From a virus (lineage: Duplodnaviria > Caudoviricetes): a stretch of 64,000 nucleotides of DNA. Numbering within the stretch: position 1 is the first letter of the stretch; every line of letters starts with the position of its first letter. Of this stretch, positions 1-64,000 are shown piece after piece. The notes below the pieces were generated by a model. It did not search any database and had not been told where the DNA came from. It worked only from the letters and a program-made list of their open reading frames with translations. Location: the IMG/VR virus record IMGVR_UViG_3300037067_007848, positions 57,009 through 121,008 of that record; one strand, given 5' to 3'. A program made the position numbers and the translations under genes.

Positions 1-897
1 AATGTAATAAACAACGCTATTAAAGATGATAAACGTAGAAATATTATAGTCGCCCCCTACAATGGGGTATTCGACTATTTATTAGAGAAAAGTATAAAAC
101 ATAATTTTTATTATTTGGGCGGATTTCAATATATCAATGATTTGCCCATAGCCAAAAATGTTATTTCGCCCAATCCAAATGAATGGCCATTGTTTTTTAG
201 TGCCGACCTAATTATCTGCAATCATATAGAGGGGCAATTACAAGTCTGTCAACAAATATCTCAACTATTACACATTCCCCTTATTATTATTCATCATGGA
301 TTACCAAATAAATTTGTAAAAAATCAAGATAAAATTGTGTTGTTTAATACAAATGGGCAAAACGCACGAATTGTCTTAGAAGAACAAATAAATAGGGAGT
401 GGTTTGCCGAATTCCTAATGATCCCTGATATAGTTGAGCAATTTGAACTAGGCCCAATGACCGACGAGATTATAACAATTGGTGGGCAATATGATAATGG
501 GATAATGAATTTTATTAAACAAATCGAACAGGGTGTTCAAAAACGCATAAATGTTATTCGCCCAAAAACCTACGACGATGCTATTGATGCTATTAAAAAA
601 TGCGGCACATATCTATCTTTTGATAATGGGCTTGACAGAAATGGGTTTGTTTTATCAGCAATGGAAATGGGCAAACGTATTATTGCCACCCCGTCACCAC
701 TTAATATTTCATTGGTCCAAAATCAATATAACGGCTATATTGCGGATAATGCCTATTCCTTTGTAAAAATAATTAAAGAACCAATTAATCCAACTATATT
801 AAATAATGCTAAAATAACGGCATCACAATATATTGGGAATATTAATTTATGGGCACAATTTATAGAACAAAATCTTCACAAGTCTTTTAGGATATAA
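1..897 (+). CDS. GT-B (GT4-like) glycosyltransferase-fold protein, 5'-partial, degenerate
   Basis: Frame is open from base 1. C-terminal GFVLSAMEMGKRIIAT...VQNQYNGY resembles the GT4 EAMAxGxPVI...NG motif but lacks the conserved Glu residues. Confidence 0.6.
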   Translation, partial: NVINNAIKDDKRRNIIVAPYNGVFDYLLEKSIKHNFYYLGGFQYINDLPIAKNVISPNPNEWPLFFSADLIICNHIEGQLQVCQQISQLLHIPLIIIHHGLPNKFVKNQDKIVLFNTNGQNARIVLEEQINREWFAEFLMIPDIVEQFELGPMTDEIITIGGQYDNGIMNFIKQIEQGVQKRINVIRPKTYDDAIDAIKKCGTYLSFDNGLDRNGFVLSAMEMGKRIIATPSPLNISLVQNQYNGYIADNAYSFVKIIKEPINPTILNNAKITASQYIGNINLWAQFIEQNLHKSFRI

Positions 898-899
898 TA

Positions 900-1304
900 A
901 TGAAAATTAAAATTTCGACACAGATTTTACCAGAAAAGAAAGATGAAAACTATACCTATTTTTATATTGGGAACGCCCATATTCTCGAAGATGAATCGTG
1001 CGAAGAAATTATCTTGGACGATTGCCTAGACTTTGTGCAAAATCGTGATGAACAATTGGGCATTTTACTTAAAAAACTATCTCCAGGCGGAAAATTATCA
1101 ATGTATGGGCTGGACTTATTTGAATTGGCCCGCAGTATTCATAATGGGCAAAGTAGTGTAGCATCTGCAAATTCCATGATGTATAATAAAAAACAATCTT
1201 TGGACACATTATTTAGATTAATTACATCGTTTAGAAATGCACGATTAAATATTGTAGAAAAAAGTTTAGATGGAATGGTTTATAAAATAGAGGTAGTAAA
1301 ATAA
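900..1304 (+). CDS. class I SAM-methyltransferase-like fragment
   Basis: EDESCEEIILDDCLDFV...LLKKLSPGGKL matches the post-motif-I part of Methyltransf_11-type proteins. No clear GxGxG. Confidence 0.5.
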   Translation: MKIKISTQILPEKKDENYTYFYIGNAHILEDESCEEIILDDCLDFVQNRDEQLGILLKKLSPGGKLSMYGLDLFELARSIHNGQSSVASANSMMYNKKQSLDTLFRLITSFRNARLNIVEKSLDGMVYKIEVVK

Positions 1305-2114
1305 ATGGATAGTCCAATAGTTATAAATCAAATACATACCGCCTGTCAATATTGTGTTTTTGCCGATTATACCAACAATACTCAAGAGGGATGTGTTATT
1401 GGGGAATTAAACAAATTTCGTAATTATGGGTATGAAATTATAGAGGCAAAAACTGGAGAAATTGAAAATGGGCAAATAATTCCAGGAACAGAAGACGAAT
1501 TTTTTGTTATTAACAACACCAAATGTACAAAAAAACGTACAAATGATTGGAATTTCGCCAGTTCTTCACTAACAGAACAACTTCAGGCCGTTGGCAAGGA
1601 ATGTGAATTAAAGTACACCGCCGTTATATTCGAGGATAATAATCCATATGGTGTTTTTTGTACTGCCCAATCCCTATTAAAACAATCTATCCCTCCGCAA
1701 AAAATAATTGTTATTCGCCCATATAATTCTGGAACCAGCCCATTAGGATATGTCGGATTTTTTGAAAAAGAAAATATTTCGTGGAAAATACAAAATTTCT
1801 GCGAAGATTATTCTGAAGAAGAAATGACCGATATGGTGGTTTTTCACATTAAAACGTCGATCTATTCAATTTTTCATGCGGGATTTATTGTTCCGCCAAA
1901 CATGTTTAACGAATTAAACTATCAAGTGAATGAAGAGTTTTTAAATTTTATTTTAATTATCCCTAATTCTACACAAAATGGGCAGGTTGGAATGACGGCG
2001 GCCTATATGACCTTTAACGGCAATCTTGGACAAAATTTTGAAGAAAAAATTAAAGAAAGCAATCCTAAATGTCTATACCAAATATCGAGAATAATCAAAA
2101 ACTTCCCAGAATAA
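1305..2114 (+). CDS. Cys-containing N-terminus plus GT-A (GT2-like) degenerate domain
   Basis: CQYCVF/GC/KC at the N-terminus. TAQSLLKQSIPPQKIIVI resembles the GT2 SLLxQTxxPxEIIVV motif. Confidence 0.45.
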   Translation: MDSPIVINQIHTACQYCVFADYTNNTQEGCVIGELNKFRNYGYEIIEAKTGEIENGQIIPGTEDEFFVINNTKCTKKRTNDWNFASSSLTEQLQAVGKECELKYTAVIFEDNNPYGVFCTAQSLLKQSIPPQKIIVIRPYNSGTSPLGYVGFFEKENISWKIQNFCEDYSEEEMTDMVVFHIKTSIYSIFHAGFIVPPNMFNELNYQVNEEFLNFILIIPNSTQNGQVGMTAAYMTFNGNLGQNFEEKIKESNPKCLYQISRIIKNFPE

Positions 2115-2584
2115 TAATCGCCCATTATGATGAATTAGAATATTCTCTAGCCCAAAATATTATTGATAAAAAAATACCCCTAAGTATTCAACCGAATTTC
2201 GCCTTCAATGATATTTTACAAAAAGAACGGGCAGATATTTATATTTTTATTCCGCCAAATTGGACGATTATTAAAGAGGGAATTGAGAAAGCAATTAAAG
2301 TATTGGCCGAAAATCAGCATATTAATTATGTATATTTCGACTATAACGACCAATATTTATCGTCAGGCCCCCAATCATTAAAACAAATACCTCTCTTTGT
2401 AAAAAATTCGCCCTCTTTATTTAATCCAAATTTACAATATTTATATATGCACGAACTGTTTCTAAAACTTGAACAAATGAGTTTTGGGATACATATAGCC
2501 GAATCTTTTACAAAAACCACCCAGCAATTAATACAACAACAAATTCAACAGGACTTAGCAATTATCCATGAGTCGTGCAATTAG
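2069..2584 (+). CDS. GT2-like degenerate protein
   Basis: ADIYIFIPPN...IEKAIKVLAENQHINYVYFDY parallels the GT2 DYIxFLDxDD...LExxxxxL...VYxD segment. The DxD is absent. Confidence 0.4.
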   Translation: MSIPNIENNQKLPRIIIAHYDELEYSLAQNIIDKKIPLSIQPNFAFNDILQKERADIYIFIPPNWTIIKEGIEKAIKVLAENQHINYVYFDYNDQYLSSGPQSLKQIPLFVKNSPSLFNPNLQYLYMHELFLKLEQMSFGIHIAESFTKTTQQLIQQQIQQDLAIIHESCN

Positions 2585-3281
2585 AAATATATTTAGATTA
2601 AAAAAGAATGGATTTGAACAACTCGTAATTATCATATTAAGTGCGGGTGATAATCCAAAAATGAAAATTTATGGAGCTAGATCATATTTCAAACTCCCGA
2701 ATGGTCAAACAATTTTAGAAAGACAAGTAGATTTATTAAAAAAACAATTCCCCGAAACACCAATTATCGTCGTTCATGGATATAACTATAAAACGGCCAT
2801 AAGCAATGCCCCATGTGGAATAGTTAATGTCGTAAACACCGATTATGAAAATTATGGAATAGCCAAGACAATTCTGGCTGGATTACAAACAATTAAACAT
2901 ACATCTGCCCTTTTAATTTATGGGGACGTGGTTTTTAATACTGCGGCAATAAAAATTCCTGACAATAATAAATCCTCACTATGTCTTGGCAATAAAAATA
3001 AACTTGGTGAAGTTGGGGCAATTATAAATGATGGACAAATTATACGACTTATGTACGATATGCCAAAAACTTGGGGGCAAATTGCCTATATTACTAATCA
3101 AGAATTAAATATTCTAAATAATATTATCACAGATACCGAAACAGAAAAAATGACGGGATTTGAATTGATAAACACTATTATTGACAAGGGTGGAAAATTT
3201 ATCGAACATAGCAATAGATTTATTATGTGTGAAGATATAGATGCGGTAACAGATGTGAAAAAAATAGAGGGTCGATTATAA
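2568..3281 (+). CDS. NTP-transferase (LicC/MobA-like nucleotidyltransferase fold)
   Basis: IIILSAG...TILERQV...IIVVHGY...NTDYENYG...LIYGDVVF...EDIDAVTD follows the LicC-type motif order. The GxGxR signature is eroded to GDNPK. Confidence 0.7.
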   Translation: MSRAIRNIFRLKKNGFEQLVIIILSAGDNPKMKIYGARSYFKLPNGQTILERQVDLLKKQFPETPIIVVHGYNYKTAISNAPCGIVNVVNTDYENYGIAKTILAGLQTIKHTSALLIYGDVVFNTAAIKIPDNNKSSLCLGNKNKLGEVGAIINDGQIIRLMYDMPKTWGQIAYITNQELNILNNIITDTETEKMTGFELINTIIDKGGKFIEHSNRFIMCEDIDAVTDVKKIEGRL

Positions 3282-4051
3282 TGAAGATATTTTTGGACGT
3301 GGTTAAAGATATTAAGTTCGCCCATTTGTGCAATACAATTACCCAGATAGATGGTTTTCAACATTATATTCGGCATCCCCAACAACCATTTTTGTCGGCT
3401 GTTTTACAAATTAAGCCCGATTTAATCTTTATAGAAACCTGCAATATTACTAAATCTAAAGTAGAAATAGCCCAAAAAAATAATATTAAAATAGTGTGTT
3501 TTGGCCCCGAGACATATTTGACAAAAGATTTGCTAAGATTTGATTATCAAGAGGCCACAAATATACTAAATATTCCACCAATTTCTATAACGCCATTTGA
3601 TGTATTAATTTCGATAGATAAAATTTCAGAAAATATCATACATTTTTTAAGAGAGAATGGTTTATCATTCAAAATTGTTGGGGCGGGACATGTTGGAACC
3701 CCCGAGTATGTTGGCAATCCCAATGTGTTGAACATGGCGGCATTATACAAATCGTGCAAAATTATCATTACAAACGCCCATCTTAACGACGTAGCCATCA
3801 ATAAAGGATTTGCCCTGTGCGGGGTTGAAAATCAATACTTTCCTCTCTATAATAGTGATGAAGAGTTGACAACGACGATAGTTCATTATCTACAAAACGA
3901 CACATTGCGGCAAAACAAAATAAAAGAGGCATATAAACTAGCCACCCAAAATACTTACTTTCATATCCTATCTAATATTTTTGCCCAATTAAACTTTAAC
4001 AAAGAATCGGAATTATGTCTACAGGCGGTATCAAAAGTTTTGGGGTGTTGA
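3281..4051 (+). CDS. CgeB-like (Glyco_trans_1_2) glycosyltransferase-fold protein
   Basis: IKPDLIF at the N-terminus. MAALYKSCKII...EELTTTIVHYLQNDTLRQNKIKEAYKLATQNTY is a typical CgeB-family C-terminus. Confidence 0.6.
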   Translation: MKIFLDVVKDIKFAHLCNTITQIDGFQHYIRHPQQPFLSAVLQIKPDLIFIETCNITKSKVEIAQKNNIKIVCFGPETYLTKDLLRFDYQEATNILNIPPISITPFDVLISIDKISENIIHFLRENGLSFKIVGAGHVGTPEYVGNPNVLNMAALYKSCKIIITNAHLNDVAINKGFALCGVENQYFPLYNSDEELTTTIVHYLQNDTLRQNKIKEAYKLATQNTYFHILSNIFAQLNFNKESELCLQAVSKVLGC

Positions 4052-4488
4052 TTGACGGGCTAAATAATAGCCAATTAATCCACACTCTATTATTCAATCT
4101 TAATAAAATTGTTCAAACAAACCCTAATTATTCGCCCACTATATTTTACCAGTCTATTGGGCAGTGTCAAATGCCATCCATGGTGGCCAAAATGCACTAT
4201 TGCAATGCCTGGAATTATCCCCATACATTAATTGCGACTAACTTAAATACGGCATCAATATTATTAAATTGTATTAGGCCAAAAAAACGCCTATTTTATG
4301 TACATGACCCAGAATGGACATTTTTACATTGTCCACCATTTGATTTAGTAAACAATATTTATAACAATCCAAAAATCCAACTTATTGCACGTAGCAAACA
4401 CCACTTTAACCTTATAAAACGTGTTTGGAAAGAACCAATTGGTATTATTGAAAACTTTGATATAGAACAATTATTGGAATATATATAA
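4015..4488 (+). CDS. hypothetical protein resembling a GT-B N-terminal domain
   Basis: LIAT...TA...KKRLFYVHDPEW...LIARSKH resembles the N-terminal domain of WsaF-like GTs. Overlaps the upstream gene. Confidence 0.4.
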   Translation: MSTGGIKSFGVLIDGLNNSQLIHTLLFNLNKIVQTNPNYSPTIFYQSIGQCQMPSMVAKMHYCNAWNYPHTLIATNLNTASILLNCIRPKKRLFYVHDPEWTFLHCPPFDLVNNIYNNPKIQLIARSKHHFNLIKRVWKEPIGIIENFDIEQLLEYI

Positions 4489-4520
4489 TTAAAAGGCAAT
4501 TCTTAAAATAAGGTAAAAAT

Positions 4521-5297
4521 ATGGAAAATCCGCAAATTAATCCGCAAATTAATCTACAAATTGATCCACGATTAGACGAAGATTACGAAATTAAAGAGGA
4601 AGATGTAGATAGTAATGAACAGGTGGAAGATATTCCAACAATGACCTCTCCCGAATGGGATGGATATGTTCTGTCACATTTTGCCCCTGATGAATTAAGT
4701 GATGGTCACCCAACTGTTGGAGGTTTAAGACGTGTGGCCGAATATTTATTGGGCGAAATTATTTCGAGTATTTCGGACGTAGTTCAGCCCCCAGTTAGCC
4801 CAGACCTTAGGGCGACCGTAATCCACACTATTACTTTTGAAAGTGGAAAACGTTTTAGTGGGGCTGCCGACTCATATTATGGAAATACCGACAAACCCTA
4901 TGGCCTTTTCCCAACGTCTATAGCCGAAACACGGGCTGAGGCAAGGGCTTTGCGACGGGCCTTAAAATTGAAAAATATTGTAAGTGCCGACGAATTGGCC
5001 AAAGACCTTGACGATAAATCAAAGAAGAAAATAGACAAATCTAACGAATCCAATGAGCCTGTAGAACCAATTAATGATACCCAGGTAAATTGTGTTAATG
5101 TGTTGTGTGGGCGGAACAACATAAATGTACAAAAAACAGTTCAAAAACATTTTGGAGGAATAAAAAATATAAAAGAATTAACGCGGGAACAGGCTACAAA
5201 TTTAGTTCAAATATTATCGGGATTGCAACAGGATAGAACAAAAATTACTGACGATGTGGCGGGTTTTAATGTGGATTGGAAGGCAAATTTTGCCTAG
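4521..5297 (+). CDS. Rad52/Sak-like single-strand annealing protein (putative)
   Basis: FSGAAD...IAETRAEARALRRAL...SADEL core plus a C-terminal LTREQATNLVQIL helix. Confidence 0.55.
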   Translation: MENPQINPQINLQIDPRLDEDYEIKEEDVDSNEQVEDIPTMTSPEWDGYVLSHFAPDELSDGHPTVGGLRRVAEYLLGEIISSISDVVQPPVSPDLRATVIHTITFESGKRFSGAADSYYGNTDKPYGLFPTSIAETRAEARALRRALKLKNIVSADELAKDLDDKSKKKIDKSNESNEPVEPINDTQVNCVNVLCGRNNINVQKTVQKHFGGIKNIKELTREQATNLVQILSGLQQDRTKITDDVAGFNVDWKANFA

Positions 5298-5326
5298 GTA
5301 TAACAACGTATAAAGAAAGGTTTACA

Positions 5327-5656
5327 ATGAAAGTTACATTTTACGCAACTGACAATTTGAAGTTTGAAGTCGACGGCGAGATGCAGATTGATGTTTTTGA
5401 AAAAATCTCCTCAATCCAAGAGGTCTTTTCACACACAACCTGCGGGGTTTGCGGGGCCGAGGCAATTTTTAGGGTCCGCGAAGACAAAGAAGGCAATAAA
5501 TACTACGAAATGTATTGTATAGACCTGTCCTGCCGTGCAAAATTAGCATTTGGGCAAAACAAAAAGGGCGGCACCCTATATCCAAAACGTAAAGACAAAG
5601 AGGGGAATTGGATTCCTAATAATGGTTGGGAGAAATACGAAGCAAAACCAGCCTAG
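5327..5656 (+). CDS. Zn-binding phage protein
   Basis: GAAAGG RBS before ATG at 5327. CGVC...C-x4-C. Confidence 0.6.
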   Translation: MKVTFYATDNLKFEVDGEMQIDVFEKISSIQEVFSHTTCGVCGAEAIFRVREDKEGNKYYEMYCIDLSCRAKLAFGQNKKGGTLYPKRKDKEGNWIPNNGWEKYEAKPA

Positions 5657-5683
5657 CCTTTATTGTTAAATCTTTTCTTAATA

Positions 5684-5718
5684 ATCCGTCAGGAAATGAT
5701 TTCTTGGCGGATTTTTTT
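5684..5718 (+). terminator. rho-independent terminator
   Basis: ATCCGTCAGGAAA / TTTCTTGGCGGAT stem (with G-U pairs) followed by a T run. Confidence 0.6.
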
Positions 5719-5731
5719 ATAAAGGAATAAA

Positions 5732-6298
5732 ATGAGTTTAGATAAACGCCGCGATAATCGTTCAAAGGCCGAATTCAAAAAAGATATGATAAACGCCGCC
5801 CAAAAAGAGGCAAAATGGATGGAGATTTTGTGCGGCCAACTCAAACGAAATAAACGTGAATTTACACTGCGGGATACGGGCGTTGACAATACGGGCAAAT
5901 TAATTGATGGGGTATTACCGAAAAATACGCCCGACTTTTATTTAGAGAATAATAATGGGGGTGGTCAATATATTGAAGTCAAAACCGCCCCCGAATTTTG
6001 CGATGGTAAATTTTACACATTTAAGGTGTCGTCGCTCAAAATGTGCATCGCCCATAATTCCTGGATATTTTTGCCCCGCCGCCCATTTTTCTATTTAATT
6101 CAATGTGGCGGAATGGAAAAACTGCTCGAATATTCGCCCAAGATTTATCCTGGGTTTTCGCCCAATGATCCCGCTATTCGTATTTATCACAAAAACTTTA
6201 TTTCCTTATTAAATAATGGGTTGGTCACTAAACATAATTGGGATAAAATATCGCGTCAGCTAATTGACGATTCGGCCCAAGAATTTGGACTGTTTTAG
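5732..6298 (+). CDS. PD-(D/E)XK nuclease
   Basis: E...TPDFYL...YIEVKT motif. Confidence 0.65.
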   Translation: MSLDKRRDNRSKAEFKKDMINAAQKEAKWMEILCGQLKRNKREFTLRDTGVDNTGKLIDGVLPKNTPDFYLENNNGGGQYIEVKTAPEFCDGKFYTFKVSSLKMCIAHNSWIFLPRRPFFYLIQCGGMEKLLEYSPKIYPGFSPNDPAIRIYHKNFISLLNNGLVTKHNWDKISRQLIDDSAQEFGLF

Positions 6299-6307
6299 GT
6301 TCTTCCC

Positions 6308-6934
6308 CTAAGTTCTTCCAACTTTATTACATCCACACCCGCCACCACCATTATTGGTTGGGCTTGCCTTTTGTATAGTCGCCCCCACAATATTATTTTC
6401 GGCCTCAATTCTGGCCTGTTCTATTTCTGACTCTGTTGGTGGCTGCGGTATTTGGTTATCGGATAGTGGCAAACTTTGCGGAGATTCAATTACTGCTGGT
6501 GTAAAACCCTCTTCCTCTATCCATTTTGGCGGATTCCCAGGGCATCGTGTCGTAGCCCATGCAATTTTATTTAGATATTTTCGCTGATTAATATAACACC
6601 CACATATTTTACACGCATATCCATTATACATTTCACATTTTTCGCATTGTTCTTTGAAAATTTGATCTATTTTCTCTTGTGAACGCATTGGGCGACCAGC
6701 AAGATTCCAATGAATGTAGGAATCGGCATAGGATTTCATTCTTGTCCAAGTATTGGGCATCTCAATAATATTTTTATTTTGTTGTTCAGAAATATTCTGT
6801 TTAATATTATTTTCTCCAGGACGACAAAAACGATTTGGTGGTTTCCCCAGCCCCACCTTATCTTCCCACGGCACTTTACAATTTTGACAAATAAATATTT
6901 TATTAGATTGCTTATAAAATTGACATACTTTCAT
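6308..6934 (-). CDS. Cys-rich protein at the end of the tail operon
   Basis: CEKC-x6-CKICGC...K...W...CP...KW motif. Last gene of the minus-strand module. Confidence 0.55.
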   Translation of the reverse strand: MKVCQFYKQSNKIFICQNCKVPWEDKVGLGKPPNRFCRPGENNIKQNISEQQNKNIIEMPNTWTRMKSYADSYIHWNLAGRPMRSQEKIDQIFKEQCEKCEMYNGYACKICGCYINQRKYLNKIAWATTRCPGNPPKWIEEEGFTPAVIESPQSLPLSDNQIPQPPTESEIEQARIEAENNIVGATIQKASPTNNGGGGCGCNKVGRT

Positions 6935-6943
6935 TACAACCTC

Positions 6944-9900
6944 TTAATAATGTATTGTTCTAATAATTTTCATAAATGATGATAAATCTACAGAATAACA
7001 ACAGTTTGAGTCATGCCCAGAACAAATGGCTTCACAACTTCCACAGTTAATAGTACCAAGATAATATGTTTCGGGATATATATGGTATGCGGGGTAGTCC
7101 CTATTTGTTATTGTTGGAAATGTAACCTGAAGTTTACTTTCTAAATTATTGCTATACATCGCTGAAGCCATATAAACTTCTGTAGGCCCAGATTCTAATT
7201 CATAATAATATTCACCATTTGGATAGTGTTTTGTTGCAATATAACCCTGAACAATTGAATTAATTCTATAATTATTAATAATATATATAGTGCTATTAAT
7301 TGTTACGCTACTATCATAGGCATATTCAGCCACCGAAACACTCTCATAATATGGTGCCAATCCAATACCATCATTGGGGAAGCTCCATGTTTGTCCATCT
7401 TGAAGTCCTGCATAAAAATATTTTTCCGATACTATTTGACTTACTAAATATCCCCAGCCAGATGGAAAATTATATATTTGCCCATTAATATTATCGCCGT
7501 TTTTACAAGAACTAACATATCCACCGCCATGAATAACTCTATAAAATGTAGCATCTGGTTCTCGAATACAATTAATGCCAACTATTGGTTGTGGCCCCCA
7601 GTGATGGCAACTATCCGTTGGTGATTTTTCCAGGGTAATATCCATACTGGTATATGTGGATGCAGTTGGTGCTTTATATTGTCCCGAATCAATTTCTATT
7701 GTCAATGTAGTTCCGCCGTGCAATATATTTTCAACATACCACGTTGAATCACCCGCCCTATTATCATAAAACACGTCATATGGAATATAATTTAGGACAA
7801 CACTTCCAAAACTATTAAAATTAATGGGGTCATCAAATGGGTCGCTTAACCAACTACTATAAGAAAAACGGTATTTACCATTACTATCTTTAATCAATGA
7901 CAGGCCATTAGTCCAGGTATTTGCGGTTACGGACTGTGCAGAAAAAAAATATGGAATATTATTTGTATTTTGAAGATTATAATTACCAACAGTTATTGCA
8001 CAGCCAAACGATACTAATGTCCCACATAATTTATAATATTCAATAGGATACCCATATGTCTCTAAAATATGATGTTCGGTATATCCTGCAAAATTACCTA
8101 CCAAATCTGGCATACAACAGGCCCCGCCTTTATAATAAGGTAGACAATAATAATCGGAATTAGATACATCAGAACATAATATACTTGGATTATATGTAAA
8201 TGTTGCTACGGCATCATCACGGAATTTTTTTATTGGCCCCAAAGCTCCTGTTGTAACCGCTGTATTTTTTTGTACTGGTAATGCCTCATTATTAAAATCA
8301 AACATATTTGGTTGATATTGTGATAAATCCTCTGAAAATTTAGCAAGTTGCCCATATGGCGTAACATAGGTATAAACACACCTTGGCATATTGGTAGAAA
8401 AAGACGCTGGATAAAATTTTCCAAAATGTGGATTTAATATCATGTACTGATCTGTATAATTGGACAAATCTAACAAATATGTATATTGTGGTAAAAGACT
8501 AAATATAAATGGATAAACAACACTTTCATAAGAATGGGCATAATATCCAAAAATCCCATCTTCCATTACATCTTCTATGTTATAGGCATATCCCCCACTA
8601 CCTAAAACATATTGATTACTGCCAATAGATGTTATTCCTGTTCCGCTTGCTTTGATACTATTAGATGAGTATTTATAATATAATGTATAAAAATCATTAC
8701 CTCCACCAGTGGCACATGGATCATAATAATTTTCATAATAAACAGTCTGATCGGATGGATATTGTGCATTAAAAATAATATTTCCGCCACCCACATTTAT
8801 TATTGGTTCTCCACCAGTTGCATATGTTAATGAATATTCTACAACATTTTGAGATGTTCTTACTGTACAATTAGAGGTATATGTTTCTCCACCGATAGTA
8901 GCCCCACCATATCGAACAAAACATGCAGGCTGTAAACTTGGGCCACTCCCATTGCCTTCGTATTCAACTATAGGAAATGTTGAAATATTAACACTTGGTG
9001 AATAATTATCTATATAATCCAATATGGTAATACCATTTGCCCCACGAATACTTTCATCAAAACAACATGGTTGCGGTTGTACACTATCAGTATATGCAAC
9101 ATAACATTTTGGCCCACAATTTACAATTAGTCTGTTAAATCCAATTAAATTGCCATTAGCTCCTTGACATTCAACCGAAAATTTTACATCTCCTTTATTA
9201 AAATCGTCTATATCAACAGTGGAAATTAAATCGGTAAGATCGGTCATTGCACTACCATTATCACAGGCGTTTACAACATCAGTGTGCCCATTTGCCGATA
9301 ATGTTCCTGCGATTAATCGAACAACTTCTTTATCATATACAATATAGACCTTATTTATTAATCCTGGGATATTATTTTTTGATGCTAAAGTCGTTCCTTT
9401 ATATGTAAATTTACTATCACAATATATTTGTCGTCCCCAAGTTAGGGTATCGTAAAGATCATTACACCGAACATCGTGTATAATATATGTTTTGTAATTA
9501 AAAATACTTTCTAAACAATAATCGCCATTAGAACCAAAATATAATTTATACGAACTTCCATTTTGCCCACTAAAATATGGGTAAGACAGTGCAATATTAG
9601 CATAATTGTACAAACCTGTTAAATTTCCTGTGGCCGATGTTATTGTACTATTAAATATTCCAGAAGGAGTATTAGTATTAGTGAATACATCAGGATATGG
9701 TGTATATTCTACACTATAATTTGACAATGGGGAAAAAGCTAGATTTTTATACGAAGCCTTGCCATTTCCAATATAGGTGGAACGACTTGTAATAGGAATG
9801 CTATCAGTTGTAGAATATTGAAATCCTTCTCCTACGACACATGGACGCCCAATATCCATATCACCATTATCTAATGTCCATGGGTCCAGAGAAGAATTTC

Positions 9901-11383
9901 TCATATCAAAAAAATAATTTTGATTATATAAACCACCAGAAATAGTAATAGAATTAGAAGTATTACCACTAACTGGAAATAATTCGTTATTTATTGTTAT
10001 ATATTTATCGGTTAAATCGGGTAAAATTCCTCCAGTTGGCATTTCACGTAAAAATAAATATTCCCCACTTTGAACCCCAATTCCAAAATCTACATATTTT
10101 TCACCTGTAGAGCTATATAATTGATATGGTAATAAAGCCCCATGATTTAGTACAACAGCCCCATTATTATTTGTTCCCGAAAATGTATTAGGAAAAATAT
10201 ATTGAAAATATTCATCATAATCATGCGATACACCAGAAATAATACTATCTACATTATAATATAAACCAGTTTGTTGTGTGCCACCATAGGTATATATAAA
10301 CGGATACTGCCCCGCAAGTATTACGTCAAATACTTTATCATATAATACACCAGTTGAATTTTGAAAAAAAATATTTCCTGATAAACATCCAAGTTGATGA
10401 AATAAATCGTCTGACATCCCAGAAGAAGTTCTTATATACCAATCACATTTATATATTAAATCACCATATGGAATACCACTAATAGCACCAGTATATCCAT
10501 AAAAATTACCAAAATTAAAAGGAGAAAGAAATAAAGTATTAGTGGTATTATGTACTATTGTACTATATTCATAATAATAATAAGTAGAATAAGGATATGT
10601 ATGTTTATATAAAAGAATAGAATATCCGTCAAACATTCCATCTATCCAATTTTTAGCATTTTCCACATATATACTACTGGTTGGAATATAAGAGGTTCCG
10701 TCATATGTACAGTCTATTGTTAATGTTCCATATCCCGTTGGGCAACTTCCAGTAATAATAACTCCAAGTTCCGTATTATGTGATATTGTTTCGGTAAAAG
10801 GATTTATATAATGATCTTCTTCATTATACGTTAATGGTTTAATAGGTAATTTTAATATATCTCCAGTCCAATAATTATCACTCCACCCAATCGGTGATTG
10901 CGGTTGAAAATATCCTGGATAAAAATATCCCGATCCACTCACAGTTATATTGGTATCATAATTATATTCAAGATATGATTTATCTATATATAGTCCGTAT
11001 CCATAGGCAACGGGAGTATTAGTATATATAGCGTGAGAAATTGCCCCACTTATCATATATACATTATCGGCCACTAAATTATCTTGTATTAAATTATAAT
11101 CACTATCATATAATCTCATCACACCATTTGTATATTTTGGCATTCCAACACAATTACAACCAGTTCCTTGAACATTACATGTATTATCTCCAGGATAAAT
11201 ATCAGGTAATAAAACCCCATCATCGCATTCTACATAATCAGTGTGATATTTTGTTAAGATTGGATAGGCATAGGCCGACCCAGTTCCTGTGGCAGAATAT
11301 ATAAATCGAACATCTCCCTCGACACACGCACATAAATTACAATTACATCGTGGGGTAAATCTAAACATTACATCCCGCCTCAA
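6944..11383 (-). CDS. large Cys/Tyr/Gly-rich tail-tip or receptor-binding protein (putative)
   Basis: 1479 aa, follows the hub gene. N-terminal CNCNLCAC and many Cys, including CC pairs. Confidence 0.5.
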   Translation of the reverse strand: MRRDVMFRFTPRCNCNLCACVEGDVRFIYSATGTGSAYAYPILTKYHTDYVECDDGVLLPDIYPGDNTCNVQGTGCNCVGMPKYTNGVMRLYDSDYNLIQDNLVADNVYMISGAISHAIYTNTPVAYGYGLYIDKSYLEYNYDTNITVSGSGYFYPGYFQPQSPIGWSDNYWTGDILKLPIKPLTYNEEDHYINPFTETISHNTELGVIITGSCPTGYGTLTIDCTYDGTSYIPTSSIYVENAKNWIDGMFDGYSILLYKHTYPYSTYYYYEYSTIVHNTTNTLFLSPFNFGNFYGYTGAISGIPYGDLIYKCDWYIRTSSGMSDDLFHQLGCLSGNIFFQNSTGVLYDKVFDVILAGQYPFIYTYGGTQQTGLYYNVDSIISGVSHDYDEYFQYIFPNTFSGTNNNGAVVLNHGALLPYQLYSSTGEKYVDFGIGVQSGEYLFLREMPTGGILPDLTDKYITINNELFPVSGNTSNSITISGGLYNQNYFFDMRNSSLDPWTLDNGDMDIGRPCVVGEGFQYSTTDSIPITSRSTYIGNGKASYKNLAFSPLSNYSVEYTPYPDVFTNTNTPSGIFNSTITSATGNLTGLYNYANIALSYPYFSGQNGSSYKLYFGSNGDYCLESIFNYKTYIIHDVRCNDLYDTLTWGRQIYCDSKFTYKGTTLASKNNIPGLINKVYIVYDKEVVRLIAGTLSANGHTDVVNACDNGSAMTDLTDLISTVDIDDFNKGDVKFSVECQGANGNLIGFNRLIVNCGPKCYVAYTDSVQPQPCCFDESIRGANGITILDYIDNYSPSVNISTFPIVEYEGNGSGPSLQPACFVRYGGATIGGETYTSNCTVRTSQNVVEYSLTYATGGEPIINVGGGNIIFNAQYPSDQTVYYENYYDPCATGGGNDFYTLYYKYSSNSIKASGTGITSIGSNQYVLGSGGYAYNIEDVMEDGIFGYYAHSYESVVYPFIFSLLPQYTYLLDLSNYTDQYMILNPHFGKFYPASFSTNMPRCVYTYVTPYGQLAKFSEDLSQYQPNMFDFNNEALPVQKNTAVTTGALGPIKKFRDDAVATFTYNPSILCSDVSNSDYYCLPYYKGGACCMPDLVGNFAGYTEHHILETYGYPIEYYKLCGTLVSFGCAITVGNYNLQNTNNIPYFFSAQSVTANTWTNGLSLIKDSNGKYRFSYSSWLSDPFDDPINFNSFGSVVLNYIPYDVFYDNRAGDSTWYVENILHGGTTLTIEIDSGQYKAPTASTYTSMDITLEKSPTDSCHHWGPQPIVGINCIREPDATFYRVIHGGGYVSSCKNGDNINGQIYNFPSGWGYLVSQIVSEKYFYAGLQDGQTWSFPNDGIGLAPYYESVSVAEYAYDSSVTINSTIYIINNYRINSIVQGYIATKHYPNGEYYYELESGPTEVYMASAMYSNNLESKLQVTFPTITNRDYPAYHIYPETYYLGTINCGSCEAICSGHDSNCCYSVDLSSFMKIIRTIHY

Positions 11384-14300
11384 TTACCCATTGTTTACTA
11401 TCGGCCTCGGCACAAACAATTTTTGTTCCTATTGTTAATGTTGTACCTGCTGGCAATAAATAATCATACACTGCAATTCCCGTTGCAGTATTACCATAAG
11501 ATAAGGTAGCCGTTCCACTACCACCAGCCGAAAGGGCTGTAGTTAATGTACCTAATGATATCCCTCCTCCACCGCCCGCCGATACAATAAAATGATTGTG
11601 CGAATGACCATTCCACGAAACCACCACTTTATTACCAGAGGAATAAGCCTTGCCTAATGTTTCGGAAATAGCCACACGGGCATCAGAATTATCTATTAAA
11701 ATACCACTATTATCAAATAGAGGAAAGGTATTTAACAAACGTCCAATTCCAGTTCCAAAAGCCGAAATACTCGTTAATAATTCCACCGACAACATATCAT
11801 AATTTGGGACTGTCCATACGCCGCGATTTCTATCATATCTTAAATCTACAGGGGCAACAGGCCATGTTTGAGGTTTTTGCAACCAATCTGGCATAAACTT
11901 ATCTTGTAATAATTCATTAACATATATACCGCTAGTCGTATGCCCATAAACATCGGCGGCATTTGGGATTGGTTTACCATCTATATCATATCCCCATCCC
12001 TGCATTATAAGTGGACCACGTAATGCCATAAAACGATAATCGTCGGCATATGGTGATTGCCCATAGGAAATACTAGGGATAGAATTAGCTCCAACAACTC
12101 CAATATCATGCCCAACTCCAGTTGTATAAGTTTCACTTCTTTCGGTGATTAAATCTCCAGAGGGGTTTTGTAGAGGATGAAGATAATTACTACTAATTAC
12201 ATTATTATATATGCCCGTTCCATTTAGTGTCATTGGTGGGATTGCCCGAATTATAGCATAATCATCTTCATTGGGTTGGGCCAATCTAGGTAAGTTGCCA
12301 GTACCATAAAGTGAAACAGGCCTAAATAATCCCTCCAAAGACATCATGGCTTTATTCTCATAGTCTGATAATTCGCCCTTAATATCATGTAAAGGATTAC
12401 TTATGACAGTCGTAGTTGCAAAGCCGCTGCCGTCCACGCTTATATCACCCATCATAATATGGTGTGGTGATTGATTTGTCAATGTCAAACCCATATCTTT
12501 GGTGGTAATTCGATAGGGCGTATTGCCCGCCCTAATTTGTTGGTTAATATTTGATGTAATTAAAACCTTATTAACATCTTTCCAAAACTTCTGCATTTTC
12601 AAATTAGCCGACGCAACCATTTTTAATCGTTCGGCATTTTGTTTGGTAAATCGTCCAAATTTTGGCGTAAAAGTTCTCATTGCGTAGGTAGTGGTCAATC
12701 CACCAAATCCAACCTGTACATCAATATTCGTAATATTTGGCCCATATATCCCTTGCCAAGGAACTTCATTAAGATAAATATAATTCGAGCTTTGAAAAGT
12801 AGAAGTGGAAATAGTCCGCGATTCCACCAAATGTTGGCCGCCCCCATAAAATCCGCCAGCCATTGCCCCCAGTTCAGCCCCAAGCGGTACGGCGGGATAG
12901 CCCGCCACGGTTATACTGCCATTTTCGCCCACCTGCATTTGTGTTAAGCCTTCCTCAGCCTTTGAATTACCAATTAAATTAAGGTTGGTATATCCATAAT
13001 AATTCCACGGCACCAAATCTTCATCTTGAATAACTTTTGTTCCACCTAATGGCCCAAGTTGAAACCACGGCCCATAAGTAAGAATATTGCTATGAATGCC
13101 AAATGCCGCCCCTGCGGGATTGGTGTCGCAATAATAGGTATATGGATAGTGAAGACTTTTCCCACCAACTTTATTGGCCATTCCTTTCATTTTATCAGAC
13201 ACACCACTTTTAATTGCGGTAGCATTAGAAAGAGATAATCTATCAATCATTTTATAAATTGTCGATTCAAGCCCGCCCATAACTAGCGGAATTCCCGTGT
13301 CAACGATGGAAATTGGGGCCTGAAGTTTTACAACAGCCCTTGGACCCGTCGCCATTGAATAATTTTCAAACACATATCCATTTGATTCATCAACATCGGC
13401 AAGGCAATAAATATATCCGCCATATAATAGGCATGAATCGCCCAATTGTGAAATATCTTTGCCGTGATAATAATTATCCGAATCGGGAAATACTAATAAA
13501 GTGGATGTTTTGTTATCTTCTTGTAATAAATATTGATAATAAATATCGCTGGTGGACATTCCCAAAACCGTGGATTGTTCGGTCCACCCACCATTAACGG
13601 GTTGTTCGGAAAAAACAATTTGATAACTATCATCTTCTCGGCGGGCACAAACATATGGGACCGCCACCTGAAATGACCGCCCAAGATTATTTGCAAAGCC
13701 CAAAACCCACTGATGAAGCATTTGCCGCTCTGCGATAAGTTGAGAATTATGTTTGTCAACCTGCATTTGCTTATCAATTGCCCCCACCACAAGATGGGCT
13801 GCTTTTATTCCGCTGAGATTACTTCCACTGGCGATTTGCTCTACTAAATTATAAAGCATAAACTCGCCATCCCCACCAAGGGATGTTCCAATATCAGAAT
13901 ATTGGTGCCCACCCGACCAGGATATTTGTGCTAAATTAGTTGCAATACTAGTCCACGTATCATAACCAACTAATGCAGCCATCATTTCCGATTCGGTAAT
14001 ATGGGCATATGTTCGACCCGTAATACCTGTAATACCAACGCCAGAAACTGCGGTAAGACCAGCATTTAATATTGTCGTGTCAACATCAATGCACCAATCG
14101 CCAAACTCATCATGGTATGGTAGAAGAGTATTATTTGTCCAGGGGTCAAGACCAAAATAAGGAAGGATTGTTGAATCAACGGTATTATCACCAATTGCCT
14201 GATATAAAGTTTGTTTTTGTCCGCCAATGCAAATTGCACTTGTGGTTTCGTTTCTTAATTCTCGCCCAATTCTCGCCATATTTGTTCCGTCTCCATCGCC

Positions 14301-15275
14301 AATAAAACTCGAAATAGTATTAAGTGATGGTTGGGAATAACGCGAAACAGTCCTAACTTTAATTATTTTATAAACAATGGAATTATAAATAGCGGGAACT
14401 AATTCAATGTAATAATCGTAGCCCGCATCTCCGCACAAATCACTAATTAGACTTAAAATACTCACCTCCACACCACCTACACGCCATGAACTAGGGGGAA
14501 TGGGCAGGTTAGAAAGGTCAAGTAAATAATATGACGATGTTAAGGCGTCGGGCGGCAATAGGCCGTATCCCCCAGAAGTTGGCCCCTTAAATAAAATACG
14601 CCCGTATGGGGACCAAATACTACTTGAGACTGGTATAGAACTTGTTAATAATTTGAGCGAGCCGAGAATATTATACCATGGCATTCCAAGTTGGTTTGTG
14701 TTTGCCCCACCAAATTTTGCGGCGGGACTACCAAAAATCGCCCCATCTGGGGCATAGTCGCCATTGACAAATGAACCATTTACCTGAGAAAGTAGTGGGG
14801 CGTTGACTGTTCCGAAAGATTCGCAAAATCCAAAAACATTAAATACATTGGGTAATCCACCAACTGTACCGGCGTAAGAAGTAAGAATAAGTTTACTATT
14901 CTCTAATAATTGGCGGGGATCTGACAATTGAACTGAATAGGTGGTTCCACCCTGCCCCTCATCTTTAGTCCAATTTTGAATAATGCCGCAAAACTCAAAA
15001 TCGCCCACTCGAAAATAAGCTGGACACCCTATAATTTCTTGCTGTTCGCCCAAAAATCCAGGGTCGGGGTCAAAACTTATTTGTCGTACTAAACCCGTAT
15101 CCCAATAATATTTGCCATCTGTGGAGGGGCATGGGTCGTAAACAAGCCGCACATCAATACTGGTATTTTGTTCATTCCACCCAACCGAGGCACTAAAAGA
15201 GGCTACACTACAGCCCAAAAATATAGTTTGTTTGAATGGCCCGCCACTTACCAAAGAATCGCATGTCTTTGCCAT
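11361..15275 (-). CDS. tail tip / baseplate hub protein (putative)
   Basis: Second gene after the tape measure. FCGIIQNW...YSVQLSDPR and ITNIDVQVGFGGLTTTY are hub-like beta motifs. Confidence 0.55.
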   Translation of the reverse strand: MAKTCDSLVSGGPFKQTIFLGCSVASFSASVGWNEQNTSIDVRLVYDPCPSTDGKYYWDTGLVRQISFDPDPGFLGEQQEIIGCPAYFRVGDFEFCGIIQNWTKDEGQGGTTYSVQLSDPRQLLENSKLILTSYAGTVGGLPNVFNVFGFCESFGTVNAPLLSQVNGSFVNGDYAPDGAIFGSPAAKFGGANTNQLGMPWYNILGSLKLLTSSIPVSSSIWSPYGRILFKGPTSGGYGLLPPDALTSSYYLLDLSNLPIPPSSWRVGGVEVSILSLISDLCGDAGYDYYIELVPAIYNSIVYKIIKVRTVSRYSQPSLNTISSFIGDGDGTNMARIGRELRNETTSAICIGGQKQTLYQAIGDNTVDSTILPYFGLDPWTNNTLLPYHDEFGDWCIDVDTTILNAGLTAVSGVGITGITGRTYAHITESEMMAALVGYDTWTSIATNLAQISWSGGHQYSDIGTSLGGDGEFMLYNLVEQIASGSNLSGIKAAHLVVGAIDKQMQVDKHNSQLIAERQMLHQWVLGFANNLGRSFQVAVPYVCARREDDSYQIVFSEQPVNGGWTEQSTVLGMSTSDIYYQYLLQEDNKTSTLLVFPDSDNYYHGKDISQLGDSCLLYGGYIYCLADVDESNGYVFENYSMATGPRAVVKLQAPISIVDTGIPLVMGGLESTIYKMIDRLSLSNATAIKSGVSDKMKGMANKVGGKSLHYPYTYYCDTNPAGAAFGIHSNILTYGPWFQLGPLGGTKVIQDEDLVPWNYYGYTNLNLIGNSKAEEGLTQMQVGENGSITVAGYPAVPLGAELGAMAGGFYGGGQHLVESRTISTSTFQSSNYIYLNEVPWQGIYGPNITNIDVQVGFGGLTTTYAMRTFTPKFGRFTKQNAERLKMVASANLKMQKFWKDVNKVLITSNINQQIRAGNTPYRITTKDMGLTLTNQSPHHIMMGDISVDGSGFATTTVISNPLHDIKGELSDYENKAMMSLEGLFRPVSLYGTGNLPRLAQPNEDDYAIIRAIPPMTLNGTGIYNNVISSNYLHPLQNPSGDLITERSETYTTGVGHDIGVVGANSIPSISYGQSPYADDYRFMALRGPLIMQGWGYDIDGKPIPNAADVYGHTTSGIYVNELLQDKFMPDWLQKPQTWPVAPVDLRYDRNRGVWTVPNYDMLSVELLTSISAFGTGIGRLLNTFPLFDNSGILIDNSDARVAISETLGKAYSSGNKVVVSWNGHSHNHFIVSAGGGGGISLGTLTTALSAGGSGTATLSYGNTATGIAVYDYLLPAGTTLTIGTKIVCAEADSKQWVIEAGCNV

Positions 15276-15284
15276 TTTTTATCC

Positions 15285-16802
15285 TTATAATAATCCCGAA
15301 ATCATTGTTCCAGTCTCTATACAATTATTATACACCCAAACTACATTTCGACGATAAGAACCAGTCTTAGGATTCCAACTCGGTTTATCTTGGGTTTTAA
15401 CGAGGGTTGTGTATTGACTACCTAATTCAGCCTCAATTGTTGACAAAAAAGACTTTACTTGGGCATGTGGGCATAAAGAACTTCCTAATAAAAAGTCTGT
15501 TGTAGTTATTCCCTGAATAGGATCAACAATAACGTCGAAATTAAGCGAAAGTTCGTATGGTGTACGCGAATCCAATAATTGAATAATTGGGCCAGATTTT
15601 TTACCCAAAATATCAATACTTGCATATTTATCAGTGGGAAATGAATAATCATATGAAATATTTTCTGAAACCGCACCAGCTATTAGGGGGGATGGGGTAT
15701 TGGTCCACTCATAATTATAATTTATGGTTCCATTTTTTGGATTTACGCCAATACTTTTGTTGGTTTTGGCCAAATTAAGCGATTTTGTTACGCCCGACAT
15801 ATAGGTGTCATAGGCATATTTTGCTCTAACCGGCAAGAGGGACTTTATACTATTCCAATAACTTTGGGCATTTGTATATTTTGTTTCTTCGTGGCTCATA
15901 TATAAAACATCAATTCCCGTTAGTGTAATACGTTCTAATCCCTGAATTGTCCCTTGAATACCAACGGTGGCAATATTATTTGTGTCACTTTGTTTAATAT
16001 CAACGGTAAAATTTTCAATTGCATACCCGTGGGTGCCCGCCATTGTTTTATATAACATCCATGTTTCATCGACCGAATAACTTCCACCCCATTGGTCGGC
16101 ATTTTGCACCCTATGATAATTATATAAACGTAAATCTAGGATATTTGTAGGGGTTGCATTTAATACAGCCAACATATCCGTGACTGTTCCAAGATTATTA
16201 TTACAAAAGTCAAGGGCATTTTTATATGGCTCTTGGGCGGTCCCACCAACAAACGTATTGGTATTGGCATAATTCGCCCTACCTTTGGCAGAAATATGAT
16301 GGGTAATCTTAAATAAATATGGACTACTATCTACAATCCCGCTAATCGTCCACGTAAAGTATGGTTGATCTTCTACAGGCTCAATACTCCAGGTGTTTGA
16401 AATATTATCAACATATTGTGCCCCGTTAATTTCGCCCGTCGAACTATCTTGATATTCCAAATCAATTGAATAAGGAACAGACATTAACCAATTATTTGGG
16501 CTATCCCTAAATTGCAATGATAAAATACGAGGATTTATTGATAAAATATTGGAGGTGTCGCACTTTAATACTAGGGGTGAGCCCTGTTGGTTAAAGGCAG
16601 TTACAAGGCCAGTTTTTAATGCATTTAATTGATATATTCCACCTGTCCCATTTGGGGGGGTTGCCAATGTTCCATTAAGGGATAATTTTGTAACAGTATT
16701 GATAATTCGCCCATCTTCTGTTTTATTATATTCCTTGGCAAAACTAATCATTGGAACGGGATTAAAACTATATGTCCCGTAAGTCATTGTGACATTTGAC
16801 AT
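15285..16802 (-). CDS. distal tail (Dit-like) protein (putative)
   Basis: Immediately follows the tape measure. Beta-rich, 505 aa. Confidence 0.5.
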   Translation of the reverse strand: MSNVTMTYGTYSFNPVPMISFAKEYNKTEDGRIINTVTKLSLNGTLATPPNGTGGIYQLNALKTGLVTAFNQQGSPLVLKCDTSNILSINPRILSLQFRDSPNNWLMSVPYSIDLEYQDSSTGEINGAQYVDNISNTWSIEPVEDQPYFTWTISGIVDSSPYLFKITHHISAKGRANYANTNTFVGGTAQEPYKNALDFCNNNLGTVTDMLAVLNATPTNILDLRLYNYHRVQNADQWGGSYSVDETWMLYKTMAGTHGYAIENFTVDIKQSDTNNIATVGIQGTIQGLERITLTGIDVLYMSHEETKYTNAQSYWNSIKSLLPVRAKYAYDTYMSGVTKSLNLAKTNKSIGVNPKNGTINYNYEWTNTPSPLIAGAVSENISYDYSFPTDKYASIDILGKKSGPIIQLLDSRTPYELSLNFDVIVDPIQGITTTDFLLGSSLCPHAQVKSFLSTIEAELGSQYTTLVKTQDKPSWNPKTGSYRRNVVWVYNNCIETGTMISGLL

Positions 16803-19800
16803 TACTTTGTTCCTTTCAACGGATTCGTTGGCTGAAATGCACTTGTTTCGCCAGTGTTTGGATTAACCACTTTACCTAACTGTGCGGCCAAATAACTTTC
16901 TATATATCCCTTAACTTCTTCTACCACTGCCTTTCCTATACTATCAGTCCCCACTACATTATGTGTATGGGTAAGATTAGCGGTAAGTTCAATAGTCGAA
17001 GGAATATTTAGTGTGGATAATTTATCAATGCTATTAGCAAAAGATTCAAAAGTACCAAGATTTTGAGTTTGATTTGGCCCGCCAGTTCCAATTTGATTGG
17101 CGGGAATGGTATTTTTTGGCAATGCAGCCCCAAAGGGATTTACAAGAGGAGAAGGTTTTACTTCATTTTCAAATAAACTAGAAACAAATGGAAGATTTTT
17201 CATTGCTTGGAGTGTCGATCCACCAACATTAGCAATGCTAGCCCCAAGCCCACCTAACATACCTGGGGTTTTATTAATTGTTGTCGGAATAACTGGATTA
17301 TTACCTCCACTAGCTTCCTGTAGTGTTTTTTGAATTTCCTGTGCAATAATGGCGACATTTTTGGCAATTTCGGTTTGATCTATTTGGGCAATTCCCATTT
17401 CTAGGCCAACTGCCCCGCGTTGTAATCCTTGATCTTTTTCAAATTGTTTAATTAATTTATCCGATCTTTTGTCTTGCCCTGGCAATGACATAGTACGTTC
17501 ACCCCAACCGCCAACGGCAGGAACAAATCCTACATCTTTATATCTTCCCCTAACAAATCCTGTTTGACTTTCTAAATCTTTTCCTGGTTCAAGACCACCT
17601 GTTCCTTGCATAAATTTCATTCCGCTTTTTAAATCTCTTCGTCCCTGTAATGTTAATGGTACTTGTCCACTTTCTTGGAATTTTTGGGTAACAGATAATT
17701 GTCTTGCAAGTTTTAATTGTTCTTCAGGGCTCATGGTTGCAATATCTAATACGGTTTTTTGTCCCTCTTCACGACGTTTTTGTAAATTGTTTAGTTCGCC
17801 CAAGATTGCCGTTTGTTTGGTTGAGTCGGTCTTCAAATCATTAATTAATTGATTGCCCGATGAAATTTCGCGTAACACGCCATTTAGACCATTGTTGGCC
17901 TCGGTCAATTTATTGATTAAACCTTGGTCGCCTGGACGTGCCTCCAGCTGAGATTGTATTGTCCCAATTTGCTGATTATATTGTTCGGCCCTAGATCGTA
18001 AACCACCCATTCTCATACCAACAGCACCAATATTTTCGGACTCTCCAAATCCCAATCCAAATTGTCTACCTAATTCACCACGCCTGGCCGAAACGCCAGC
18101 AGTTGCCTCGCCCACTGATAATGGAATACCTGGTTTTAATATTGATTGTAGGGCAAATGGTTGTGTGGCCTTAAACTCACTTTGCCTTACTCTTAAATCA
18201 TTTATTTTTAATATTTGTGTATGTTCTTGTTTAATTAATGAATTGCGACGTTCCATGGCCTCATTAATTTTATTAACTGTCTCTAATAATAATTTTTCTT
18301 GTGGTTCTAATTTTTTGGTTAAGTCTTCAATAATTGAAGAAACACCGCCCTTTTCGACGAAATTTTGCCCAGTATATACCTGTTCGCTTTGATCCCTAGA
18401 CACGAATTGTTTTTCAATTCCAGCCGTTGCCTGACGACGAAGATTCTCTGGAAGATTTTTTAGATATGGATCAAGAACTGTCATTATGGCACTTTGGGTA
18501 GATTCAGTTGTTTCTCCAGAAACCCCCATTATTTTGGCTTCAATATCCGCCCGCGACTCCTTTATTTTCCCTATTCCAAAGGCCGATTGTGTCCCAAGTG
18601 TCGCCCCACCAAAAATGGATTCACCCGCCCCTTTTAATTGATTGGCTGAATAAGCATTTTGATTAGCAAAAACATTGGTAATAGGAATAGTCCCAGCCGC
18701 ACCAGTACTACCCGAAAGCATTGATTGTAACAAATTACGAGATTGGGCACCAATATTTCCAATCCCTTCTAATTTAGCCGTGGTTTTTTCGGTCTCTATT
18801 GCCATTTTGGAAAAGGCTACTTCTGATTTAGCTAATTCGTTAGAAAGATTCTTAAATTTTAAGGTTGTTTCGTCAACTATTTTTCGTGAATTAATAAATG
18901 CTTGTTGTTCTAATTTACGAACCTCTTCTGAATCTTCCCCTTTAGTTTCCCTAGCGGCTAAAATATTCTTACGATCTGTTCCAGTCCCAAAATAACGTGC
19001 ATACATCGAAACACCACTGGCATATTCTGGCTTTGCCGCAATATCTTTTGCAGAAGTTCCCTGTTGTTCTAACAGATTATCAAAAAAAGATTTAGCGGCA
19101 GTCGCAGGCCCCTGAAGTTCTTGTAACTCTTCAGCTAAAATATTTTGTGTGGCTTGTCTTTTTATTTTATATTGTTCGGCTGGACCCGTTCCAGGCTTCC
19201 AAAGTGATTCACCAGATACTTCTTGCCCAAACGGTCTACCTAATACATTCAATCCTACACCAATTATACTATTTAATATTCCACGATAACCTCCTTCATC
19301 TTCTACCTTTTCTTTACCACCTCCCAATTTATAATATTCTTGTGAAAGTTTTTCTTGAGCCGTAGAAGTAAATGTTAAGTCACCTAATTTTGCCTCAGCC
19401 CGTTTTTCCGCCACTCTACTTTTTTCAACATTGGCAATATTTAATTTTGCCGCATTTAAAGTTTGAATAAAATCATTAACACTTCCCCCTTTTCCCAATT
19501 GATTAAAGGCATGTGTAACAGCGTCAGTGCTCCTAACGAGTTGCTGTTCAGCCGAAACTCTCGATTTTGCCAAACGGTCTTGCTCTATTTGGGTAGATTT
19601 TTGACTATATCCAGAAAGTGCCCCGTAGGCAGCCCCAAGCCCTCCGCCAATTGCTGTTCCTACTCCAGGGGCTATTAAACTTCCCATATAAGCCCCCATC
19701 CCAGCCATTCCCAACCCTTGTGAAACAGCAGCACCCGTAGGTGTCTCACCAATCATTTGGTCTGCAACCATTCCCCCAATCATTAATCCCGTTGGGCTTT

Positions 19801-22081
19801 TAAGTAATTGTCTACCGCCCCTAGCCAATCCTCCTCCAATTTTTTGCATTGTACCACCCGACATTGACCGCCGATATTGATTTACTTTGGCAGTAATATT
19901 TGGTAGTTGACGTTCCAAAAATGTTGGTGTGGTTGGCCTACCGCCTGGACCATAAAAAGTTCCCTTGTCTCCCAATGCCGCAGCCATATTTTGCGGTAAT
20001 GGTTGTTGGTTTAACTTAAAAGAGGGTTGAAGCCCTTGCGAAACCCTAGATTCATTAATACCAATATTCCACGCTCTTTTTTCAGCTAAGCTTAAAGATT
20101 CTTTAGCACTAACATCCCCTATATTTTTTTGTCCCAATCTGGGTGTTTTAGAAATAACAACTTGGGATTGCCCTGGCTGAAATTGCTCCGCCCCTTGTAA
20201 TGAATATTCCTCTATCAAATTTTGTTCATTAAAATTTTCGGCAATATTTTTTGTAAATAATTTAGATATTTTAGAATATAGATTATTTATCTTTTGTTTA
20301 ATATTAAATTTTGGAATCTTTGCCTTAATTTTATCAATCAATGGGTCAGTTTCTAAGGCATATTCATCTCCGACTCCACCACCATGTTGAAAATGTAAAA
20401 TACCATTATTCAATCCCTCTAAATTATTTCGCCCAATTCGTTGTGCGGCTTTTTTATTTATTACAAATTCACCTGGGGTTAATATAGCGGGAACACTATC
20501 TTCATCGCCAGCCCCAGGAATTATACCTCCGTTAGCCTTTGCAATTGGTCTATTTTTTCCAAGTAATGCAGGAATAAATCCAGGAATGGCTTGGCTAATA
20601 GCACCAGCTATTTTAAACCCACCAATCATGGCAATATATGGCAAAATCGACTTCATGGAATCAGCCAATGAAATAAAAGCATTGGCCAATCCAAGAACAT
20701 AAGTCATCATTTGTTTAAAAGTATCAGTCTTACTTAAATCACGAATTAAGGCTAAAAATCGTTCATGTGTTTTTGTTATTTGGACAGTCCATGATTCTTG
20801 TGCCCGTTTATTAACTTCATCTAATTGTGCCGATCCACTTTTTGCAATATTTAATGCCTTTTGACGTTCTTCAGCCTGAAATAACAAAGGAAGTAAACGC
20901 CCAATTTGCCTGTACCCGCCCAAGTCTTCTGCCAATTGAAATAGCCGCACATCCCCTGTTGGTATTTTTTTTACCGCCTCAGAAATTTTCTCAATAGCCT
21001 CATATGCACCAATAAATCTACCTTTGGCGTCCAAAACATCAACCCCTAATTGTTTAAGAGAACTAATATTTTGTGGGCGTTCTAGGCGAGCAAAAATAGT
21101 CTTCATGGCCGTCGCAATACTTTCGGCACTTTCACGGGTGGTTGATCGAACTGACGTAAACAAAGCCATGAATTGATTTAACGCTTCACTTCCCGTAACA
21201 ACGCCCTTAGACATTACCGAAAATGTTCCGCCCGCAATTCTAATTGCATCAATTAAATCGGAAGATTCTACGGCAGTTGCGGCAGCCAGAGCATGCATCG
21301 AACTTAATGCCCCATTTACTCCATTCGCCCCTATTCCAAACTGTCGCATTAAAGCAATGGTCCCCTCCATAGTATTATTTATATTGTCGAAGGCGGGAGC
21401 GTTTAACGTCTTGGCCAAAGCCTCCATTACCACCTGCGTATCCCGTGAACTTAAACCTGCCTGAACTAATTTATTGGACACCTCTAACAATTTATCAGAA
21501 GAAACGCCCAGGCTAGTTGAAAGACGTGTAATTTCATCGCCCAAATCTTTATAGGTGGATGTCACACTACCCCCCGTTAATTGGGATAATTTTACCATAT
21601 GATCTTGGAATGTAACGGCCGATTTCGTAGCCTCTTTTAGCATATTTAACGGCGTAAGAATTAAACTCGACCCAATCATCCAGGCCGAGAATTTACGTAA
21701 TGCAAACCCCGCAACCCGCCCATATTCTTCCATTTCCTGTTTAAGGGTTGTAATTTGAACTTTTTGTTGGGCGGCAAGCTTTGTTCCTTGACTAAACTGA
21801 TTATTTACCTGTGATAAATTAATACCCCCAATAGCCGTTTTTAATCCATTTAATGAATTGGAAATATTACGAATATTGATCTGGGTAAGATTTAATGTTG
21901 AGTTAAAAGTTTGAAAAGAAGAATTAAGTCCGTTAATACTTTGTTGGGCACCTGGGGAAACCTTCAAATTAACATTGGCCGTAATACCATTGAGCGATTG
22001 TTGTATACTACTGACAATGGGTTTAATATTTGTCGGGGCTGCCAAGACAACCTGTGCCGAAAAATCAAATCTTTTAGCCAA
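16802..22081 (-). CDS. tail tape measure protein
   Basis: TP901-like TMP core, ANGGIIPGAGDEDSVPAILTPGEFV motif, Gly/Ala hydrophobic segment and coiled coils. Likely TTG start at 22081 after a GGGGA RBS. Confidence 0.92.
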   Translation of the reverse strand: MAKRFDFSAQVVLAAPTNIKPIVSSIQQSLNGITANVNLKVSPGAQQSINGLNSSFQTFNSTLNLTQINIRNISNSLNGLKTAIGGINLSQVNNQFSQGTKLAAQQKVQITTLKQEMEEYGRVAGFALRKFSAWMIGSSLILTPLNMLKEATKSAVTFQDHMVKLSQLTGGSVTSTYKDLGDEITRLSTSLGVSSDKLLEVSNKLVQAGLSSRDTQVVMEALAKTLNAPAFDNINNTMEGTIALMRQFGIGANGVNGALSSMHALAAATAVESSDLIDAIRIAGGTFSVMSKGVVTGSEALNQFMALFTSVRSTTRESAESIATAMKTIFARLERPQNISSLKQLGVDVLDAKGRFIGAYEAIEKISEAVKKIPTGDVRLFQLAEDLGGYRQIGRLLPLLFQAEERQKALNIAKSGSAQLDEVNKRAQESWTVQITKTHERFLALIRDLSKTDTFKQMMTYVLGLANAFISLADSMKSILPYIAMIGGFKIAGAISQAIPGFIPALLGKNRPIAKANGGIIPGAGDEDSVPAILTPGEFVINKKAAQRIGRNNLEGLNNGILHFQHGGGVGDEYALETDPLIDKIKAKIPKFNIKQKINNLYSKISKLFTKNIAENFNEQNLIEEYSLQGAEQFQPGQSQVVISKTPRLGQKNIGDVSAKESLSLAEKRAWNIGINESRVSQGLQPSFKLNQQPLPQNMAAALGDKGTFYGPGGRPTTPTFLERQLPNITAKVNQYRRSMSGGTMQKIGGGLARGGRQLLKSPTGLMIGGMVADQMIGETPTGAAVSQGLGMAGMGAYMGSLIAPGVGTAIGGGLGAAYGALSGYSQKSTQIEQDRLAKSRVSAEQQLVRSTDAVTHAFNQLGKGGSVNDFIQTLNAAKLNIANVEKSRVAEKRAEAKLGDLTFTSTAQEKLSQEYYKLGGGKEKVEDEGGYRGILNSIIGVGLNVLGRPFGQEVSGESLWKPGTGPAEQYKIKRQATQNILAEELQELQGPATAAKSFFDNLLEQQGTSAKDIAAKPEYASGVSMYARYFGTGTDRKNILAARETKGEDSEEVRKLEQQAFINSRKIVDETTLKFKNLSNELAKSEVAFSKMAIETEKTTAKLEGIGNIGAQSRNLLQSMLSGSTGAAGTIPITNVFANQNAYSANQLKGAGESIFGGATLGTQSAFGIGKIKESRADIEAKIMGVSGETTESTQSAIMTVLDPYLKNLPENLRRQATAGIEKQFVSRDQSEQVYTGQNFVEKGGVSSIIEDLTKKLEPQEKLLLETVNKINEAMERRNSLIKQEHTQILKINDLRVRQSEFKATQPFALQSILKPGIPLSVGEATAGVSARRGELGRQFGLGFGESENIGAVGMRMGGLRSRAEQYNQQIGTIQSQLEARPGDQGLINKLTEANNGLNGVLREISSGNQLINDLKTDSTKQTAILGELNNLQKRREEGQKTVLDIATMSPEEQLKLARQLSVTQKFQESGQVPLTLQGRRDLKSGMKFMQGTGGLEPGKDLESQTGFVRGRYKDVGFVPAVGGWGERTMSLPGQDKRSDKLIKQFEKDQGLQRGAVGLEMGIAQIDQTEIAKNVAIIAQEIQKTLQEASGGNNPVIPTTINKTPGMLGGLGASIANVGGSTLQAMKNLPFVSSLFENEVKPSPLVNPFGAALPKNTIPANQIGTGGPNQTQNLGTFESFANSIDKLSTLNIPSTIELTANLTHTHNVVGTDSIGKAVVEEVKGYIESYLAAQLGKVVNPNTGETSAFQPTNPLKGTK

Positions 22082-22098
22082 TTTATTATCCCCTATAT

Positions 22099-22136
22099 AA
22101 AAATGTCCCGCCAAAATATTTTTTATTCGGGCGGGA
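22099..22136 (-). terminator. hairpin plus U-tract immediately upstream of the tape measure gene
   Basis: Minus strand reads TCCCGCCCGAATA-AAAAA-TATTTTGGCGGGA-CATTTTT. Confidence 0.5.
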
Positions 22137-22154
22137 ACAAACTATTAAAAACCC

Positions 22155-22997
22155 TTATTCAGCAATAGTATTCCCATCTTCGTCAATAAATGGCAACGAT
22201 TCTACAATATACTCACCATTTTCATCAACGGGATTCCCATATTTATCTACTTTATCACCATTGTCATTGATATAAAATCCCTTTTCGTCAATTAGTCGCC
22301 CATCTTTATCTATCAATTTTCCATCTTTATTAATTGCCCGTAGTTTATCATCAATAAATTTATATTTGAGTAAAAACTTATTTTCAGGTAAAGATTTCTC
22401 TAAATCATCGCCGATTGAATATAGCATGCCCGCGAATAATGAGGCGGCAGTAATACCAACATCGGTAGACCCACGTATTAGATAATCGTCAAGAGACTCA
22501 AAATATTGAATTTCCTTTTCTTGAATATTAACATAGACCAAACATTGAACCAACAACATATTAAAGTGGGCATTGTCGCCCTGCCCCTCAGCCGTCATAC
22601 TATCTAATGAACTGCGGTCGGCAAGCAAAGATTGTAATTTTCCGCGAACTTCTTTCATAGATATGGCAACCTCTTTTGCCTTAACCAATGAAATTCCGCC
22701 CTTTTTCAAAATTCGCTCTTTTTCAAGCAAGTCTTTTGATAAGTCGTTATATTGTTTTTCGCGTTCGTCGTCCCATTCACCCCTATTACGTAGGAGAGTA
22801 TTTATCTGTTGGCGTAATGGAGCCTTGGCCAAAACCGACTCAAAAAACACTTCATTTCTGGCTTTTAGGGCTTTTTTATAATGTTCGACGGTAGGGGAAC
22901 AAAGTTTAAATAGAATTTCGCCATCATAATCCTCGGCGAATCCCAACTTAACAAGTTCTTCTTTAGAAAGTTTTTTTCTGAATTCTTTAATCTGCAT
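22155..22997 (-). CDS. tail assembly chaperone (putative)
   Basis: Charged helical protein directly upstream of TMP. C-terminal DKDGxLID repeats. Confidence 0.5.
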   Translation of the reverse strand: MQIKEFRKKLSKEELVKLGFAEDYDGEILFKLCSPTVEHYKKALKARNEVFFESVLAKAPLRQQINTLLRNRGEWDDEREKQYNDLSKDLLEKERILKKGGISLVKAKEVAISMKEVRGKLQSLLADRSSLDSMTAEGQGDNAHFNMLLVQCLVYVNIQEKEIQYFESLDDYLIRGSTDVGITAASLFAGMLYSIGDDLEKSLPENKFLLKYKFIDDKLRAINKDGKLIDKDGRLIDEKGFYINDNGDKVDKYGNPVDENGEYIVESLPFIDEDGNTIAE

Positions 22998-23003
22998 TTT
23001 CCT

Positions 23004-23363
23004 TTAATCCTTTTTTTTAACAATAAAATCTATTTGATATACGTCTTCTTCTATATTATATTTTGATATTTCGTCAATCGCCGCCCTAGATTGTGTATTC
23101 CCGTGATTTAATATATCGGACCTTAAACACTCCCAAATTTCCAACATATTTTTTTGTTGTTTAGACAATTCGGGGTATTCGCTTTCATATCCCCATAAAT
23201 CCCCAAAATGTTTTTCACATCTGGCCAAAATACCGATAATGGCCGTTTCAAATCTTTTTTCTATAATTTTTTGTAATTTTCTCTTCGCCCCAAAAGCTCG
23301 CCGTTCCTTATTCACCCTTTTCATATTTTCGCACGTTCGGTGCATTTCCCCATAATTCTCCAT
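23004..23363 (-). CDS. hypothetical protein (tail assembly cluster)
   Basis: AGGAG RBS; lies within the operon. Confidence 0.55.
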   Translation of the reverse strand: MENYGEMHRTCENMKRVNKERRAFGAKRKLQKIIEKRFETAIIGILARCEKHFGDLWGYESEYPELSKQQKNMLEIWECLRSDILNHGNTQSRAAIDEISKYNIEEDVYQIDFIVKKKD

Positions 23364-23364
23364 T

Positions 23365-24366
23365 TTATCTCCTTAGATTTTCCGCAACTTGGTTCATTAT
23401 ATCCATTTGTTTATCAGGAAGTTGACTTTCTTTAATCAACCCTAATCTTTGTATCATATTGTTTCTATTGTTTTTTATCATTTTACCCTCTAAAGTATTC
23501 ATATCGTCAATTCGCTCAATATCTGCCTGACTATATGCGGGTAAAAATATTTCATTCCCCTGAACATTTGGACCTGTTAAGGTCTCGTTTTTTTGTGCCT
23601 TTTGTTTATCTTTTTGTATTAAAAACCATCCGTCTAGGGCATCATCATCCTGAATAATTGCCTCTACGGGAGATTCGGGGTGTTCTAAAACATTATCATA
23701 CATTTGACTATATAAAATCAAATTTCTTTGTTCTACACTTAAATATACACCATTTTTACCAAAAACATCTTCTTTTGATGTTCTCCAATAAGAAGACCAA
23801 TCCGAATGTTTTGCCACCTCTCGGATTTTTTGGTGGGACAATTCATTTTTGGTGTAAATTACATGTAATCTTTGTATTTTTTTGAAAGGAAAATTATAAA
23901 AATTGTTAATGAGCCGCCCCTTACGATTATGGACAACTTGGGTTAACTCATATTGTTTTGCCACAATATCAACAAATCCGCCCAATGTTAAATAATCGAG
24001 CGAATGAAGCCGCCCATATAAATACGCCTTTCGATCATTTAATTCTTGTAGTTCTGCCCTAAATATTTCCCGCTCTCTAAAATTAAAAAAAGATTTACAT
24101 ATGTCTATTTTGGAATTATTAATTTTTTTGTCAATTCCCGCAAATTCATGGGCCAAATCATCATTCCAAATCCCGTTATATTTTAATAAATCTAAACACT
24201 GCCCTATATTCAACCAATTATTATATTTATTTTCACTATATATTTTTTGGGCAAATCGTTCTACTTTATAAAGAGAGTGAATTGTTGGTAAAACAAATAT
24301 CAAATCTTTATAATAAAATTTGCCCTCGGCAATACGTCCGATTGTCCTTAAAATGTCGTCCTGCAT
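23365..24366 (-). CDS. tail assembly chaperone-like protein (putative)
   Basis: HPESPVEAIIQDDDALDGW motif; lies before TMP. Confidence 0.45.
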   Translation of the reverse strand: MQDDILRTIGRIAEGKFYYKDLIFVLPTIHSLYKVERFAQKIYSENKYNNWLNIGQCLDLLKYNGIWNDDLAHEFAGIDKKINNSKIDICKSFFNFREREIFRAELQELNDRKAYLYGRLHSLDYLTLGGFVDIVAKQYELTQVVHNRKGRLINNFYNFPFKKIQRLHVIYTKNELSHQKIREVAKHSDWSSYWRTSKEDVFGKNGVYLSVEQRNLILYSQMYDNVLEHPESPVEAIIQDDDALDGWFLIQKDKQKAQKNETLTGPNVQGNEIFLPAYSQADIERIDDMNTLEGKMIKNNRNNMIQRLGLIKESQLPDKQMDIMNQVAENLRR

Positions 24367-27113
24367 TATATCTGAATTGCTAGTGTATTAGTAAGATCGC
24401 CTGTAATTATTGTCTCGCGGTCCCCAGTATTAGAAACAACCAATTGATATTTATATACTTTGCCTTCTTTTGTTAATTGGGCTGTTTCGGCGGATAATAA
24501 TTCAACATCTACCCTTTGAGTGGCAGTTGCAGAGGTCACAACCCCAGTTTTGGATAATATTAAAGCATTATTACAAGTGGCAATGTATAAATTAACATCG
24601 GAAGATGTAATATCGCCGCCCGTTCCCCATGTACCTGCCTCATTAGTCCAATATAATGATCGCCCATTAGCAATTGTATAATCATCGCCCTGTATGATAC
24701 CAATATCTAAATCGTCGGATACTGGTGAAATTGCGGTAACAGGCCCAGTTACAATAAGGCCAATTTTTGTTGCTATATTACTTAATTTACCAAATAACCA
24801 TCCAGCAGTATTTTCGGCATATGAGGCGGGTACAGTAGTAGACCTAGGATCTCCAGCTGACCCCGCAGACAATAGAGTTTTACCTACTGTGCCAGTTGTA
24901 TCGTGAATACCAACCCCAAGTGCTGAATCTAAAACGCCAGTCACCACATCATTAACAGTTAATGAGGATGATAATAAAGAAACATTGGCCAAAACCCCCG
25001 TTGAATATATTCCTGTGTAATTTGAGGCATTGACAATATATGTCTGTGCCGTTGAAATATCGGACTGTGTAGCCCATCCCGTTGGAGATGCATACCATAA
25101 TCCCGTTCCCGCCGCCGATAATTGGGTTTGTTGTTCACTGGTTAAATAATTATCTGGTAGATTTGTTGTAAATACACCCGTTGCTGTTACCCAATTTGCA
25201 TCTCCATGAGCCTCGATTGTGGATAATCTGGTATAAAAATCGCCCGTTATCTCGGCAGTTGGAGAATTATACCATGTTCCTGTAGAAGCCGCGTATAATT
25301 GGGCCTGTTCGTTTGTGGATAAATAATCAACGGGAAGATTGTTAGCACTAAACGACGTTGGCAATGTTGCACCATTCCATCCCGTTATATTGACATTTTC
25401 ATCTGCTACAATACTTGGGAAAGTTATACCTGAAATACCTCCCATTGATTGATCTATTCCAAATCTAGCAATTTGTGTTACAATTCCGCCACTTGCCTCA
25501 AATGCTGAAATTCCAGAAATTGGCCCAAAATTACCACGCACGGTTATATCTCCGCCACTACAAGACGGGTCTATTAAAACACGCCCCATCCCATCTATTT
25601 TTGCCGCGTTAGAAGTCGCCATATTTTTAAGCATAACGGCCCCATGATAATTTCTTAAACCCAAACTTGCACCAGACTGAAAAATAAATGTTGGAACACT
25701 TCCTTCTCCAGGTATATAATCTGTAGATGTGGCGACGGTTATATCTTTACCACTTTGAATAGCAATATCATTAGTTAAAAGACATTCGTGCAAAATACAT
25801 CCTGGCAACAAACACCCATTGATAACACATGATTGAAAATCGGCATCATCTAAATATCCAGTTCCAGAAATTAGAGCACAATTTTCAAATCTAGTCCCTT
25901 CAATATTTTGTTCATTTAGATTGATAATTCCTTTGCCAATAAATCTCCAATAATTATGACTATTAGTTAATGTAATATCAGAATATGGGTGTAAATAAAA
26001 TCTTTTTACCCCAAGATTCGTAGCTAATGTATAAGCATCATTATAATTATTTACTGGATTGACTATTGTGCCATTTGTTCCTAATAATGTTCCACTTGCC
26101 CCATGAATCGTATCAATTGTAATACCACCTTCATATACAACGGTTAATAATTTTGTATAAACGGCATCTGCTATATCTGCCGCCGTTGCACTAGCCGTTG
26201 CAATATCAATAACACATTGATCTATATATAATCTATCTCCAATTGTCACCGATGGAGATTGAAATCCTATATTAACCAATCCTTCAGTATTTTGATGAGA
26301 GGATAAAAGTGTAAAATTATAGCTTTGGTTTATTGTGGCATTATTCATTCTGGTAACTGAATCGGATAACTGATCCCATGTCGATCCACCCCAATTGTAG
26401 GCATAAATATTACAATAACGGGCTGGTCCTGAATTAAAATGCCCACGAATTGTCACACTGTTTACCACTTGTGTATCACTAAGCCCAAACTGCAAATATG
26501 TATTTAATCCATTGCCACTTAACGCAACTAAAGATGGGGCGACAGTATAATATGCACCATTATTTAAATATGTATTGGTATAATCACCACCCACAATTGA
26601 CCCTGTAACCAAAATATTGCCAGTGGCCGTTGCCGATGACGCTACACTTGCTACGATGGTAGATTTAATAGCCGCAATATCGGCAGAAATACTAGTTGTA
26701 GTTGGTGCCCCAATCCTAGAATAAATATCATTGACGGAAATTTGAGTTGCGGCAGTTTTTGCCAAATCGTAATCGGACGTTAAGGTTGAAATATTACATC
26801 CAACAATTGTTTCTGGTGCTGAAACGCGAAAAGACGTTGCGACACATTTTCCAGACACTCCACTAACCACCGCATTAACAACAACGGAATAATATTTTCC
26901 AATGTCAAACCCATTCCCAGAAGAGGTCGTAAATGATCCGCGATAATTCCCAATCAATCCTGTTCTTTGGGTTAAAAGTCCCGTCACAATACCAATGTCT
27001 ATTCCTTCTTCAAAAATATCATAAGTTGGAGCAGAATCAGTATTAGAAATACCCCCAAGATTATTATTGGTAATTATATCAAAATATGTTTCTTCATTTA
27101 ACGGAATATTCAT
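24366..27113 (-). CDS. virion structural / fibre protein
   Basis: S/T/G-rich with a beta-helix-like middle. C-terminal IIQGDDY...VELLSAETAQL...YKYQL...ITGDL resembles a BppU-type domain. Confidence 0.55.
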   Translation of the reverse strand: MNIPLNEETYFDIITNNNLGGISNTDSAPTYDIFEEGIDIGIVTGLLTQRTGLIGNYRGSFTTSSGNGFDIGKYYSVVVNAVVSGVSGKCVATSFRVSAPETIVGCNISTLTSDYDLAKTAATQISVNDIYSRIGAPTTTSISADIAAIKSTIVASVASSATATGNILVTGSIVGGDYTNTYLNNGAYYTVAPSLVALSGNGLNTYLQFGLSDTQVVNSVTIRGHFNSGPARYCNIYAYNWGGSTWDQLSDSVTRMNNATINQSYNFTLLSSHQNTEGLVNIGFQSPSVTIGDRLYIDQCVIDIATASATAADIADAVYTKLLTVVYEGGITIDTIHGASGTLLGTNGTIVNPVNNYNDAYTLATNLGVKRFYLHPYSDITLTNSHNYWRFIGKGIINLNEQNIEGTRFENCALISGTGYLDDADFQSCVINGCLLPGCILHECLLTNDIAIQSGKDITVATSTDYIPGEGSVPTFIFQSGASLGLRNYHGAVMLKNMATSNAAKIDGMGRVLIDPSCSGGDITVRGNFGPISGISAFEASGGIVTQIARFGIDQSMGGISGITFPSIVADENVNITGWNGATLPTSFSANNLPVDYLSTNEQAQLYAASTGTWYNSPTAEITGDFYTRLSTIEAHGDANWVTATGVFTTNLPDNYLTSEQQTQLSAAGTGLWYASPTGWATQSDISTAQTYIVNASNYTGIYSTGVLANVSLLSSSLTVNDVVTGVLDSALGVGIHDTTGTVGKTLLSAGSAGDPRSTTVPASYAENTAGWLFGKLSNIATKIGLIVTGPVTAISPVSDDLDIGIIQGDDYTIANGRSLYWTNEAGTWGTGGDITSSDVNLYIATCNNALILSKTGVVTSATATQRVDVELLSAETAQLTKEGKVYKYQLVVSNTGDRETIITGDLTNTLAIQI

Positions 27114-27964
27114 TATATAACACCCCTAACAATATTAGAGTTTTTTTTCGTATTAAAAATTGCACTTTGAAAAATAGAATATTTTTTTATATTTATAATG
27201 GGAAAATATTTCCTTTTTGGAGATAATATTAAATTATTTAACATTGGATCAAAAGGATTGGACAACGATTTAATTTCTTCTAATAATAAAACTCTATTAA
27301 AAACCATACAATCTGCTATATAACAATTGCTATAAATTGGATCGGTAGATTTCCCAGAAAAAAATGTTGTACCTTGATATGTCATATCTGACGGAACAAT
27401 TGTATTAGAAGATAATGTTTCAGAAGTCCCATCGACAAATAATCGAAATGGATTTGTTAATGTTGCGTCATATGTTGCCACAAGATGATGATAATGACCA
27501 TCATATATTGATGTTGTCCCTACAGCATAACGAGCACTTGGACCTGAAGCTACTTGTAATTTACCATTAGATGAATATCCATAAAGCACAAACCCATAAT
27601 AAGGATTAGTAGTTGAACGTCCATCATAAGCAAAACAATAATATCCACTAGTACACTTCATAAAAATAGAAATTGTAAATTTAGATAATCCGAATGTCTT
27701 GTTTATTGCACTTATATAATCATTTGCTCCGTCGAAATTTAAAATCCATCTATTTATTTCTGGATTAAAGCTCCATTTATCAATTGGAGTATCATTTGCT
27801 GTTGTAAATCCAAATAAATTGCCATTTTGACAAAATATTGACGAATCATTATAAATATCAGACACAGGATAATTTCCCAAACCAGCAAATAGAATATCCT
27901 TATATAAAAAATGATTTTTATTCAATCTAAAACTATATGGGCGACTTAAAATTTTCTTCTTCAT
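27113..27964 (-). CDS. LamG / concanavalin A-like lectin domain protein
   Basis: LNFDGANDYI...FTISIF...YHHLVATYD...LFVDG...IADCMVFNRVL..EEI. Confidence 0.85.
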   Translation of the reverse strand: MKKKILSRPYSFRLNKNHFLYKDILFAGLGNYPVSDIYNDSSIFCQNGNLFGFTTANDTPIDKWSFNPEINRWILNFDGANDYISAINKTFGLSKFTISIFMKCTSGYYCFAYDGRSTTNPYYGFVLYGYSSNGKLQVASGPSARYAVGTTSIYDGHYHHLVATYDATLTNPFRLFVDGTSETLSSNTIVPSDMTYQGTTFFSGKSTDPIYSNCYIADCMVFNRVLLLEEIKSLSNPFDPMLNNLILSPKRKYFPIINIKKYSIFQSAIFNTKKNSNIVRGVI

Positions 27965-28434
27965 TATCCAATAATCTCGCCATGTCGCCCATAAACTAAT
28001 GTTGTTAATAATACACCCGAGGCACTTTTTGTTGTTCCATTATAATGTTCAACACGATATTTATAAGGAAGAACAGGAACATCTTTAATTGTCCATTTTT
28101 GTACGCCCGTACTCGCTAATACACCATGACTATCCACCAACGCATTTGCATTTGGGGCTGGACTTGCTGCCGCCGCCCCAGTATTTGTGCCTGGAATTCC
28201 ATCTTCATAGTTAGTCCCATTCATGGCGTATAAAATATAAGTATTAACTGGTGCCCCAGCCACTGGTGTTAATGCTAGGGCCAATTGAATGTCAATATCT
28301 ATGGTTTCATCTCGGTAAACTGAATTGTCAGTTTCCGCTCCGGCAAAATGACATAGGGTATTTAATATTTGCCCGGTCACACTGGCTGACTCCCTAAAAG
28401 TTCCTGTCGAAGATTGCGTATAATAAGTCGTCAT
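27964..28434 (-). CDS. virion beta-sandwich protein (paralog of 38844-39356)
   Basis: PVAGAPVNTY...YNGT pattern shared with 38844-39356. Confidence 0.5.
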   Translation of the reverse strand: MTTYYTQSSTGTFRESASVTGQILNTLCHFAGAETDNSVYRDETIDIDIQLALALTPVAGAPVNTYILYAMNGTNYEDGIPGTNTGAAAASPAPNANALVDSHGVLASTGVQKWTIKDVPVLPYKYRVEHYNGTTKSASGVLLTTLVYGRHGEIIG

Positions 28435-28905
28435 CTATATATTCTCCGTTGATTGCTGTCGTGCTGTAATAATTTGGCCTGGAGAAACAAATCCATATTT
28501 GCTAGTCGCTATTGGTTGAAACGAATTAGTATAATTTTGTATTTTTTCGACCATCCCAGTCGGTCCATTGGCCGTACATAGCCCACTTACAAATGATAAA
28601 AATGTCGGTGATGTTAAATCTAATCCGCCTCCACGCCCATAGTCATCTCCTGGAATTTTTAACATATCTACCATATCACTTATTAAATAGCCCGTTTCGC
28701 CCGTTACTAAATTCTCAATAATTCCCCTTAATGCGTTATATTCATCTTCAGTTGAAATTTTGGCTAATGTGCGATATGACCCAAAAACACTTTTGGGGTT
28801 TTCAACCATTATATTATTAATAAATATTGCGGCTTCATCGGCAGATAATTCTGATAAAGCGTCTAATTCTGATTCAAATCCAAAATTTGTGTTGTAAATA
28901 GCCAT
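28435..28905 (-). CDS. hypothetical virion protein (paralog of 39356-39856)
   Basis: YRTLA and GLDLTS motifs. Has its own late promoter and RBS. Confidence 0.55.
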   Translation of the reverse strand: MAIYNTNFGFESELDALSELSADEAAIFINNIMVENPKSVFGSYRTLAKISTEDEYNALRGIIENLVTGETGYLISDMVDMLKIPGDDYGRGGGLDLTSPTFLSFVSGLCTANGPTGMVEKIQNYTNSFQPIATSKYGFVSPGQIITARQQSTENI

Positions 28906-28910
28906 ATAAT

Positions 28911-28929
28911 CTCCTATATATTATACACC
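28911..28929 (-). promoter_or_regulatory. late promoter motif plus RBS
   Basis: GGTGTATAATATATAGGAG, nearly identical to 39858-39876. Confidence 0.65.
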
Positions 28930-28934
28930 TTTTA

Positions 28935-29969
28935 TTAAATTACATATAAATAAGATATTACAACTGCACCCCCGGGATATTCAGTTTGATTGATGTATAC
29001 TCCAGTTGGATATTCAGTATTTGCCGACACTTCGTTTTCTTGTCTATAAAATTGTGTTAATGTATCATTGGATGAAATATACCAACTTCCCGTATCATCT
29101 GGATGAATAAAGCAATTTTGATTGGTATAAATATATCGTGGGAATTGTGAAACAGAATAGTTTGAATCGCCCGAATAATGATAACCGCCCAAAAATTCAC
29201 CTGAAAAATCACCAGTTACAACATAAAATGACGATAATAATTTTGATTTACCACAATAGGTTCGGGGATAATTTTTGAATATATTAGGATTTTTTGATAT
29301 TATTTTTATTTCATTAATATTTAAATCACGGTGCCAAATGCTAACATTTCTAATCCCTTGAACACTATCTTGCATATAATAATAATCAGTTGCTCCTGCG
29401 TCAGTTTGTCTACATCTCCCAATAGTTAAATTCCCTGAATATGTAATAACTTCATCTGCTTCGTATCCAACATATAAATATATAGCATCTATCTTATGGT
29501 CTGGTTTTTGATCGGTAGTTACTCCTCCTCCATATGTTAAATATAATCCAGTAATATTATTAAAAGTTATTGTAGTAGGGCGACTTGCATCATCCCATAT
29601 ATTAAACCAAAACATTTGTTCTTGTGCCGATAAGATTCCAGTCATATTTACAACATGTGTTGTCCCAGAAATTGACCCACTCCAAAATGGAGTTAAATAA
29701 CCAGGAAATGAAGCCGATGTTGTATTATCGGCATATCCCTCAATTCCTATATACAATTCTTTAATAGTATATCCGCTTGACCAAATAGGCAAAATACTTC
29801 CCGTTGGCAACCAACGAGTAGCATTTTGATAGTCATCATATACAAACCAAGTACCATAAGTATTATCTATATTATCATATGTTCCAGACCCGAACTTCCA
29901 ATTAGTCCCAGACCAATATTGATATGTCGTTCCGTTATACAATCCTGATGGAAATGTTTGTCCAGCCAT
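28935..29969 (-). CDS. virion protein carrying the C-terminal half of a LamG domain
   Basis: Internal GNLTIGR...GIRNVSIWHRDLNINEIKIISKNP. Confidence 0.55.
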   Translation of the reverse strand: MAGQTFPSGLYNGTTYQYWSGTNWKFGSGTYDNIDNTYGTWFVYDDYQNATRWLPTGSILPIWSSGYTIKELYIGIEGYADNTTSASFPGYLTPFWSGSISGTTHVVNMTGILSAQEQMFWFNIWDDASRPTTITFNNITGLYLTYGGGVTTDQKPDHKIDAIYLYVGYEADEVITYSGNLTIGRCRQTDAGATDYYYMQDSVQGIRNVSIWHRDLNINEIKIISKNPNIFKNYPRTYCGKSKLLSSFYVVTGDFSGEFLGGYHYSGDSNYSVSQFPRYIYTNQNCFIHPDDTGSWYISSNDTLTQFYRQENEVSANTEYPTGVYINQTEYPGGAVVISYLYVI

Positions 29970-29980
29970 GTGAATATTCC

Positions 29981-30778
29981 TTATTTAAGTCCTATTGTTG
30001 TTTGTGCAAAATTATCTGTTTCTTCCATCAAATCTAATAATTCTTGTCTTTTTTGATTTAATAATTCGACATTTCCAATTTCTAAATATTTCATTAATTG
30101 CATTATTTGTTGGTGTGCCCCGCCGTAACAATTGGTATAAAATGCACATAATTTACATTGTTCGGCCTTATTACTGATTAATTTTCCATCTTTAACTATT
30201 TGTGGTGGAATATAATAATCACGATATGCCTTTGCAAAAATCCAATTACAAAGTGGATATTTCATTGTATTGGTAAAACAACCTTTGGAAATAACATTTA
30301 TTAAACCTTTTCTTTGAATTACATCGGTAAAATCAGTATTAATTATGGCAGTTTTCATTGCTACCCATCGTTCATAGGCTCCGTATTGATCTTCATATGG
30401 GATTTCTTCACGCCATTGAGCCGTAATATTAGTTATATTGGTTATGTTAGTTTCATTAAATGTGGGTGTTGATAATGTCAATGAAAATAAATTGTTTTTT
30501 AAAATATAATTATAAAGTTGAAATCTAAATTTTGCATATTTTTCACAATCTTTATCGAAATATGGCGTTCTATCTAATTTTTTAGGCGTTTCAAAAATAA
30601 ATAAATGGGGTTGTAATGGATAATCTAATTCAACGCATACATCGGTATATCCTTCGTGGTAATATGTAAGATAGGTAGAAACAATTTCCTTAAATCGGTC
30701 CAACGAAAAAGTTCTATGATATCCCTTATAATAAATAACCACGTTATTATCATTGTGTTCTATTGTAATATTATACAT
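29981..30778 (-). CDS. protein with a SPASM-like C-terminal Cys motif
   Basis: YPLC...CKLCAFYTNCYGG. No CxxxCxxC radical SAM motif. Confidence 0.45.
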   Translation of the reverse strand: MYNITIEHNDNNVVIYYKGYHRTFSLDRFKEIVSTYLTYYHEGYTDVCVELDYPLQPHLFIFETPKKLDRTPYFDKDCEKYAKFRFQLYNYILKNNLFSLTLSTPTFNETNITNITNITAQWREEIPYEDQYGAYERWVAMKTAIINTDFTDVIQRKGLINVISKGCFTNTMKYPLCNWIFAKAYRDYYIPPQIVKDGKLISNKAEQCKLCAFYTNCYGGAHQQIMQLMKYLEIGNVELLNQKRQELLDLMEETDNFAQTTIGLK

Positions 30779-32786
30779 TTTTTAATACATTTATATTAAA
30801 AGTATTTGTTTCAGTAATTGATTGTTTAATACCATCTACATACATTTCTATACTATTGCCGCCGTTATACACAACCATTAAAATATGTGGTGTTGGTTGT
30901 CCCCTTCCACAACTATAATATGGTGTCGTCCCAACGGCCCGATAGGATAATGTATATATATTAGTTGTTATATTATGACTATATGTTTCAAAAACTGGGC
31001 AGGCATGTGCCCCCGTTCTTTCGTCATACGTCGAATCATCTTCACTATCTATACCAAGCCCTAAAAATAATGTATTTGTACATAAAATAGGTGAGGTCCA
31101 TAAAGCAACAGCCCCAATACCAGATGGCGTTAATCCTGGTGTTGAGAAAATATCATGATTAATAAATTCCGCCATAATTGTAAAATTTGTAGAAAAATAA
31201 TTAAAATTATCTGTATTAAAATCTACATAATTATTTCCACCAAACCCATAGTAAGAATCGCCCTCACCCATTAAATATGGGGTATTATGTATATAATTCC
31301 AATAGGGCGAATCATTAGGTATAACACCATTTGTATCGTCGAATGAGCCATCACGATAATTTATTTTATTAATAACTCCAGATATATTGATTTCGTTAAA
31401 ATCCCAAAATCCAACACATTTATTTAGTAGTGGACTTTTTATATCATACTGAACACTTGGGTTTAATTGTAATTTTTCCCGACGATTATATCTAGGCGTT
31501 AATTTTTTATTAAAAACAGTAGCATTAGAATAGAGAATAGGACTTAATTGTTGATATTCTATATTTTGACGTAAAAAAGATAAAATATTTTGAATGTTAT
31601 CAATTGAAATTATATTTTCTTTATTAGTTTTTACTAATGTTTCGGTTGGAACCTCAATGTTTTTAATGGTAGCTAATAATGTATCCAATACCACCGTTTT
31701 ATTAATTGATAAATCACGCGTTGTAACCAAATTAATAACTTTGTTTAAGGCTACACTGACCGTTTGTTCCAATGTTAATGTATCAACAATTTTATATCCA
31801 TTGGCCCATGAAAGATTTAAGATATAATTAGCAACAATTTCTTTCAAGGTTGCCCAATGTTCAACATTTATTTTTTTAACAGTATATTTATTAGTGAGTT
31901 TTTCAAAAGAAAGAATAAAATTGGCTTTAATGGGATATACTGGAGTTTCCACCCAATCAATATTAATATCTGAATTATTAGCGTCTGTCTTTAGATAATC
32001 TATAACAGCATCTAAATTAGAAATAATTGGGTTATTTTGCAGCCAATCTATTACAATGGGTTGTTCTATGGACACCAAATGAGGGGTTCTTAAATAATCA
32101 ATATCAAGATTGGTTTGCCCAGTTTTACTTTCTAAATTAGCAATCGGCATTACCTGTTGGGTTACAATATTTTCCCATTCTTTTTTATATTCAATAGGGA
32201 TATCTTTATTGGTGTTGGTTTCGGCCACCCAAAAGATAGGCATAGTTTTTTCTATAGAAAATGCCGTAAATCCTAATTCTATATTTAATGCTTTGGCAAT
32301 AGCTTTTCGATTCAAATAACTAATATTGGCAATGGTATTACTAAATAATTTACCTAAATAATCCATTGTTAAAGTTTTATCTATTTTAACAGTAGAAATA
32401 TGTTCAACATTAATAGCGGAGTCAAACAAAACATTTAATATAGAAGAAATAGGAATTCCCGTTTCTTTCCAAATACTGATTAAAATCTCAATATTAAAGA
32501 TGGTATCGGCCCGTATTCCACTGGTAATCCATGGTAGTGGGCCATCGGGATCGTCAGGTTCGTTTCCATTATATATATCCTCAGCCGTTATCCCAAATAA
32601 ATCCATTATGCCCAAAATAATTGACGAATTAAGGGCATCTGGCGTAATATAATAAACAGTATCTCCAGTTTCAGGATCGGTTGTTACACCTTCGTATGAA
32701 TATCCAAGTTCTTCTTCAATTAATGCTACATTTTCCAAGATAATTTGCGATATTATCCAGTCTAATGTAGTTCCAGTCCAGGCCAT
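30771..32786 (-). CDS. fibre-like protein with I-(D/E)-(W/Y) repeats and a C-terminally truncated LamG domain
   Basis: Repeats of about 13-17 aa in the middle. SPLLNKCVGFWDFNE...FTIMAEF...HILMVVY...MYVDG, then a stop. Confidence 0.55.
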   Translation of the reverse strand: MAWTGTTLDWIISQIILENVALIEEELGYSYEGVTTDPETGDTVYYITPDALNSSIILGIMDLFGITAEDIYNGNEPDDPDGPLPWITSGIRADTIFNIEILISIWKETGIPISSILNVLFDSAINVEHISTVKIDKTLTMDYLGKLFSNTIANISYLNRKAIAKALNIELGFTAFSIEKTMPIFWVAETNTNKDIPIEYKKEWENIVTQQVMPIANLESKTGQTNLDIDYLRTPHLVSIEQPIVIDWLQNNPIISNLDAVIDYLKTDANNSDINIDWVETPVYPIKANFILSFEKLTNKYTVKKINVEHWATLKEIVANYILNLSWANGYKIVDTLTLEQTVSVALNKVINLVTTRDLSINKTVVLDTLLATIKNIEVPTETLVKTNKENIISIDNIQNILSFLRQNIEYQQLSPILYSNATVFNKKLTPRYNRREKLQLNPSVQYDIKSPLLNKCVGFWDFNEINISGVINKINYRDGSFDDTNGVIPNDSPYWNYIHNTPYLMGEGDSYYGFGGNNYVDFNTDNFNYFSTNFTIMAEFINHDIFSTPGLTPSGIGAVALWTSPILCTNTLFLGLGIDSEDDSTYDERTGAHACPVFETYSHNITTNIYTLSYRAVGTTPYYSCGRGQPTPHILMVVYNGGNSIEMYVDGIKQSITETNTFNINVLKNV

Positions 32787-32789
32787 TAT

Positions 32790-33833
32790 TTACACCTCAA
32801 AAACTTGAAATTGATTAAACGTTGTATAGGAATAGGTATTTTGCACAAATCCACCATCTACACCACCACCTTCGTGATTTACTCCCACTAATTTATTCAT
32901 ACTTCCCAAGGCTAAAATACATTCATTACACACATAAATATTAATTAATTCGCCCTTTGTATTACTGCGATATTGGCATGAGGCGGGTGTATAAACACCT
33001 AGTTCGGTCATTGACATATTATCACCACTTACACTAGTTACGGTAATATCAGTGTTAATTTGGATGGGTGATTGTGGCTTTCTACAATAGGGCATTTTAC
33101 TACCATATGACGGAACTATTTCTTGGTTAATATTTCCTCTTACAACTATTTTATTGATATGTAATGTTGGACCTGGAATACCATTTGACAACATACCAGG
33201 AATTGATAAAGGAAGAATGGTTTTAGCGGGGGCAGTTCCGCCATTTATCCAATGTTGGCGTCTTGCAACCCACCCATTATATGGGGAATTAACGCCAGCA
33301 AATTGCCCGTCAAATGATAGTCCCGCAATATATGCCTTGTCTACCGCATTAACTATCCGCGAATCTTTTTGCCATCCCTTATTATGCCCAATATATGAAA
33401 GCGATTCGCTAAAATAGCCATTGGAATCAAATGTATATTCAAACGATGTCATATACATGCCCGTGCATTGTAAAATATTAGTTGGTGTGCCATTTGCCGA
33501 ACTTTGAGAATCATCAAAAACGGCAAGGGCAAATGCACATGGGTGTTGAGAACATTCTATTATGACTGGGGATAGTGTATCACTTGTCGATAAGGTATAT
33601 AAAAGAGGATAGCCATCCAGCACACGCCTTACGGTCAATGTTACTTCTTGGCTATCCTCTGTAGATAGATAAATTGGGGCTTCCCCCAAAGTGTTTATTG
33701 CATTTTGCCCAAATTGCCCATTTACACCCACACTTTGAACACCGTGCAATGCAGTAAAAGCAAGCCCGCTACCTGTGGCAAGTTCCGTTCTTACGCCGAC
33801 CTGTTGTATAGCATAATTTATTCGGAATCCCAT
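32790..33833 (-). CDS. tail tube-like protein, paralog 2
   Basis: RINYAIQQV...HGVQSV...LDGYPLLYTLST...YSYTTFN aligns along its length with 33898-35073. Confidence 0.65.
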   Translation of the reverse strand: MGFRINYAIQQVGVRTELATGSGLAFTALHGVQSVGVNGQFGQNAINTLGEAPIYLSTEDSQEVTLTVRRVLDGYPLLYTLSTSDTLSPVIIECSQHPCAFALAVFDDSQSSANGTPTNILQCTGMYMTSFEYTFDSNGYFSESLSYIGHNKGWQKDSRIVNAVDKAYIAGLSFDGQFAGVNSPYNGWVARRQHWINGGTAPAKTILPLSIPGMLSNGIPGPTLHINKIVVRGNINQEIVPSYGSKMPYCRKPQSPIQINTDITVTSVSGDNMSMTELGVYTPASCQYRSNTKGELINIYVCNECILALGSMNKLVGVNHEGGGVDGGFVQNTYSYTTFNQFQVFEV

Positions 33834-33897
33834 TCACATTATTTTCCTTATTAAAATTGGGCGTTACTTGCCAAGTGGGCTATCGCTTCCCCCAATG

Positions 33898-35073
33898 CTA
33901 ATTTAATAGCCATGCTGATCCCGTGGCCCAAAGTGTATTAGTCGTGGCCAATGCCTCGGCTGACAAACTTGGTTCACCAGAATGCATAACTGTAAGATCA
34001 TTAAACGTCCTATATGTATACGAAACGGTCGCCTGCCCACCACCAGTATCCCCATTTCCAAAATTAGAAGAGGCCATTTTATTTTTAAGACCACAATATA
34101 CTCGAAGCCCCTCGCATGTTGCAATACGAATGGTACGGTCACTTAAATTACCCGAATCCGACCCACATCCACCTGCGGCATTACTCAAAATACCACCTTG
34201 GGTAACAGATGTAAAATCACCACTAGTTGCGGTAATACTGATTTCGGTTGTAACTTCAACAGGTGGTTTGAAAGCCCTAAAATATGGGGCTTTTCGTCCA
34301 AGTTCTGTTAGATTTTCACGATTAAGATTAGCACTTACACTTATACTATCTAAGTGTGCACGATATGAACTATTAAGATCATTGGTCCCGCTTACACCAA
34401 TACCAGCAATATCTTGTGGTAAAATTGTGCAATCTGGATCAAGCAATGAACCGTTTGCATCGGCAGTTGTTACACTAGCCGCAGGAGACAATGCTAAATG
34501 TTGCCTACGATTTACGCCTCCCACACCTATTGGCCCGTCATTTCCATTAAAATATCCTGTAATACCAATGCTACTGGCCCAGGCACTATCAGTAGTGTTT
34601 AATATACGACTATCGCCCTTCCAAACTCTATCATTACCAACCAGAGAAACTTCTTCTGTAAAATTACCATTGTTGGGGAAATTATATCGAACGCTCGAAA
34701 CGACCAAACCTGACGCCTCGGCCTGTGCCAATGGAGTTCCTTGAGACGACGTTAAAGATTCACTATAAACAGATAAATTGGCCACGCATTTTTGATTAGC
34801 ACGATCAGAAAGTGTGGGTGTTGTTGCTCGCATTGTAGCCAAGCAATAAACAGGTACATAACCATCTAGGAATTTATTAATAGTCATTTGTACATCGGGC
34901 AATTCCTCAATATTTTCATACAAAGATATTTGCCCAAGCTCATAAGCCTGACTTAAATTAAACGAGGTGTTAGATGCAACACTTTGTACACCGTGAACGG
35001 GGAAATAGGTGCTTCCACCATCGCACTTCATTGCAACTTGCTGTAAAGAATAAATAATTCTATTGTTTGGCAT
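33898..35073 (-). CDS. major tail (tube) protein
   Basis: Follows the neck genes. Has its own late promoter and AGGAG RBS. GVQSV...YELGQ..YENIE. Confidence 0.7.
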   Translation of the reverse strand: MPNNRIIYSLQQVAMKCDGGSTYFPVHGVQSVASNTSFNLSQAYELGQISLYENIEELPDVQMTINKFLDGYVPVYCLATMRATTPTLSDRANQKCVANLSVYSESLTSSQGTPLAQAEASGLVVSSVRYNFPNNGNFTEEVSLVGNDRVWKGDSRILNTTDSAWASSIGITGYFNGNDGPIGVGGVNRRQHLALSPAASVTTADANGSLLDPDCTILPQDIAGIGVSGTNDLNSSYRAHLDSISVSANLNRENLTELGRKAPYFRAFKPPVEVTTEISITATSGDFTSVTQGGILSNAAGGCGSDSGNLSDRTIRIATCEGLRVYCGLKNKMASSNFGNGDTGGGQATVSYTYRTFNDLTVMHSGEPSLSAEALATTNTLWATGSAWLLN

Positions 35074-35103
35074 TATTTTTATCTCCTGTTTATATATTAT
35101 CTA

Positions 35104-35120
35104 CTAATATTAAATACACC
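35104..35120 (-). promoter_or_regulatory. late promoter motif
   Basis: GGTGTATTTAATATTAG upstream of the major tail gene. Confidence 0.6.
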
Positions 35121-35127
35121 ATTATAT

Positions 35128-36084
35128 CTAAATCTTATCAAAAACCAATTCAAGTGTCGTCAAAACCATTCCGTCATATAAATTGCGATATTGCATATTA
35201 CTTTCAATACTACGACATTTGGTAAATCTACATAATCTATCTCGATATCCAGTTTCGGACACCAAATCGGAATATAATAAATTGTTTATTTTTTCACCTC
35301 GATAATTAATAGGAAAAACTTTATCTGTTTTAATTTTATTTTCATCGAACAAATAAATAGACCTGTCATTTTGGAGTAAAAACACACTCATTAAATCGTT
35401 TCGCACCCGCCGTTTTTCTGACAAAACATGGAATAATACATCCTGTTGTAAAACCAACGACCCATTCCCCATTTCATATGGATACGAACCAGCCCTGGGA
35501 ATAACCTGTAAAATTATCGCTGGAAGTTGTATTCTATTAAACGATCCGATGGACCAATTCCCAGTTCGCGGGTCTTGTGTAAACTGGGTATTTGTTGAAT
35601 CTTGCGTATTATATTGTAATTCTTGGAGCCAGGGGGCTTCGTCGGCAATGTAGGTTTGGACATTTCTATAACTATAATTTATATATACATTGCTAGAGGT
35701 GGAAATTGGTGTATTGAAAATAACGCGACCTTGTGGATAATCCACGTAATATCCGCCCGTAATACTAATTCCGCTCACCGTGACCGAATTAATTGCAATT
35801 GGATAGTTCCCGCTAAAGGACACCCCAGTTTCCCATGCCCAATCTTTTCTTATTCCTTGCCAAACCTGCCCATTTGTATAGGACTGCTCATTCACCCAAG
35901 ATAATTTACCTGGATTACCAACTGGGGATGATAAATATCCAGTCCAATTTACGTTGGTCCACGCCCCGATTTGTAAAAACGCATTATCAAGGAAATATTT
36001 CAAATTATTTTCTATAGACGTGGCAATCTGCACATCATTGTAATTATATACGCCTTTAAAATGAGTATAATCTAAATTACACAC
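35128..36084 (-). CDS. tail terminator / completion protein (putative)
   Basis: Lies before the tail tube. LPAIIL...YEMGN...QDVLFHVLSE and VDYPQGRVIF. Confidence 0.5.
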   Translation of the reverse strand: MCNLDYTHFKGVYNYNDVQIATSIENNLKYFLDNAFLQIGAWTNVNWTGYLSSPVGNPGKLSWVNEQSYTNGQVWQGIRKDWAWETGVSFSGNYPIAINSVTVSGISITGGYYVDYPQGRVIFNTPISTSSNVYINYSYRNVQTYIADEAPWLQELQYNTQDSTNTQFTQDPRTGNWSIGSFNRIQLPAIILQVIPRAGSYPYEMGNGSLVLQQDVLFHVLSEKRRVRNDLMSVFLLQNDRSIYLFDENKIKTDKVFPINYRGEKINNLLYSDLVSETGYRDRLCRFTKCRSIESNMQYRNLYDGMVLTTLELVFDKI

Positions 36085-36751
36085 TTAATGAACTTTCTAT
36101 AATGGTTTTTATGGCCGCGTCATCATTAATAATACTTTCGAGTAATTTTGTTATTTCGTTGTCGTCTTCCGTCCCCGAAAATTGTGAAACATGCCAATTT
36201 GCCCCAGTTTGCTTTCTCATAATGGCTATTTTACTTCTTCCCCGTGAACTGGCCATAACTTTATACCCAAGTATAATTGGTTGGTCTCCACGTTTTAATA
36301 ACCATTCTAGCCATGGTAAATCTTCCCCATTATCTGTAATTACGTGTGAGGCGGCATCTGCACAAACTGCCGCCCAATCAGTATCAAGCATTTTAATATA
36401 AAATATACCGCGAATATCTTTACTCGTTTTTTTTACCTGTGCCGTACAAACAATTTGAGACATCCATATATCGGCAATACATTTTAATCTCGAATAATAA
36501 TCGTTAAATGGAAGGCCAACCTCGCCCATTAACCATTGATTTTGTAGTGCGTCCCATAATTCACTATTAAATAATCGCCCATTAAATAAAGCCTGGATTT
36601 TACCCTCAATAATTGGGGCGGCTGCATATATAACTGTACTAAAATATGCGAATAATTCGTCTAAAATTGCATTTCTAATTTGATTTTCTAAAAACTTTGG
36701 ATTGTCTTTACACTTAATTTTTAATTTAATCAACTGCCAACCCTTTCCCAA
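36077..36751 (-). CDS. neck / tail completion protein (putative)
   Basis: Lies in the neck cluster. LPWLEWLL motif. Confidence 0.45.
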   Translation of the reverse strand: MGKGWQLIKLKIKCKDNPKFLENQIRNAILDELFAYFSTVIYAAAPIIEGKIQALFNGRLFNSELWDALQNQWLMGEVGLPFNDYYSRLKCIADIWMSQIVCTAQVKKTSKDIRGIFYIKMLDTDWAAVCADAASHVITDNGEDLPWLEWLLKRGDQPIILGYKVMASSRGRSKIAIMRKQTGANWHVSQFSGTEDDNEITKLLESIINDDAAIKTIIESSLSV

Positions 36752-37266
36752 TTACACACACAATATCCCTGTTGGCCTAATCCAATGGTAAAAGGCTCAA
36801 TAGTTCGTTCAAATATATGTTTTGTATAATTATCCAGGTGGGTAGATAGCCATATTTGTTTTGCCCGACGAATATCAGTAATAGTGGCCTGTTTAGTTAA
36901 TGTTTGGGCAACTCCAAAAGGAACTAATATTTTATTAGACGCCTGCCCAGCAAAACCAACCCAATCTTTATAATTCCATACGACCAATGGATAAATTATT
37001 GAATTTTCGTCAACAGTAATTAGCCCAATTCCATGACAATATGGACAATTTCCATTGGTAAAAGCAATAGGTCCGCCAGTTTTATATATACCAGCCGATG
37101 TTTTTCCAACACTATCATATTCACAATTTGGGCAAACTGTTGTGTTTGTGTCGTCAAAAATAAGTTGACATGGCAATGTTAATGCAGTCGTTTCTAACAA
37201 TGCGTCAATAGCATCATTAAAAACACTATGAAAACCCGCATTAATAATACCGTCAAACATACCCAT
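36730..37266 (-). CDS. head closure protein with Zn ribbon (putative)
   Basis: CPNC...CPYCHGIG; lies in the neck cluster. Confidence 0.5.
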   Translation of the reverse strand: MGMFDGIINAGFHSVFNDAIDALLETTALTLPCQLIFDDTNTTVCPNCEYDSVGKTSAGIYKTGGPIAFTNGNCPYCHGIGLITVDENSIIYPLVVWNYKDWVGFAGQASNKILVPFGVAQTLTKQATITDIRRAKQIWLSTHLDNYTKHIFERTIEPFTIGLGQQGYCVCNWERVGS

Positions 37267-37271
37267 ATTTA

Positions 37272-37484
37272 TTATCCGTAATAAGTAGGATCGTCAAAAC
37301 GGTCAATGTATTTACCACTAATTCCAGCACTACCTGTAATTTCTGGGGTATGAATAACATTTGACGAATTAATATAAAAACCGTCTCCAGCGTTCAAATA
37401 ACTTACAATTGATCCAGGAAAAACACTTAAATTACAATTATTTACCTGATTCCCCGAAATCGCGGGAAAAATATCTTCTGCCAT
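37272..37484 (-). CDS. small hypothetical protein
   Basis: GAGG RBS; lies within the operon. Confidence 0.5.
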   Translation of the reverse strand: MAEDIFPAISGNQVNNCNLSVFPGSIVSYLNAGDGFYINSSNVIHTPEITGSAGISGKYIDRFDDPTYYG

Positions 37485-37506
37485 ATTAACCTCTTTGGAT
37501 TATCAC

Positions 37507-38025
37507 CTATAAAATATAATTATTTCTACTTTCAAAAGATTCATAATGATTTAGTGTTTGTGGATCAAAATTATTACCAATAAATGGACTCATAACAGCC
37601 TTGCATAATAGTCCGCCACCATAAATATAATCCTGCCTCATAGTTTGGTATGACGCACATGGGCCGACTTCCAATAAATCTTTGAAAGCCTTATTTCTAT
37701 TTAATACTGAAAGAGTGGCTGGCCCGCACCGTGCCGTTACACCTTCCATTAACGCCTGTGTTCTAAATGTAGAAAAATCGCACACACAAGCCGACCTCAT
37801 AACTACAAAATTTGTAAATATTTCATCGGCACTTGGGTCGGGACTAATAGTTTTATTTATAATATCAATTGTATAAGTGGTTGAAAATTGAATATCTTGT
37901 TTGGTGTACATTGCCCCCACCATTAAAATATCCGTCAATCTACAATCGCTATAGGTATAGGCAGCCGAATTAGAATCGTTAATAATAACTCGTAAAATAG
38001 CAATTGCACTATCAATCCATGCCAT
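37507..38025 (-). CDS. head-tail adaptor (putative)
   Basis: LRVIINDS....YSDCRL is an adaptor-like N-terminus. Confidence 0.55.
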   Translation of the reverse strand: MAWIDSAIAILRVIINDSNSAAYTYSDCRLTDILMVGAMYTKQDIQFSTTYTIDIINKTISPDPSADEIFTNFVVMRSACVCDFSTFRTQALMEGVTARCGPATLSVLNRNKAFKDLLEVGPCASYQTMRQDYIYGGGLLCKAVMSPFIGNNFDPQTLNHYESFESRNNYIL

Positions 38026-38042
38026 TTATTTTACCACCTTTA

Positions 38043-38831
38043 TTAAATTGAATTACCAGATACAGACATGGTATAGGTAGACTTACTTGGTACAACACCC
38101 GCCCCAAGAGTCAATTTTAGCCAAACTCCGACGGCCCCACTTGGGCGTAAATCTGTATCTTGTAATAATGTTTTGGCAACACTATCAAAAGTTCCAACCT
38201 GAACGCCAGTTGCGGATGGGGCAGTTAGCCTATTTGTCGATGTATTTGAACCATAACTAGCATTATCTGTACAATATTTCTCTAGGTCAAAATCAATACT
38301 TCCTGCAATACCGCCAGACACCTCGGAAATAGTTGTCCCGAGCAAGGCATATGTCTCATTATTATTTTTAACAAATATTTTTTCATAGAAATATCTTACA
38401 CTGCCACCTTCAATATCAGAGGCGACATTATAAAAAGGTCTACGAATTTGCGATATTCCACTTACCATAGTGGCAATTATTGAAGAATTTTGATCTTGAA
38501 TAGTAATGGTTCCACTATGTCCTGGTCTTTGAATTATTTTCATAATTCTTTCAAAACTGGTCGTCCCACTACTAATCACATTACCACTTACCGTAATTGT
38601 CCCACTAACAATACTACCAGCCGTATTTCGCCCATATATATCAACATAAACGCCTGTATCAGTTGTTAAAGAAGATACAACTCCAACAGGCCCCGCTGGG
38701 GCATTGGCCAAAGTTGAACTATCAAATACAACACGGGTGTTAATATCAATCCCACTTCCTTGTACAGTGGTGTCATCCTCTGCCATATAATTTGATCCGT
38801 AAAATATTAAATCGCCTGAAGCTACTGACAT
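38043..38831 (-). CDS. virion structural protein
   Basis: YEKIFVKNNN...GVWLKLT motifs. S/G/T-rich. Confidence 0.5.
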   Translation of the reverse strand: MSVASGDLIFYGSNYMAEDDTTVQGSGIDINTRVVFDSSTLANAPAGPVGVVSSLTTDTGVYVDIYGRNTAGSIVSGTITVSGNVISSGTTSFERIMKIIQRPGHSGTITIQDQNSSIIATMVSGISQIRRPFYNVASDIEGGSVRYFYEKIFVKNNNETYALLGTTISEVSGGIAGSIDFDLEKYCTDNASYGSNTSTNRLTAPSATGVQVGTFDSVAKTLLQDTDLRPSGAVGVWLKLTLGAGVVPSKSTYTMSVSGNSI

Positions 38832-38843
38832 ATTTATTCTCCG

Positions 38844-39356
38844 TTATGAAGTTTGTATTTGTGGAATTAATGGCGTTAATGTAATTTTAGAACCAGATGA
38901 TATCGTTGAAGTATTTGTACCGTTATACATAATAATTCGCCCATATTGGCACACTGGCCTAATAACAAATGATTGCCTTTGTGTTTCATACCCTGAGGCA
39001 TATACACTCATAGACCCCAGCCAATCCAATTGTCGTGAAAAAGCGGTAAAAGTAGCAGGAGTCATATAAGCATTGGCGGAGTCATTGGCTTTGCCAGCAA
39101 AACTGATATTATCTAAGGAACTTGCCATATAAAAATCGTATGTAGTCCCAACCGCTGGAGCCCCACTAGTTGTAATTTCGGCAAACATTTCATATTCGTC
39201 GGCATGAGGATTGCCAAAATTAATTCCACTTAAAGATTGTATGGCATATCCATTCACACTTTCTAAATTAAAATATCCACTAATATCCGTCCCGACTGTT
39301 CCAGTCCCAAGTGTAAATGTAGTCCCACGCCGATATAATAAATCATTGGCAGCCAT
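38844..39356 (-). CDS. virion beta-sandwich protein (paralog of 27964-28434)
   Basis: PAVGTTYDFY...YNGT. Confidence 0.5.
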   Translation of the reverse strand: MAANDLLYRRGTTFTLGTGTVGTDISGYFNLESVNGYAIQSLSGINFGNPHADEYEMFAEITTSGAPAVGTTYDFYMASSLDNISFAGKANDSANAYMTPATFTAFSRQLDWLGSMSVYASGYETQRQSFVIRPVCQYGRIIMYNGTNTSTISSGSKITLTPLIPQIQTS

Positions 39357-39856
39357 TAACTTCCAACTCCTTCATTTATCATTTTTTTAGCCCATTCTAT
39401 ATTACCAATAGATATATTTGCCCAATTATTTTGATCGACCCAATTTCTATAAATACATCCCATATCTTTAATGGCATCTGCATCTTCCTCGTCGAAAATA
39501 ACTGGATACCCATTATCGCCAGTTGTAAAATTATCAATTAATGTACGTGTCATTACACTAGAAATATCAATCCCGCTATCAAGTCCATCCCCCAATATAG
39601 TTGGCAATAAATGAGAGGTGGCATTAGCAACACTTCCCGTACCACTTGCAACGCCATTTAATGCCGATATAATTTTTTCTGCAAATTCAATTCCATATTT
39701 ATTGGCTATAGTTCTATATTTAATCATTATTGGCCGAGTCGATACCGTTTTTATAGTATTGGCCTTTAATATTGTTAGAATATTTTCCGCCGATTCATTA
39801 ATTAAACTATCATCATTAATTTTATCAACTAAATCATCATAATTCATAATTGGCAT
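39356..39856 (-). CDS. hypothetical virion protein (paralog of 28435-28905)
   Basis: Start moved to ATG 39856, directly behind the late promoter and AGGAG. YRTIA and GIDISS motifs. Confidence 0.55.
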   Translation of the reverse strand: MPIMNYDDLVDKINDDSLINESAENILTILKANTIKTVSTRPIMIKYRTIANKYGIEFAEKIISALNGVASGTGSVANATSHLLPTILGDGLDSGIDISSVMTRTLIDNFTTGDNGYPVIFDEEDADAIKDMGCIYRNWVDQNNWANISIGNIEWAKKMINEGVGS

Positions 39857-39857
39857 A

Positions 39858-39876
39858 CTCCTATATATAATACACC
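39858..39876 (-). promoter_or_regulatory. late promoter motif plus RBS
   Basis: GGTGTATTATATATAGGAG. Confidence 0.65.
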
Positions 39877-39885
39877 ATTTATCTA

Positions 39886-39920
39886 TAAAAAGGGCCAACC
39901 CATTTAATAATGGGCTGGCC
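39886..39920 (-). terminator. terminator after the major capsid gene
   Basis: GGCCAGCCCAT-TATTAA-ATGGGTTGGCC followed by a T run. Confidence 0.75.
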
Positions 39921-39943
39921 GAATACTTTAATAAGTAATAGGT

Positions 39944-40960
39944 TTATATCGCCAAGAGAACGTTATTACGGTTATCTAGTGCGGCGAACCCTTGTTCCTG
40001 CCATCCGTACACGCCAGCACGTTGCTGACGATGTAGTTGTGGGTCAGGGAATGTTTCAAGTTGTATCTTAATAGGCATAACGAAAGAGGTGCTTTGGCTT
40101 AGATCAAGACCAACTAGCAATTCTACTTTATTAGCTGGCATGGTTACACCAAGTTGGTTTTGAGCATATAATTGATATTCTTGCCCTTCGCCCAATTCAT
40201 CAACAGTATGAAGGTTGACATTGAAAATACGATTAAGTTGGCCATCATCCGCCAGATAAATCTCTCGGCGAGTAACTTCGTCAACTTGGTCAACATTCCA
40301 ATTACGCATATCTTCCATCGCTTCAGGACTAGTATACAAATCGGTCAATTTCCGACGATTGATACTGGTGCTATTTCCACCACCATTACGCCGCATAACA
40401 GTTTTACCAAGAGAAACAAGACGTTTGGTAAATTGGCCAGGATTTGCATCACTATCTACAACTACAATATTACGATCTACGGCGGATGCGAGGATAGTAT
40501 GAAAACCATCGTCGTTCATCTTTTTGACAAAGCCCGCACGATAAACCTCCATGCAACGCCCAACGATATCCCAACGGGCATCACGGGCAAATTTTAGTGC
40601 CCAGTCAATAGCATTAGCAATTGCATAAGTTGGGACCATTACGAAATCAGCCTCAACAGTACGTTGTGGAATATAACCTTGTTTTGGAACTGACCAAGCA
40701 ATATAATCACTTTCGGTTCCAGGAGTTATGATATCAAGTGGGAATTCAACAGTAGAATTGGTTTCACCTACTTGAATTGGTTCAAAAATCCCATCAAGAA
40801 TATCACCGCTTAACACCGCCTGACGCAATGGAAGCATAAGAGCTTTCACAAACTGATCCATTGCAGGGGTGTGAATTGAATCATTCATCGACCCAGAAGC
40901 TCGGAGAATACTGTTTAGTTTCTCTAATTCTTCGGGTGTAAAATTAATTTTCTTAGCCAT
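39944..40960 (-). CDS. major capsid protein (HK97 fold)
   Basis: 338 aa, follows protease and decoration genes, GGAG RBS, followed by a terminator. C-terminal GVYGWQEQGFAALD. Confidence 0.88.
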   Translation of the reverse strand: MAKKINFTPEELEKLNSILRASGSMNDSIHTPAMDQFVKALMLPLRQAVLSGDILDGIFEPIQVGETNSTVEFPLDIITPGTESDYIAWSVPKQGYIPQRTVEADFVMVPTYAIANAIDWALKFARDARWDIVGRCMEVYRAGFVKKMNDDGFHTILASAVDRNIVVVDSDANPGQFTKRLVSLGKTVMRRNGGGNSTSINRRKLTDLYTSPEAMEDMRNWNVDQVDEVTRREIYLADDGQLNRIFNVNLHTVDELGEGQEYQLYAQNQLGVTMPANKVELLVGLDLSQSTSFVMPIKIQLETFPDPQLHRQQRAGVYGWQEQGFAALDNRNNVLLAI

Positions 40961-40980
40961 ATTTTTATTCTCCGTATTAG

Positions 40981-41511
40981 TTATATTAGATTGACATCAA
41001 CTTTTGCATAACCATCTGAGTCTTTTGAAGACAAGAAGGTTCCAACTGGCTTGCAATAAGGAACAGAAAATGGTTGCCCTGAAGCCGCACCAACAATCGC
41101 CAAAGGTGAAGTTGCACCAAGAGCCACACCCGAAATTTTACCATCAGTTCCAACTGAACTAATGAATGCGGCCTGTCCTCCAGCTGGAGTACCTTCAATC
41201 ATATTGGTTAATATTGTTCCCCGTCGCAAAACTTCGACTTTACCACCGACCTGGACTTCAAATTTATATTGATTAAGATGGGTTTTTGTTAAATCGCCCG
41301 AAACAACATCATTCAACAAAATGCCAAGTGGATATTCACCCGAACCGAAAGACGCCGTTGGTTTTGTTACAATGGCTGAGCCATCATCCATAGCCGCACC
41401 ACTACCAGCAGTGCTTAAAACCACGGCAATACCACGTTCGGCTGTCTGATTCATAAAAAAGCTAATGTCATCAGCAGCAGGACCTATGTTTCTGAAACCT
41501 TTTAGTGCCAT
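40981..41511 (-). CDS. capsid decoration / cement protein
   Basis: Between scaffold and MCP. PLGILLNDVV...GKVEVLRRG...GTFLSSKDSDGYAKV. Confidence 0.65.
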   Translation of the reverse strand: MALKGFRNIGPAADDISFFMNQTAERGIAVVLSTAGSGAAMDDGSAIVTKPTASFGSGEYPLGILLNDVVSGDLTKTHLNQYKFEVQVGGKVEVLRRGTILTNMIEGTPAGGQAAFISSVGTDGKISGVALGATSPLAIVGAASGQPFSVPYCKPVGTFLSSKDSDGYAKVDVNLI

Positions 41512-41544
41512 ATTTTTTCTCCTATTAAAATTTATACAAATATA

Positions 41545-42180
41545 TTATTTTTCGTCTTGGTTAATACCAAGTTGTTTACTAATAACCGACGCTAGAACTT
41601 TACAAATGTCTTCAACCTGTGGTTCGTCAACACTAGCAACGGACAAATCCACGTCTTTATCTTGTTTCACATCGTCTAAATTAGCAGCCTCGGCAGTTTT
41701 TTCGTTAGATTTGCATTCGTCCTCCATATCTTCTTTCTCTTCCTTTATCATTTCGCCCTTTTGAGCTTTATTTTTACATTTTACCACCTCAATTAAATCC
41801 TCGGCAATTGCATTAAATTGATCGTCACTAAGGGCAAAGTATAATTCTATTTTTTGTTCTGCAATCTCTTTAGAAACGCCACCATCAACTAATGTAGCCA
41901 ATCGAGAAGCCCGAATTTTCGTATCGCCTATTTCTTTTTCAAGTGCAACAATACGAGTTTCAAGGGTATTTTTTTCATTGGTTAAAGAGGAGGCATTGGT
42001 TTTTTCATTGTCTAACTGACTATTCGCCTCGGCCAAACTTCCATTTAATTGTGCAATAACCTGTTCTTTTTCAGCAAGTTTAGCCTCTAAATCTATTTTA
42101 TTGGTCATCGCAGTCTCAAGAGACGCCTTTACTTCATCTAATTGTTTTTGTAATTCTTCAATATTAATTGTTTCTGCCAT
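41545..42180 (-). CDS. nested in-frame scaffold protein
   Basis: Internal late motif AGTGTATATAATATT and AGGAG RBS ahead of ATG (MAETINIEEL). Coiled coil. Confidence 0.7.
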   Translation of the reverse strand: MAETINIEELQKQLDEVKASLETAMTNKIDLEAKLAEKEQVIAQLNGSLAEANSQLDNEKTNASSLTNEKNTLETRIVALEKEIGDTKIRASRLATLVDGGVSKEIAEQKIELYFALSDDQFNAIAEDLIEVVKCKNKAQKGEMIKEEKEDMEDECKSNEKTAEAANLDDVKQDKDVDLSVASVDEPQVEDICKVLASVISKQLGINQDEK

Positions 42181-43032
42181 ACTATTTTCTCCTGTAATAT
42201 TATATACACTATTATCTAAAGAAGAGGAAAAATTAAGATTTAATGTAGATTTTGTTTTATTAAAAATAATACTTTCAGGATTTGCAGGTTTATCAACATA
42301 CCCCTTTCCCGAAAATGTAATATTCTTCAAAACTCGTTTAATTGTTAAATCTTTATATTTCCCCGTCCCACCGTAAGCCCTTAAATGTTTTGTCATCCAG
42401 GCTGTTTTATCCCCACGAGGGATAATTTCTAACTCACCATTGGCACGTTCTACTGCATAGGCAAAATTGGTAAATAAACACTCCATTGATACATATTTTT
42501 CGCCACTTTCAATTTCTTGGATGAGTTTGGCGGTTCTATCTTTCAATTCTTCATTTTGCCACGCCTTATAAATCACCGCCCCATTTATTAAGTGGAAAAT
42601 AGGTGGTAGATCATCAACGGCCAAAGAATCGTCTAAAATATTCTCTTTATTTTCGTCAACTGCCCAACAGCTTGTAATATGCCCGACAATTTGATTTTCG
42701 TTATGTTCTATATTGGTGGGTTTGTGGGTTGGGGTATGCCGTGCTGCCCACGTTTCTTCGGGCAGAAAATAATCGTCATTTAAATTGGCGTTTGTGGTCA
42801 CAAACAAAGATTGGGTGGAATATAAATCGCGGTCTGTCAGTTCGGCTTTGGCAAATCCATTTTTAATAGCGATTCGGTTGTCTTTTTGCCATAAAAGATT
42901 GGCCTGTGTTATATCGGTCGTCGAATTTATCAATGGAAGAACTTGAGAGGCATATTGGACAACGAACCCCCGTGAAATTTGGTCGATTAGTCCATCCACC
43001 TCTTTTTCTGCGTTAAAATAAAAATTCGTCAT
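41545..43032 (-). CDS. prohead protease with C-terminal scaffold
   Basis: NLNDDYF...KPTNIEH...IVGHI...VSMEC...FSGKGYVDKPANPESII protease motifs, followed by a coiled coil. Confidence 0.8.
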   Translation of the reverse strand: MTNFYFNAEKEVDGLIDQISRGFVVQYASQVLPLINSTTDITQANLLWQKDNRIAIKNGFAKAELTDRDLYSTQSLFVTTNANLNDDYFLPEETWAARHTPTHKPTNIEHNENQIVGHITSCWAVDENKENILDDSLAVDDLPPIFHLINGAVIYKAWQNEELKDRTAKLIQEIESGEKYVSMECLFTNFAYAVERANGELEIIPRGDKTAWMTKHLRAYGGTGKYKDLTIKRVLKNITFSGKGYVDKPANPESIIFNKTKSTLNLNFSSSLDNSVYNITGENSMAETINIEELQKQLDEVKASLETAMTNKIDLEAKLAEKEQVIAQLNGSLAEANSQLDNEKTNASSLTNEKNTLETRIVALEKEIGDTKIRASRLATLVDGGVSKEIAEQKIELYFALSDDQFNAIAEDLIEVVKCKNKAQKGEMIKEEKEDMEDECKSNEKTAEAANLDDVKQDKDVDLSVASVDEPQVEDICKVLASVISKQLGINQDEK

Positions 43033-45191
43033 TATTTATTATTGATATTCCCTATATAAAATAACACCTGAACCTGTTTTTGTTCGTCAAAAGTTAAAGT
43101 GCGATTTAATTCAGATGTAATTGTAGATATAGTTTTTTGATATTGGTTATATAAATTATGGTTGTGGGATTTTCCTAAATTGGACAAAACCACCTCATTA
43201 CTTATTTTACTATATGGCTCTAAGTTAAATAATACACCAAATTTAATAATATCCAAATTTTTAACCTCTTGATTGGTTAATTGTCGCATATTTTTCTTTT
43301 GGGCAATATTATGGAGGAATAATGGGTTTAATATATCCGCGATTTTATTCTGTGCCTCAAACGCCCAAACCGCCGCACTTCCCTTAACACTTGGGCGAAA
43401 TTCCTTGGTTTTTCTTTTTGTACTGTCTTTGGAATTTTTTGGTCGCCCTTGTAGAGGCGTTTCGGATGTCTTTTTATCTGTCCCAGGATTTTGTTTTACC
43501 ACAGCTTTTTTGGTGGATTTCCCCTCAATTATCATATCAAACACTGGCGTATCATTGGTCATCCCCATCTGTTCGGGGGTAAGCAAACCCTGTTGGAGGG
43601 CAATTTTTTTAAGAGTATAACCAAATTGGGCGTCAAAATACGGGCCTGCTTTTTGCGGTCTCTTACCTTTATTCCTCTCTTTTTCCTCTCGTTTAATACG
43701 CATTTCTTCCATTTCGGGGTCATGCCCAAAACGCTCTTGCAATAATTCTTGACTAATTAAATTACGGTCAACTAGTTGAATTAACAATGCCCGAACTGCC
43801 TGTTCATCATCCAAAATATCAACATCAAATTCAATTTTAGCAGGAAATGCAAATCCCATGGCCTTTTGAACCTCGGCAATTTCGCTGGTCCAAAAATCTA
43901 ATAAAATAGAACGCCCATATTTAAGGCGTTGAATTAAAGTTTTTAGAGCCATAAAATTATTTGTTGTGCCACTTCCACCGCCACCTGTAAATACTGATGG
44001 AATGCCCAATCCCGTATAAATAGAGGCTAAGTGGGGTTTATATTTACCTTCACCCAGGAATTTATGAACTTCAGTTTTAGATTCAATTAATTCTAAATCT
44101 GGCCCCCAAATTAGATCAATTGTTCCCGCCCCTGTATTATTTTGTAGAATTGCCGATAGTTTAGAGGCGGCTGAGGCCGATGGCATTATTTTATGTTCTA
44201 AATTACCCAACTTAAAAATACGAAGGTTGGATATTGCCCCGTCTAAAGCCGCCATATCGGCCAATTTAAGACGTTCTAGCATAATGATATCATCTAAAAC
44301 GGCATATAATAAAGGATAGGCAAATAATTGCCAATCATCTTTTTTGTAGTGAAATACGCGAGTTTTATCAGGAGGTAAAGGATATGGTTTGGCGGTTTTG
44401 GCGGCATTTAATATGTCGGCAGGTATTTGAGCCACAATCATTTTGTCAAATGGGTCTCTTGGAGCCAAAATAATATTACGTAATTCACCAGGAATAGTAA
44501 TAGTATAAATTGGTTTGCCTACAAAACTGGCCAATGCACCACCAGCAATATCTATAGTCGTGGGGTCTAAAAATATATACTTAAATGGTATTTCAAATTC
44601 TTTGGTCTTTATTTCGGTGGGTTTAATATCGACGGCATTGGCACGTTGCATATCTTTTTTAAGATTGGCGGTAATTTTGGCATAAGATTTCCTAATAACG
44701 ACATTCCCCGAGCGAAATAAATTATTGCAAAATCTCTCAGATCGTTCCGCCCCATTAATTCGCCTAAACCAATTCCGATAAAATTTTTCAACACTTTTAT
44801 TACGATGTGATATTCTAACGCCCTGACAAGCAAAATCGCCCATTAAATCTATAATATTCCTTACTAAACCAACCTTAAAATAGGAGTGGTTGCAAGCCTG
44901 AATAATTCGTTTATAATCATGTGGATTTGGTGGGGCAAAACCTGGCCGAAATGCGTAATAATCTGCCTTTGTTAATCCTGGGCGACCCGACACATTTGTA
45001 TCTAAATTAGAAAAATCTTGGAAATTAAATACCGCATTTGATCGCATGGCACTAAATTCACCAACCGACTTATTTAAGGTTGCCATTGCACGGTTTTTAC
45101 TGCCCGGTGATTCATTCCAAGATACGTAAGAGTCAGTAAATATTCCTATTTTATCTTGTAATAAATCACTTTTAGACTTAACTTTTGCCAT
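43032..45191 (-). CDS. portal protein
   Basis: Between TerL and protease. LVRNIIDLMGDF...FRSGNV...IYTGLGIP...IEFD. Confidence 0.85.
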   Translation of the reverse strand: MAKVKSKSDLLQDKIGIFTDSYVSWNESPGSKNRAMATLNKSVGEFSAMRSNAVFNFQDFSNLDTNVSGRPGLTKADYYAFRPGFAPPNPHDYKRIIQACNHSYFKVGLVRNIIDLMGDFACQGVRISHRNKSVEKFYRNWFRRINGAERSERFCNNLFRSGNVVIRKSYAKITANLKKDMQRANAVDIKPTEIKTKEFEIPFKYIFLDPTTIDIAGGALASFVGKPIYTITIPGELRNIILAPRDPFDKMIVAQIPADILNAAKTAKPYPLPPDKTRVFHYKKDDWQLFAYPLLYAVLDDIIMLERLKLADMAALDGAISNLRIFKLGNLEHKIMPSASAASKLSAILQNNTGAGTIDLIWGPDLELIESKTEVHKFLGEGKYKPHLASIYTGLGIPSVFTGGGGSGTTNNFMALKTLIQRLKYGRSILLDFWTSEIAEVQKAMGFAFPAKIEFDVDILDDEQAVRALLIQLVDRNLISQELLQERFGHDPEMEEMRIKREEKERNKGKRPQKAGPYFDAQFGYTLKKIALQQGLLTPEQMGMTNDTPVFDMIIEGKSTKKAVVKQNPGTDKKTSETPLQGRPKNSKDSTKRKTKEFRPSVKGSAAVWAFEAQNKIADILNPLFLHNIAQKKNMRQLTNQEVKNLDIIKFGVLFNLEPYSKISNEVVLSNLGKSHNHNLYNQYQKTISTITSELNRTLTFDEQKQVQVLFYIGNINNK

Positions 45192-45240
45192 TTTTTACCT
45201 AATTCAATTAAAAAGATAATAATTCAATTACAGTTTCATT

Positions 45241-45255
45241 ATCTTTATATACACC
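45241..45255 (-). promoter_or_regulatory. late promoter motif
   Basis: GGTGTATATAAAGAT upstream of the portal gene. Confidence 0.55.
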
Positions 45256-45259
45256 AAAA

Positions 45260-48200
45260 TTATCGTCCATAGACTTGATCGTACCAAGAAGTTATCCATT
45301 CAGGACCAGAATACATAGGTGTGTCGTGAGTATTAACAACATCATTTACAATATTATGTGCAAACCCACCCATTGTCTGATATTCTATTGGAGGTAATGC
45401 CCTGCGGTATTGGCGGGCTATCATATTAGCCATTACAAGGGCGGAATATCTATCTTTGCGTAGTTTGCCCCGTTTACCATTTGGAAGTTTAACGGTAGGG
45501 GTATCCCAACGATCACGTCCCATATTTGTAGAGGTAAGAACAATTGTAGATAATTCTGTTTTTAACTCTTCTAATTCTATTACACAATCCTCTAGGGTAT
45601 CAAACATATTATGTTGTTCGGCACCATCTGATCTTGCCTTACTTTCCAATCCCTTCTTTATTATTTTTGCCTTTAACGAATCTTCCTCGGCAGCAAGCCC
45701 TAATGTTACCGAATCATATCTTGGAAATAATAATGCTTTATCTTCAAAGTCTTTTTTTAGACCGTTGTTGGCCATTGCGGTCCAATCACCATTGACGAAA
45801 TTGCACAAATGAAGAATGTGAAGGCCAGGCATATTGTCATAATTGTTGGGATGTTTATCGTCAATTACACGCCAAATTGGTAATTCACCCTCTTTTAATT
45901 TATCTTTATCGTGTAAGGCTTCTTCAACGGCAATGCCACCACCCTGAGAATCCATCGCTACATATTTACAATTAAAAACGCCCATCAATTCGCGTATTTT
46001 TCTTGCACAAAACCCATAATAATCATGTTCCTTGGCCAATCCTGCCGTTAATCTTTTTTGAAATTCTGGCCTATTTGTCGTCCAACAATATACTACCCTG
46101 TTATGATCGTCATTTAATTCAATAATTACAATGCTAAAATTATCGGGGGCGGCGGCAGGATCAATCCCCATGACATATTCTTTGAATGGATCGCCATGTA
46201 ATGCGGCATCAAACCATACATTACCAGATGGTAATTGAATTGGATGTTCAGGTGTCCCAACACAAGATTCTATAAGGGCACGCCTAAAGAAACCATCGCT
46301 ATCACGAGCAAAACAATTATGAACACTTGCATTAAGAGTAGAATAAGAATGATCTTCCTCCACCTCTAAATTATATACATAATCATCATATGGAATGCTA
46401 TCTTTTTTATCTAATTTATAAATAGAATAATTATTATCATTCTGAATATGTCTTTTATATACATCTTCTACAATAATATTGCCATTATAAAATATATTCA
46501 AAAATTTACAATAATTTCTCCCAAATAGATTAAGTTTATAGACAGTAGCTCTCCCATTAATTTTTCCATTAGATATACGCCCAACTAAATTACCTCTTTC
46601 GATTTTCGAGATACTAGATGATATACCAAAATATGATAAAACCAATTTTGTTTGAGTGATTAAATCTAAATTTGTTAATCCAAGTGTTGCAAGTCCCTTT
46701 CTAATATGTCCGTCTCCATTAAATATTCCAACAATAAAACCTTTCATTAGTTCAGAATTTGAGAACAATATATCATGAGATATTAATTTATTATAACAGA
46801 TTCCTGGACATATAGATTTAAACAATTCCGCAGCTATTCTGGAATTTAACGAGAGAACGCAAGTAGACCCATATTTATATATTTTAGGGGCTATACCAAA
46901 AGAATAGTGAATGGCATTGGATAATTCATCTATATATTTTGAAAATTTAACACCCACATGTGAATCTAATGCAAATCCAGTTGCCAATCCTTTAGACCTT
47001 ATACTGCCTTCCGAAGCGTAATAACCAAGGCAAAGTCCAAATTTATAATCTAATTTAATTATTTTATTAAGAGAAGATTTTGTACGTTTGAAATATTTAA
47101 TTGGTGCAATGCTTGTATATGGTATTCCAATTTCTCTTGAAATGGTTGCAGCGTTTTTACCAGAACATAATAATCTTAAAATATTTTGTACATTTTCATT
47201 AGATAATTTATTACTACTAGCCCTGGGATATATATATCCTTCACGACTAATATAGTTTGTGCAAAAATCTTCTAAATTAATCTCCATTTTTCCAGATAAT
47301 TCTTGCACATTGGCTAAATATGTCTTGTCTTCTATCTCGGAGATTGGTGTAAATTGCCCATTATGATAGAATGGATGTTCTGGAGTAAATAAATTATATT
47401 GATTATATCCAAAAGTTTTATATTTTATAATATTGCCATTATATTTGCGTTTTAAGGTTTCTAAAACTTTTCTAAATCGCCCTTTATGAGTAAATACATA
47501 TTCACCCACTATAATGTCTTTAATCTTTTTAACGCCAGATTTAGTAATAATTGGAGTATCTCCGTCCGCACATGCCGAAAACTCCATTTTGTAGATACCC
47601 GAATGCATCGTAGACTTCGCCCTAATGATTGTTTTCTCATCCATAAATCCGTCTGGAATTAATTCATAGGGTATACGGATAATAGAATAATCAGAAGAAT
47701 TAAACGATTTGGGTATTTCTTCCCCACTGAATAATTCTTTTAATTTTTCAATATCATTATTGGCCTCTATCATCTTTTTATATTTAATAAAATATTTATA
47801 AAAATTTCTAAAGGAATATCCTGCCGTCCCACTAATAACGGCCTGGTTACTCTTTTTTGACAAATATTGGTCAGCAAATTCCTCATTCCACAATCCAAGT
47901 TTTTCCATTTCACGTTTTTTGGCCAGTAACATAACATTGCCAACGGGATCTGACGAAACTGAGGCGAATCCTTGAATAACTGTTTCGTAAATATCAGGAT
48001 TGATTGAATCAAACTCATCACACAGTATATTAGTTGCTCTCATACCACGAATTTTTTGGCCATCCCCAATTGGTATACAACTACACACACTATTATTGAC
48101 GATAAAAATACATCGGTCTATACTAAATTTTGGCCCAGAAGTGGTAGAACAAATACTACGTAAAATGGGGGCATTATTCCAAATAGTACACATATAATCA

Positions 48201-49843
48201 TGTATAATTTTGGACTGCCTAAAACCAGCCCCACACACCACGAACTTAGTATTATTTACAAGAGCACATCTTAATAGGGCATAAACAGCCATAAGAAAAG
48301 AATTATGAGAAATAAATCCATTAGTAATATAAGAATGGTCTGGCTCATCAAAATATACATCATATAATGTTTGTTCGCCCAGATTTTCAATAGACGACAC
48401 TGTATCATAATAATAATTTGTATTTAATATTCCTACAATATCCTTGTACTCTTGCATACTACGACATTCTTCGGATTTAGAAAACACCTCCATAACTTTT
48501 ATAAGATAGTCATAAGTAAATTTTCCTTTACCCATTCTATATTTATTTGTTAATTGTCGATGTTGGTGTCCAGAAAACACATGTTTAGCATAAAAAAGTT
48601 TACAAATTGCCAACAATTTTTCCTTAATCAATTTAATTGGAATGTTCGTTTTAGTAGTTTTGATATGTTCCTTGCTACTATAAACTAAAGGTTCTTTTTT
48701 CGAGATATGAGACCCGCCAATATTTTTATTATAAATTTTAAGATTTTTATTAATTATTGCAATTTTATATGTATTGTTATTCAAACCCTTGCTAATTTGT
48801 GCAATAATTTTAAATTTCAATAATAAAATCTGAATAGTTCTTAATAATTCTAAAGATTTTGCTGATAATTTTAAATAGGCATAATTTTTAGTTTGTTGGA
48901 ATTGGCCATTACTATCAAAACATCCGCGTAAAAAGGCTGCAATAGTATCTTTCTTCGCCCCTAAAACACACTTTGGTACAATTCTGTCCTCTAACTTAAT
49001 GGGTCCAAAGTCATATTTTGTTTGTAATTCTAAAATCTTATCTTTATCAAACCATTGGAAATTAGAATAAATTATATGATGTTGAGGCTTCCCAAATATT
49101 CTCGATGCAATTCTTTTACATATTTGTGTTATTTTTGGCGATTTATGTTCAATTGCAAAATACGTCTCCTGTATGGCATTTGGAGATGCGGCTAAATAAC
49201 CTAAAAGATAAGCATCATCCGTTCTTAGATCATTGTGAAATTCCCCCCATTTATCATAATGATTTAGATCAATAATAATCCTATTTCCATTTTTAAGATT
49301 GGATAGTTTTTCCCAAATAAACTTTCCGTCACGAACAATTTTAATTGGGTGTTCATCCGACCCTATAATTTCATATCCCTGCACAGTGGTTAATTTATAG
49401 GTATTTTTTTTTGTCTTCCATCTATAACTAGGTTTATGAAAGCCATTTTCCCCTAGAATTTCATCGGTAAATGGTATTTTTGTATCGTATGGGTCGTCTT
49501 CGCTAAATAAATCATCTATTTTACAAATACCCCGAGATGTTTGGATGTAGCAATTTTTTACACATTTTCCAAACCCACGAGAGGCGATAAACATAGGAAA
49601 TGGGCGTTTCCACAATTCCTCTAAAATCACCGCTTGAATAGGAAGTAAGGTTGTATTCAATAAAACTTTTGCTGCGTAGTGCAAGTAACTCGGATTACTC
49701 ATTAGTCGCACTTCAGCCAGTCCAGGATTTTCTATTTCAAGAATTGACCGACCCGCTAGGGGGTTTGGCACGTCGATTTGATTAACATCGCCTAAATTTA
49801 ACCACGCCTTATCGAGCCAGTCAGGTATTTTTGTTCTTCCCAT
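45260..49843 (-). CDS. terL: terminase large subunit, two inteins (about 687 aa after splicing)
   Basis: Walker A ASRGFGK|S, Walker B ILCDEF, ISGT coupling motif, nuclease motifs MGIDPA, MDSQGGG and KDRYSA. Confidence 0.93.
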   Translation of the reverse strand: MGRTKIPDWLDKAWLNLGDVNQIDVPNPLAGRSILEIENPGLAEVRLMSNPSYLHYAAKVLLNTTLLPIQAVILEELWKRPFPMFIASRGFGKCVKNCYIQTSRGICKIDDLFSEDDPYDTKIPFTDEILGENGFHKPSYRWKTKKNTYKLTTVQGYEIIGSDEHPIKIVRDGKFIWEKLSNLKNGNRIIIDLNHYDKWGEFHNDLRTDDAYLLGYLAASPNAIQETYFAIEHKSPKITQICKRIASRIFGKPQHHIIYSNFQWFDKDKILELQTKYDFGPIKLEDRIVPKCVLGAKKDTIAAFLRGCFDSNGQFQQTKNYAYLKLSAKSLELLRTIQILLLKFKIIAQISKGLNNNTYKIAIINKNLKIYNKNIGGSHISKKEPLVYSSKEHIKTTKTNIPIKLIKEKLLAICKLFYAKHVFSGHQHRQLTNKYRMGKGKFTYDYLIKVMEVFSKSEECRSMQEYKDIVGILNTNYYYDTVSSIENLGEQTLYDVYFDEPDHSYITNGFISHNSFLMAVYALLRCALVNNTKFVVCGAGFRQSKIIHDYMCTIWNNAPILRSICSTTSGPKFSIDRCIFIVNNSVCSCIPIGDGQKIRGMRATNILCDEFDSINPDIYETVIQGFASVSSDPVGNVMLLAKKREMEKLGLWNEEFADQYLSKKSNQAVISGTAGYSFRNFYKYFIKYKKMIEANNDIEKLKELFSGEEIPKSFNSSDYSIIRIPYELIPDGFMDEKTIIRAKSTMHSGIYKMEFSACADGDTPIITKSGVKKIKDIIVGEYVFTHKGRFRKVLETLKRKYNGNIIKYKTFGYNQYNLFTPEHPFYHNGQFTPISEIEDKTYLANVQELSGKMEINLEDFCTNYISREGYIYPRASSNKLSNENVQNILRLLCSGKNAATISREIGIPYTSIAPIKYFKRTKSSLNKIIKLDYKFGLCLGYYASEGSIRSKGLATGFALDSHVGVKFSKYIDELSNAIHYSFGIAPKIYKYGSTCVLSLNSRIAAELFKSICPGICYNKLISHDILFSNSELMKGFIVGIFNGDGHIRKGLATLGLTNLDLITQTKLVLSYFGISSSISKIERGNLVGRISNGKINGRATVYKLNLFGRNYCKFLNIFYNGNIIVEDVYKRHIQNDNNYSIYKLDKKDSIPYDDYVYNLEVEEDHSYSTLNASVHNCFARDSDGFFRRALIESCVGTPEHPIQLPSGNVWFDAALHGDPFKEYVMGIDPAAAPDNFSIVIIELNDDHNRVVYCWTTNRPEFQKRLTAGLAKEHDYYGFCARKIRELMGVFNCKYVAMDSQGGGIAVEEALHDKDKLKEGELPIWRVIDDKHPNNYDNMPGLHILHLCNFVNGDWTAMANNGLKKDFEDKALLFPRYDSVTLGLAAEEDSLKAKIIKKGLESKARSDGAEQHNMFDTLEDCVIELEELKTELSTIVLTSTNMGRDRWDTPTVKLPNGKRGKLRKDRYSALVMANMIARQYRRALPPIEYQTMGGFAHNIVNDVVNTHDTPMYSGPEWITSWYDQVYGR
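46316..47572 (-). mobile_element. intein 2 in TerL (419 aa) with LAGLIDADG endonuclease
   Basis: C1 (CADGDT), TPEHPF block B, CLGYYASEG and IVGIFNGDG, ends VHN|C. Confidence 0.92.
48302..49564 (-). mobile_element. intein 1 in the TerL Walker A motif (421 aa), degenerate LAGLIDADG
   Basis: C1 (CVKN), SDEHPI block B, LLGYLAASP and LRGCFDSNG, ends SHN|S. Confidence 0.92.
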
Positions 49844-50297
49844 TTTCTCTTTCCCAAGTTTTTTTCATAATTGTGGCTGTAATATCCTCGGCGTATGAAT
49901 GATTTCCACACAATATAATATTGACGCCATATTGCATTGTTATTTCTATAAGTTTACTTCTTATAAATGGACCTTTAATTTTAACTTTTTTTCTTTGTTG
50001 GGGTGGAATATCACTATTTTCGGGGTAAACATCTATGTGGTAATAATCAAATTCGCACAATAAATAGCGATATTTATAATTGGTCATACGTTCTAATTCA
50101 CGGGTGAATCGAGATTTTGTTAGGCACATCGCTAATTCTGAAACGGTCATTTTCCTCTCAATACACAATAAATCTTCCATACCATCAATAGAATAATCAC
50201 CCGTATCTAATTTACGAACAATAATATCATCAATATATTCACATGAGGCAAAGGAATATGGTTTTTGTTCTCTGGAATCAATTATGACAGAAATCAT
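49821..50297 (-). CDS. ERCC4-domain nuclease
   Basis: IIDSREQKP...LDTGDYSI...IERK. Confidence 0.88.
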   Translation of the reverse strand: MISVIIDSREQKPYSFASCEYIDDIIVRKLDTGDYSIDGMEDLLCIERKMTVSELAMCLTKSRFTRELERMTNYKYRYLLCEFDYYHIDVYPENSDIPPQQRKKVKIKGPFIRSKLIEITMQYGVNIILCGNHSYAEDITATIMKKTWERENGKNKNT

Positions 50298-50309
50298 TTA
50301 TTAATTATT

Positions 50310-50663
50310 TTATTTCTTTAATTTATTTAGAATAATTCCTGTGAAAAATACAACATATTCATTTTCCAATCCTCTAATCATTTTATGATGTGTTCGACAT
50401 AGAGTAATTCCGTTTAAAGGATTATAGCGATTAGCAACATCATCCTTCCATTTTTGGATATGGTGTACCTCTAGTTTAGTTTTACACCTACATCCTGGCC
50501 AACAACATTTATGCCCATCGCGGGCCTTTACCCTTCTCCTAAATAATACATATCTTTGATCGCGGTAATTTCGTTTTCCTCTTTTGGCTACACTATATGA
50601 ATAAAAAATTGTTTTTTTTAATGGATTATTTGGGCGTTTTATTTTTTTAATTCTTTTTGCCAT
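50310..50663 (-). CDS. HNH endonuclease
   Basis: RDGHKC...C...LEVHHI...NGITLCRTHH. Confidence 0.88.
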   Translation of the reverse strand: MAKRIKKIKRPNNPLKKTIFYSYSVAKRGKRNYRDQRYVLFRRRVKARDGHKCCWPGCRCKTKLEVHHIQKWKDDVANRYNPLNGITLCRTHHKMIRGLENEYVVFFTGIILNKLKK

Positions 50664-51693
50664 TTAGATCGTGTTCCACCATCATTGCGACTAATTCTTT
50701 GAATTTAACTGTTGGCTCCCACCCTAATTTATGTTTAATTTTTGAGGCATCGCACCGCAAGTATGGCACTTCGCACGGACGATAAAATGCAGAGTCGATT
50801 TCTACGTAATCTTTATAATTTGCATTAACAAGAGAAAATGCCTCTTCTAAAAATTCTTTTACTGTATGTGACTCGCCTGTGCCAATCGTATAATCATCTG
50901 GTTCATCAGCCTCGACAACTTTAATAAAAGCCTCAACACAATCTTTGGCATAACTCCAATCTCTAAACGCCTCAATATTTCCCAATTTTAATTTTTCAGT
51001 ACATTTATCAAGTGGAAAATGTTTAGCAATCCACAAAGTTATTTTTCTTGTAACAAAGTTTTCCCCCCTTCTGGGCGATTCGTGATTGTGTGTTATACAA
51101 TTACTGGCATGTAATCCGTATGCAGTCCTATATAATTTGGTTAAATTGGTCGCTGCACATTTTGCAACGGCATAGGGCGAATTTGGAGAAAATGGGGTGT
51201 TTTCATCTTGATATTTTTCTTCCCCATCAGGAACCATCTTTGATTGTCCGTTTTCGCCCATAATACTTTTCCACATTGGGCGTGTTGAATAATTCGATCC
51301 AAAACATTCGCTGGTAGATGCAAACTGAATATGAGTTTTAGGTGAATATAAACGAACTGCATCTAATACATATAATTGGCCCAATGCGTCGGCATGAAAT
51401 GTATAAGTTGGTTGTTCAAAAGATGTAAAAACATGGCTCATGGCCGCAACATTAAAAAGATAATCAGGTTTAATTAAACTAACCAAATGGTTGACAGATC
51501 CCTGATCTGTAATATCCCCCTCCATTAAATGAAAATGTTTACTATTTAATAAGTGGGAAATATTTTGTGTATTATTAGTTGAGGCACGTCTTTTCACGCC
51601 GTAAACTTCATGTCCCCGTTCTAATAATAACTCGGCAAGATAGCTTGCGTCTTGTCCTGTTGCCCCCCAAATCATTGATTTTTTATTTTCCAT
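50647..51693 (-). CDS. gmd: GDP-mannose 4,6-dehydratase
   Basis: GATGQDASYLAELLL, AAMSHV, ASTSE, SPYAVAK, NHESPRRGENFVTRKIT, LGN...RDW. Confidence 0.95.
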   Translation of the reverse strand: MENKKSMIWGATGQDASYLAELLLERGHEVYGVKRRASTNNTQNISHLLNSKHFHLMEGDITDQGSVNHLVSLIKPDYLFNVAAMSHVFTSFEQPTYTFHADALGQLYVLDAVRLYSPKTHIQFASTSECFGSNYSTRPMWKSIMGENGQSKMVPDGEEKYQDENTPFSPNSPYAVAKCAATNLTKLYRTAYGLHASNCITHNHESPRRGENFVTRKITLWIAKHFPLDKCTEKLKLGNIEAFRDWSYAKDCVEAFIKVVEADEPDDYTIGTGESHTVKEFLEEAFSLVNANYKDYVEIDSAFYRPCEVPYLRCDASKIKHKLGWEPTVKFKELVAMMVEHDLNGKKN

Positions 51694-51865
51694 TTATTAT
51701 CTCCTTTAGTAAATACTCTCCTAAAATTATCCCCGAAACAATTTCGTCCCGCACACAATTTTGCCCACCTTCCATAATAATTCCGATTTTTTTATCAAAT
51801 CCTTCCACTTTGTCCAACCAATAAATTACTTCTTTGTCTCTTTCTTCTATACTCAAAACATTCAT
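51683..51865 (-). CDS. hypothetical protein
   Basis: 60-aa ORF coupled to gmd, GGGA RBS. Confidence 0.45.
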   Translation of the reverse strand: MNVLSIEERDKEVIYWLDKVEGFDKKIGIIMEGGQNCVRDEIVSGIILGEYLLKEIINGK

Positions 51866-51880
51866 CTTAATTTTCCCTAT

Positions 51881-52273
51881 TTAATTCTTTATTGGTTTTC
51901 CAATTATTGCCTTAAACGTTCCCCGTCTTAAATTAATAATATTTTTCTTTGTTCTATATTTTTTTGGCACCTTTTCCTCTTCCTCGTCATCCTCCTCAAT
52001 CTCCTCTTTTATTGGTGTATTAACCTTAATAGGTTTTTTAATAGGGGTAATTATTTCAGATAAAATTTTTAATTCCCCTTTTGTAGCCCTATATTCCGAT
52101 TTTTTTGGGGTTACTTCTTCTTCGACATTTACTTCTGGAGCCGTAGTCATCTCAGGGGCAGTATTTACGTCGGTCTCCACCCCCATACCTACCTCCGCAC
52201 TCATCTTGGCTACTGATTTCATCTCCGCCACCGCGTTCATTTCCGCCACAATTTCTGCTTTACTTTTAGCCAT
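51881..52273 (-). CDS. low-complexity charged protein
   Basis: VAEM-type hexapeptide repeats; acidic and basic tracts. Confidence 0.5.
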   Translation of the reverse strand: MAKSKAEIVAEMNAVAEMKSVAKMSAEVGMGVETDVNTAPEMTTAPEVNVEEEVTPKKSEYRATKGELKILSEIITPIKKPIKVNTPIKEEIEEDDEEEEKVPKKYRTKKNIINLRRGTFKAIIGKPIKN

Positions 52274-53093
52274 CTTCTTCTTCGTCTCCTTGATTAATTG
52301 TATCTGTATTTAATAGAGGTCGATCTACCTCCCCATCCATAAATGTATGAAATTGTCCCAATTCTCTTGAAGCCTTTTCTTTTGCCCTCTTCATCAATTC
52401 AATATCAAATCCCTCTTTATCACGATTGGCCTCGTCTTCAAGCATTCTAATATAACCCGCAAATGTTGTTTGGGAGTTTTCTATACGCTTAACACGTTGA
52501 TCGCGGTTTGCCTTTAAGTCAGTCTGGACCGATTTAATTTTATCTAATAATTTGGTATATTCTGAGGCATATGAAGGAATGGCCGACTTTAATAAGGAAA
52601 GTCTTTGTTCAAGTGGAATAATTATGGTTTCGTCCCTGTCATCCTTATCGTATTCTATTTCTAACTGCCGCTTAACATCTTCCATTTCGACGGTCGCCGA
52701 CTGCCGTTCGGCCAAATTGCGATTCGCCAAAATGTCGAGCGTAATATATTGTTTAATTGTTAATTCTTCAGAATATAAAATATCTTCGCGGAATTGGATC
52801 AATAATTCGATCCACAAATTTTCAAAATATTTTAATTCATCTTCTGAGAATTGCTTTTGTATTTCGCCCCAATAATCTTTTGAATAAAGGACATTTTTCA
52901 AGGAAAATTTTTGTTTTTCCCGATCTGTCATTTCCACCGACACTAAATTATTTTCCTTGATAAATCGGACCACAATCCCAATTTTTCGCCTAAGAGCGTC
53001 GGCTATTTGTTGGGGCGACATAGTTTGTGCCCGCTGTTTGATAAAGTCCATTTCCTCAACGCCAAGCGGACCTTTTTTAATTGAATTATCCAT
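52266..53093 (-). CDS. terminase small subunit (candidate)
   Basis: N-terminal HTH (EEMDFIKQRAQTMSPQQIADALRR) and a coiled coil ending LKANRDQR. Upstream of TerL. Start at MDNS after a GGGG RBS. Confidence 0.5.
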   Translation of the reverse strand: MDNSIKKGPLGVEEMDFIKQRAQTMSPQQIADALRRKIGIVVRFIKENNLVSVEMTDREKQKFSLKNVLYSKDYWGEIQKQFSEDELKYFENLWIELLIQFREDILYSEELTIKQYITLDILANRNLAERQSATVEMEDVKRQLEIEYDKDDRDETIIIPLEQRLSLLKSAIPSYASEYTKLLDKIKSVQTDLKANRDQRVKRIENSQTTFAGYIRMLEDEANRDKEGFDIELMKRAKEKASRELGQFHTFMDGEVDRPLLNTDTINQGDEEEDG

Positions 53094-53727
53094 TTGTTTT
53101 TCCCCGCGAATTATCCCCAACTATTTCCTCAATAATTATTTTTAATTTATTTTTTTCACTTTTGGTCAAGAATGTTTCGTGTTTCATTTTTAGAAAAAGC
53201 CCCCTCATATTTTGCGGCACTTTATCCTCGACCTTTTGGAGTAAATCCTTAAAATCAATTTCCGCCTCTTTATTATCTTCTATAGTTAGGGCGTCATATT
53301 CATCTTCAGTTACCATACTTAAACTAATTGGGGCGGCAATACTTCGTTTTGCGTCATTTCGCTTTACCCACTTTGCATATACCTTACAATCGTCCGTATT
53401 GTCAAACTTATGGCATAATCGCTCGGCATTTACACAGAAGGAATGTTTACACGTATTGCACGGCGGGGATATTCGGCAAAACTTATCCCTCTTCATATTA
53501 ATTAGTCGATTGTGGGCATGGGTATAAAGGAAGGTAAATAAATTGTCCTCCCCATTATATTTTTTTATTGCCTCTAAAGAAAAGACGGCAATTTGCTGGC
53601 GAATATCATCTTCGTCAAAATATCCAAAACGAAATTTGCGTGATATTAAATGGGCTATCTTTGTTATAACTTCGACCAGATTATCATTAGATGTATTAAT
53701 CTTGTTGTTCGTTTTGCTGTTCGTCAT
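53086..53727 (-). CDS. phage sigma70-family factor (region 2 plus Cys cluster), probable late sigma
   Basis: DEDDIRQQ...EAIKKY...FTFLYTHAHNRLINMKRD is region 2, followed by a Cys cluster (C..CNTC..C..C..C). No obvious region-4 HTH. Confidence 0.7.
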   Translation of the reverse strand: MTNSKTNNKINTSNDNLVEVITKIAHLISRKFRFGYFDEDDIRQQIAVFSLEAIKKYNGEDNLFTFLYTHAHNRLINMKRDKFCRISPPCNTCKHSFCVNAERLCHKFDNTDDCKVYAKWVKRNDAKRSIAAPISLSMVTEDEYDALTIEDNKEAEIDFKDLLQKVEDKVPQNMRGLFLKMKHETFLTKSEKNKLKIIIEEIVGDNSRGKTNG

Positions 53728-53923
53728 TTTTTGGGTCTTCCAGGCCCATGTCCTCATTTACCATTTCCTTGACTTCCGTAGACGCCACGGCCACTAAAAT
53801 TGTAGGAACTTCAATTGATTCGTCTTTTTGTTCACTATTTTGTTCACTATTTTGTTCATCTTTGCATTTGCCACACCCGCGAAATATAGATCCACAATTA
53901 TTTGGTTTACAATTACATGTCAT
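53696..53923 (-). CDS. small Cys-rich / acidic protein
   Basis: CNC..C...CGKC followed by EQNS repeats. Confidence 0.4.
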   Translation of the reverse strand: MTCNCKPNNCGSIFRGCGKCKDEQNSEQNSEQKDESIEVPTILVAVASTEVKEMVNEDMGLEDPKNDEQQNEQQD

Positions 53924-54061
53924 AAATATTGCCCTTTAATCTTTTTTAATATCTTTATCTAAATTAATTATTTTTCACCTATAATATTATAGTAAAAAGT
54001 TGACATAAATATAAAAAAATAAAAATAAACCCCAAAATAATCCCTAAATAATAATTTTAAC

Positions 54062-54313
54062 ATGGGCCATAAACACTGGACATATTCCGACGTAGAATTT
54101 ATTCGCACATACGCCCCAATATTAAAAGATAAAGATTTAGTTCGGGCATTGGTCGAACGAACGGGCCACCCCATTAGCTTAAAGTCCTTTCGCAAATTAA
54201 GATCGCGACTGGGCATTCATAAGATGTTAGGGCGAACCCGATGCGACGTTGACCCCTATTATAAGGATAAGTGGATTTGTGGCGAGTGGGTAGATAATTT
54301 GAGCGACTTGTAA
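54062..54313 (+). CDS. small HTH protein, RpoN-domain-like
   Basis: WT..D..FI...LKDKDLVRAL...ISLKSFRKLRSRLGI. Confidence 0.55.
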   Translation: MGHKHWTYSDVEFIRTYAPILKDKDLVRALVERTGHPISLKSFRKLRSRLGIHKMLGRTRCDVDPYYKDKWICGEWVDNLSDL

Positions 54314-54350
54314 GACTAACGCCATAATATATTTATTTATAAAATTTCCC

Positions 54351-54542
54351 CTATAAATGAAATTGTCCCCGCCCCCCCTTCTTTTTTATTCCAAGCCGGA
54401 CCCTCTCACGCCTAACGGCCACTAAGGTTGTCTGTCGGCCCTGGGAAACTAAAATCCGCGTAAGTTGTTCGTCGGTCATTTGGCCCGCGTATTTTTTAAT
54501 CGTGTTTTGTTCGTCCTCGGTCCATTTTGAATAATTCATCAT
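54351..54542 (-). CDS. small HTH protein, RpoN-domain-like
   Basis: WTEDE...MTDEQLTRILVSQG...AVRRERVRLGI. GGAG RBS. Confidence 0.6.
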   Translation of the reverse strand: MMNYSKWTEDEQNTIKKYAGQMTDEQLTRILVSQGRQTTLVAVRRERVRLGIKKKGGRGQFHL

Positions 54543-54653
54543 ATCTCCAGTTTTGTTTTATTTACTTAAACTTTCTACTTAAAATTCCAACATATAGATG
54601 TTCTACATAGATATACCCCAAGATCGCTTTATTAAATAGAAATAACCCAATAG

Positions 54654-54992
54654 ATGTCAACCTTATGGTAGGGAGTTGCTCTACGACCCCTACAATCCCA
54701 CAGAGGAATTTGTGTGAGGAATTTGTGTAGTGAATGTCAACCATTTTGGCAAATCTCCCCTCCTTTTTTAAAATACACCCACCTTTTTATTTAATAGAAA
54801 TAATCCTTAGAAATCACCTTTAGATTCCCTTATAGAGATTATTGCCATTAAATGTCAACCTTTGATTTATATCCCCTGGGTTTAATATTTGTCGAATTTA
54901 TAGATGTTAACAAAGAAATCCCCGAATACCGTTAAAAGAAAGAGAGGTAGATAAAGACACAACCTTTGTCGAGGTAGATAAAGATGTCAACC
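54654..54992. repeat. dispersed ATGTCAACC repeats (GGTTGACAT on the - strand)
   Basis: Exact copies at 54654, 54734, 54852 and 54984, variant at 54904. Also tandem GAGGAATTTGTGT x2 and GAGGTAGATAAAGA x2. Confidence 0.75.
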
Positions 54993-55075
54993 TTTGTTGG
55001 AATGGTCGGTGTGCGTTTGGACCACCCCGAGATTTTTTACGTGTTTTTTTTCGACTAGGGCAAAACAAATAAACA

Positions 55076-55117
55076 CCCCCACCCACCCCTGATCTTTGCC
55101 CACCCCCATCCCGCCCC
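55076..55117 (-). other. G-quadruplex-prone tract
   Basis: Seven C-runs of 3-5 nt on +, giving GGGGCGGGATGGGGGTGGG...GGGGTGGGTGGGGG on -. Confidence 0.55.
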
Positions 55118-55230
55118 ATATCATCCAATTCATTGCCGCCCACCTCCCGCCTATTGCTCGCCTGTCATGTAAGACCTATCGGGCAGTTTAACAAGGAAAA
55201 AAAGAAGGATAGATTGGATGGATTGTCCGA

Positions 55231-55455
55231 GTTTGGCACGACATTATCTTTCGAGATTTCACCAGTTTGGCACAAAACTATCTTCCCCATATTCGCCTGG
55301 TTTGGCACAACATTATATTGCCCGATTCCCCTTGCTTGGCATGGTATTATCCCAATGTATTTTCCCCAATTGGCACAGGATTATTCTACGGTTTTCCTAC
55401 TGAATGGCATAAGACTATCTTTACTCTTTATATTAGTTTGGCACAATATATGCAT
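55231..55455 (+). repeat. 7-unit, 34-bp-period array of TGGCAY boxes (sigma54 -24-like)
   Basis: TGG at 55234, 55268, 55303, 55337, 55371, 55405 and 55439. Confidence 0.9.
55438..55454 (+). promoter_or_regulatory. sigma54 -24/-12 promoter (candidate)
   Basis: TTGGCACAATATATGCA = GG-N10-GC. Confidence 0.65.
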
Positions 55456-55755
55456 ATATGTTAAGATGGGGGTTTTGTCAAATGGTATGTCAAATACCAA
55501 CAAAATAGGTGGAATATTCTTTTCCCTTTTAACCCGTCCTATGTTCATTCTAGTGCGTTTTCTTATTTTTTGACTATCTATTTCATGGGTGGGAAGGCGA
55601 GCGAACTAAACAAAAAACGACTATCAAAACAAGGCGATTTTGCATATTTTCGCCAACGATACCATTTCCTCTTTCTATCTACCTTCCTACCCAATACCCC
55701 AAAGGGGCTACCACCAATTATTTCCCCAATTCCATGATATTTGCCCGTATTCATC

Positions 55756-55784
55756 TTGACATTTTCCTTGTGATAGACGATACT
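55756..55784 (+). promoter_or_regulatory. sigma70-type early promoter
   Basis: TTGACA-17-GATACT. Confidence 0.6.
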
Positions 55785-55898
55785 ATATCTTAATGGGACA
55801 TGAAAACATACTTCGGATAGTGGTAGATCAAGCGAACGACTTGATCGAGCCGGCGGGCTGAAACGCATTAGGGTCCGGGCCACAAGCCCGCGAAAATC

Positions 55899-56120
55899 AT
55901 GGCTAATCACCAACACAGAGCAATCGAAAAACTGTCGCAAACTCACGGATTCACTCGCTGCCTTTGTGCCAGCGAAGGCGGACACATTACCGTGCATTGC
56001 GAGCCACGGGCACACGGCGGAGTGATGCACGTAGATGTTTGCCGCTGCGGTGCCGAGCGAAGAGTAAACACGAATGGCCAATTCCGCGAATCTGGTGGCT
56101 GGATTACCAATACTCGCTAG
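55899..56120 (+). CDS. small Cys/His-rich early protein
   Basis: First ORF after the early promoter. AHGG...CRCGA.R..N.NG. Confidence 0.6.
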   Translation: MANHQHRAIEKLSQTHGFTRCLCASEGGHITVHCEPRAHGGVMHVDVCRCGAERRVNTNGQFRESGGWITNTR

Positions 56121-56199
56121 ATAAGTGGTTGGAATTGGACGCGGCAAATCCACAAAATAGGTAGTTCACAACATTTCGTTTTTTTAAGGGAGTGATAAA

Positions 56200-56493
56200 A
56201 TGGTACAATTTACCCGCATTACCAAACGCCAAGCTATGGCCCGTTTCAATAAAGGATTACCGTTTTACCTTTGCCCATGCAAGCTACGCCCCGGCTGGCC
56301 GTGGAATTTCGCCATATTGATAGCAAACAGTGAGGACTATCGGGAAGACGCAAACAAATATCGGGACAATCCAACATTGTGGAAGGATAGCGTAGAACAA
56401 ACGGCCTGGGAGTTGCTTTACAACAATTGGGCGTATTACAATACCTCCTACGAAATGGGTTATTATGCCCATTATTATTACGTAGAGAACTAA
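56200..56493 (+). CDS. hypothetical early protein
   Basis: AAGGGAG RBS. C-terminal YYNTSYEMGYYAHYY. Confidence 0.7.
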   Translation: MVQFTRITKRQAMARFNKGLPFYLCPCKLRPGWPWNFAILIANSEDYREDANKYRDNPTLWKDSVEQTAWELLYNNWAYYNTSYEMGYYAHYYYVEN

Positions 56494-56565
56494 AACCATC
56501 ATTCAGCCCCTTTCGGGGGGTTGGGCTGGTTGTTTTGGACCCACTTTACAAGAGGAAATGTCAAA

Positions 56566-56880
56566 ATGAACAAATCGAGCCCGACGGCGATTGAGTCTTT
56601 TGAGTTGTTCGACCTTGGCTCCGACTATCCCGACTACTTTCAAGGATTTGGGGTATGCGGCACAGAATTCGACCACTGCGTTGTGGGTTGTGCCTCTACC
56701 CAGTCTGAGGCATTCGACGACCTGATGGAGCAATTTGCCCAATGCGAGGGAGTGACGTGCGGCATGACCGACTACGTTGAACGCAAGATCATCGCGGAAA
56801 ACGACAAACCTAACGAAATTCCCCTAATGGGGGATAAAATGTACTACTTGGGATTGCGTTTCAATTTGCCCACTAAGTGA
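56566..56880 (+). CDS. hypothetical acidic early protein
   Basis: GAGG RBS; start at MNKSS. Confidence 0.6.
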   Translation: MNKSSPTAIESFELFDLGSDYPDYFQGFGVCGTEFDHCVVGCASTQSEAFDDLMEQFAQCEGVTCGMTDYVERKIIAENDKPNEIPLMGDKMYYLGLRFNLPTK

Positions 56881-56908
56881 AAATTCAAGGGTGTGGGATA
56901 TATCCCAC

Positions 56909-56937
56909 TTGACAATTTACCAAAAAAAGACGATAAT
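56909..56937 (+). promoter_or_regulatory. sigma70-type early promoter
   Basis: TTGACA-17-GATAAT, directly after the palindrome GTGGGATATATCCCAC. Confidence 0.65.
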
Positions 56938-56944
56938 AGAGAGA

Positions 56945-57190
56945 ATGAACATGAACACAAACATCCCAACACGCGAAATCACCCTCAAAACCGCCAATCG
57001 CCAAATGATTCACGCCGTTTGTGCGATGATTTTTATCCCCCGCGAATTGCGAGCCGCCCTTGGCCGTCCCGTAGAATTTTCGGGTGGAATTCCCGTGCAA
57101 ACCCTTACCGACGAACAAGAGGCAGATCGTCAAAACAATCTGAGAACGTATATCGAGCGGGGTTATGCGTTTGACCCAAAGGCTGCATAG
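56945..57190 (+). CDS. hypothetical early protein
   Basis: ATG just downstream of promoter 56909. Confidence 0.5.
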   Translation: MNMNTNIPTREITLKTANRQMIHAVCAMIFIPRELRAALGRPVEFSGGIPVQTLTDEQEADRQNNLRTYIERGYAFDPKAA

Positions 57191-57297
57191 GGGATATCCC
57201 CCACCCCAGAAAATTTCCACTACTGCCCCTTATGAGGGGTAGACCTGGATGTTTTTACCACCACTTTTACGTTGTCCCCCTCTTTAGGAGAATTCCC

Positions 57298-58266
57298 ATG
57301 GCTGCAAACATCGACACCACCACTGGCAACAACGCCGTGGCATATTTTGGCGAAACGCCATGGCATGGCCTAGGACAGGTCATCCCCGAGCAGGATCGGT
57401 TTGACGCCGCTGCCTGTTCCAAAACATCATTTACCGATTTCGCCGTTGGTCTGCGGGAATTGTATACCCCAGATGGGTTACTTGTCCCGAACAAGGCTGT
57501 TGTGAGGGAAGATACGGGCGGTTTTCTCTCTGTGGTCGGCCCCAATTGGACCCCACTCCAAAACGAAAAACTGTTCGACTGGTTTCAGCCCTGGCTGGAT
57601 GCCCAACTTGCCTCGATTGAGTGTTGCGGGGCATTAGGAAATGGAGAGCGGGTTTGGTGCTTGGCCAAGGTAATTGGCGACCCCATTGACATCGTGGCAG
57701 GCGGCGACCCCGTTCAACAATACATTCTCCTCTCCAACAAGCACGGCATCGGGGCAGCCTATGCGGGATTCACCCCAATTCGGGTGGTGTGTCAGAATAC
57801 CCTTGAACAAGCCCAGCACTCCGCCGATTCCAAACTGATTAGGGTGTACCATTCGGCCAAGATCGAGCAAAATGTGGAAAAACTGAGGGGTGTAATGAAC
57901 GTCGCTAGGGCGGAATTTGAGGCAACGGCGGCCCAGTACAAGGATTTGGCAAGTCGACAATTCAATTCCACTGATTTGCAAAAATACATTCGTGTTTGTC
58001 TGGGGATGGAGGAGGATGGTGTGTTGCCAAAACGGTCGCAAACCCGCCTGCAAGAAATTATCTCACTTTGCATTAGTGGGAAGGGGCAGGACATCGACGG
58101 GGTTCGCGGAACGTGGTGGGGAGCGTACAACGGCGTGAACGAATACCTCAATTATGATGTTGGGCGACAGGCAGACACCCGCCTGGATTCCCTTTGGTTT
58201 GGACGGGGGAAGAAAATGAACGAATTGGCATTTAGGAAGGCTGTAGAATTCGCCACTGGGGTATAA
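57298..58266 (+). CDS. DUF932 / phage-plasmid-like protein (TIGR03299-type)
   Basis: AYFGETPWHGLG...PLQN...TPIRVVCQNTL...GTWWGAYNGVNEY...LDSLWFG. AGGAG RBS. Confidence 0.88.
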   Translation: MAANIDTTTGNNAVAYFGETPWHGLGQVIPEQDRFDAAACSKTSFTDFAVGLRELYTPDGLLVPNKAVVREDTGGFLSVVGPNWTPLQNEKLFDWFQPWLDAQLASIECCGALGNGERVWCLAKVIGDPIDIVAGGDPVQQYILLSNKHGIGAAYAGFTPIRVVCQNTLEQAQHSADSKLIRVYHSAKIEQNVEKLRGVMNVARAEFEATAAQYKDLASRQFNSTDLQKYIRVCLGMEEDGVLPKRSQTRLQEIISLCISGKGQDIDGVRGTWWGAYNGVNEYLNYDVGRQADTRLDSLWFGRGKKMNELAFRKAVEFATGV

Positions 58267-58424
58267 TGGGGACAACCCACACCCAAATAGAATTTCCAAC
58301 AACACCAAACAGATTAAAAGGTTAGATTGATAGGGAATTTGTAGAAAATTTCCACTTTGCCCACTACGGTGGGCGGGGCTGGACGTTTTTACGGGGATGT
58401 ATCCCCAAACCCCTTGTAAAGGAA

Positions 58425-58982
58425 ATGAAAATGTCGTACATCGATAAACCCTCACAACTAACTGTGTACAACGCGGTGTATGGGTCAATTGGTTATCCGC
58501 CCGAATATATATCTTTGGAAAACGCCAGATTGTCTGCAAGTGAAATAGTATATGTAATGAAAAAACCCTCTTCATGTACATGCGATGTTTCAATAGGATA
58601 TACAACAAAGGTTTTGCGGGATTTTCGGGAAGATGTATTAAGAGAATTTTTTGCATGTTATCCATCCGCAATTCGCCTAGTAGATTGGCATGAATTGGCA
58701 AGGGCGGTCGAACGATTCACTACAAATCTGGCGACTGGAATCGCATGGAACCCCCAAAAAATGGCCGTTATAGATGCCGTGCAAAAACATGCAATTTTGT
58801 CTAACGTAACAGAAGGCATAGCCAGATTTTTCAAAAATAATCAGTTAAAATTGTATAAAGAGGGAAAATGTGTTGAGGTTGTTGTGGTCAAACCACATTC
58901 TAAACAATGTGTAGATGCCAATATGTCAACTATTATGCGTACCACAAATGGGGATTTGGTTTATTCTCACGAATTAAGATAG
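58425..58982 (+). CDS. hypothetical protein
   Basis: AAGGA RBS; 185-aa ORF. Confidence 0.55.
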   Translation: MKMSYIDKPSQLTVYNAVYGSIGYPPEYISLENARLSASEIVYVMKKPSSCTCDVSIGYTTKVLRDFREDVLREFFACYPSAIRLVDWHELARAVERFTTNLATGIAWNPQKMAVIDAVQKHAILSNVTEGIARFFKNNQLKLYKEGKCVEVVVVKPHSKQCVDANMSTIMRTTNGDLVYSHELR

Positions 58983-59148
58983 AGTAGTAAATATCTTGGC
59001 CAATCAAAATAAGGAAATTTGCGTCATATCCCCTGATGGGGCAAAACGCCCACGGCGAAATGGCCGACGGGGACAGGCCCGATTACGGTGGTATGCGTGT
59101 TATCGAACGAGAAGATTGTCAGCACATTTTTGGAAAGGGAAATAGCAG

Positions 59149-59349
59149 ATGTCCTCCCGCACAATTATCGCAAAGCACACAACGGGGCTAAAGACCACCC
59201 ATAATGGGGATGGGCTATACACACAATGCTGGCGACTGTGGAGCGATGGAACAGTCGAGAGGACTAACAGTCGAGGGAAATATCGGCCCACCAAAGATAT
59301 ACCTCCGATGGAAATTCAAAATAAACTAAAGGAATTATCCTCTGTTTAA
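59149..59349 (+). CDS. hypothetical protein
   Basis: GGAAAGGG RBS. Confidence 0.55.
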   Translation: MSSRTIIAKHTTGLKTTHNGDGLYTQCWRLWSDGTVERTNSRGKYRPTKDIPPMEIQNKLKELSSV

Positions 59350-59387
59350 TCACTCGTTAACACACTTTTGGAAAGGGAAGTAGGAAA

Positions 59388-59519
59388 ATGCAATGTCAAT
59401 TTATAGACCCGTACCGTGGCCCATGTACAACCCAGACAATAGATGGCCAAATTTGTTGTGCTGAACACAATGGAGAAATACGAAAAATTTCTACTTTGCC
59501 CCACAAAGTGAATGCGTAA
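59388..59519 (+). CDS. 43-aa CCCH-type Zn-finger-like peptide (not in the ORF track)
   Basis: MQCQFIDPYRGPCTTQTIDGQICCAEH...; same CACTTTTGGAAAGGG leader as the upstream gene. Confidence 0.5.
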   Translation: MQCQFIDPYRGPCTTQTIDGQICCAEHNGEIRKISTLPHKVNA

Positions 59520-59847
59520 AATCGCGTTTGACGAATCCTCTTGGTGGCAATGAGTCTAAAGTCCAAAAATGCCGAAAACGCAATAAACGTGACGCTAGGG
59601 GCCTTAAACGCGAAATGGCTGTTTTTCAACATTTACAACGTCATAGACTTGTGGGTTTCCACATGCCAAAATGGCATAAATTGGTTCCAAATGACTAAAT
59701 TTCATGCCAAAATGGCAGCTTTGTCCAATATTTTACGTCGGGATTGAGCAAAAATCGGACCAAATGGCCCGAAAAAACCAAAAACGAACCAAATTTGAAA
59801 AATCCAAATCGCCCTTAATTTTCCCTCAATTCCTACTTAATTTCCAC

Positions 59848-59875
59848 TTGACAAATGCCGATAAAAGAGTATAAT
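59848..59875 (+). promoter_or_regulatory. sigma70 promoter
   Basis: TTGACA-16-TATAAT. Confidence 0.7.
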
Positions 59876-59938
59876 TGGGATATATCCCAAACCCTTGGTA
59901 GGGAGAATCCTACAACTTTAATGGGAAAGGACTAAACA

Positions 59939-60328
59939 ATGATTTTCGATGGTAAAGACGTTGGGACTAACTATTCCCCCGATGAAATGCTTAGCTTGTG
60001 TCGGGTGTCAAAATTTGGCGGACCATATTGGGATGGGGCAAAAGATTATGTTGAAAAAATTCTGGCCATTTTGGTGGTTGAAAAGAATCCCCAGGCACTC
60101 ATTGAACAATTAACATCAGTGGTCAATGAAATTGGAACCATTAGTATTGGGCAGTCACTTCAACGACTATACAATATATCTATGATTGGGCCCGAACTAC
60201 AAGGGGATTTAACGGGTGTTGCAGCACTAACATATCATCTTGGGGGACATACCTGTAAACAGGGTATTGAGGCATTGAAAAAAGTGTTAAGGCAATTTGA
60301 AATCGACAAAGAAGTAGGAAAACAATGA
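59939..60328 (+). CDS. hypothetical protein
   Basis: AAGGA RBS; follows the promoter. Confidence 0.6.
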   Translation: MIFDGKDVGTNYSPDEMLSLCRVSKFGGPYWDGAKDYVEKILAILVVEKNPQALIEQLTSVVNEIGTISIGQSLQRLYNISMIGPELQGDLTGVAALTYHLGGHTCKQGIEALKKVLRQFEIDKEVGKQ

Positions 60329-60459
60329 CAACAATATCGCCCTATACAATTGTCAATGTCCACCTCAACGACAATCATCCTGGAATACTATATGCCGAGG
60401 TTCACGATCAAAACGGACTTTGCGTAAATGCCACTAATGGAGAAAGACGTTCAACACTT

Positions 60460-60533
60460 GGGATCGTAGCATAACTGGTTAATGCAACGGACTTTTAATC
60501 CGTAGACTGTGGGTTCGAGCCCCACCGATCCCA
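60460..60533 (+). tRNA. tRNA-Lys(TTT)
   Basis: Acceptor GGGATCG/CGATCCC, anticodon arm ACGGA-CTTTTAA-TCCGT, T-loop GTTCGAGC. No encoded CCA. Confidence 0.93.
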
Positions 60534-60591
60534 CATGGGGGAACCCCATACCCCTTTATATTAAATGGGGAGATACACACACGCCGTAGTC

Positions 60592-60664
60592 GGAGCTATA
60601 GCTTAATGGTTAAAGCAGCAGACTCATAATCTGTTGATTCGGGGTTCAAGTCCCTGTAGCTCTA
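60592..60664 (+). tRNA. tRNA-CAT (elongator Met or lysidine Ile2)
   Basis: Acceptor GGAGCTA/TAGCTCT, anticodon arm GCAGA-CTCATAA-TCTGT, T-loop TTCAAGT. No CCA. Confidence 0.9.
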
Positions 60665-60824
60665 CTTGGGGGGCACCCCCAAACCCCCGTTGGGATAAAT
60701 CCCAAACCCTTGGAAGGGAAGACCACCAGCCATTAATAGAGAGAACCCTACAATCCATGTAAAAAGGATATAGACAAATGCACACGACCGAATTTCTGAC
60801 AAATCCGCAAAACTCAAAAACTAT

Positions 60825-61106
60825 TTGTTGGAAGAAATTGCCCTGAATTTTGCAACATATTTAGATAGGGTGGACCGTTCAAAAAAAGAACCAGATGCCG
60901 CCGCGTTTTGGAAATCTCAAGGAGACTCCTTTAAATATCGCACAGATGGTCTGTTGTCAGTCACCGCACGACTTTTCTACTATAATGGAATTCCCCTTGA
61001 GGATATTACCATTGAACTTTACGGGCTAAATATGCCTAGGAAATTATTGGGCGATCTGTTGGCGACACAATGGCCAATTTGGTTTGACAAAAGTTTATTG
61101 GGCTAA
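60825..61106 (+). CDS. hypothetical protein (5' end possibly frameshifted)
   Basis: Frame is open back to 60774, but the RBS-linked ATG at 60778 is out of frame. Confidence 0.45.
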   Translation: MLEEIALNFATYLDRVDRSKKEPDAAAFWKSQGDSFKYRTDGLLSVTARLFYYNGIPLEDITIELYGLNMPRKLLGDLLATQWPIWFDKSLLG

Positions 61107-61147
61107 TTCAAACACTTTAAAAAGGAAAAAGAAAAAGGAGATATTCA

Positions 61148-61519
61148 ATGAACAAAGAACAAACACAAAAAATGATTGAAGTTATGCAGGCATATGTTGA
61201 TGGGCAATTCATTCAGTTTTATAATAACGGATCAAAACAATGGGTAAATGTGAATGATCCATGTTGGGGATGGGGGGATTTTGATTATCGTATCGCCCCT
61301 ACTCTCTATCATCCAAAGGATTTGCCCGAAAATCGACTGGCCAAGATTGTCAAACATAGCGATACGTATTATCTCGATAGAATCGTTCTTCGACATGGTG
61401 ATTATTTATTGCTGGTTGGGAAGGGGAAGGCCAATTGGTTTGGCGGGCTAGATGAATATACCGATAGATTTGCCTGCCAATTAATCGACGGACCAGTTAC
61501 AATTACTTCGTATGTTTGA
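61148..61519 (+). CDS. conserved phage hypothetical protein
   Basis: IEVMQAYVDG..IQ...W....P.W.W...DYRI. AAGGAG RBS. Confidence 0.7.
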   Translation: MNKEQTQKMIEVMQAYVDGQFIQFYNNGSKQWVNVNDPCWGWGDFDYRIAPTLYHPKDLPENRLAKIVKHSDTYYLDRIVLRHGDYLLLVGKGKANWFGGLDEYTDRFACQLIDGPVTITSYV

Positions 61520-62565
61520 TTTTGTTAAATGGGTTTTTGATTGCGGATTTATAGCCCGATATCGGGTGGGGACGCCAAGCCCTGCGGCACATTGCCAGTA
61601 TAAATTTAACAATATTTTTAACAACTTGTTATCATCTCAAAAGAATTGGCCCAACGGGTAGTACGTCATTATATGAACGATGGCACAATCGAGTTGGAAT
61701 AGGATTATGTCCAAAATTTTGAGCAAAATATAAATTCACTCTAATTCGCTCTAATTCATGCCTTGGGGGTTTGGGGGTGTCCCCCAATATTACGATTTGT
61801 CCAAAAACGCCCTTTTTTGCCCTGCACATTTTCTGACTTACGTCGATATTTTACCCATTTTAACACGGGTTGACACCCGAAAAAGTTGTCAAAAACGCCT
61901 ATACTTGTTGCTTTCGTAAAAAAAGTTGGTTCATTTTAACCAGGGGGGGAAAGAAAAAGTGAATTGACGTAAGTGTCTTTTTGTGAGTGTTACGATTTTA
62001 GGAAAAATGATTATTGAGAAAGGTAAAAAAGTGTAACGAAATGTTACACATTGTATCAAAAGTGTATCATTTTGATACAAATTTGGGGATTTTGAAGCAA
62101 AAAGGCCAGAATAATGCTAAATTTAACACAATATTTGAGGAATTAGTTAAGAACTTTTTTCAGAATTTTTTCCTTATTAACTCCCAAACCCACTTTTATC
62201 CCAAAACCCCTTTTTTGTCTCTAATACCGATGGAATATTTTTACTTGAAATACCACTTTATTTTACGACTTTAACCAACTACTTACAGGGTAAGACTTTA
62301 TGAAAATATTTTTTGGTTGAATTTGAGGATTGGTAGGTTAGTTCGCCCAATTTAATGTAAAAAAATCCTTCGCTAAACCACCTTCACAGTTTATTTTAAG
62401 GAGAATTGCCCCCAATGTCTTTTATTAATGTGTATTTTTTGGTCTATACTATTATGGGTGGGATAATTATTAAAAATTTAATCCGAAAATAGGGAAAAGG
62501 CGACATTTTTAGGAATTACTTGGGATTTACAACCTTAATTGATAAAAAATTAGTGAGGAATTATT

Positions 62566-62814
62566 GTGTATTCTATTATCCGTGATCAAAATGTATTGGA
62601 AATGGCCCTAAAACTCGCCAAGGGGAATTATCAGCGAAATATCCTTCTCGGATATGAGGCGATTAGTGGGGCAACACTTAGGGGGCGGGCCAGAAGTTAC
62701 TGCGGGAGATATCGGCGAAGTGCCGAAAATCTTATCAGGCGATGTCTCGAAAATAATTTGCCGATTAAAGAGGTTGTGGGCGAACATAATAAAAGAATTA
62801 TCGTAATTGGTTAG
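62566..62814 (+). CDS. basic hypothetical protein
   Basis: GAGGA RBS, GTG start. Confidence 0.55.
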   Translation: MYSIIRDQNVLEMALKLAKGNYQRNILLGYEAISGATLRGRARSYCGRYRRSAENLIRRCLENNLPIKEVVGEHNKRIIVIG

Positions 62815-62920
62815 GGATGAAAAATGATTGGGGATTAAGAAATTGTGTTGACAAAATGAAAAATCAATTCCAAATGGAGAATGGCTGATTTTGGAATAAT
62901 AAATTACGTTGGGGTAAATA

Positions 62921-63175
62921 ATGAGAAAAAAACGTAAAATTTTCTACGAAGTATATCCTACTGATAATTGGTGGTGGATTCATCAACTACGCCAATGGGC
63001 CGATTTGGGGGATAGGGCTGGGAATGGGGCTTCTGGTCAAAAAACATGCAGAACGCTAAAAATGGCCGTTAGGATAGCCATGAGAGTCCCATCAGGGCAG
63101 GTCACTATTACAAAATATAGGAGGAAGGGCGAAAAATATGTTTATCGAGATTATTACCTAAGAAATAGGGATTGA
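62921..63175 (+). CDS. basic hypothetical protein
   Basis: GGGG RBS. Confidence 0.5.
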   Translation: MRKKRKIFYEVYPTDNWWWIHQLRQWADLGDRAGNGASGQKTCRTLKMAVRIAMRVPSGQVTITKYRRKGEKYVYRDYYLRNRD

Positions 63176-63199
63176 CAAGACGATAATCTATGGTATAAT
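63172..63199 (+). promoter_or_regulatory. sigma70 promoter
   Basis: TTGACA-16-TATAAT with TG extension. Confidence 0.65.
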
Positions 63200-63417
63200 T
63201 GGTGCATATTCACAAACCCATTCAAGATTGGTTAAAAAATCCAAAAGGAGTTGAAGATATTGTCGTATATGATGCCCGAACTGGGTATAGCTCCCCATTT
63301 ATGGGGGATGAATGGTATGATGGTGGGCAGGAGGTAAGTAAAAATAATATTTTGGATAAATATACCATATCCGAATTGGATGAAAAGTATATTTTTATCT
63401 GGATAAAGATTAAATAA
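63199..63417 (+). CDS. hypothetical protein
   Basis: Short ORF immediately after the promoter; start uncertain. Confidence 0.4.
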   Translation: MVHIHKPIQDWLKNPKGVEDIVVYDARTGYSSPFMGDEWYDGGQEVSKNNILDKYTISELDEKYIFIWIKIK

Positions 63418-63435
63418 TGGGTACCCATTAAACGC

Positions 63436-63464
63436 TTGCCAATAGGGCTGGTTTGACGTATAGT
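63436..63464 (+). promoter_or_regulatory. sigma70 promoter
   Basis: TTGCCA-17-TATAGT. Confidence 0.55.
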
Positions 63465-63551
63465 GGGTGTTTGGATGAAATTGGACTTAAGATTGGTGTT
63501 GGACTAACTACTCATTAGAATTGATGACAGGGGCGTTAAAAAGGAAATAAA

Positions 63552-63722
63552 ATGAAAACTTATAAATGGTTTTACTCTATGGGTTGGGGAACAACTGTGG
63601 GAGGATTATTAAATTCTATAGCACATTATGATCAAATCAATGAGGCTATTTTTTGGATATTATGGGCTATATTTTGGACATTAGGGTCTATATTATTGTT
63701 GTTAGTGGATAAATTAGAATAA
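63552..63722 (+). CDS. 56-aa membrane peptide (not in the ORF track)
   Basis: AAGGA RBS. Hydrophobic helix AIFWILWAIFWTLGSIILLLV. Confidence 0.55.
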   Translation: MKTYKWFYSMGWGTTVGGLLNSIAHYDQINEAIFWILWAIFWTLGSILLLLVDKLE

Positions 63723-63757
63723 ATTATAAAAAACAATAATTAAATTAATGGTTTCGT

Positions 63758-63842
63758 GGCCGAGTGGCGGAATGGCAGACGCTCGGGATTTAAAATCCCG
63801 TGGGCTTAATCGCTCGTGCGGGTTCGAATCCCGCCTCGGCTA
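63758..63842 (+). tRNA. tRNA-Leu(TAA)
   Basis: Acceptor GGCCGAG/CTCGGCT, anticodon arm CGGGA-TTTAAAA-TCCCG, long variable arm, T-loop TTCGAAT. No CCA. Confidence 0.93.
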
Positions 63843-64000
63843 CTTAAAAGAAATAAATAGTATATATATTAAATTACGCTGTAACACTTTATGTCGTGGG
63901 GGAAGGGCTACGGAACTGGATGGGGGAAATACACAAAAATAAATAGAGGAAATTTCCAATGCGTATTTTGTATTTTGCCCATTTTTATCAAATTTCACAA

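Follow-up and report, generated by a model that had tools for sequence, protein, structure and literature searches.

A phased array of 34-bp direct repeats upstream of a predicted sigma70-type early promoter in an uncultured large phage

Regularly placed binding sites are known from several described systems. Class I activators bind at -61.5 or -71.5, and the sites of NtrC and Lrp lie about three helical turns apart. The R sites of lambda cosB and the pac hexamers of phage P1 are precedents for repeated terminase sites, and the origins of T4 and T7, together with lambda ori, are precedents for transcriptional activation or R-loop priming. Sigma54 promoters read TGGCAC-N5-TTGC. Moreover, iterons consist of 3-7 direct repeats of 17-22 bp, bound cooperatively and with helical phasing (PMC4980987).

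The locus and its repeat array

The DNA analyzed here, a window of 64 kb, is the right-hand part of a linear IMG/VR virus record of 121,008 bp that is ~80% complete, and belongs to an uncultured phage of about 150 kb. Rightward genes occupy the record from position 1 to ~63 kb and include NrdD with an intein, a DnaB-like helicase, a primase, a split DnaE, a UvsX-like recombinase and TnpB; a leftward late block follows, at the end of which a terminase-like ORF and a sigma70-family factor are found, and the genes run rightward again from approximately 55.9 kb of the window. The array is located in a ~1.4-kb non-coding gap in which the late (leftward) and early (rightward) blocks diverge, with the terminase-like ORF ~5 kb away in the late block, and the minimum of the cumulative GC skew falls at this divergence. 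Three tRNAs were the only Rfam matches in the window. As for the host, the taxa of homologues and the protein atlas entries gave only viral or mixed clues. In addition, positions 55750-58300 of the window have 50-55% G+C inside a genome of 37% G+C; a DUF932 protein (57232-58266) and small ORFs are encoded in this segment, which has the appearance of an island acquired at the start of the early block. The features of the region are collected in Table 1.

Table 1. Features of the control region and of the sequences compared with it (window coordinates unless another source is named).
Feature	Position	Strand	Description
Sigma70-family (ECF-like) factor of the phage	53086..53757	-	First gene of the leftward late block
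Mini-HTH protein A, 83 aa	54062..54313	+	Paralogue of B; 83% identical to the L016 orthologue; candidate binder
Mini-HTH protein B, 63 aa	54351..54542	-	82% identical to the L016 orthologue; candidate binder
Motif A cluster, (G/A)ATGTCAACCTTT	54653..54995	+	Copies at 54653, 54733, 54851 and 54983; degenerate copy at ~54956
Hairpin TGGTC...GACCA, then T runs	55003..55051	+	Sequence reading; partly conserved in L016; uncalled by the terminator scan
C-rich element	55068..55117	.	AATAAACACCCCCACCCACCC identical in L016; CCCCCACCCACCCC also in the distant L018
Array of six 34-bp direct-repeat units	55231..55437	+	Repeat alignment; core and period shared with L016
Array cores, TTTGGCAY-N3-AYTATC	~55232-55248, 55266-55282, 55301-55317, 55335-55351, 55369-55385, 55403-55419	+
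Promoter P1 (predicted)	55438..55467	+	-35 TTGGCA ("seventh box"), 18-nt spacer, TG, -10 TAAGAT
Conserved segment	55462..55512	+	From the P1 -10 into the transcript start; 69% identity to L016 over 51 nt, ungapped
Conserved block GACTATCAAAACAAGGCrATTTTrCAyATTTTCGCC	55619..55655	+	Non-coding, between P1 and P2; frame has stops in L016
Promoter P2 (predicted)	55756..55784	+	TTGACA-N17-GATACT; conserved in L016; upstream of the first early ORFs
Perfect TTGACA-N16-TATAAT sites	Genome 1564, 5937, 11604, 13309, 30073, 35736, 116856 (window 59848), 120180 (window 63172)	+
Marine direct-repeat pairs	L174 1043-1095, 1201-1591; L172 4277-4329, 4435-4499

Seven TGGCAY boxes had been described at this strand switch in a first-pass annotation, and that description holds: the boxes start at 55234, 55268, 55303, 55337, 55371, 55405 and 55439, with spacings of 34/35/34/34/34/34 bp, and the GG-N10-NN strings given for the seven were quoted correctly. 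The longest equally spaced TGGCAY chain thus has seven members, against a maximum of two in 200 shuffles of the genome, and equally spaced chains of at least four copies of one hexamer were limited, in the 121-kb record, to the array and one AT-rich case of four copies. Alignment of the units revealed that the conserved part exceeds the box, reading gTTTGGCAY-N3-AYTATC-tT, with a looser ATTyyCC block in the spacer; the TGGCAY and AYTATC blocks lie ~9-10 bp apart, centre to centre. When nine units were considered (six from the window and three from the relative L016, described below), the 15-nt core had a mean pairwise identity of 0.79 and the remaining 19 nt one of 0.40, with 0.27 expected for random sequence, and TGGCAY-N3-AYTAT was found to fit all nine. 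The seventh box has only TTTGGCAC in common with the six units, lacking the AYTATC half, and in L016 its counterpart (TTTGGCATgatctTTGCAcATGTTAAAATGGG) stands out of phase, 46 bp after the last unit; it is therefore considered a separate element and not a seventh unit. When up to one mismatch was allowed, five copies of the 16-nt core TTGGCACNNNATTATC were counted in the array and one elsewhere in the 121-kb record, inside a late gene; the core is thus a site of this locus, as opposed to a promoter or operator in general use.

Several other natures of the array were discarded. It is not coding, as a 34-bp period shifts the frame. RNA folding showed it to be less structured than shuffled sequences on both strands (z +1.9 and +3.2), which led us to reject a structured RNA or an RNA sponge. 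A series of sigma70 promoters was rejected as well, a -10-like hexamer being found at the right distance in unit 4 only, and so were promoters for the phage sigma factor, the array motif being absent from the late block.

A single close relative was found, the 5,487-bp metagenome contig L016, which was reached by a protein search with the sigma factor. Identity between the two phages is 71% for the sigma factor, 82-83% for mini-HTH proteins A and B and 50% for the first early protein. The proteins flanking the array are ~70-83% identical, and the surrounding non-coding DNA is strongly diverged. In the syntenic gap, on the reverse strand, L016 carries three units at a 34-bp period (TTTGGCACaaaATTATA, TTTGGCACaagACTATT and aTTGGCATgacATTATC), which align to window units 1-3. 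Copy number is then six in the window and three in L016, with the 34-bp period kept in both. It had been proposed that box and spacing are under selection, in agreement with what L016 shows, as TGGCAY-N3-AYTAT is retained there in 3/3 units at 34 bp with diverged spacers; likewise, the 34-bp TGGCAY array that was to be looked for in related phage contigs is present in L016, core and period both kept.

Wider searches were less productive. A distant DNA search of the phage collection with the region returned nothing, and a scan of IMG/VR viral contigs for the array pattern gave one match, a chance one inside a gene. From 241 million metagenome records the same kind of scan yielded 118 matches, which were satellites or chance except for L061, the same contig as L016. 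The conserved non-coding blocks gave nothing in a scan of viral contigs, and one match in genome contigs, in a high-GC Desulfobacca MAG, was dismissed as chance (n = 1). Moreover, the distant relatives L009, L010, L011 and L018 have no comparable array. Based on the L016 comparison and on the pattern scans, core and period are conserved, copy number is variable and the lineage is rare. Separately, a 34-bp element, tagaatcgtgccTGGCACCAAATTATGCA, dispersed and locally tandem, came up during the pattern scan in the LFRM01 metagenome contigs L054, L097, L107, L108 and L119, and is unrelated to the phage.

Promoter P1 and the terminal box

Immediately after the array, the terminal box opens a sequence that reads as a sigma70-type promoter in both phages, with a -35 close to TTGACA, a spacer in the range of 16-18 nt and a TAnnnT -10 that has a TG upstream: TTGGCA-18-TG-n-TAAGAT in the window and TTGGCA-16-TG-n-TAAAAT in L016, with the -10 and the TG conserved across a 2-bp indel. 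P1 is thus expected to be a good extended -10 promoter of the sigma70 type, with a predicted start at ~55474, and P2 lies 318 bp downstream of it. In addition, eight perfect TTGACA-N16-TATAAT sites were identified on the plus strand, which is the coding strand of the rightward early block, when ~0.04 would be expected by chance; the host polymerase therefore clearly uses canonical sigma70 promoters.

This bears on the central proposal of the first-pass annotation, according to which six crippled sigma54-type sites precede an intact one. Read in the sigma54 frame, units 1-6 have TC, TC, TA, TC, TT and TC at -12, never GC, and match the consensus chiefly via TTGGCA; GC at -12 was found in 0 of the nine array units of the two phages. 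The terminal box, held to be the intact site, does carry GG-N10-GC in both phages (TGGCACaatatATGCA and, in L016, TGGCATgatctTTGCA), and that of the window (55440-55453) matches 12/14 positions of the consensus. Only one further site in the record combines both dinucleotides with 12/14 matches; no site reaches 13/14 or more, and no other strong sigma54-like site was detected in the record. Still, the same bases are equally, and more economically, read as the -35 TTGGCA of the extended -10 sigma70-type promoter of both phages. Moreover, neither a sigma54 activator of the AAA+ enhancer-binding type (PF00158) nor the sigma54 DNA-binding domain (PF04552) is encoded in the 121-kb, ~80% complete record. 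Most simply, the terminal box would resemble sigma54 sites only because TTGGCA differs from TTGACA by one mismatch. This would represent a caution for scans of sequence alone, as TTGGCA -35 hexamers can mimic sigma54 -24 boxes.

Neighboring proteins and non-coding elements

No genes of the locus are better conserved than those of mini-HTH proteins A and B (82-83%). The two proteins belong to a family with 60 representatives at E ≤1e-3 among 1.84 billion proteins, whose members have 60-100 aa and the consensus WT..E..FIR.NA...KD..LA..L....GR..SL.AVRK.R..LGI.K..GRG; P0012 and P0013 are members listed with A and B. The family is undescribed and without a Pfam model, 43 of its members having no match in a Pfam search with E up to 1. 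It recurs beside phage sigma-factor genes, which suggests a role in transcription control, and some of its proteins have 5-6 tandem copies of the domain; in L178 (6067-9242), for instance, a 413-aa protein with the domain in five copies is encoded after two sigma-like genes. Furthermore, in marine contigs with a member of the family, pairs of direct repeats 38-40 bp apart (AAAGTGGACATTTAG; CAAATTTAATAAATTATTTCTAAAT) were observed in the adjacent ~1 kb of non-coding DNA.

The model of protein A, with a pLDDT of ~90 over residues 10-50, is a three-helix helix-turn-helix, and we are confident in predicting that A and B have this DNA-binding fold. In a fold search the best match to A was the DNA-binding domain of GcrA (5YIU; Z 6.2, rmsd 1.7 over 47 residues), with Aquifex sigmaN on DNA (5UI5) at rank 24 (Z 5.0) amid many generic helix-turn-helix folds, and Foldseek found no match to the model in the PDB at E ≤0.001. 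When the family profile was compared with PDB sequences, the top match was the RpoN domain 2AHQ, at a weak E of 0.14; in an hhalign comparison with 31 RpoN domains from bacterial genomes, the probability was 27.7% (P 6e-4), and, over the RpoN box ARRTVAKYR, the K and R of AKYR as well as LGI were aligned, the RR being replaced. The idea that a phage protein reuses the specificity of the RpoN box is weakly backed by these comparisons, in which RpoN is the best PDB match at an E of 0.14, the hhalign probability is 27.7% and the RR is not conserved; a link of the family to the -24-reading domain is possible. A further step, in which proteins of this type, derived from RpoN or GcrA or convergent with them, would read TGGCAY, so that the phage would have a private array of -24-like sites, independent of sigma54 itself, for switching its first early promoter or for titrating a host factor, appears to us quite unlikely.

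Motif A occurs between the mini-HTH genes and the array, its copies sharing a single orientation at irregular spacing, and L016 has five copies in the same place on the reverse strand. The other strand of the motif contains TTGACA, with no -10 at the right distance. Motif A may be what the mini-HTH proteins actually recognize. Between the motif A cluster and the array, the hairpin listed in Table 1 resembles a terminator; a hairpin with T or A runs precedes the C-rich element in each of three phages. This element (AAACACCCCCACCCACCCC) is conserved in the window phage, L016 and L018 (position ~4192-4209 of the latter), whose sigma factors are only 35-71% identical. Its minus strand has nine runs of at least three G within ~75 nt, and could form a G-quadruplex.

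Downstream of the array, in the segment 55462..55512, the window and L016 differ chiefly at second codon positions of the one frame that is open, a pattern that is not coding-like; a small ORF at ATGTTAAGATGG was rejected because its differences from L016 are mostly at codon position 2. Just past P1, at 55476-55493, the window has two copies of a direct repeat, TGTCAAAT, 12 bp apart, which are not conserved in L016. A leftward TTGACA-17-TATATG, overlapping this repeat, and a TGTCAA dyad were discarded, as they are not conserved in L016 either.

Readings of the array and comparison with known systems

We give an even chance to the array being a set of phased direct repeats that serve, in the manner of iterons or operators, as sites for a sequence-specific DNA-binding protein of the phage, which would likely control P1, with mini-HTH proteins A and B, encoded nearby, as the most plausible binders. 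A protein-binding array accommodates all the data; the adjacency of array and promoter, their register and the transcription-linked neighboring genes favor control of P1. The TGGCA of the proximal unit and the point where the P1 -10 begins are separated by 57 bp in the window and by 67 bp in L016, a difference of exactly 10 bp: L016 has a box-to-box gap longer by 12 bp and a spacer shorter by 2 bp, which together make one helical turn. This is one comparison, of two genomes, in which agreement within 1 bp of a whole turn would arise by chance in ~3 in 10 cases. The centre of the proximal site is then at ~-63 (window) and ~-73 (L016) from the predicted P1 start, near classical positions for a face-dependent activator. 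Within a unit, the TGGCAY and AYTATC blocks would be presented in successive major grooves on one face of the DNA, which would suit a two-domain or dimeric binder; the bound protein would most likely activate P1 or shut it off, depending on the helix face, and the untranslated region of the P1 transcript may also serve in the initiation of replication. Direct occlusion of the -35 by such a protein is uncertain, as the terminal box lacks the AYTATC half. Other observations go against this reading: a period of 34 bp corresponds to 3.24 turns, so that successive sites leave one face unless the DNA is wrapped; motif A, being nearer to the mini-HTH genes, could be the site that their products actually bind; and L018 keeps the C-rich element without a TGGCA array.

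The iteron-type repeats for a phage protein that had been offered as a fallback agree with these data. Taken further, the array would be the iteron set of a phage origin, on whose six repeats an initiator oligomerizes, with the untranslated P1 transcript providing transcriptional activation or an R-loop primer, and this we hold to be unlikely while granting it appreciable weight. The repeats do match the iteron form of 3-7 direct repeats of 17-22 bp (PMC4980987), with six units (three in L016), a 17-19-bp core and the 34-bp period; they are confined to one locus, at the divergence of the transcription blocks where the cumulative GC skew has its minimum, P1 precedes a conserved non-coding stretch of ~300 nt, and the phage has a DnaB-like helicase, a primase, DnaE and a UvsX-like recombinase with no recognized initiator. 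However, the skew minimum coincides with the strand switch and is not independent evidence, the replication genes are more than 60 kb away on the record, and no DnaA box was found at up to one mismatch in 54500-56300. The flanking AT-rich stretch reaches only 75% AT over 40-50 bp, compared with 63% genome-wide, and the neighboring ORFs have no Rep-like or initiator-like match in Pfam or PHROG, searches that initiators outside the known families would escape. The C-rich element raises another alternative, a packaging recognition region of the cosB or pac kind, in which the repeats would be bound by the small terminase or by an accessory protein, and cleavage or recognition would take place at the C-rich element, 150 bp away. 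No other non-coding sequence of the region is as conserved as this element, kept even in L018 with a sigma factor 35% identical, and the region lies upstream of the late block with its terminase-like ORF; yet the contigs of both phages read through the region without an end, the C-rich element separates the array from the terminase genes, leaving the array on the far side, and L018 has the element without the array, so the chance that we allow this alternative is slim.

The landing pad of the first-pass annotation, in which six -24-only sites, ending in a real sigma54 promoter (55440-55453), would either retain or titrate the sigma54 holoenzyme of the host or work as an enhancer, is not supported, and we consider it very unlikely. 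The GG-N10-GC kept in the terminal site of both phages, the rarity of such sites in the record, the RpoN domain as best, non-significant, PDB match of the mini-HTH family and the one-to-one hhalign P of 6e-4 speak for it. Set against these are the array units without GC at -12, the absence of any site of 13/14 or of an activator or sigma54 domain, the good extended -10 sigma70-type promoter that the terminal bases make in a phage that plainly uses sigma70 promoters, the low hhalign probability with the RR of the RpoN box replaced, and a fold search in which GcrA came first and the RpoN domain at rank 24; moreover, the conserved AYTATC half has no counterpart in sigma54 recognition. A last alternative is that the P1 -35 region was duplicated in tandem and that the copies, functionless in themselves, are decaying. 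The boxes do look like the -35 hexamer of P1, and copy number differs between the two phages, but core identity (0.79) is well above that of the spacers (0.40), the AYTATC half is missing from P1, and both period and core are kept in L016 despite strongly diverged non-coding surroundings; such a duplication is credited with very little probability.

If the array is indeed a set of phased protein-binding sites at P1, the locus would constitute a compact, well delimited cis-regulatory module of an uncultured large-phage lineage, in which the phased repeats and a promoter are accompanied by the conserved C-rich element and by two small DNA-binding proteins whose family, linked to phage sigma factors, is undescribed. 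It would offer an experimental handle on the control of the first early promoter, or on the start of replication, in such phages.

The array fits best into a known class, that of phased direct-repeat protein-binding arrays, to which it would add a new member, placed before an ordinary early promoter of the sigma70 type. With the iterons of RK2, F, P1, R6K and pPS10, and with lambda ori, it shares asymmetric direct repeats, a conserved core, variable spacers of fixed length and confinement to one locus, but its period is 34 bp instead of ~22 bp, and it lacks the adjacent Rep/WH1-WH2 initiator gene, the DnaA boxes and the clear AT-rich unwinding element of iteron origins. Upstream activator and operator arrays are similar in the position of the proximal site (~-63 and ~-73, one turn apart) and in a spacing of about three turns; the array differs from them in that its sites are asymmetric direct repeats, not palindromes, and are present in six copies. 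Its features in common with sigma54 promoters are TGGCAY, which no unit lacks, and GG-N10-GC, seen at the terminal site in both phages, whereas the units have TC, TA or TT at -12 and the terminal site overlaps an extended -10 sigma70-type promoter. Finally, the mini-HTH proteins resemble the GcrA DNA-binding domain (5YIU) and the RpoN domain (2AHQ, 5UI5) in their three-helix helix-turn-helix and in a recognition helix of the form ...V-x-K-x-R/H-x-x-L-G-I/L, but stand alone, with neither sigma-interacting nor core-binding parts, and do not conserve the arginines of the RpoN box.
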